From positions 1 through 33,109 of the IMG/VR virus record IMGVR_UViG_3300020045_001853: 33,109 bases of DNA; one strand, 5' to 3'. A model generated the notes under the pieces. The model did not search any database. It was not told the DNA's origin and saw only the letters and a program-made list of their open reading frames with translations. The position numbers and the translations under genes were made by a program. This DNA comes from a virus (Duplodnaviria; Caudoviricetes). Shown in pieces: positions 1 to 33,109 of this stretch. How positions within the stretch are numbered: the first letter of the stretch is position 1; each line of letters opens with the position of its first letter.

Positions 1-2
1 TC

Positions 3-1070
3 AAGTACGTATCTGCAGCAACCAAAGAGATTACTGAACGTGAAGCACTGATTGGAGTGAGTATCACTGGTTGGATGAATAACCCAGATATTCTATTTGA
101 TGAGACAAATATGATTAATGGTGCTGCGTTGGTGAAAGCACAGAATAAAGAGACTGCTGTACTTATTGGTATTAACCAAGCATCGCGCACAACGTGTGTT
201 AAACCATCAGGTAACGCGTCTGTGCTTCTAGGAACTGCTTCAGGTATTCACGGGGAACACTCACCTATGTACTTCAGGAATGTTCAAATGAATGCTGAAG
301 ATGAAGTTACAAGTTTACTATTAGAAGTGAATCCAAAGATGCTTGAGAAGTCCGTCTGGAGTTCAACTGGTACAGATTATGTAGTTAGTTTCCCTGTTAC
401 AAGTAAAGAAGGTAGTCGCTACAAGGAGTCTTTGCTGGGTGTTAAGCAACTAGAGTACGTTAAGATTGCACAGCAGAATTGGATCGAGGCAGGAACTAAC
501 CTAGACCTCTGCACTGATATTCGATTACGTCACAACGTGAGTAACACAATCACTGTAGACAACTGGGAAGAAGTTGAGCAGTACTTGTTTGATAATCGTA
601 AATGGTTTGCTGGGGTTTCTTTATTGAGTTCAATGGGCGATAAAGCCTACGCTCAGGCACCATTCACTGAAGTGTTCACTGCACAGCAGATTATGGAACA
701 GTACGGAGATGGCAGCTTATTTGCAAGCGGTTTAATTGTAGAGGCTCTTCATGCGTTCAACAATAACCTATGGTTAGCTTGCGATACAGCGCTAGGTTAC
801 GGATTGAAGCTCACAGACGATAGCTCTGATTTACTTAAGCGTGATTGGATTCGACGGGCTAATAAGTTCGCTTTGAATTACTTCAGTGGTGATTTGACTA
901 AGTTAACTTTTTGTCTAAAGGATTGCTACAATCTGCATAAATGGAAAGGTATTGAGAGTAGCATTAAATTCATTGATTTTAGTACTGAATTATCTAAGCA
1001 GAAGTACACAGAGGTGGATACAATTGGTTCTGCTGGGTGTTCAGGTGGTCAGTGTGAATTGACCTTTTAA
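3..1070 (+). CDS. Ribonucleotide reductase catalytic subunit, C-terminal part (5' truncated by window edge; monomeric NrdJ/RTPR-like sequence type, class not settled)
   Basis: Frame is open from position 3 (KYVSAATKEITEREALIGVSITG...). RNR motifs TTCVKPSGNAS, SGIH and HNVSNT are present, with a C-terminal redox CSGGQC tail. Thioredoxin follows directly. Confidence 0.88.
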   Translation, partial: KYVSAATKEITEREALIGVSITGWMNNPDILFDETNMINGAALVKAQNKETAVLIGINQASRTTCVKPSGNASVLLGTASGIHGEHSPMYFRNVQMNAEDEVTSLLLEVNPKMLEKSVWSSTGTDYVVSFPVTSKEGSRYKESLLGVKQLEYVKIAQQNWIEAGTNLDLCTDIRLRHNVSNTITVDNWEEVEQYLFDNRKWFAGVSLLSSMGDKAYAQAPFTEVFTAQQIMEQYGDGSLFASGLIVEALHAFNNNLWLACDTALGYGLKLTDDSSDLLKRDWIRRANKFALNYFSGDLTKLTFCLKDCYNLHKWKGIESSIKFIDFSTELSKQKYTEVDTIGSAGCSGGQCELTF

Positions 1071-1079
1071 GGAGATAAT

Positions 1080-1331
1080 ATGCGATTAATCAAACTACAA
1101 TCAAAGAACTGCCAACCGTGTAAACAACTCCAGAAGCTACTGGACTGTGTAAGCCCGTTAAATCGTCCAGCTACAATTAGCTATGACGTGTACGATTATC
1201 CAGAGGTAGCGAAGAAGTACAACATCCGAGCAGTGCCTGTCTTAATCCTAGAAGACAGTGAAGGTAAAGAATTAAAACGCTTATCTGGATTACCTACTGT
1301 GAAAGAACTTCAGATGTTCTTAAGCTTGTAA
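1080..1331 (+). CDS. Thioredoxin
   Basis: CQPC active site, AKKYNIRAVPVLI cis-Pro motif, SD AAGGAG, adjacent to RNR. Confidence 0.9.
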   Translation: MRLIKLQSKNCQPCKQLQKLLDCVSPLNRPATISYDVYDYPEVAKKYNIRAVPVLILEDSEGKELKRLSGLPTVKELQMFLSL

Positions 1332-1338
1332 CCAAAAC

Positions 1339-1387
1339 AAAACGCCCGTAGTACCAAGGATCATTCCAAGGCGCTACGGGCGTTTTT
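1339..1387. terminator. Bidirectional intrinsic terminator between converging units
   Basis: AAAACGCCCGTAG...CTACGGGCGTTTTT inverted repeat with A and T tracts on either side. Confidence 0.85.
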
Positions 1388-1416
1388 ACTTATGTTGTTA
1401 GCACAACCAACTCAGG

Positions 1417-2028
1417 CTATCCTTGCAGGATCACCAATGCTTTCTTAATCCTACTCAACCTATCATCCAATCCATGATACCCGCCATTAATAGCCTTCGT
1501 AAATCCCTTCCAATCCTGCACATCACAGAACCGATTCAAGGAAGTATTATCCCAGTACCAACCTGCGCTTAACACAGCATAGGGCTCTTTGGATAATAAA
1601 TCAGGATTAGCCACTAAATCAACATCCAGAGCAAAACCACACAATAGATACTGCTGTTTACCAGTGAGTTGAATCAACCCTCTACCACGGTACAGCCAAC
1701 CCTCACCGGAAGCTTCATCTGCATTACCCATACGGTCAGCGTAGACTTTACTTCCAATTAGCTTTGGATTCCTGTGGTACTTCGTGGCATTAGCTGTAGT
1801 GAATCTAGTAGGCCATGTCTTGACTAGACCTTCCTTGGAATAATTCAAGTTCTCCTCTAGGATAGTAAAGTCCAAAGACTCGTGTTGGCACTGACCGATG
1901 AACCCTGCTTGTCTTTGAGGTGTATTCAGTTTAAACCGAGAGAAGCATGAGTTCAATGCCTGTAGGTACTTCAGGTCAATCCCCAGTGCTTTCAGGTGTT
2001 TCTCTGTCAGTGTGGTACCTGCTGCCAT
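1417..2028 (-). CDS. Endolysin, glycoside hydrolase family 19
   Basis: FIGQCQHES, EENLNYS, YRGRGLIQLTG and INGGYHGLDDR are typical GH19 phage lysin motifs. Confidence 0.93.
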   Translation of the reverse strand: MAAGTTLTEKHLKALGIDLKYLQALNSCFSRFKLNTPQRQAGFIGQCQHESLDFTILEENLNYSKEGLVKTWPTRFTTANATKYHRNPKLIGSKVYADRMGNADEASGEGWLYRGRGLIQLTGKQQYLLCGFALDVDLVANPDLLSKEPYAVLSAGWYWDNTSLNRFCDVQDWKGFTKAINGGYHGLDDRLSRIKKALVILQG

Positions 2029-2525
2029 TACAACCTAGCACTGATCTTATCAATCACCGCGTCCTTGTTCTGTGAGCCTCTGCTGGAGCCTCTGTGGAAA
2101 TTAACAACAGTACCAGCCATAGTCCAGAGCGAGCCCAGGCCCATGTATACTAGCTCTTTATTCTCAGCAGGTACACCTTGGAAGAAAGCCAACCACGAGC
2201 AAATAACTGCAGCACTGACGATAACAAAATCCAAGATATACGCGGAGTTCTGAGCGAGGAATCCAGCCGTTGAACTCGTCTGAATAGCTACATTCATTGC
2301 TCGTGCATCTGCAGTATTAGCGTTGGTTTCTTTTGTCATGTACTCTTCGTGTAGCTGTGCTTTAGCTTGAACTTCAGCTAACTTCTCTTGTGACATATTA
2401 GGCTCTAGTGTAATACCGAGTTTATCCTGTACTACATCCAGCCCTTTGTCCAGAACACCCTGCGCTACTTTACCTAAGTTAGCACTGATTAGGGACGATA
2501 CGATTCCTGAAATTAACGCAAGCAT
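2028..2525 (-). CDS. Holin-like protein (resembles GTA-type 3TM holin family)
   Basis: Amphipathic N-terminus, two clear TM helices and a VVNFHRGSSRGSQNKD C-terminal motif. Stop overlaps the endolysin start. Confidence 0.7.
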   Translation of the reverse strand: MLALISGIVSSLISANLGKVAQGVLDKGLDVVQDKLGITLEPNMSQEKLAEVQAKAQLHEEYMTKETNANTADARAMNVAIQTSSTAGFLAQNSAYILDFVIVSAAVICSWLAFFQGVPAENKELVYMGLGSLWTMAGTVVNFHRGSSRGSQNKDAVIDKISARL

Positions 2526-2567
2526 ATTTGCTCCTTTGTTTATATTACTGTATTACTGTGTTTTGGA

Positions 2568-3008
2568 TTATTTAATAAGATCACCTAGACGACTACCTAT
2601 TAGACTAAGCACACCAGCACCCATCAGTACAATACCGCCCTTCATAATCCACTCCAACAGGGATTTAGTCAAGCTCGTCTTGTACTTCTCTAGGTTCTCA
2701 TTAGCTTTGTTACTTCTGGTGTGGTACGCCCTGTGCCCGTCATAATCCGGTTCACCTAGATCGTTCTTCGTGAATGCTCGGATGTGGCTAGCTTGTCTAC
2801 TCTCTATAGTGTCTAGCTGCCTCTGCATAGCCCCTAGAAGCGCGTATATATCACCAAGGCTAGGACTATGCCCATTTGGTGCTGTGGGCCCTCTACGGGG
2901 CGTTAAACGCCTTGTATTCGTGTCGTTATAGTCCGTGTAATCAGCGTAGTCATTACCCTCGGTACTGTTGGTGCTCTGGGAGTGTTCTTGTTCATCTTTG
3001 TGCTGCAT
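2568..3008 (-). CDS. Membrane-anchored protein of the lysis region (possible holin/antiholin)
   Basis: Coiled coil, DYDGHRAYH motif and one C-terminal TM helix. Coupled to the upstream gene by TAATG. Confidence 0.55.
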   Translation of the reverse strand: MQHKDEQEHSQSTNSTEGNDYADYTDYNDTNTRRLTPRRGPTAPNGHSPSLGDIYALLGAMQRQLDTIESRQASHIRAFTKNDLGEPDYDGHRAYHTRSNKANENLEKYKTSLTKSLLEWIMKGGIVLMGAGVLSLIGSRLGDLIK

Positions 3009-3622
3009 TACTTTTCTTTTTCTTGTAGAAGCTGTATATCTCTGTGGATAATATCTAGCTGTAGTTGACTCTCCTTGAAATCAGGGTAGTTAGAATCCAC
3101 GTACTCACTATTTGCTATGGGTTCGTTGTTCTCATTGTTCTGCTTACTCATACCATGCGCTAGGATATTAGGTCTAGCCCATATCCACACTGCGATTAAA
3201 GCCAGAGCAATCTCGCCACCAATAGCAGCAGGAGGTGGCTGAACAGAGATAAGCATACTCGTGACAACATACGTCCACAGTGCAGCATTCCATCCAGCGA
3301 AGTACCTAGCAAATCTACTGTGCATATCATCCATCAGTACAATGCTCATTTGAGTCACAGCAGAGAACAGAAAGAGTACACCCCATACTTCTTCATTAGC
3401 TGCTTTGTGCATCAGAGCATACGTTGGTCTAGTGAAAGTATCACCGGGCCACAGCAGCATCACTGCCCAGAAGAACTCCGATAGAGCTAATGAGATACGT
3501 GAGGCTATTAGGTCAGAGTCCCATAGTGCTTTACTTAAGTTGTTTACGAGTCTTGTACTCATGGGTGTACCTGTTTTATTCTGTGTGATTTGTGTGCTTA
3601 GTCTATTTGTGATTGTATTCAT
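3008..3622 (-). CDS. Multi-pass membrane protein (about 4 TM), unknown function
   Basis: Four hydrophobic segments and TGATG coupling with the upstream gene. A possible alternative start lies at MSTRL. Confidence 0.65.
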   Translation of the reverse strand: MNTITNRLSTQITQNKTGTPMSTRLVNNLSKALWDSDLIASRISLALSEFFWAVMLLWPGDTFTRPTYALMHKAANEEVWGVLFLFSAVTQMSIVLMDDMHSRFARYFAGWNAALWTYVVTSMLISVQPPPAAIGGEIALALIAVWIWARPNILAHGMSKQNNENNEPIANSEYVDSNYPDFKESQLQLDIIHRDIQLLQEKEK

Positions 3623-3984
3623 CAGCAGTGATCTCCACTTGGGTCAAATACATCCAATAGATTCTCACAGATAAAGCAGCTTAGGTTGTATTTATAACCA
3701 AAGGAAGTAGTCTTATACCGCTGGAGTCTATCAGTCACGAGTAGCTCCTTTGGTAACTCCACGAAGATAATACTAGCTATGAATACATTCGCTAGAACGT
3801 CCATAGTCCAACCCACGAGAACAAATGGAAAGGCTAGAACTCGAACAAAGCCCTTGAGCTTTTGCTGTAAATGCGCTCGGTACAGTCCCATTACAAGGAC
3901 ATAAAACCCCCAGAATATCCAGAGGAATCCGAGGGTGTATGCTGTGTATAACAGGAACTGACTAACTGTTAAGGTAATCAGCAT
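3622..3984 (-). CDS. Phage membrane protein with C-terminal C..LLDVFDPSGDHC motif
   Basis: Two TM segments, located in the operon between the tail fibre chaperone and the lysis genes. Confidence 0.65.
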   Translation of the reverse strand: MLITLTVSQFLLYTAYTLGFLWIFWGFYVLVMGLYRAHLQQKLKGFVRVLAFPFVLVGWTMDVLANVFIASIIFVELPKELLVTDRLQRYKTTSFGYKYNLSCFICENLLDVFDPSGDHC

Positions 3985-3990
3985 TTGGGT

Positions 3991-4365
3991 TTATTGCATC
4001 GCTGTGATAATCTGAGCTTTACGCTCAGGGGTTAATAGAGATAACGCTACGAGAACGTCCAGCCCTTGCGCTGTACGTACGTCAGCTAGTGTGATGTACT
4101 CGGCAGCTAGCATCTTGTCATACCAGAGTTTAACTTGGGCTGATTGCATAGTAGCTGTTACTACCTGCATTTGTTCTGTTTCAGTGAATAGAGAGAGGTA
4201 TGTTAGGCTGGAGAGTTGTTTGGGTACTGTGGGTTTGACTGCATACTGCAATGCCATAAGTTCATCCTTTGTGATAGGCACCATATCTTCTGTGATTAAG
4301 TAGTCTTGGGAACCGTCAAGTTCAAAGGCCCATGAAGAGTTGTCTTTTCTTTTATAATACTTCAT
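3991..4365 (-). CDS. Probable tail fibre assembly/chaperone protein
   Basis: Directly follows the tail fibre (TAATG coupling). The MKYYK..AFELDGSQDYLI N-terminus is typical of fibre-associated small proteins. Confidence 0.55.
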   Translation of the reverse strand: MKYYKRKDNSSWAFELDGSQDYLITEDMVPITKDELMALQYAVKPTVPKQLSSLTYLSLFTETEQMQVVTATMQSAQVKLWYDKMLAAEYITLADVRTAQGLDVLVALSLLTPERKAQIITAMQ

Positions 4366-5225
4366 TAACGTAACTCCATAAATATGTTTATTGTGGCATT
4401 TAACACACCTACCCTGTAAGTGCTGCCGTTTGGAATAATACTAGATAAACTACTTTGATACCCACTAGCGTTAGTATAAAAAGCTGTGCGAGAATTGAAT
4501 ACCTCGTTAATAACAAGTTCTAGGGTAGAATTACCAGAGCCACCAGCAACGACAGTTACTGCAATGAATATAGGTTTTCCTGTAGAATTTGTATAAGTTG
4601 TGCCAGCAACTCTAGAACCCATTACATTTACCCAAGACTGTCCAACACCTAAGTGCTGGTTATCCGTAGTAGCCGTGGCAGCGTTGCCTGTACAATTAGC
4701 TGCAGTAGTAGCCGTGGCAGCGTTACCTGTTGTGTTTTGATTTAGTATCGGAAAAGTACAATTAGCGAGATTACCTGAAGATGGAGTACCTAGAGTTGGG
4801 GTAGTCAATACAGGTGCTGTAAGCGTCTTATTAGTCAGCGTCTGTGCAAGGTCAGTCTGTACATTACCCGCGCCTGATACTAACGTATAATTCGCCCCAT
4901 CAGCAGAAGGATCAGTCGTACCACTACCTGCTGCAGTCTTGCGTCTGTAACTGAAGGTATTCGCTGGGCTCCATACTACAGCACCGTCTTGGTATGTAGT
5001 TCCAGATTCCCACTTGGTTACATTAGCAGAAGCGTTAGCTCCCGCGGCACTAGCAGCAGCGTCAATCTTACTCTGAAGAGCACTAGCAGCATCAGCATCA
5101 GCAGCTACAGCCGTGGCATTAGTCTCCGTTGCGAACGCAGGTAATGCTGCCATAAAGTCATCAGCTCTTTCGCTGAAGTTCGAGGGGTCTTGTCTCGTTG
5201 GCGGTGTGGGGAGTGGTGTAATCAT
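4365..5225 (-). CDS. Tail fibre / receptor-binding protein
   Basis: ITPLPTPPTRQDPSNF anchor, Ala-rich coil, CBM5/12-like WESGTTY segment, QTLTNKTL and TGNAATATT fibre repeats, and an LGVGQSW..SRVAGTTYTNSTGKPI C-terminal domain. Confidence 0.8.
   Translation of the reverse strand: MITPLPTPPTRQDPSNFSERADDFMAALPAFATETNATAVAADADAASALQSKIDAAASAAGANASANVTKWESGTTYQDGAVVWSPANTFSYRRKTAAGSGTTDPSADGANYTLVSGAGNVQTDLAQTLTNKTLTAPVLTTPTLGTPSSGNLANCTFPILNQNTTGNAATATTAANCTGNAATATTDNQHLGVGQSWVNVMGSRVAGTTYTNSTGKPIFIAVTVVAGGSGNSTLELVINEVFNSRTAFYTNASGYQSSLSSIIPNGSTYRVGVLNATINIFMELR
4666..4730. repeat. 26-bp direct repeat (1 mismatch, period 39) encoding TGNAATATT twice
   Basis: gtagtagccgtggcagcgtt(g/a)cctgt at 4666-4691 and 4705-4730. 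Confidence 0.85.
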
Positions 5226-5254
5226 TTATATTCCTTATATTTAATACGTATTTG

Positions 5255-6907
5255 TTAACTTAGACTTTCAATCTCTAAGCTGCATAAGCTATAACTCGGA
5301 TAGCTAATATTCGTAGTGAAGTCCCGGTAGAAACCATAGACTACTAGAGCTTCTTCATACGTTGGGTTATCCGATGCAATCCAAACGCAGGGCTTAGCTC
5401 TGATTGAATACAGTAACTGCTGTACTCTATTAAGGTTGAAGTTCTCTACATTAACAGAAGCTGTCAAGCGTTTACTATACGCACGCTCTACTAATGTAAT
5501 AGCACCGAACTCGTCTGTTTCTTTTCTGCTGTAGTCGATAATACCTGCAGTAGCGCCGTAGTTAGTACCTCCGAGATTAGTCACAGTACCCCACACCGAA
5601 GCACCAACGGAGATAACATCCGAGGATACGAACTCCAGAGTACAATGTGAGTTAAAGTACGGAGGTATATCTCTGAATACAACCTGTGTTCTCTTCAGTA
5701 AAGGATCGAGGAAGAACCAGTCGTACCACGATGTGATAACACTACCAGATAATCCAACAGTCTGCTGATATACAACAGCACCAGCTAGACCATCTCGTAC
5801 TGTCAGAGTAACCACGTCAGCTTCTAGGTTAATCAACGCAAAAGAATCTATTGTACCCGTGGCAAGAACTACAGTCAAGGATGTACCTGCGGTAGTAGCT
5901 GTACCTGTCTGCTGATCGAACATCGCGTGTTTATTATCAGGACCTACCCGCACCCACCACGTAGGTGATGTATCTGGCGTATGATTCAGGTTTCCTGCTT
6001 GTAGGCTTGCGTAGATACTTCCCGTGTAGACTACACGAGTACCAGCAGCGTAGGTTGTACCTGCGGAGTAATTCGCATAAGCTTCTGTTGCTGTACTGAA
6101 GAGTAAACCTGTACCTGTTGCTATGTCTGCTGCACGGGTTACTGCTGTTGTAGTCGTAGGGATATAAGAGGATGATGAGGAGGATTGCTCTAACTGAGCA
6201 CCCCACACAGAAAGACTAGACACACCATCACCTATGTACATGTGTAGTCCAAAATTGTCAGCCAAGGGTGGTTCCATTGTGTCAGAAAGGGCTAATTGGG
6301 TAACTACTTGTGTTCCATCTACTACTGTAAATGTAATAGACACCCTATAAAAATTGTTAATACACTGTACTACTGATGCACTTGCGTTCGAGATACACCC
6401 ATTTCCAATGTAAATACTAGAGAGTAGATTAAGTACAGGGTTAAAACGCACAGAGAATGCCGAGGATGAGCTACCGAATGATGCAGATAGATTAAGATAA
6501 CGTGCATAGCCCTGATGTTTTACATACACAGAGAGTGTGTAACTCTCCCCAATGGTGACAGGTACTGGAGAGGGGTCATATATCTCATGGTAGTGATTCG
6601 CGGCGTTTTCAGTTAAAGTATCTGTAGTTGTATTGCCATCCGGGGAAACTGTTGTATTTGGTGTCACCACGGTATTGAACTTAATCCAATCATCAGAATC
6701 AAACTGCTCAGAACGAGTAATCAGATTAGTTCCCGCTGGTTCTAAAAGAATACCCTCTGATACTAACGTAGCTGGATTGTAATTAAACCTAACCTCATCA
6801 ATAGCTGCAGTCTGCATTACACCAGAGGAATTAAAGTACGTAGCTGTACTAGCACGAGTTATTGATCCGTCTGTACTTGGGAATACCGTGGGTTTAAGCA
6901 CTAACAT
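5255..6907 (-). CDS. Tail tip (distal-tail-like) protein with an inserted lectin-like/spike module
   Basis: First gene after the tape measure. A TRASTATY...GILLE..TNL...WGAQLE..SSYIPTT..AVTRAAD module precedes a CBM-like YSAGTTY..SPTWW segment and an IIDYSRKETDEFG tail-tip domain. Confidence 0.7.
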   Translation of the reverse strand: MLVLKPTVFPSTDGSITRASTATYFNSSGVMQTAAIDEVRFNYNPATLVSEGILLEPAGTNLITRSEQFDSDDWIKFNTVVTPNTTVSPDGNTTTDTLTENAANHYHEIYDPSPVPVTIGESYTLSVYVKHQGYARYLNLSASFGSSSSAFSVRFNPVLNLLSSIYIGNGCISNASASVVQCINNFYRVSITFTVVDGTQVVTQLALSDTMEPPLADNFGLHMYIGDGVSSLSVWGAQLEQSSSSSSYIPTTTTAVTRAADIATGTGLLFSTATEAYANYSAGTTYAAGTRVVYTGSIYASLQAGNLNHTPDTSPTWWVRVGPDNKHAMFDQQTGTATTAGTSLTVVLATGTIDSFALINLEADVVTLTVRDGLAGAVVYQQTVGLSGSVITSWYDWFFLDPLLKRTQVVFRDIPPYFNSHCTLEFVSSDVISVGASVWGTVTNLGGTNYGATAGIIDYSRKETDEFGAITLVERAYSKRLTASVNVENFNLNRVQQLLYSIRAKPCVWIASDNPTYEEALVVYGFYRDFTTNISYPSYSLCSLEIESLS

Positions 6908-6963
6908 AATTCACCTCTTGTTCTTTTGTTTATTTCTTTATTCATATAATCCTTAGAATCCTT

Positions 6964-6994
6964 AAAGAAACACTGGAGTTTTTACGTCCAGTGC
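6964..6994 (-). terminator. Intrinsic terminator after tape measure gene
   Basis: Minus strand GCACTGGA-cgtaaaaac-TCCAGTGT followed by TTCTTT. Confidence 0.6.
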
Positions 6995-7017
6995 TTGTTC
7001 TGTTTAGCACGTTAAGA

Positions 7018-10000
7018 TCAGACTGCTATTTTCACCTGAACACTCTGACCATCAGGGATTACTCTATCTAGTAACTTAGCAGTCTTGGCGTTGTGTTGAA
7101 CATCAGCTTGTACCTCAATACGCAACAAGTCAATATTAGCGTTCAGGGCTTGAACTGCTGTAACTACTGCTGAATTGTCGAATACAATAGAAGTACTACC
7201 GGGTGCTGACAACGTACTGATAGCTGGGGTTGTAGCGCCTAGAGTCCCTGTTGTAGATACCGTAGTAGCTCCTGCGCCTGTACCCATTAGATTAGCTAAG
7301 TTCTGAGCTTGTCCGAACGCTGCTGCTGTACGCGCCATCCATTCTGCAGTTGATCCTGAAGTAGCTTTGATTGCTTCTGATAGATCGGGCAGAATAGCAG
7401 CGAGTTCATCAGCGTAACCAATCCGAGTTTCACCTGTAGTAGCCAAAGCCATAGCGTAGGTTTTATCAAATTCATACTGCTGGTTCTTTACAGTCTCTGC
7501 TGGAGATACCTGTGTACCACGTACTTCATTAATAGCATCTTGGAGTTTCTTCGAGCTATCGATCATCGCTTGTACAAGGGCTTGCGCTGCAGTTGTAGTG
7601 TCCTCTATGCTTGGAGTAATACTAGCGAAAGCATCAGCTACACCCAGAAGAGTAGCGTACATTGCTCTGCCTGCTACTGTAGATACATCCTGAGCATTAA
7701 CCAGAGCTTTGAACTGTTCGCGTGTAGCATTAGCTGCATCAAACCCAGTACCTTCTAGGATTTTATTGATGTTCTTTGCAGTCTGTACTTTCTGTTCTTC
7801 TTGAGAGTAGAAATTACTGTAGTAGCTAGAGAGCTTAGTATTGAAAGCGTCCATACCACCTACAGCATCAGTCAGAGCTTTAGCAGTAGCGTAACTCATA
7901 TCCATTAGATTAACGAACGGAAGATTCAATAAAGAATCATGTAGAATCTTGAAGGATTGCGCAGTCTTTATTACAGCGTTAATCTGCTCTTCTGACATAG
8001 CACTGGCGCTCATACCATCGAACACACCAGCTAAATACCTAGGTAATGCCGACCCTTTTACGGCAGCAAAGACAGCTCGTGAAGCAGCCAGTTGGATTGC
8101 AGCATCACTTTTAGTTGTTTCACCTTGATAGAACTTATTACTGGCTGTACCACCACCCATGTAAAAATTCGGATTCTTACCATTCTTACCTGTATTTCCA
8201 GCAAAGATGAACGTTGTAGCCTCTGCAGCAATACCTAGAGCTTTAGTTGCATCCATATAACTCTGTTGTAGTCCATAGACAACTGCGTCAGTTTGTGGGT
8301 TACTTCCTTGCCGTGAGTCATAGTACGGATTGTAGGCTGTGCGTTGATTCGCTGCATTGAACGACATAGATGCACCACCTGTACTTGATGTTGGACTTTT
8401 ACTTCCCCATCCGAAAGCACTATCTAGTAGACCACCTACGCTACCACCGATAAAGCTCCCGATTGGTCCTCCGAAGAATGTACCAATAGCTTGTCCTGCA
8501 GCAGCACCGTACTTGCCTTGTGACAGGGAGTAAGCTGCTGTAGCATAGCCAAGAATATCACCACCTGTGTTAATAGCATCTTTGAACTTGAGAATACCAT
8601 TAGCTGTATCAAGTGCAGTCTGTCCAAGTGATTCAAACCCTTTATCGAATAGAAAACTAGATACTTCACCTAGACTACCAGCGGCAGTGCCAGCAATACC
8701 AAGAGAGCTACCCCCACGCATCATGGAGTAGATATTTGACATACTGCCCATAATACCGCCTGAGCTTCCGCCAGCTACACTCATAGCTGTTTGAGCGACA
8801 GAACCCATAGAACCCATTACAGTATTAACAACAGCATCAATTACAACTGTTATTTTATTCCTGAATGCAGCCTTGATAGAATCTCTGAGCTTTTGGCTAC
8901 CAGCTTTACCACCGTCGAACAAAGCAGTAACAACAGCATCTGTAATTGTGGCTTTGATACTGTCGAATTCCTTCTGCATATCCTGAGCATACTGTAAAGC
9001 TACCCCTGCATTAGTCGCTTTGATTCTCTCAGCAGAACGCATGTACGCTTCTTCTTCAAACATCTTAATCGTTAAGGCGTCACCCTTGTACTTCTCACGA
9101 ATATCCAAGAGGTCTTTCTCTAGTTGGAACTGATCTTGCTTGAGCTTAGTCTGTGTCTGGAACTCCTGTGTTAGATGCTTCTGTTGCTCTTCTGTTTTAC
9201 CCACTAGAGTACGTTGGAACTCAATCTCTGCAGTCTGACCTTGTAGCTCTTTTCGTACTTGAACAGCAGCATCAAAATCCTTGAAGAAATCCTCATCTTT
9301 TTTAGCCTGTGCTTTGACAGTATCTTCCCATGCTTTAGCCAATTCTCGGACAGCAGTAGCTAACTTGATTGCTCTGGGTTGTTGATCGTTCAGTTCAGTC
9401 AAGGCTACACGGTATTCGTCAACGCTGATTTTATCTTGTTCACGCAGACGTGTGAGTGTTCTCTCTGAGTCGTTATAGTCCCTGTTTAGCCCAAGAGCTT
9501 TATTCTTAATATCAGCTAGGACTTCAAGGTCTTTTGCTAGTAACTTAGCGGGTCTATCAACTGCAGCTTTCTTCTGTGATGTCAACCACTCCTGAGTCGC
9601 TACCTGTTCAACCTTAGCTAGAACACCAGCATCAACTGCAGCACCTTTGAGCTCTTTTCTGTAGTTCTGTACTGCCTTTGCAACGTACTCTGTTTGTGTA
9701 ACTCGTGTTTTACTACCGGACAGTAACTTAGCATTCAAACCCTCTTCGATACCTGCATTGATCTGCAGTGCCCTAGCGGCTTCTGAGTTACGCTGTTGAT
9801 TCTGAGTAGTGAGTTCATTTTTAACAGTCAACCCACTGATTTGTGAGCTAATCATACGTGCTTCATATTCAAGAGCTTTTAGTGTTCTATCATCGCCACC
9901 AATACCAAGTGATCCCAAGGTTGAAAGGTTAGCACGAGTAGACAATATCTTTTCTTGAACGCTTGCTAGTTGTCCTTCAAGAGCCTGAACAGGACTAGCC

Positions 10001-12084
10001 TTGTACATTAAACCCTTAAAAACATTCTCAAAGAACTCAGCAATACCTGTAGATAATCCTTTCATAAATAGAGCGAAACCACTGAAGTCCTGTTTCATCT
10101 GTTCAGTCGTAATCCTGTTTGATTCCTTCATAGCATTCATTGCTAGAGCAACTGCTTCTGCAGTCCTACCTAGGCTCTGAAGTTCAGCAACTGCTCTAAT
10201 AACTTCAGGTGCTATATTTCCAGCAGACATTGCTAGTTCATACATAGCCTTGACTGGGTCACCCTTGAGTTTAGCAAATGCTTTCACTGTGTCTTCAATT
10301 GCAACACCTGCGTACTTCTGCATATTCACTGCAGACTCAGTTACGAGCTTAATCTCTTCTTTTACGAAGCCACCTTCTTTAGCCATAGCTGAGATAACAT
10401 CCAGAGCTTTAGTTGTGCTGATACCTACGGCGTTCAAGCTCTGAGCATAACCAATAGCTTGTACTTGAGATAAACCCAAGGATGCTCCGTTCAATGCAAG
10501 GCTTACAGCAAAAGCATCTTGTTGTTTGATTACTTGGTACATTGCTACACCTAGACCAACAAGCGCCCCAATAACACCAACAGCTAATACACCAGATAAT
10601 ATACGCACACCCGCTACAACCTTAAGCATGCCTTGTGCGAACTTATCACCGGCGCTGGCAGATATTACATAAGCAATTTCCATATCTCGGAGTGCTTTAC
10701 CAGCAATAGGGAGCTTCATCGTCAAATCAACAAGACTGCTACCAAGATTCTGTAAACCACCAACAGCCATAGTACCAAATGCTTTACCAATATTAGCGAT
10801 GTTCTTGTACATATTAGGTAATGCACTAGCGAGAATACCACCCATCTTATTAGCTTCAATACCAGCTAATGAGATTTGATCCGCTAGTTGACCACCTTGT
10901 TGTACTGCAATAGTATACAGGGATTGCTGACCTGTTAATAGACCCGAGAAAATGTCAGTTAACTGCGGCCCTACAGCACGAGTAACATAGTCCACTTTAT
11001 TCTGGTATTCTTTCAGATCATCCGTCTGTTTCTTAAACGCAGATGTACTCTGGATTTTCTCTAGTTTCTTTCTGTACGTCTCTAGTTGACCTGCAGCTTG
11101 AACACCAGTTACACCTGTTTTAGTCAAGTGCTCTTGGAACTTAATCAAGCGGTTACTATTGGACATTTGAAGATCGGAGTTCACCTCTTGTAGAACGAAA
11201 TCCACACGCTTGAGTTCTTTCTCTAGGTAAGCTGCAGCTTTAGCTGACTCGTTCATAGCTTGAGCGTTCTGGCGTTGGAACTGCGCGTTAGCTACGTCCA
11301 TTGGCTGCTCTGTTCTAGTCTTACTCATAGGAGCTAACTGGGATTGGCGCTCAGTCTCTGCGTTCTTCAGTGCGTTAACAGTCTTGACTAAACCCAGATA
11401 AGCATCTTGTTGTTTATTAATCTCTGCAGTAGCCTCAGACAAACCAGTACCCTTGAATGGATCAATATCCATAGCAGCGAACTTACCTTGTACTTCATTA
11501 GCGATCTTGCTGTACTCACGTAACTGCTGACCTGTCAGAAAAATCTCCTTAGATGCCAGAGCAGACCGTTGGTTCAATGAAGTCAATTCTTGTGTAATAG
11601 AACGGATAGAACCGATAGCTGAATCGAAAGGGGACTTCGAGAGTGAACGGATGTTCTCTAGGAGGGCTTTAACGGGTGCTAGAGCGTCCGTAGAAGTAGC
11701 GCCCATACCTCGGGCTACATTAAGGATTGAAGCCTCTGCAGAGGTGCTTCCAGCAGCCATATCCTGCCATTTATTCGTGAGTCTACCGAGTAGAGCTTGG
11801 AGCTTATCTGATTCAGAGATAGCTGCTTTTGTAGCTGCAGTATTACCCTCAGCAGCTTCTTTGGCTTTATTCTCAGCAGATGCGAGTTTAGCCTTTAGAT
11901 TAGCCATGTCAGTCTGAGCTTTAATTCTGACCTTATCAGCAGCAGCCTCATCTTTCGCTTGAGCTAGGCTAGTCTTCTGTACTGATTGTAACTTAGTGAT
12001 TTCATCGCCTAATGCTTTGATTCTATCTGCTGCTGTTTTAAGTTCATCAGTATTAACTACGAATTTTAATTCTGCTAAATCCAT
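7018..12084 (-). CDS. Tail tape measure protein
   Basis: 1688 aa, Ala/Gln/Lys-rich and helical. Contains the lambda-like QLTDIFSGLLTGQQSLYTIAVQQGGQL motif and Gly-rich hydrophobic stretches. Follows the tail chaperones. Confidence 0.93.
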   Translation of the reverse strand: MDLAELKFVVNTDELKTAADRIKALGDEITKLQSVQKTSLAQAKDEAAADKVRIKAQTDMANLKAKLASAENKAKEAAEGNTAATKAAISESDKLQALLGRLTNKWQDMAAGSTSAEASILNVARGMGATSTDALAPVKALLENIRSLSKSPFDSAIGSIRSITQELTSLNQRSALASKEIFLTGQQLREYSKIANEVQGKFAAMDIDPFKGTGLSEATAEINKQQDAYLGLVKTVNALKNAETERQSQLAPMSKTRTEQPMDVANAQFQRQNAQAMNESAKAAAYLEKELKRVDFVLQEVNSDLQMSNSNRLIKFQEHLTKTGVTGVQAAGQLETYRKKLEKIQSTSAFKKQTDDLKEYQNKVDYVTRAVGPQLTDIFSGLLTGQQSLYTIAVQQGGQLADQISLAGIEANKMGGILASALPNMYKNIANIGKAFGTMAVGGLQNLGSSLVDLTMKLPIAGKALRDMEIAYVISASAGDKFAQGMLKVVAGVRILSGVLAVGVIGALVGLGVAMYQVIKQQDAFAVSLALNGASLGLSQVQAIGYAQSLNAVGISTTKALDVISAMAKEGGFVKEEIKLVTESAVNMQKYAGVAIEDTVKAFAKLKGDPVKAMYELAMSAGNIAPEVIRAVAELQSLGRTAEAVALAMNAMKESNRITTEQMKQDFSGFALFMKGLSTGIAEFFENVFKGLMYKASPVQALEGQLASVQEKILSTRANLSTLGSLGIGGDDRTLKALEYEARMISSQISGLTVKNELTTQNQQRNSEAARALQINAGIEEGLNAKLLSGSKTRVTQTEYVAKAVQNYRKELKGAAVDAGVLAKVEQVATQEWLTSQKKAAVDRPAKLLAKDLEVLADIKNKALGLNRDYNDSERTLTRLREQDKISVDEYRVALTELNDQQPRAIKLATAVRELAKAWEDTVKAQAKKDEDFFKDFDAAVQVRKELQGQTAEIEFQRTLVGKTEEQQKHLTQEFQTQTKLKQDQFQLEKDLLDIREKYKGDALTIKMFEEEAYMRSAERIKATNAGVALQYAQDMQKEFDSIKATITDAVVTALFDGGKAGSQKLRDSIKAAFRNKITVVIDAVVNTVMGSMGSVAQTAMSVAGGSSGGIMGSMSNIYSMMRGGSSLGIAGTAAGSLGEVSSFLFDKGFESLGQTALDTANGILKFKDAINTGGDILGYATAAYSLSQGKYGAAAGQAIGTFFGGPIGSFIGGSVGGLLDSAFGWGSKSPTSSTGGASMSFNAANQRTAYNPYYDSRQGSNPQTDAVVYGLQQSYMDATKALGIAAEATTFIFAGNTGKNGKNPNFYMGGGTASNKFYQGETTKSDAAIQLAASRAVFAAVKGSALPRYLAGVFDGMSASAMSEEQINAVIKTAQSFKILHDSLLNLPFVNLMDMSYATAKALTDAVGGMDAFNTKLSSYYSNFYSQEEQKVQTAKNINKILEGTGFDAANATREQFKALVNAQDVSTVAGRAMYATLLGVADAFASITPSIEDTTTAAQALVQAMIDSSKKLQDAINEVRGTQVSPAETVKNQQYEFDKTYAMALATTGETRIGYADELAAILPDLSEAIKATSGSTAEWMARTAAAFGQAQNLANLMGTGAGATTVSTTGTLGATTPAISTLSAPGSTSIVFDNSAVVTAVQALNANIDLLRIEVQADVQHNAKTAKLLDRVIPDGQSVQVKIAV

Positions 12085-12172
12085 TGGTTACTCCTTTAAG
12101 GATTCTGTGTATCTATGTATCTGTATTCTCTTTAGTCTAAGTACTAGGTTTGGATTATCTAATGCTCAAACG

Positions 12173-12209
12173 AAAGAAAACCCCAAGGGCTTATATCAGC
12201 CAAAGGGGT
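12173..12209 (-). terminator. Intrinsic terminator after tail chaperone genes
   Basis: Minus strand ACCCC-TTT-GGCT-gatata-AGCC-CTT-GGGGT-TTTCTTT. Confidence 0.7.
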
Positions 12210-12229
12210 AATTGGGGTTATGTTTTATT

Positions 12230-12613
12230 CTACTTTTTAGCCTTCGCTTTTGCCTGCTCTTTAGCTTGAAGTTCAGCATAATACTGCAGCACAATACCGT
12301 CTAGTCTTTTTATTGCTTTTACTTCCCATGTTTCAGGCTCTTCTTTATTCAGGGTGTAATACGCTAGTATCTCACTGTACTGAATAGGATTAGCTGAACT
12401 CATACCTGCAGTTCTGGTGTTATGAAGGTCAATAAAATTACTCCATATCTGTACCATAGATTCAGGTAGCTCTTTTAGCTCAAGTAACTCAGGAGGTGTT
12501 ATACCGGTTTGTCTCTGTACTGACAGGAGTTGAGCGCGTGTACTATTAGCACCTGAACCGAGCTTGAACTCCTGTGTACAATACTGCGCTAACTCCTCTA
12601 GATCATTTGGGTC
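12230..12613 (-). CDS. Tail assembly chaperone, frameshifted C-terminal extension (gpT-like)
   Basis: The frame of the 75-aa ORF stays open upstream through the end of the 143-aa gene (DPNDLEELAQYCTQEF...ESMVQIW). It is the +1 frame. Predicted fusion is 267 aa. Confidence 0.75.
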   Translation of the reverse strand, partial: DPNDLEELAQYCTQEFKLGSGANSTRAQLLSVQRQTGITPPELLELKELPESMVQIWSNFIDLHNTRTAGMSSANPIQYSEILAYYTLNKEEPETWEVKAIKRLDGIVLQYYAELQAKEQAKAKAKK

Positions 12614-13034
12614 GAAAGTTGAAAGCCTGTTGGCTCTCCTCTAGAACTTGCTCACGAATCCATGAGTGTTGTTTGAGGATTTCAGCGCAGGTATCTTTAG
12701 AGAATACAACCTCAGCACCTTCATTAGCAATACCACGCCAAGAGATAACACGGTTAGTAGCGGATTCAACACTCAATGACTCAGCAGTTTCTAGGTCCAT
12801 TTCGTAATCTTTACCTTTTCGTTTAGCAGCTTGTACTTGCATTTGGTACTCGTTGTACTTCTTCTTAGCGTACTGCTTTACTACAGGGGATTGCTCACCG
12901 CGTACAGTAATGAAAGCGCCAGTAGCCTCACCAGAGCCCGGTAGAACAAGCTCGAACTCATAGCCAGCTTCAGCGGATTTAGCTGGGTCGTTTTTAGATA
13001 GATCAAATAGACCGGAGGTTGCTTTAGTAGCCAT
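12603..13034 (-). CDS. Tail assembly chaperone (gpG-like)
   Basis: Lies between the major tail and tape measure genes. VISWRGI and WIREQV..NF motifs, SD AAGGA. Confidence 0.8.
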   Translation of the reverse strand: MATKATSGLFDLSKNDPAKSAEAGYEFELVLPGSGEATGAFITVRGEQSPVVKQYAKKKYNEYQMQVQAAKRKGKDYEMDLETAESLSVESATNRVISWRGIANEGAEVVFSKDTCAEILKQHSWIREQVLEESQQAFNFRPK

Positions 13035-13107
13035 GTGTATATTCCTTTGCTTAGATTAATAAAATGATAGAGATGGACTAATTGGTGTACACCTCTCATT
13101 GAATCGT

Positions 13108-13136
13108 AGTTTATCATCTGGGGTCTGTATTGTCAA
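13108..13136 (-). promoter_or_regulatory. Sigma70-type promoter for tail chaperone genes
   Basis: TTGACA-17 bp-TAAACT with a TGn extension, just downstream of a terminator. Confidence 0.7.
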
Positions 13137-13190
13137 GAAGAGGCGTAAGCACAAGGGTTACTCAAGGATTGAGATATTAAGCAGACGTAG

Positions 13191-13225
13191 AAAAACCCCT
13201 AGAACCTCAGAAAGGAACTAGGGGT
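13191..13225 (-). terminator. Intrinsic terminator after major tail gene
   Basis: Minus strand ACCCCTAG-TT-CCT-ttctg-AGG-TT-CTAGGGGT-TTTT. Confidence 0.8.
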
Positions 13226-13236
13226 CAATATTAGTA

Positions 13237-14457
13237 TTAAACTAAAGTACTATCTTGAATCATGATAGTTGTAGCAGCTAAACCAGCGGTTGTAACTTCA
13301 TTCTCAAGAGCCGTAAAGCTTGCTTGGGCAAGGATGCCCAATTCGGCATCAGCAACTGAAAAATCAGTTAGCTTAACTTTGCTCAGCGTAAAGCTCAAGA
13401 AGTCCGAGGTTGCTGTGTTGTTGACTGCAAGCACCATTACTAGTGATACTGGGGTTTCATTATCGAAGTAATCCCGGAAAGCAGCATCTTGGAAATACAC
13501 AGATAAGCTACCTGTTGCGGTGATGCGTCCAGTAAACACGTCGGCAATACTGTTAGAACCAATAGCAGTTGCATTCTCCATTGCACGGTCAACAGTAAAA
13601 TCAGCAGAAGTAACAAGAGCTACAGGTAATCCACCAACCAACATTACACCAGACACAGCAGCCAATAGTCCGTTAGTACCTTGTGCTGCTGGGGATGTGA
13701 AATACTGAGAGGTTCCTTTAGCTGCTAAATCCTTACCCATGAAACCGAAGTCAACAGTAGTCAAACCAGTAGCAGGTAGAGACACCGCCATTGAGTTAAC
13801 TTTAACACCAGAGAACACAGAGGATTGAGCGATATCGCTGTACCACTCTTCTACAGAGTAGGAATCTTCAGTATGGCCTGTTAGTGGAACATACGTTGTT
13901 TTACCAGTAACTGCAATAGTAGCAGCAGTAACAGTAGGGGCTGCTGTGAGTGTTGTAGCGTTCACAACAGATACAGTCAATACAAGAGCACTCATTGAGG
14001 CAACAAGTAGATTCTTATTCAGGGTATCTGCATTGGCGCCGGTAGCAGCAGTGACACGCACTACTTGACCTACTTGTAGACCTGATGTTAACCACGTACC
14101 TGTAGCACGAGTAAACGTATACAAACCAAGAGTAGGACCAGCTACAGCAAAGGCCAGACCAGTAACAGCCGTAACAGCCGTAAAGTCCCGAGCAACTAAT
14201 GATTGCATGAAATCAGAGTAGCTGTTAGGGCTCAGTTCGCCATTCAATGTACCAGTAGCACTACGAATGCCATGACGTTCATCATTTGTCTGACGAGAAG
14301 TTCTAAGCTCTGCGCTGGCATACGATTCTTTTACTAGATTGAAATCAGCAGTAACTCGACGGAGTTGTTTAGCACCAGCGCCTGCTACTGGAGTACCCCA
14401 AGATACCTCCTTTTTATAACTAACGATCTTAGCTGTACCTTTTGCGATATTTGCCAT
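13237..14457 (-). CDS. Major tail (tube) protein
   Basis: SYKKEVSWGT, SAELRTSRQ and ATGSLSVYFQD tail-tube features, with a Thr/Ala/Val-rich inserted beta domain. Synteny fits. Confidence 0.85.
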   Translation of the reverse strand: MANIAKGTAKIVSYKKEVSWGTPVAGAGAKQLRRVTADFNLVKESYASAELRTSRQTNDERHGIRSATGTLNGELSPNSYSDFMQSLVARDFTAVTAVTGLAFAVAGPTLGLYTFTRATGTWLTSGLQVGQVVRVTAATGANADTLNKNLLVASMSALVLTVSVVNATTLTAAPTVTAATIAVTGKTTYVPLTGHTEDSYSVEEWYSDIAQSSVFSGVKVNSMAVSLPATGLTTVDFGFMGKDLAAKGTSQYFTSPAAQGTNGLLAAVSGVMLVGGLPVALVTSADFTVDRAMENATAIGSNSIADVFTGRITATGSLSVYFQDAAFRDYFDNETPVSLVMVLAVNNTATSDFLSFTLSKVKLTDFSVADAELGILAQASFTALENEVTTAGLAATTIMIQDSTLV

Positions 14458-14551
14458 ATTATATTTTCCTTATTAATTAGTGATTAGATTTACTTTGCAA
14501 AGTACCTTAGCTTTTATGAAGGAGCTAAGAAGAACCTTATAGAACACATAA

Positions 14552-14962
14552 TCAGCTACTATGAACTTCCACGACTAGCTGAATAACCACAGGTACTACC
14601 AGCCGATCACCCGCTACTGTACAACCAGTAATCTGAGGTGTATTCAACACGTAGATATTCTTCCCGTCCTCTAGCATATAAGAACCCTTGGTGAATAACC
14701 CCCTGACCTCTTCGGCTTTAGCGTAAGCACCAGCAGTACCTACGTTCAGTACATCACACACGAACACTTGAAAGCTCATGCGCTCACGGTAGTACGTAGA
14801 GCCCAGCGTGGGGTCATCTGGACGTTGTAACGTGAATTGGGTACGGAGGTACATACCAGCAGGAGGGACGAATTTAACGCCCTCATAAGCTGTCGGTAGA
14901 GCTGGAGATAACGTACTGAGCTTTCGTTCTGCTGCTCGTTTAGCTGCTAGGATTGGGGACAT
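14552..14962 (-). CDS. Tail terminator / tail completion protein
   Basis: Size, AYEGVKFVPP and FQVFV..VGTAGA motifs, and position before the major tail gene. Confidence 0.7.
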   Translation of the reverse strand: MSPILAAKRAAERKLSTLSPALPTAYEGVKFVPPAGMYLRTQFTLQRPDDPTLGSTYYRERMSFQVFVCDVLNVGTAGAYAKAEEVRGLFTKGSYMLEDGKNIYVLNTPQITGCTVAGDRLVVPVVIQLVVEVHSS

Positions 14963-15019
14963 TTATACCTCTGTTTATTCGGCTTGTTATAGTGGATGCT
15001 ACTTCGCGTGTTGGCGCTC

Positions 15020-15496
15020 TTACTTAGCATAGTGCCGCTGAAAGTCCACAGAGTAAGCACCAGTTATATCATTCAGAGTAGGTTGTAGTATTCCGTTACC
15101 ATTAGTCTGTGGACTGTAGTTCGCCTCTAGATCGTCTATGTACGGTGCAGAATTACCAATGTAGAACGTAGAGCCAAGAACATAAGCTTGACTCGTGTAC
15201 TCAACAGTATCTAGAGCTACTTCGTTACTGAACTGTCCTGCGTTTAGCTGTAGAGTGAATGCACTGTCTGTACTGAACTGCCAGTTACCTCTAGCTATAC
15301 CTTCTACTTGTGGAAGTGCAGTTCTAGCCTTGTAGTACCTAGCGTATAGCTCAGAGTCCCCTAGGGGTGTATTCTCAATAGCTCTAAGGCTGAACTCATA
15401 CGCGAACCCACGTACCATTTGCTCCATACGCTTGACAGCATCTTTATGAGCAGCATCAAGACTAGCTAGAAGTGCTGTAATATCGAAGGTTATCAT
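15020..15496 (-). CDS. Neck/tail completion protein (HK97 gp10-like)
   Basis: NTPLGD, GIARGNWQ and YIGNSAPYIDDLE..YSPQ motifs. Confidence 0.75.
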   Translation of the reverse strand: MITFDITALLASLDAAHKDAVKRMEQMVRGFAYEFSLRAIENTPLGDSELYARYYKARTALPQVEGIARGNWQFSTDSAFTLQLNAGQFSNEVALDTVEYTSQAYVLGSTFYIGNSAPYIDDLEANYSPQTNGNGILQPTLNDITGAYSVDFQRHYAK

Positions 15497-15501
15497 ACAG
15501 T

Positions 15502-15867
15502 CTAACCCTTATAAGCCAGTACTTTATAGATCACTACTTGACCACCAGCTACGTGCTCACGGACTGAATCAACTGTGTATACAGCTGAATCTCTCGTGAT
15601 CTTATCTTGTGGTTTAGGAGGTGTAACAAGGTCTGTACCAACAATCAAGAACTCCTCTACTACTTTATTCACTAGACTAGGATAGTTCCACTGAGATACT
15701 TTAACTGTCTTGGGGAATGCTACAAGAGTTGTCAATACCTCTGTATTAGCTGAAGTACCAGTCTCTACGTTGTACACTGATGTAGTAACTGCAGCGTAGT
15801 CTATGCTTACACCGTTTGGATAGATTAATTCTTTGGCTGAACGGATGAACTGTAGATGAAGGCTCAT
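15502..15867 (-). CDS. Head closure / head-tail adaptor protein
   Basis: YNVETG and PKPQDKI..YTV pattern, synteny. Confidence 0.65.
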   Translation of the reverse strand: MSLHLQFIRSAKELIYPNGVSIDYAAVTTSVYNVETGTSANTEVLTTLVAFPKTVKVSQWNYPSLVNKVVEEFLIVGTDLVTPPKPQDKITRDSAVYTVDSVREHVAGGQVVIYKVLAYKG

Positions 15868-15877
15868 TTAATGCACC

Positions 15878-16312
15878 TTAAATACGGAAGTACGAATCAG
15901 CGTAAGAGCCGGGGTACTGTACGGGGTTCGCTGGAATATCTTCCGGTGTACGTGCGTAGTTCACGTCGGGGTTGTCTATGTTGGATTGCATGTCTGATAC
16001 GCTGATACCACCTGCGTAACCCTGACAGTTAGCCAGCACTGGGTTCATGCTAGGGTCCCGTAGGAACATCTGGAGGGCTAGGCGGTAGGATTCAGCGGTT
16101 TTACTCCCTCTGATGCTTAGTATGTCCACGGTGTTATCGCCGCGCATACTCAGGTTGAACAGAATAACACGCGCACAATCCAGTGCTGTACGGTTGATAT
16201 TACTCTCGTTCTTATCCAAGAAGTACTGGATTTCTTCGTCGGAGATTATGTACAACCCAACGGAATTGTCCTGGACGGTTAACCGGATGATTTGAATAGG
16301 TGTTAAAGCCAT
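15878..16312 (-). CDS. Head-tail connector protein
   Basis: IRLTVQD..ISDEEIQYFL and YAGGISVSDM pattern. First structural gene after the capsid and endonuclease. Confidence 0.7.
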   Translation of the reverse strand: MALTPIQIIRLTVQDNSVGLYIISDEEIQYFLDKNESNINRTALDCARVILFNLSMRGDNTVDILSIRGSKTAESYRLALQMFLRDPSMNPVLANCQGYAGGISVSDMQSNIDNPDVNYARTPEDIPANPVQYPGSYADSYFRI

Positions 16313-16442
16313 TGGTTATTGTCCTTTTGTTCTGGTGTAAGCTGGTTTAATTCTTATGTTTATATTTCCGCAGAACTTGAGGTAAATGCTGTGGAAATAT
16401 CCCGAGGTTAGTCGGGTATTTGATGTGATTTGATCTGGAGTA

Positions 16443-17270
16443 TTACGTGCCGTGTCTATCGGTGTAACCTGCGCCTTGGAGGTTCAGTAAACGGATTTGT
16501 TCTTTGCGCCATTCATATGCCAGCTTAAACGCAGGAAGTAACCCGTGTTTATTTATAGAGTAAGTTTTAACTTTTATCTTACCGTTGTCGGACCATGCTG
16601 CTTGGCAATAGTTATAGTGTCCAGCAACTGAGAAATATATACCTGTCTTACCTGACACATTATCTGTTCGTATCTTTTTATTCTTGGTATTGTCATGTTG
16701 ACTACAAAGTTTTAAATTCTCCACCCTGTTGTCTAAACTGTCACCATTCAAATGGTCAATTACTAAGGACTTATCAGGATAGACTCCATACACTAAAAAC
16801 CAAACAACCCGTGAAACAACATAGAGTACTTTATCTATCTTACATACGACATTTGTATAACCATTAGAAGTGCTACTTCCTCCAGCCTCGTCTCCTGCTC
16901 TGGCACTTATATGGGAATACTTTCTACCGCTATACCTATTAACTTTCCAGCGTATACCTGTTGAGGAAGTTGGATCATATTCTACATACTTTAAAATTGA
17001 CTCAGTGTTAACCTTAAGATTACCTGTCTTAGAATTGACAAGTTGATCCTTGAGTTTCTCAATTAGTTCAAACTCTTTATCTAACGCTTCATTATTACTT
17101 AGATTACCTATTAGTATTTCACTATACCATACCTTGTCTTTTGCATAAGCCTTCCAGCTTTTTGGACGTTGAAATCTGCTCTTGTATCGTTTATCACACC
17201 CTTTGCCTATGTAAAATAGTGTTCCATCTTCAAGGTAATGTCCGTAGACATAGTACTTCTTTTCTTCCAT
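16443..17270 (-). CDS. Free-standing homing endonuclease: GIY-YIG domain + HNH domain + AP2-like DNA-binding domain
   Basis: YYVYGH...FYIGKG..KR...E...LVN (GIY-YIG), IDHLNGDSLDNRVENL (HNH) and SGKTGIY...AAW..KTYSINKHG (AP2-like). AT-rich insertion between capsid and neck genes. Confidence 0.82.
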   Translation of the reverse strand: MEEKKYYVYGHYLEDGTLFYIGKGCDKRYKSRFQRPKSWKAYAKDKVWYSEILIGNLSNNEALDKEFELIEKLKDQLVNSKTGNLKVNTESILKYVEYDPTSSTGIRWKVNRYSGRKYSHISARAGDEAGGSSTSNGYTNVVCKIDKVLYVVSRVVWFLVYGVYPDKSLVIDHLNGDSLDNRVENLKLCSQHDNTKNKKIRTDNVSGKTGIYFSVAGHYNYCQAAWSDNGKIKVKTYSINKHGLLPAFKLAYEWRKEQIRLLNLQGAGYTDRHGT

Positions 17271-17355
17271 TATTTCTCCCGAAATTCCACTAAAATAAAT
17301 AAGCAGGATGGTGGATAGTCATCTTTTCGGGGATCAGCCTAGCTTATCTGTTATT
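17271..17355 (-). promoter_or_regulatory. Putative structured RNA leader, copy A (three-way junction plus pseudoknot)
   Basis: GATAAGC-TAGG-CTGATCC-CC-GAAAA-GATG-ACTATCCAC-CATC-CT-GCTTATT; the loop TCCAC is complementary to downstream GTGGA. Same architecture as 28297-28378. Confidence 0.6.
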
Positions 17356-17400
17356 ATACACTATAACATAAGGTACTCCTTGTGAGAATACCCTACAGTA

Positions 17401-17421
17401 TAAAGCCTTAGTTAAAAGGCT
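17401..17421 (-). terminator. Possible terminator hairpin after the capsid gene
   Basis: AGCCTT-ttaact-AAGGCT followed by a short T run. A second hairpin lies at about 17371-17394. Confidence 0.4.
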
Positions 17422-17428
17422 AGTTTAC

Positions 17429-18445
17429 TTAGTTGGAGCTGAACAAACGCACAACAGCTTGAGGACGTTTTAAGACATTGATGAATGAGCTTGAGGACTC
17501 GATTTCAATCTTGTCGTTGCGTTGAGATTTGTACATCCAGACGTATGCCTCTTCAGCAATAGTTCCGATGGTGTCAAATTTCTCACTTGGTGTAAATACA
17601 GTCTCGAAGCTGTCAGATGTACCTTCAGCAACCAAATACGCATCGCCAGCAGGGATAAAACGGCCACCATTGTACCCGCCCCGTACCTCTAAATATAAAA
17701 TACCTCCATGTTGAAAGGATTGGTACTTACCTGAACGGAAGCCATTGCGCAGGGGCTCCTGAGTACTTGCGTAATATTGGTATGCAGTGACGATCTTCGC
17801 CTGAACCACCAGTTTAGCAAAGAATTCTGGAGAACAGAAAGCGGTAAAGTTCGTGATGACTTCACCAGACTGGATTGTATCCTGAATAGCAGCAACACCT
17901 TCTTGCACGATCTTGTTCACTTCAGTGGTAGCAGTGCTCAAGAGCAAATCCTTCTCAACACGAGCAATGCCCATATCGGTGTAGAAATTAGCTGATTGCG
18001 TACCATTTGGCGAGAATTGCTGGCCGGTGGTGAGTGTATACCAACGTGCAGTCTCAAGGGTAGCTGCATGTGCGCGGCGGATCATCTTGAGTTTATCTGC
18101 AATAGCCAAGGCTTCAGTATCCAACTGATCTGCAGTACCGAAGCGGCGCTTACCAACCAATTCGTGAGCAAACAAAGCGTCATCGAGTGGGTGGAATGTG
18201 CTTGAGTACGTTAGCATCTTGCCCAATTCACCCTTGTTAACAAAGTGACGAGTACCGCGATGTGCATCAGGGATAACACTGATAACACCACCTTTGGACT
18301 CGAACTGAACGGTATTCTGAGAGATGTACTTGCTAGTGAATAGACCTTTTTCGTTCAATAGACCGTACTCGTTAGGGTACAGCATCAACTCACTGGTATA
18401 CTCTACCACAGCTTGAGGGTTTGTAAAATCGCGTGCGATAGTCAT
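17429..18445 (-). CDS. Major capsid protein (lambda gpE-like, HK97 fold)
   Basis: 338 aa. PNEYGLL..GLF, HAATLE, FQHGGILYLE and RPQAVVRL features. Follows the decoration protein. Confidence 0.9.
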   Translation of the reverse strand: MTIARDFTNPQAVVEYTSELMLYPNEYGLLNEKGLFTSKYISQNTVQFESKGGVISVIPDAHRGTRHFVNKGELGKMLTYSSTFHPLDDALFAHELVGKRRFGTADQLDTEALAIADKLKMIRRAHAATLETARWYTLTTGQQFSPNGTQSANFYTDMGIARVEKDLLLSTATTEVNKIVQEGVAAIQDTIQSGEVITNFTAFCSPEFFAKLVVQAKIVTAYQYYASTQEPLRNGFRSGKYQSFQHGGILYLEVRGGYNGGRFIPAGDAYLVAEGTSDSFETVFTPSEKFDTIGTIAEEAYVWMYKSQRNDKIEIESSSSFINVLKRPQAVVRLFSSN

Positions 18446-18475
18446 TTGTATTTTCCTTTAATTATTGTTATTGGA

Positions 18476-18880
18476 TTAGATGCCGGTATTGGCTAGAATG
18501 GTCTTAGCAGCAAGAGCAGTATAAACAGCGAGCTTTTCTGCATCGGTATCAGTGCTTGCACCCATAACCAACATTGCTTTATTCACGATAGCTGGACCGC
18601 GAACCATAACCAACACACCAGTGTCAGTAGTAGCTGGGATAGCTTTAACTTCAACTACAACACCAGCAGCAACTTGGCTACCATCAACAGCAGAAGCTTC
18701 TTGACGTTTGATCTTGCCTGTAGCTGTAACGATACCAACAACAGTACCTACAGTGTAAGACACAGCAGAACCTTCGTTAGCGATTAGACGCTCACGGCAG
18801 AATGCAATAGATGGCTCGTATTCGTGCTTAACGACATCAGAGTAGATTGGTGCGTACACCACAGAAGTAACGATTGACAT
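18476..18880 (-). CDS. Head decoration protein (lambda gpD-like)
   Basis: SDVVKHEY, YTVGTVVG, DGSQVAAGV and VMVRGPAIV motifs. Lies just before the capsid gene. Confidence 0.82.
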   Translation of the reverse strand: MSIVTSVVYAPIYSDVVKHEYEPSIAFCRERLIANEGSAVSYTVGTVVGIVTATGKIKRQEASAVDGSQVAAGVVVEVKAIPATTDTGVLVMVRGPAIVNKAMLVMGASTDTDAEKLAVYTALAAKTILANTGI

Positions 18881-18901
18881 TTATATTTCCTTTATTGTTT
18901 A

Positions 18902-20020
18902 TTACTTAGCAGCGGCTAGGCGGGATTTCACGAGTTTAGCTACAGCGGATTCATTAGATGGGACCTCAGTCTCAACGCTGGCACCCTTCTCGATGAACAA
19001 CTCGCTTTGCTCGACTTGTTTGTGCATCTCACCGAGGGCTTTCACCACAGCAGCAAAATCCACGTCTGAAGCGCCTGATACAGCCTTGAATAGAACCTGA
19101 GCTTTACCCTCGTCCTTAACAGCATCTAGTACTTGAGCTTTACGAGCTTTAGCAATCTGCTCTTTTTCCTTCAGTTCAAAAGCAGCAATAGAAGCTAGGG
19201 CTTTCTGGAGTTCAACCTGTTGAGCACCAAGGCTCTTCTCAAGTTCAACAAAAGCACTCTTAGCAACTACTTCAACTTCTTGTTCAACTACAGTTGATTC
19301 AACAGTCATTTTTAGTTCCTTATTTTTACTTACGTTAATAGGGTTAGATACCCCTTCATTTACCTCGCTAGCGATATGTGAGGTATCTTCGACTATTGCA
19401 GTCTTGGATTCTTTCGTAGCTTGTGCTACTTGTTTTATTGCCTTGATTAGGGGCTTATTCTTGGATTTAGCTGCATCAATCTTCTTGAATGCTTTCTCTA
19501 GCATAGCTTGATCTTTTAGCATTACTAGGTATTCTGTTTCGCTCAGACTAGCTAGAACTTCAGCTTGACTATCAGCTTCGTGCAAAGCTTTCATTACAGC
19601 AATGGACATTAGCTTGGAGTTAATATACGCTTCATAGTCAGTATCACCCGGTTCTGAATCCCACTCTGGATACTCAGGTGGCTCTGTATCTTCTAGTGCT
19701 TGTTCTTTTACTTCCAGTGCAGCCTTGTCCATACCTGCAGTTGTGAAGCCAAGAGTACGTGCAAGAAGTTCATTGTCTACACCGTAGATATGGTAGAAGC
19801 GTTCTAGATACTCGTTAATGTCAAGCTCTACTTTAATCTTGCTTGCTTTGGTTACGAACGCATCAGAGAATTTAGAAGTATTTTTTAACACCAATTTATA
19901 GGCTGCACCACTTGCGGGGCCACCCTGAGAAGCATGGACTAAAGCCATATGTGAATCAGTACCCGAGAAATCAAGCGACCGGAGTTTCTTCTGTGCTTTA
20001 CGTGGATTTGTATCTGTCAT
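18902..20020 (-). CDS. Capsid scaffolding protein with a protease-like N-terminal segment
   Basis: Acidic, coiled-coil C-terminal half and an N-terminal HMALVHASQGGPAS motif. Lies between protease and decoration genes. Confidence 0.7.
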   Translation of the reverse strand: MTDTNPRKAQKKLRSLDFSGTDSHMALVHASQGGPASGAAYKLVLKNTSKFSDAFVTKASKIKVELDINEYLERFYHIYGVDNELLARTLGFTTAGMDKAALEVKEQALEDTEPPEYPEWDSEPGDTDYEAYINSKLMSIAVMKALHEADSQAEVLASLSETEYLVMLKDQAMLEKAFKKIDAAKSKNKPLIKAIKQVAQATKESKTAIVEDTSHIASEVNEGVSNPINVSKNKELKMTVESTVVEQEVEVVAKSAFVELEKSLGAQQVELQKALASIAAFELKEKEQIAKARKAQVLDAVKDEGKAQVLFKAVSGASDVDFAAVVKALGEMHKQVEQSELFIEKGASVETEVPSNESAVAKLVKSRLAAAK

Positions 20021-20035
20021 GTGTATCCTTTATTG

Positions 20036-20443
20036 TTAATCTTCTTCAACGTCTTCTAGGATGCCCATAGCACCAATTGAAACGCCCGTGATAGAATCAT
20101 CTTTAATCATGTTCCAAACATCTTCATGACCTTCGTGAACTTGTAGAGTAACTAACCATTCACCTTTAGTCACGAGTTGCTTATTTAAAATCATGTCCGT
20201 GGGCGCTAGGTACGACTCAATTATGCTGAATGAATCAGTCATAGTCATGTGGAATAGATTAGCCCTCATTAGACTCTTGTTGAAGGACTCTTTAGCTAAC
20301 CTAATCTCTTCTAAATCAACTGAGTGAAAATGCAAATCCACACCGGGCTTCATTGCCACGTAAGTAACCTGCATTAACTCCTCGTTCAATGCTTTAACAA
20401 TAGGAAGAGGCTTATGTTCTTTATTCTCTTTATTGGTACTTAT
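20036..20443 (-). CDS. Prohead protease (XkdF-like serine peptidase); start codon uncertain
   Basis: VDLH, ANLFH, IIESYLAP, KGEWL and ITGVSIG motifs. The best SD (AAGGAG, 20450-20455) precedes an in-frame ATA at 20443; the ORF-track start at 20497 is a GTG with poor SD spacing. Confidence 0.8.
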   Translation of the reverse strand: MSTNKENKEHKPLPIVKALNEELMQVTYVAMKPGVDLHFHSVDLEEIRLAKESFNKSLMRANLFHMTMTDSFSIIESYLAPTDMILNKQLVTKGEWLVTLQVHEGHEDVWNMIKDDSITGVSIGAMGILEDVEED

Positions 20444-20519
20444 GTCGTACTCCTTATTCTGTATAAGATCAGTAGATGCACACCATAAGATATACACGTC
20501 CTGAATTTATTTAGTTAAT

Positions 20520-20548
20520 ATAATATCACTGTGTGAAATACAAGTCAA
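20520..20548 (-). promoter_or_regulatory. Sigma70-type promoter for the protease-capsid operon
   Basis: TTGACT-17 bp-TATTAT with a TGn extension. Confidence 0.7.
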
Positions 20549-20557
20549 GTCGGATAC

Positions 20558-22060
20558 CTACGAGATATTAACCTGCGCTACAGTCACAGTACAACTAGGT
20601 GTGCTCGGGCAGAACACCGTACTAGCAGGTGCTACAAGCGTAATCGTTGTACTATCCACTGCCCACATTAGCTCGAAGTAATCCCCAGCGTTCATTGCTT
20701 CTTGGAAACTCCAGCTTGGAACCAACAGAGTACCTGAGCCTTGTACACTGAGCTTATTTGCACTAGCTGGTATATCCGATCCGTTAATCCTGCCCCATAT
20801 CCACATATTCTGAGCATTGGAATTCGACTTAGACACCTGAGCAGTGAACTGGAACTCGTACAACCCAGCTGTACTGCAGGTAATCCTTGTATTGTTCACC
20901 ACAGATATACCATAGGCTTCTTTGGTGCTATTAACACGTATAGCCTGCGGTGTCTCTGTTAGCGTCTGTACTTGGGTTGTAGTGTCGTAGAATGAAGCAT
21001 AGTCCAACCTAGATACAGCTTGGGGTTTAACGAAGATAGTACCTGTAGTATCGCTCACAATACCAACGAAAGCTACTGGGATGCTCTCATAGGGTGGTAT
21101 GGGCTTAACGTTGCTTAACCTACCAGCTACTGTAGAGGACACGTACAGAATATCTCCAGATGCCCATGTTTCACCGTATGGAATACCTGTAGTATCCAAG
21201 GTACGTACTAGACCGAAGTTAGTAACGAACCCAGTTGTGCCTGTTGGAATATCCTCAGTACATACACCCAATACTCTGAAGGAATTAAACATATGGTTAG
21301 CTGTAGCCAAACCGAAGGTAATCCTAGAAGTACCCATATCACCACCTGTAGCAGCTACGACAGAACCCTGCGGGATTGTACTACCAGTGATGTTCAGTAC
21401 AGGCGGGCAGTACATCTCCATGCCTAGCTGTAGAGTAGCGTTATCACCCATACGTAAATCCAGAGTACCATCGAATGAATTCCACCTAAGCATTCCCGGT
21501 ACGAACATATCATCAGGTACTAGAGCTTCTGTATTGAACTTAATCCAATCAAAGAACGGAGTAGTCTGGACAGTAACGTACTGCTCTATGTACTCCTTTA
21601 GCACCTGTTCGTTCGTAACGATGGTATCACCGTTGTCGAAACCAAGGATTAGACGACCTCTAGTGTCGAAGCTTGCACGGGTTAGATTACGTTCTTTGAT
21701 ACTAGCGTTTAAAGGCTCTGTAAGGCCCGTAGAATGCACGGGAGCATTAGACTGGTGTATTGTGCTGCTGAACCAATTAGAAGAGGCTGTAGGTGCCTCT
21801 GGTGACGTTACAGCAGTATCTACGGGTGGTTCTTGTTTGGTTTTCTCCACAAGATCAAGAACTGCTTGTAAATGAAGAGGGATTACCTGAGCTTTCTTCA
21901 CTATGTTCTTCACAGCCGCCAATCCAGCTACAATAGCTTCTTTCTCGGATTTACCTTCAGACAAAGCTCCGTTGGCTACCTTAGCAAAGAGCTTGCGCTC
22001 TTCTAGGGTTTTATCTCGCATTGCTGGGAGGGTTTGATCTTTGAGTACACCCCAAGGCAT
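20558..22060 (-). CDS. Virion fibre/decoration-like protein with N-terminal ChaB-like domain (500 aa)
   Basis: SD AAGGAG before ATG 22060 (MPWGVLKDQTLPAM...). Contains GMLRWNSFDGTLDL, GFVTNFGLVR and a C-terminal YASFYDTTTQ...AGLYEFQFTAQ C1q/BclA-like beta domain. Confidence 0.65.
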   Translation of the reverse strand: MPWGVLKDQTLPAMRDKTLEERKLFAKVANGALSEGKSEKEAIVAGLAAVKNIVKKAQVIPLHLQAVLDLVEKTKQEPPVDTAVTSPEAPTASSNWFSSTIHQSNAPVHSTGLTEPLNASIKERNLTRASFDTRGRLILGFDNGDTIVTNEQVLKEYIEQYVTVQTTPFFDWIKFNTEALVPDDMFVPGMLRWNSFDGTLDLRMGDNATLQLGMEMYCPPVLNITGSTIPQGSVVAATGGDMGTSRITFGLATANHMFNSFRVLGVCTEDIPTGTTGFVTNFGLVRTLDTTGIPYGETWASGDILYVSSTVAGRLSNVKPIPPYESIPVAFVGIVSDTTGTIFVKPQAVSRLDYASFYDTTTQVQTLTETPQAIRVNSTKEAYGISVVNNTRITCSTAGLYEFQFTAQVSKSNSNAQNMWIWGRINGSDIPASANKLSVQGSGTLLVPSWSFQEAMNAGDYFELMWAVDSTTITLVAPASTVFCPSTPSCTVTVAQVNIS

Positions 22061-22077
22061 ATAGGCTCCTTTAAGAC

Positions 22078-22151
22078 GAAGCCCATATGGTTGGGCTTCT
22101 TGTGAATAGTTGTTGGAGGAGAAGGTTAGAACTTCAGTAGAACTAACCTTC
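22078..22151 (-). other. Two intergenic hairpins
   Basis: GAAGCCCA/TGGGCTTC (22078-22099) and GAAGGTTAG-TT-CT-actga-AG-TT-CTAACCTTC (22121-22151). Confidence 0.6.
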
Positions 22152-22170
22152 GTGCTGAGGGGATTACTAT

Positions 22171-23721
22171 TTAGACGTAACCTGTTCCTGATCGCAGTTT
22201 TGTCAGGTTGTAAATATCGGCATTGCTGACACTTACCTTTCCAGCTGCCAACACCGTGCAAGTTGCACTGCTTGCAGTCGTCGCTACGCTGGTTACATAG
22301 ACCCCCGCCCCGCCTTCGGTGCCACTGGTCTGAGACACAATCTTTGTGCCCGTTGGGATACCAACTCCAGAGATAACATGACCCGGCAACAGAACACCGC
22401 CAGTACCTGATGTGACGGATGCCGCGGTAAGAGTTGTTCCAGAACCCGATGCCACAAACGAAATTGCATGGGTTGGTTGTAGCTTTATTTGCAGCGAGTG
22501 CTTTGTTTGGTTTGTTGTCCCAAGGGGGGGTGTTGTCCCGTCGAACATCTCGGCTTGAAATGGTGAGGACCGATACATCAGCATATCCACTTGCGCATAG
22601 GCACTGCCTGCCGTCAGATAAGCGTATGCAGTAAGGTTGCTTGACTCTGTGCACTCAAACACGGCTCGACCATGCAACACGTCACCAAGGCTGGGCTCGA
22701 CCGTGGCATTATTTACGTTATAGATGCGCTCAACGGTCTGTAGAGACCCTATTCCAGATACAGTCATTACCAGCTTATTACCCCGGAAAGGTGAGGCGCT
22801 TTCCAGTGAAAACGTGATGTTTGTTGCATCTGTATTCGTCCACCCTGCGGTAGTTTGCAGCAGCGCATTGCCCTTAACAACACCGGCTGCGGTGTTATCA
22901 AGGCCCGTGTATCCCGCGTTGTCATCATTTGACAATACTTCCATGTATGGCTTGCGGCGACCAGATGTATATGGGTTCAAGGCATCCCAAATACTCTCCG
23001 CTGCAAAATCATATAAATCCTGTCGCTCAACTGCCGGATGAGTTTTATCTGTCGAATACCCTTGGATGTACCCACCATCACTTGCCCGCCACTTGTAATA
23101 CGGGTCGATAAATAGTGCCTTACCATCGGTCGCGGCAAGATACTCAGACCACGGGTAGCGAACTGTCCGCGTCAAGTAAACAGGGTTTGAGTTTCTTGGT
23201 GGCGAGGCGCAGACAATACAAATCTTTCCAAGACTGACAACATAGTCAACCACTTGCTTCATCAGCGGGTAATATGCGCCAGGCACCACATTCTGTGTCG
23301 AACTGTTTGACCCCTCACTTACAAAAACAATGTCTGCGGCTGGGTCAATATCAGCCACCATAGCGTCAATAACCCCCTGCAAGCTTCGACCGGAAACGCC
23401 TGCATTTTTGATTGTCAAAATTCGGCCAGAGGATAAAACCGTCAATCGGTCCATCATCCGATACCCGCTTGCAATAAGACTATTCCCAAGCCAGCATGCC
23501 TTCATTACCGTACCACGGGATAGCAACTCACGCAGGGATGCACCACCAACCTCAATCACCTCACCACCCGGACCGATTAATTCAATCCCCCCGGTGAGGG
23601 GATTAGAAACTGCCGTTACCGTATTAGCTAGATTAAATGAACTCGTAGAGTCATCACTGTACTCAACACTTACATTACCACCCACATCCGTTGTAATCTC
23701 TTTTACTGTTTTAGTCGCCAT
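22171..23721 (-). CDS. SGNH/GDSL hydrolase-domain protein, probable virion-associated esterase
   Basis: Blocks I LGNSL, II NAGVSG, III EGSN and V DKTHP are present, with C-terminal beta-rich domains including the SGTTLT..G.VISGVGIPTGTKIVSQ..GT.GGAGVY module. Confidence 0.75.
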   Translation of the reverse strand: MATKTVKEITTDVGGNVSVEYSDDSTSSFNLANTVTAVSNPLTGGIELIGPGGEVIEVGGASLRELLSRGTVMKACWLGNSLIASGYRMMDRLTVLSSGRILTIKNAGVSGRSLQGVIDAMVADIDPAADIVFVSEGSNSSTQNVVPGAYYPLMKQVVDYVVSLGKICIVCASPPRNSNPVYLTRTVRYPWSEYLAATDGKALFIDPYYKWRASDGGYIQGYSTDKTHPAVERQDLYDFAAESIWDALNPYTSGRRKPYMEVLSNDDNAGYTGLDNTAAGVVKGNALLQTTAGWTNTDATNITFSLESASPFRGNKLVMTVSGIGSLQTVERIYNVNNATVEPSLGDVLHGRAVFECTESSNLTAYAYLTAGSAYAQVDMLMYRSSPFQAEMFDGTTPPLGTTNQTKHSLQIKLQPTHAISFVASGSGTTLTAASVTSGTGGVLLPGHVISGVGIPTGTKIVSQTSGTEGGAGVYVTSVATTASSATCTVLAAGKVSVSNADIYNLTKLRSGTGYV

Positions 23722-23787
23722 GTTTTTCCTTAGTTAAATTATTAGCTTATCGACTAACCCACACACAATGCAGGTTGTTCTCTTCCC

Positions 23788-25281
23788 TTACCCTTGGTTC
23801 TCAAGGTTGTTTGAGCTTGTATCTTCACCAGATACTGAAGTACTCGTACCTTCACCGACTGTAGCCATTCCATCACCACTGCGAGAAGTATTACCAGTCA
23901 AAATCTCAGTCTGCGGTGGCATATCAATCGGAAGTGGATCAACGCCAATACTCACCCGTACAGCATTTAGTACTTCACGATCAAGCTCAAGTAAACCAGT
24001 GCTTGCATACCGCTGTAAAGCCTTGCTTTGCGATTCCAAATCTACGGAATCTACACCATCAAAATCGAACGAGCCTACGCGGCTAACGTCCCATCCGTTT
24101 AACTCGAACGTCTGAACCAGCAGATCATTATTCAGTACATCACGGATATTCTTCAGCATTGATTCCGCTGCAGCACCCGTCATACTATTCTTGATTACAC
24201 CTAGATTAAAGCTCCCACCTGAGGATGAACCGAAGATTAATACCTCAGCGAATAACGCTACGTAAATAGCACGCTTGTAATAATCCTTGATCTTATCTGA
24301 GTCGAATGATTTCTTCCCACCTTCATTTGATAGTAACGACAGATCAAACAGGGGTTGCTTAGTCTCTGGATCATACGCTTGAGGCAAGATAACACCGGAC
24401 TGTTGATTCTGCTGTAGGTTTCTGATTACGTTCTTATAATATTCATACACGGATTTTTGATCTGTGCTAGCATCCGCTGACATATACTGCGGTGGAATCT
24501 TCAAGATTGGAATTCCAGCTAAATCCTTGCTAAACCCGATCACTTCCATCTCTTCAATAGCTGTCAAGTACTTCCAAGAACTGTACGCATCACGCAGATG
24601 AGATACACCGAATGGATTACCTTTGTGCTTACCTGTCCTGAACAGCATGAACTTGCTTCTGGGCAATACAACCTCTTGCGAGCCCCTGGAGCTATAACGA
24701 CCTATGCTGTCGCTTACGCCGTATAGATTCTGCTTAACACCAGTAATATCAGACCCATCTGGACTGAAGGTGAAACGCTCGATAGTCTCTTGGTTTCTAA
24801 TAGCGAGTTTCTTCCAGCCGATTACACCGTCATCAAAACGTGAGCCATTACTCTTGTATCTACGGCGGTATACTTTCTCGTGTACACTGAAGCCATAGAC
24901 CATCATTGACAGCACGTCATTAATGAACTCACGCCATGTACTGCCATCCAGATCATGCATCATCTCGTTGATTATCTTGGCTTGATTCTGCTCTTGTTCT
25001 GTGGGGTTCTGCGGTGCTGTATAGTTCCATTCTACTTTACCGATGATATTCTCGTACAGAGTCAGGGCTGAATTGATAGAGGGACTGTAGGTCATCTGTT
25101 TGTAGACCTTGATGTTATTCGGCCAGTTCAGTTCGCGCTTGAGTTCTTCCGTTGAACAGCCTCCGAACGTATTGGTGCCTAAGCTGCCCATCTCGCCTAA
25201 TCGGAAACGGTCAGGAGTATCTAGGTAGTTAGCTTTGGTTAACTCTTCTTGTTGTGGTTGTTTTAATTTACGTGTAGCCAT
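23788..25281 (-). CDS. Portal protein
   Basis: RLGEMGSLG, YGFSVHEKVY, GNPFGVS, KDLAGIP and GGSFNLG motifs. Follows terL. Confidence 0.9.
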   Translation of the reverse strand: MATRKLKQPQQEELTKANYLDTPDRFRLGEMGSLGTNTFGGCSTEELKRELNWPNNIKVYKQMTYSPSINSALTLYENIIGKVEWNYTAPQNPTEQEQNQAKIINEMMHDLDGSTWREFINDVLSMMVYGFSVHEKVYRRRYKSNGSRFDDGVIGWKKLAIRNQETIERFTFSPDGSDITGVKQNLYGVSDSIGRYSSRGSQEVVLPRSKFMLFRTGKHKGNPFGVSHLRDAYSSWKYLTAIEEMEVIGFSKDLAGIPILKIPPQYMSADASTDQKSVYEYYKNVIRNLQQNQQSGVILPQAYDPETKQPLFDLSLLSNEGGKKSFDSDKIKDYYKRAIYVALFAEVLIFGSSSGGSFNLGVIKNSMTGAAAESMLKNIRDVLNNDLLVQTFELNGWDVSRVGSFDFDGVDSVDLESQSKALQRYASTGLLELDREVLNAVRVSIGVDPLPIDMPPQTEILTGNTSRSGDGMATVGEGTSTSVSGEDTSSNNLENQG

Positions 25282-25474
25282 CTAGGTTATCCTTGTATGT
25301 GCAGATAGGTTCAGGTATTAGTCTTATCTATCTGGAATTTATTACTGTCTAGTATAACAGTAGTTAATGCTTTAGGCTAGTACCAGTAGTATAGTGACGT
25401 AAGGTCTTATGCCTCTTAATCACCGGATACGCTCATCCAGTTATCACTGGTCACAGCACAGTCACTACGCGACC

Positions 25475-26584
25475 TTAGCTGAACTCCCCCTGTATAAACA
25501 TTGGAGCATCGCCTATAGGTAGTACCGGTTGGGAAAAACCGAGGTTAGAATATGAGTTTGACTGGTGTAGATCAGGCAGGGTGAAGGAGGGTAACTCGTT
25601 AGTCTTATTCAAGTACCAGAATGCAGAAACTGCAGCATCAAGCGCATCATCGTGAGTTTTACCGTCGCCTTGGAAGGATTCAAGTTCATTGAAGAACCAT
25701 TCGTTCCAATCATCAGATAACACATCTAAATACCCTGCTTGAGCAATGGATGCTAAGGGTCTAAAACGAATCAGCTTACTCTTGGTGCTTAATGGTTGAA
25801 GTACACAGTGTCTACCACGTTCCGCTAACTGACGTTGTAATCCAGAAGCATAAGCCTTGCCTGCAGCACCCGGATCAATCGGCAGTACGTAAGTAATACT
25901 CGCCGGATCACTCTCGTGCATATCGAATATCCACTGCTCAACAGTATGGAATCTCTCCCGGATTCTTTCAGCACTCTCTACAGTGTATCTAGATTCCTTG
26001 GATTTACTCAAAAGAACTGTAGCACTATAATCTGGGTCTTTGTTAACCTCATCGACGAGTGAACCTGCCATGTCAAACCCGCGAACCTTACGTGTCATAT
26101 ATGGAATATCGTAAACTAATTTACTCCAAGCACGTTGGTAGAATCCGCTACTTTGTTCACGTACCCATGCACCGTAGAGTAACCTGCGTGATTCCACAGG
26201 AGGTAGTGCTTTTAGAGTAGAGATATACCCTTCATTTTGCAGTAATCCGATTGGATTATCGTAGATGCTGCCCGGGATATAGGTATAGGACTTGATCGGA
26301 TTCTCTTTACCCTTACCATGTATTTCTTGAGCTTCTTCTACACTATCGTAGAAATTAACACCAGATGCGTCCTTAACAAAGAACCTCTCTTTATACACTT
26401 CTTGTCTGATAGGTACAAGATTCTCATCAAGCATGTGCTTAACGAAAGGCATCAAGAATGAATCTGGGTCTGGATTGCATGTAGCATGAGACTGTAGAGG
26501 ATAATTTACACGAGTAGAGCGTAATCGTGATAGAGCATAAAATACATTATCCCCGTCTAACTGCTGGGCCTCATCGAAAGCTAT
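25475..26584 (-). CDS. terL: Terminase large subunit, exon 2 (Walker B through nuclease domain)
   Basis: IAFDEA Walker B, ATCNPD coupling motif, RGFDMA and HDDALDA RNase H-like nuclease motifs. Confidence 0.9.
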   Translation of the reverse strand: MAFDEAQQLDGDNVFYALSRLRSTRVNYPLQSHATCNPDPDSFLMPFVKHMLDENLVPIRQEVYKERFFVKDASGVNFYDSVEEAQEIHGKGKENPIKSYTYIPGSIYDNPIGLLQNEGYISTLKALPPVESRRLLYGAWVREQSSGFYQRAWSKLVYDIPYMTRKVRGFDMAGSLVDEVNKDPDYSATVLLSKSKESRYTVESAERIRERFHTVEQWIFDMHESDPASITYVLPIDPGAAGKAYASGLQRQLAERGRHCVLQPLSTKSKLIRFRPLASIAQAGYLDVLSDDWNEWFFNELESFQGDGKTHDDALDAAVSAFWYLNKTNELPSFTLPDLHQSNSYSNLGFSQPVLPIGDAPMFIQGEFS

Positions 26585-26831
26585 CATTTATATTCGCTAT
26601 AACTCGTTGGGTTATAACCGCTGTTAAGCTGCTGTATATCCCTATACAGATTAGACTATATCACGCTCCACTAAGGAACCTTCCTATTTCGAGCCACTTA
26701 GCTCTACTCCCTCTCGGGATAGTCGTTGCACGTTCCTACATAGTAGGCTTCGCTCAGGATTGTCTGTTCTAGAGTTTCCCTGAATTAAAGAAGTTATTCA
26801 ATCTGTATTACTACAAAAGGCCGCAAACTTT
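26585..26831 (-). mobile_element. Group I self-splicing intron (IA2-like, 247 nt, no internal ORF)
   Basis: P1 CCGU/GCGG with a U-G pair at the splice site; P AATTCAGGGAA, Q AATCCTGAGC, R GTGCAACGACTA, S TGATATAGTC; P7.1 TCCC-GAGA-GGGA, P7.2 GAGCT-AAGT-GGCTC; GNRA loops on P2 and P9; terminal G. Splicing restores QGREYSR|IAFDE. Confidence 0.93.
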
Positions 26832-27200
26832 ACGGGAATATTCTCGACCTTGTAAATTCATTCGGTCGGCTGGTTTATCTAAGTATGTGAATTGAAGTTC
26901 AGCACCAGATGAGAATACAATAGTTAAGTCCCTACTTTTTATTTTAATCTTAGGATCAATTTTAGAGTATAGATTAACTGCTGCATCAAATAAGCCGCCT
27001 GAGCCAGATAACATCTTAGTGGTCTTACGAATAATAACCGCACGGGTGCCGGGGTCATGAATAATTGGTAACATACTACCAAGTAAACACATACTCTTTC
27101 CAGCGAATGCAGCCCCCCCATACACGGTTAGGAAACTAGAACTCAGTAAAAATTGACTCTGGGGTTTTGATGCTGGACTAAATACAATATTACTATCCAT
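26832..27200 (-). CDS. terL: Terminase large subunit, exon 1 (Q motif, Walker A); spliced product 492 aa
   Basis: SKPQSQFL, YGGAAFAGKS Walker A and LQGREYS. SD AAGGAG. Confidence 0.9.
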
Positions 27201-28296
27201 TATTCTCCTTTAGAATGTTATTTAATGCTTGAACTAAGTCTTCTTGAATATCGGTGTTGTAACACTCAGTAAATCCATTGTACTTATGATACTTCTTCAT
27301 AGTCTTTGCATTAATTCTAAACCGCTTGAACTCAGAGTGCAATTTCTTTTCTATGTGCAAAGCAGCTAGACCAGTAATGACATCCATAGAGAACAATGTA
27401 TCAACCACTGAACCTTTTGGTAAACCGTAGCTACTACTCCTAATATCAATGTCTTTTGCATAACCTAGTTTTAACCAACTAAATTCAGGTGATGTTATTT
27501 TTAATAAATAGACTTTACTTGGCTTTGTATAGTGAGTATCACCACAATCTGTACAAGTCCAACTGCCATGCCTGACATGATCCATGCGTATGTCTTTATT
27601 ATGTCCACATTCCATTATGTAATTTCGTTTAATATCCGGTCTATCTGTAGCTGCCCCGTTGTAAATGAGCCCTACAGCAGATGCTTCACTCTTGTATTTA
27701 TCAACAACACAGTCTTGGCATACAACAGCACCTCTACCTACGCAAGCAGCATTAACATCACGTTTATGTCCGCACGAGTTAAACAAATAGTGTCTAAACA
27801 CACCCTTATTGTGGAGTGCAGCACCCAGATAAGTCATATCTATTTTCTCAGCATCAGCTACCAGTTTCTCCTCGTAGCATACAATACAAGATTGACCTGA
27901 ATCTTCTCCACTGTTGCGTTTAATTCGTTTACCTACGGCTTGTACGCGGAGTTTCAGAATATGACCACACGCTCCTCGTCTATACAAACGGTAGTCACTG
28001 TCATCAGTTAACGACACAAATGTAAAACCTGAGTTATTGCCTCTTGCAGAGTAATCAGCATCTAAGCAGATTGTACATCGTACACTATTCCTGCGAATGT
28101 GCGTCGGCTGAAGGTCACAAATATAGCCACATGTAATACACATGTACTGTTTATAATTTGCGTCGCCGTTAGTAGAAACTCCAAGGAGCAACATACTTGC
28201 TTTGCAACCCTCTCTGAAATGCTTATGCACTATAGAATTAGGAAGTAACTCAGTAAATAAGCTACCTGTAGTTTTCAATCTTTTATAGTTATCCAT
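27193..28296 (-). CDS. Free-standing putative homing endonuclease: four Zn-ribbon repeats + C-terminal GIY-YIG-like (T5orf172-type) domain
   Basis: Four CG(Y/H)...CxxC repeats, then KVYLLKI...LKLGYA....R...E..LH...GFTECY. AT-rich, inserted between terS and terL, overlapping the terL start by 8 nt. Confidence 0.72.
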   Translation of the reverse strand: MDNYKRLKTTGSLFTELLPNSIVHKHFREGCKASMLLLGVSTNGDANYKQYMCITCGYICDLQPTHIRRNSVRCTICLDADYSARGNNSGFTFVSLTDDSDYRLYRRGACGHILKLRVQAVGKRIKRNSGEDSGQSCIVCYEEKLVADAEKIDMTYLGAALHNKGVFRHYLFNSCGHKRDVNAACVGRGAVVCQDCVVDKYKSEASAVGLIYNGAATDRPDIKRNYIMECGHNKDIRMDHVRHGSWTCTDCGDTHYTKPSKVYLLKITSPEFSWLKLGYAKDIDIRSSSYGLPKGSVVDTLFSMDVITGLAALHIEKKLHSEFKRFRINAKTMKKYHKYNGFTECYNTDIQEDLVQALNNILKENNG

Positions 28297-28378
28297 ATTT
28301 CCCTATTAATACACCTCTAAGAATAACAAGGAAATGAGCGAGGGAACTCACTTGTCGGATGCCTCCTATCCTGTTATA
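28297..28378 (-). promoter_or_regulatory. Putative structured RNA leader, copy B
   Basis: ATAACAGGA-TAGG-AGGCAT-CC-GACAA-GTGAG-TTCCCTCG-CTCAT-T-TCCTTGTTAT; the loop CCTC pairs with downstream GAGG, and TTCCCT pairs with AGGGAA next to the ATG. Confidence 0.6.
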
Positions 28379-28383
28379 AATTA

Positions 28384-28728
28384 CTATTCGTCTTTTTGCG
28401 GTAGCATGTGTAATGTAAATGCTGGCTTATTATCTTGCTGAATTTCTTCTGCCTCTTCAGCATCATACCTATAATCATACAAATCCTTAAGTAAATCCTT
28501 GTATGTCTGGATAATCAAAGCTGCACTCCGTAACTTACCATTTTCTGATGCTTCTTTATTATCTAGAATATTAACTGCAGCTTGGATTGCCTTTGTTTGA
28601 ATTGGCTTCAGCTTGCGTACAAGCTCCATTAGACTTCGATTTCTCAAACTTTTATTAGTGGGCTTATCCGCATCTAGCACCTTGGGTCTTCCGTTGACAT
28701 TCCCACTCACACCTTTAACAAACGCCAT
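28384..28728 (-). CDS. terS: Terminase small subunit (probable)
   Basis: N-terminal FVKGVSGNVNGRPK motif, helical body, position upstream of terL. Confidence 0.7.
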   Translation of the reverse strand: MAFVKGVSGNVNGRPKVLDADKPTNKSLRNRSLMELVRKLKPIQTKAIQAAVNILDNKEASENGKLRSAALIIQTYKDLLKDLYDYRYDAEEAEEIQQDNKPAFTLHMLPQKDE

Positions 28729-28767
28729 ACTTCTGCTCCAATACCTATTATATTAAAATTAACTATC

Positions 28768-28841
28768 TGGTGCCCCGTGAATGAATCAAACATTCATCTA
28801 ACGCTTACAAGGCGTTTGTTCTGTCATTAAACTAACAGGGC
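28768..28841 (-). tRNA. tRNA-Thr(UGU)
   Basis: GCCCTGT/ACGGGGC acceptor stem, AACGC-CT TGT AA-GCGTT anticodon arm, GAATG/CATTC T stem, encoded CCA. Confidence 0.88.
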
Positions 28842-28847
28842 TATATC

Positions 28848-28933
28848 TGGTGGAGAACCTTGGGATCGAACCAAGCGTGTCTGTAAGACGGAGGATTTAC
28901 AGTCCCCTACATCACCGTTGATGCTTCTTCTCC
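28848..28933 (-). tRNA. tRNA-Tyr(GUA)
   Basis: GGGGA-CT GTA AA-TCCTC anticodon arm, long variable arm GTCT-TAC-AGAC, TTCGATC T loop, discriminator A and CCA. Confidence 0.9.
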
Positions 28934-29027
28934 AGTTATTACTTGCACTATACTCCACATTGAGCATAAGTTACTACTTGTTTATTATACTTGCACTACT
29001 TACCAACAAGTATATCGTGTACTAACC

Positions 29028-29264
29028 TCACAGACCATGTCCGAAATCCCCGTCATCCCAACGATCATCACCTGTATTACTCTCAGAATCGAATACAGCA
29101 GGTGTTCTACCTTGGTTCTGAATAAATGTAACCTCAAGCTCTACATCCTCGTCGTAACGCCCGTATTGACCTATAGCTACATCCTGTGCTTGGCACATGT
29201 GGCAGATAGTCGTGCGGTTATACGCTGTTAGACGGAAGGTGCTCCGACAGATTTCACATTGCAT
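29028..29264 (-). CDS. Small Zn-finger protein, unknown function
   Basis: CEIC...CHMC, acidic tail, SD AGAGG. Confidence 0.65.
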   Translation of the reverse strand: MQCEICRSTFRLTAYNRTTICHMCQAQDVAIGQYGRYDEDVELEVTFIQNQGRTPAVFDSESNTGDDRWDDGDFGHGL

Positions 29265-29289
29265 GTTATGCCTCTTTTATTCTTGTTGT

Positions 29290-29606
29290 TAGCGGATTAA
29301 TGCTTGAGGGTTAATGGTGGACTACAGCTTTGGTATATACCTAACTGTCTTGTATGTGTACAGCGTTCATGCTGTGCATTCACTAGTGCTAGTAACGGGT
29401 CTAGCCTTGCCGGCTTCTACGGTGGAGGAAATTCCAGTACACGGTAGAAGACCACAAGCGATTGACCGTAGATAGAAAGCTAGGTACTTATTCCACAGCA
29501 GTCAATAAGCGCTTAATGCTTATTCTTACGTCAGGATGTACTGTAGTTCAAACCTACGGTATAAATTGATTAGTTAACGGGCAGTTTATCGTGGAGTATT
29601 AACTAA
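29290..29606 (-). ncRNA. Possible structured non-coding RNA
   Basis: About 340 nt with no ORF of 60 aa or more in the track, but several nested inverted repeats (see findings). Confidence 0.3.
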
Positions 29607-29607
29607 G

Positions 29608-30579
29608 TCAAGCTAATCGGATACCTCGTAGAATATGTGCAACTACATCAACAGTCCAACCGTTACCTAGCATCTTGTAGCGCTGAGTGTCTGATACGCA
29701 AGATGTATAACCTAGTGGCACTGTCTGGAGTTTCTCACATTCTTCTGGTGTGAACTTACGAATTAACTCTTTTGTAATATCTTCAGCATCGTAAACATAG
29801 GTATCGCCACCAAAAGTAGCTACACCTTTAGCGTACCTTGCGGTCAATGTACCTGCCTTTTCAACATCAATCTTTCCGTTGTTATCCACACAGATAAAAG
29901 TACCGTTCAATGCAGTGTATCTAGCAGGTAAGCAGATTGCTTTGTCTTTACCTAAATCTGTGAGCTTTTTCTTAAGTCGATCCTTAGATGTAATGTAGAT
30001 TTTTGCTTTATCACTCAGATAGTACTTAAGATCAACAGGGTAACTGACCACATCATTTAATGTAATAAATTTGTCTTCTGGTTGACTAACATTTAAATTT
30101 GTCCAGTAAAGTCGCTTACGATTTTGGGCAGATACTAAATTAGAATTAATAACAACTGGTTGAGTCTTAACTAGCTCAGAGATTACATCTTGCCATTTAC
30201 GGAGCATACCAACATTCTCTAGGAGGAATACTTCAGGTGAAATCTCGTTCTTTAAGCGTAACCAGTGGTAGAACAATCCACTTTTACCATTTAGTCCTGT
30301 ACCATCTCCAAGATTAGACAGACTCTGACAAGGACTCCCACCGATCAATAGATCAATCTTACCTACGTTGAATTCTCTGTTCTCTGTGGAAAGAACACCA
30401 TCTTTGTAGCTAACCTTTGTAACGTCACCAATATGAATGATGTCAGGATAATTCGCTTTACTCACCTTGATAGCGTGCTTATCGACCTCACTTGCGTAGT
30501 AATTCTGCACCTCAATCCCAGCACGTTCTAGTGCAATACGACCACAGGACATTCCATCAAATAGACTCAAAACGTTCAT
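29608..30579 (-). CDS. DNA (cytosine-5)-methyltransferase
   Basis: Motif I LSLFDGMSCG, IV GGSPCQ, VI FLLENV, VIII QNRKRLYW and X RYKMLGNGW. Confidence 0.95.
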   Translation of the reverse strand: MNVLSLFDGMSCGRIALERAGIEVQNYYASEVDKHAIKVSKANYPDIIHIGDVTKVSYKDGVLSTENREFNVGKIDLLIGGSPCQSLSNLGDGTGLNGKSGLFYHWLRLKNEISPEVFLLENVGMLRKWQDVISELVKTQPVVINSNLVSAQNRKRLYWTNLNVSQPEDKFITLNDVVSYPVDLKYYLSDKAKIYITSKDRLKKKLTDLGKDKAICLPARYTALNGTFICVDNNGKIDVEKAGTLTARYAKGVATFGGDTYVYDAEDITKELIRKFTPEECEKLQTVPLGYTSCVSDTQRYKMLGNGWTVDVVAHILRGIRLA

Positions 30580-30630
30580 ATCTCTCCTTGTTTAAAACAC
30601 AATAGTACCACGGATTACGCACTCCAACGC

Positions 30631-31179
30631 TTAAGCACTCACCAAATACCTATTCAGCAGAACAGTGGAATTAATCACGAGCATTCTATGGAAGTTCTTA
30701 GCTGCTGTAATATCATGAAAGCTCTGATGTGTGCTGAACCCACCTTGCTTGAACCTAACCTTGTAGGAATAAACCTCAGTAGCATGTGGGATTAGCTTAG
30801 CGTAGCCCTTAAGATTCTGCAAAGCATCTCTGATCTTCGTGTATTCGAGCTTAGTTACAGCACCGAGGTTATACCCACGTAAATCCTCCTCGTTTAAATT
30901 CTTGAAGTACACAACGTGTTCTGGTGGTAGCTCTTTACCGTTCAACATCTCCCATGCTAGTATTGCTCCTTTTCTATTAGTGTTCTTACCAGTCAGTGTA
31001 GACCAGCAAGGAACCCGCATAGAATCGTCCAGAGGTAATTCCCTAGTGGTAGCCTTGGTCTTACGGTCAATGCGCCAGAAGGTGCCATTCAAGAGGTCGT
31101 AGGCTATGTTAGGGAAGGTTGAACTGTAGAGGAGCTTAGGTTGGGTGCAATTGATGTTAGTGTCTTGGGTAGAATTCAT
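30631..31179 (-). CDS. Degenerate HNH/AP2-like protein (likely nuclease-dead)
   Basis: ILAWEMLNGKELPPEHVVYFKNLNEEDLRGYNL aligns by eye to the HNH_3 pattern but lacks the catalytic His and Asn. AP2-like C-terminus. Confidence 0.55.
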   Translation of the reverse strand: MNSTQDTNINCTQPKLLYSSTFPNIAYDLLNGTFWRIDRKTKATTRELPLDDSMRVPCWSTLTGKNTNRKGAILAWEMLNGKELPPEHVVYFKNLNEEDLRGYNLGAVTKLEYTKIRDALQNLKGYAKLIPHATEVYSYKVRFKQGGFSTHQSFHDITAAKNFHRMLVINSTVLLNRYLVSA

Positions 31180-31210
31180 GTATTTCTCGCTTGAAGTATG
31201 GTATAAGTTG

Positions 31211-31239
31211 ATTGTAACATAGGTTATAACGGGTGTAAA
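31211..31239 (-). promoter_or_regulatory. Leftward sigma70-type promoter
   Basis: TTTACA-17 bp-TACAAT with TGn. Confidence 0.6.
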
Positions 31240-31255
31240 TATTTCTGTATTGAGC

Positions 31256-31284
31256 TTGTAATTCAGATGTAGTCATGCTATACT
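31256..31284 (+). promoter_or_regulatory. Rightward sigma70-type promoter (divergent pair)
   Basis: TTGTAA-17 bp-TATACT with TGn. Confidence 0.6.
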
Positions 31285-31329
31285 ACGTATACATAGAAAT
31301 TATCTATGCTTAATAACTAAAGGAAGAAC

Positions 31330-31584
31330 ATGAACTCTATTTTTGAAGTGCCATACTCTGTTTTGCTTAACAAAGAGATTAGCTCGTCCAGCAAGCTGGT
31401 ACTTTGTGTGCTGTACGCACTAGCTACGGACAATAAGCTCAAGATTTCACATGAGAAGCTCGGTGATATCCTTAGCTTAAGCCGCCTGACAGTACGGGAT
31501 GCGTTATTGCAATTGACGGAGGTTGGACTGATTAGTTCAACTCGGGATGATCGTGGTTGGTTTACTTATGAAGTGGAGGTGTAA
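31330..31584 (+). CDS. Winged helix-turn-helix protein (resembles N-terminal domain of phage replication initiators)
   Basis: ISSSSKLVLCVL...ISHEKLGDILSLSRLTVRDALLQLTEVGLI. Confidence 0.75.
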   Translation: MNSIFEVPYSVLLNKEISSSSKLVLCVLYALATDNKLKISHEKLGDILSLSRLTVRDALLQLTEVGLISSTRDDRGWFTYEVEV

Positions 31585-31585
31585 G

Positions 31586-31765
31586 ATGAAGTATTTAATG
31601 GAATACACAGAAGATCACTCAAACATAGTCAGGTACACTATTGTAGAAGGCAGCTCTATCGCAACATGGCGTGAGCTACAAGAGCTACATGACCCTAGAT
31701 ATAGGTATAATTCAATTAAGTTCTACCCATTAGGGAATAAACTAGAGTACAAACAAGGGGATTAA
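31586..31765 (+). CDS. Hypothetical protein (59 aa)
   Basis: SD GGAGGT before ATG 31586, tightly packed between neighbouring genes. Confidence 0.55.
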   Translation: MKYLMEYTEDHSNIVRYTIVEGSSIATWRELQELHDPRYRYNSIKFYPLGNKLEYKQGD

Positions 31766-31766
31766 A

Positions 31767-32441
31767 ATGAGTACACAAGAACTTGAGAACCAAGTGAAGA
31801 AACTAGCTGGGCTAGATGAATCATCCAGAGACTATCAGATTATGTTGGCTAACATCAAGGCATCAGCCAGTGCTCTTCTAGGTGGTACTAGCAGTAAGAT
31901 GTACCCCAGTCAGTCCGAGATTGAAGAATCAGTAATAGAGGCAATTGTTGACTGCAGGGACTCGGATGTTGAGATGAGTGATTATTTCAAGGAGTACGAG
32001 GGGTTCTTGGACAGTACTGTGTACAAGGAAGTAATCCAAGCACAAGTTAAGGTTCACTTCAGGGATTACTGCAATAAAGCATGTATGCCTTTTATCTATA
32101 GTAAACTGTTGCTAAGGGTGAACACACTACGTAGGCTTAGAACTGCACTTGAACTGTTCCAGTACATCTTAAATCTTCAAGCAATCATTGCAGAGCTACG
32201 TACAGATGTAAAAGAATCATCAAAGTACCCAAGTAAGCTCGTGATTGAGAACACAAGACTAAAGAATGAACTGGATAGCATCTACGAAGTCTACACATCA
32301 GATGATGAAGAAATAGACAAGTACTTTAAATACAAGAAACTTAAAGCTGACGGCTGCTCTGACCAAGAAGTTGCTAAGATACTTGGAGTATCACGCCCGA
32401 CTCTGCTGAAGATTGTCAGAGGGTATGCAACTGCAATGTAA
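31767..32441 (+). CDS. Coiled-coil protein with C-terminal helix-turn-helix
   Basis: CSDQEVAKILGVSRPTLLKIVR HTH preceded by a heptad-rich segment. Confidence 0.75.
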   Translation: MSTQELENQVKKLAGLDESSRDYQIMLANIKASASALLGGTSSKMYPSQSEIEESVIEAIVDCRDSDVEMSDYFKEYEGFLDSTVYKEVIQAQVKVHFRDYCNKACMPFIYSKLLLRVNTLRRLRTALELFQYILNLQAIIAELRTDVKESSKYPSKLVIENTRLKNELDSIYEVYTSDDEEIDKYFKYKKLKADGCSDQEVAKILGVSRPTLLKIVRGYATAM

Positions 32442-32567
32442 AGCTTTTTGTAAAGCGAGGGCTTAAAAACGGCCTTCTCTCTATAGAGGAACAGTATCTT
32501 TCGGATTATCTGTGGTTTACGTGTAGAACCAAATGTAAAGCTTTTTGTAAAGCGAGGGCTTAAAAAC
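32435..32567. repeat. Exact 36-bp direct repeat (2 copies, period 97) with internal TGTAAAGC boxes
   Basis: AATGTAAAGCTTTTTGTAAAGCGAGGGCTTAAAAAC at 32435-32470 and 32532-32567. Both copies are followed 9 nt later by TCTATAGAG. Confidence 0.92.
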
Positions 32568-33002
32568 AAGCGTTTGTCTATAGAGAGACAGGTACTTCAC
32601 GTATATCAGAGGTTGTACTTCAGTCCATACAAGTAAGTAAGAAAGACTAAATAGTAAACACAAACCAGAAGAACTACAGCTCCAATGGAAGTAACACCGT
32701 CTGGTCAGCTTAATAAACCAAGTTCTAACCAGACATTGCACCTTCAATTACAATGAAGTACACACAAATAATTAACCCTGTTGTGTTATCTTCTACAGTT
32801 TGTACTTTGTTGTATTTATTCTTTGTGGTTTATCTTTTCTATTGTTTCTATTTTAGTGCTAGATTAGTGCTAGACTGCAAGCTCACCTACCGATCTACGT
32901 ATGTATACCGTGCAATGAAATAAAGTTCACCTAAAGCTGCATCGCACGTAGAACATACGTTACAATCTGAACATACAAACTGAACATGAACGAAAGGTTA
33001 AC

Positions 33003-33109
33003 ATGGCAATCTACGAAGTAACAAATGTCTACACATACACAACTACTGTTAAAGTCCAAGCTTGTAGTGCAAGAGAAGCTAAAGAATTAGCCAAGGAGTT
33101 AGACGGAGA
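33003..33109 (+). CDS. Hypothetical protein, 3' truncated by window edge
   Basis: SD GAAAGG, MAIYEVTNVYTYTTTVKVQACSAREAKELAKELDG, open to the end of the window. Confidence 0.6.
   Translation, partial: MAIYEVTNVYTYTTTVKVQACSAREAKELAKELDG

Follow-up and report, generated by a model that had tools for sequence, protein, structure and literature searches.

C4 of phages P1 and P7 and CI of phage P4 are small antisense RNAs that act in trans. Another RNA, int-alpA (RF02996 in Rfam, where it is typed as 'Gene; sRNA'), is reportedly one of 224 candidate RNAs of a single published survey. Literature searches returned no functional study of int-alpA, whose name turned up in the excerpts retrieved as a row of an Rfam table or in an unrelated sense; the accession RF02996 gave no literature match, and a search for the motif together with endonucleases yielded nothing relevant. 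A term search of the main text of PMC5737381 did not find 'alpA'; the anatomy that we describe beyond the Rfam model may overlap with int-alpA proposals in the supplement of that paper. On T4-type homing endonuclease genes (I-TevI, I-TevII, I-TevIII, segB and mobE of Aeh1), RNA hairpins sequester the Shine-Dalgarno sequence (SD) (PMC2988022), and a pseudoknot in the 5' UTR of Salmonella timP activates translation and is disrupted by a separate antisense RNA (PMC11295053).

The window, as we call the whole stretch of DNA analysed, is a 33 kb fragment (33,109 nt) from a virus record. Its capsid protein is nearest, among annotated phages, to those of Limnohabitans phage DC31 (48%) and Curvibacter phage P26059A (44%). 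An earlier note on this DNA had described two structured leaders, here copies A and B. Both lie where it had placed them, on the minus strand before the genes of a 275-aa and a 367-aa nuclease, and helix P1, UAGG..CC, GA(A/C)AA, the G-started hairpin, P1' and the complements of the loop, GUGG(A) in copy A and GAGG in copy B, are all found in the sequence. The surrounding genes and signals are as follows.

17429-18445: major capsid gene, upstream of the promoter and leader A
17404..17421, scored on the plus strand: terminator-like hairpin 3' of the major capsid gene, upstream of the promoter and leader A
16443..17270, minus strand: 275-aa HNH/AP2 free-standing endonuclease gene, flanked by the major capsid gene and a head-completion-type gene
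27193..28296, minus strand: 367-aa zinc-ribbon/T5orf172 (GIY-YIG-like) endonuclease-type gene, flanked by the terminase small- and large-subunit genes
30631..31179, minus strand: HNH_3-like gene without a leader, an internal negative

Three nuclease-like ORFs are found among the roughly 35 genes of the window. The 275-aa protein matches Pfam HNH_3 (E 5e-11), and the 367-aa protein matches phrog_681 (E 4e-12) and, below the cut-off, a T5orf172/GIY-YIG-like Pfam family (E 0.003). The HNH_3-like protein (28.2 bits) lacks, by inspection, the usual catalytic His/Asn of the motif, shows 87% identity to locus L001 over 39 covered residues, and may be a DNA-binding derivative. As the earlier note held, no leader precedes its gene: across the window, our family model, R1, detects just copies A and B (E values 1e-9 and 8e-6; both belong to its training set), the next match having an E value of 1.1. 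A group I intron without an internal ORF (RF00028, 67.5 bits; 26632-26841, minus strand) interrupts the terminase large-subunit gene, whose two parts (ORFs 26811-27200 and 25475-26587) lie directly downstream of the leader-B nuclease. A tRNA gene (61.9 bits; 28771-28841, minus strand) immediately precedes the terminase small-subunit-like gene, and DC31 has five tRNA genes at the matching position.

Leader A comprises a three-way junction, complements of its loop L3 and a hairpin over the SD.

17388-17360, minus strand: second promoter candidate, TTCTCA-17-TATAGT
17353..17358, minus strand: TATAAT, from its sequence the likely -10 box of leader A's own promoter
17297..17349, minus strand: three-way junction core (RF02996, 26.9 bits; R1, 42.5 bits; covariation)
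17349-17342/17304-17297, minus strand: helix P1, then UA
17339-17338/17330-17329, minus strand: helix P2, its loop L2 holding a GAUC palindrome at 17335-17332
17328-17324, minus strand: GAAAA junction
17323-17320/17310-17307, minus strand: helix P3 with loop L3 at 17319-17311; CU follows P3
17331-17325 with 17284-17278, minus strand: 7-bp alternative helix onto the SD, private to copy A
17286..17290, minus strand: site 1 (decoy), a 5-bp complement of L3
17272..17285, minus strand: hairpin P4 over the SD, GGGAG at 17280-17276
17279-17277, minus strand: site 2, only 3 bp

Leader B has the same core, with a different junction variant.

28323..28377, minus strand: three-way junction core (RF02996, 30.1 bits; R1, 28.7 bits), GACAA junction variant
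28346-28339, minus strand: loop L3
28314..28317, minus strand: site 1, a 4-bp complement of L3 (5 bp in locus L002)
28299..28304, minus strand: site 2, a complement of L3 overlapping the SD

The two copies are imperfect examples of the anatomy that their homologues display. The sequence of copy A does contain the CCCGAAA/UUUCGGG helix noted previously; as a family trait it was ruled out, since only 3 of 87 homologues have such a helix of at least 6 bp. In P26059A, the orthologue of leader A carries U for C in the loop and, matching it, A for G in site 1, and a blastn search with leader A against annotated phages gave no match. Evidence for a promoter of copy A is weak, because two promoter-like sites compare with 1.0 in shuffled sequence. 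The core of copy B starts 6 nt past the stop of the terminase small-subunit-like gene, and no sigma-70 promoter was found for it. The CCUC/GAGG pairing described for copy B is present with 4 bp, but L3 has its longer match in AGGGA(A), with 5-6 bp over the SD; in L001, which is near-identical to copy B, the duplex energies of sites 2 and 1 are -7.3 and -4.7 kcal/mol. The proposed common start of the leaders, AUAACAG, did not survive analysis. The window contains it five times, where 7.0 occurrences would be expected, and the 83 homologues chosen without regard to it all lack it. Nor does its register agree between the copies: in A it reaches from the -10 box into the outer end of P1, and in B it forms the 5' strand of P1.

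The earlier note could not assign the leaders to a named family. In fact, both align over the whole int-alpA model (positions 1-71) with a complete P1-P2-P3 junction, and RF02996 is the top match in both local Rfam scans (E 5.5e-4 for A and 8.3e-5 for B, for 171 bases). The scores of 26.9 and 30.1 bits do not reach the gathering cut-off of 35.8, and for this reason we call the copies int-alpA-like rather than formal members. Orthologous leaders score 34.1 and 34.9, and 18 of 20 homologues match the model, 10 of the 20 above the cut-off. All of the junction letters UAG, CGAAAAG and CU are matched in copy A, while copy B has GACAA with a U in the opposite linker, a variant present in 22 of 87 homologues. 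Neither copy was recovered by an Rfam scan of the whole window or by a genome search with RF02996; these misses are a filter and threshold effect, local scans having recovered both. The leaders are a real feature and a divergent form of a catalogued RNA, and the RNA itself is not new. No integrase or AlpA is found among 78 directly downstream ORFs, a criterion taken from the family name only.

Taken singly, the copies fold no better than shuffled sequences (z -0.6 for A and -1.15 for B), and the case for the leaders therefore rests on homologues. The minimum-energy folds of both are SD-occluding alternatives and not the junction (-15.1 vs -9.2 kcal/mol in A and -19.7 vs -14.5 kcal/mol in B, by nearest-neighbour energies with the pseudoknot term omitted).

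A pattern derived from both copies found six stretches in viral contigs, five of them real; two of the real ones come from unrelated phages and have a quite different loop and downstream complement. A TATAAT-anchored pattern gave 121 stretches, from 17 of the 64 parts of the collection. Of 101 distinct loci chosen by primary sequence only, 73 passed the stem rule (P1 plus P3), compared with 27 (maximum 38) when tails were swapped and 5 (maximum 11) when they were shuffled. The rule also fails real homologues: 15 failed loci have E < 0.01 with R1, L145 among them being doubtful. Matches to the pattern without the promoter were mostly chance, 18 of 120 passing the stem rule and 5 of these being judged false by eye. 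These five stay in the statistics on L3 complements, paired sites, P4 and downstream genes; together with L112 they are excluded from alignment A1 and from the 4/13 promoter count below. Removal of 10 near-duplicates from 97 passing loci left a non-redundant set of 87 loci, with the core as its sole definition. By record title, their hosts belong to several phyla (Planctomycetota, Acidobacteriota, Bacillota, Pseudomonadota and others); the L059 leader has no match in E. coli genomes. Two leader variants (L250, 11097-11165; L286, about 1185-1270) have a flipped P2 closing pair (C-G) and a GACG tetraloop. Because such variants escaped the TAG-anchored patterns, the family is wider than our sample.

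Across an alignment of 78 rows, 88% of the cells pair, and double-change cells number 205 against 70 in shuffles, a count that leans upward because rows were chosen partly on pairing; slid controls were all far lower. RNAalifold on a MAFFT alignment recovers P1 only, since the variable lengths of P3 misalign. Further homologues with covarying stems, by which the earlier note had proposed to check its claim, do exist.

That note also described a single loop pseudoknot. The pairing of the loop with downstream sequence holds, being kept with different letters, but a second complement of the loop had been overlooked; it overlaps the SD and therefore points to translational control. Over the 87 loci, the best and second-best complements of L3 (Watson-Crick, non-overlapping, within 45 nt downstream) have mean lengths of 5.39 and 4.39 bp. 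The corresponding values are 3.64 (maximum 3.93) and 3.02 (maximum 3.22) bp when loops are permuted among loci (1000 permutations), and 3.38 and 2.82 bp in upstream sequence; 102 chance pattern matches show a marginal excess only (4.33 vs 4.08, maximum 4.37). No start codon could be called in 7 of the 87 loci. Two sites of at least 4 bp, at median positions -27 and -13 from the AUG, are present in 63 of the remaining 80 and missing in 17. The SD is overlapped by 53 of the 63 second sites and by 2 of the 63 first sites. The mean duplex energies of sites 1 and 2 are -6.9 and -6.7 kcal/mol, and in 62 of 63 loci the sites have at least three loop bases in common, showing that the two pairings are mutually exclusive. 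Site 2 lies inside P4 in 58 of 63 loci, with on average 81% of its bases unpaired, and P4 is more stable than its shuffles in 57 of 63; predicted folds keep P1 and P3 in only 33 of the 63 homologous leaders.

We consider it probable that this divergent int-alpA-type junction RNA, located at the 5' end of a message, is a translational brake or switch acting in cis on the gene behind it. As the variable loop matches both a decoy and the ribosome-binding site of the gene, the leader likely limits the amount of protein. Site 1, being transcribed first, would be the first to pair with L3 and form the pseudoknot, leaving the SD covered only by the weak P4 and the message translatable. A shift of L3 to site 2 would give a kissing complex that locks the SD, the near-equal energies of the two pairings being what a switch would need, and the net outcome of the exchange would be damping. 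Folding time, RNA concentration or a ligand might tip the balance. In copy A, where site 2 appears to have decayed, the lock would come from the CCCGAAA/UUUCGGG helix instead.

The direction of this control, a brake as opposed to an enhancer, is one that we infer. The L3-site 1 pseudoknot could instead be a translational enhancer or a ribosome standby for 30S entry at the P4-covered start, as in Salmonella timP, with site 2 secondary. The site 1 match is the longer one in 27 of 63 loci (equal in 22, shorter in 14), copy A retains site 1 with site 2 nearly lost, and activating pseudoknots are documented in toxin leaders (PMC11295053). However, an enhancer would not require those loop bases to have another complement, and site 2 is kept far above chance and reaches beyond the SD in many loci; we regard this explanation as unlikely.

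The junction itself offers a further candidate for what sets the exchange. Whether the junction reads GAAAA or GACAA goes along with whether the opposite linker has C or another base (61:4 vs 6:16, p 2e-9 over the 87 loci with kinship ignored), a possible tertiary covariation. In a riboswitch-like or protein-binding element, a ligand of the UA/GAAAA/CU junction (a small molecule, an ion or a host protein) would decide between site 1 and site 2. Such an element would fit the conservation of the junction bases across hosts of several phyla, the GA(A/C)AA change that follows the opposite linker, and two isoenergetic states as are typical of expression platforms. Yet the invariance is partly built in, the junction letters having been fixed in both search patterns; the variant with a flipped P2 closing pair exists, the conserved adenines may be purely structural, and the downstream genes have no common metabolic theme. 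We therefore hold a ligand-controlled element to be improbable.

A simple brake alone leaves both the near-invariant junction bases and the palindromic loop L2 unaccounted for. Palindromes of at least 4 nt occur in L2 in 49 of 87 loci, compared with 16.6 (maximum 28) in shuffles, and by distinct loop in 14 of 33 against 5.7, with differing letters; no excess was seen among the 102 chance pattern matches. In the window, copy A has GAUC and copy B only a GC pair. The unexplained palindrome motivates a dimer reading, in which messages would kiss through L2 and each L3 would leave its own decoy to lock the SD of its partner. The RNA would then be a sensor of mRNA concentration, a special case of the brake; we put this forward tentatively, as a doubtful extension. 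If it holds, translation of nucleases, replication initiators and antirepressors would be capped as phage copy number or read-through of the capsid operon rises, by a protein-free, self-sensing translational feedback that needs no protein regulator.

Many homologues carry what appears to be their own promoter. In the TATAAT-selected set, the -10 box mostly ends 4-6 nt before P1 (39 of 65), and a -10-like hexamer is found in 4 of 13 homologues not selected on one, compared with 7 of 102 chance matches (Fisher p 0.02). A search of sequencing runs with L059 gave mostly runs that carried only a small share of it, 4 of 24 being aligned. Two raw runs contain RNA reads, mainly on the strand that usually denotes sense RNA, from an allele related to L059; this expressed allele matches locus L266, has an altered junction and comes from another phage than that of the window. 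Upstream of the leader, depth is about 2-10; over the leader it climbs to 61 and 46, and 69 and 48 reads carry on into the next ORF. The 5' parts clipped from 27 and 16 reads, with medians of 13 and 12 nt and a consensus of up to 22 letters, extend no further than roughly the start predicted from the -10 box. These data support the view that the leader is the 5' part of an mRNA in one homologue.

The same data bear on whether termination or processing frees a short RNA from the leader that acts in trans on site 2, in the manner of C4 and CI. The -10 box directly 5' of P1 in many homologues, the presence of antirepressor and replication-initiator genes among the targets, the sRNA type given in Rfam and the U-enriched linker after P1' (3.2 per 8 nt vs 2.1) would all suit such an RNA. 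On the other hand, a run of four U after P1' is present in only 16 of 87 loci, by which an intrinsic terminator at this point is ruled out as a general feature. The homologue reads enter the ORF, and no pile-up of read ends is listed in the two runs, whose libraries may lose 60-nt RNAs; nor did Rfam scans of the window, both leaders and 20 homologues match a C4 family. A trans-acting product is thus very unlikely in our estimation. The earlier note had also listed a small ribozyme or processing site, which would trim the nuclease message, and nothing was found in support of either. The compact junction with conserved unpaired bases, the hammerhead-like CGAAA and the location at a cistron boundary recall such an element, but in the same Rfam scans no model of a small self-cleaving ribozyme (hammerhead, twister, pistol, hatchet or HDV-like) matches, and the sequence has no hammerhead CUGANGA core. 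A ribozyme would not need a variable loop that tracks the ribosome-binding site, and the reads of the homologue show no end pile-up, leaving self-cleavage or processing highly improbable.

The leader was described earlier as travelling with endonucleases. Related phages bear out that its presence tracks nuclease insertions, whereas specificity for endonucleases does not stand, as these account for 39 of 78 downstream genes. At four insertion sites, leader and nuclease are mostly both present or both absent. The site 3' of the capsid gene has both in the window, L005, G002 and P26059A, and neither in DC31. The site between the terminase genes has both in the window, L001, L002 and P26059A (here read across the end and start of the record, with a protein 28% identical to the 367-aa one), and neither in DC31, which has a 10-nt gap there. 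Between the protease and scaffold genes, G002 has both, the window (16-nt gap) and G001 have neither, and P26059A has a nuclease without a leader; in the tail region, P26059A has both and the window neither. P26059A carries three copies of the leader. Related-locus searches with the 275-aa HNH protein and with the capsid protein found none, and the search with the 367-aa protein found one locus.

Leaders are far better conserved than their cargo, as judged from pairwise identities. Between L005 and the window, the leader is 96% identical, the capsid protein 41% and the HNH protein 32%, and in L002 a B-type leader precedes a nuclease of 31% identity. A 177-nt terminator-promoter-leader stretch is 96% identical between L005 (1415-1590) and the window (17441-17265), which suggests that modules may have been exchanged on both sides of this cassette. 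The 78 downstream ORFs, tabulated as the earlier note had proposed, comprise 39 endonuclease-type genes, 8 replication initiators, 2 antirepressor/KilA-N genes, 5 others and 24 without assignment, many of the last being 80-aa fragments. Seventeen loci with a letter-identical P3 hairpin have seven kinds of short ORF downstream, and eight representatives of these ORFs have no nuclease match. In related prophage-like contigs (L262-L278), seven kinds of short ORF without nuclease matches occupy the place behind one promoter-leader slot, and this slot reads as a moron-like exchange site. The leader also stands 5' of an IS605 OrfB/TnpB-type gene (L106), an intein-bearing terminase-like gene (L020) and a DNA methyltransferase-like gene (L047). 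Because the downstream genes are mixed, the leader is best seen as a promoter-leader cassette of general use, of which nucleases are frequent but not exclusive users. Promoter, leader and ribosome-binding site would form a portable cassette carried in by inserted nuclease genes, with swappable cargo.

The int-alpA-type leader appears to be a promoter-leader cassette that is spread widely, across many phyla, among phages and prophages, and the decoy, the SD-overlapping second site, P4 and the self-complementary L2 give int-alpA a concrete, testable mechanism. If the brake is real, homing endonuclease genes could sit in strongly expressed head and terminase operons without overproduction.

With int-alpA the leaders share the three-way junction and the UAG/CGAAAAG/CU core, and close homologues pass its cut-off; the 71-position Rfam model differs in being without the L3 pairing, the second site and P4. 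C4 and CI are likewise small multi-stem leader RNAs with a loop complementary to repeated targets near a ribosome-binding site, and antirepressor genes lie downstream in some loci of both types, but the leaders described here have one targeting loop rather than two and show no sign of a released short RNA. The timP leader, likened here by description, no homology being seen, is similar in being structured, in having its SD covered and in switching translation through a long-range pairing of a loop; there a separate antisense RNA is involved, and none is known here (PMC11295053). The T4-type endonuclease hairpins also place an RNA structure over the ribosome-binding site of a homing endonuclease gene with a dedicated promoter adjoining, but they consist of one hairpin each, whose effect is lifted by a late promoter within it (PMC2988022). 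The leaders of the window differ from them in having a conserved junction upstream, a loop with two alternative targets, and a promoter that precedes the whole structure.
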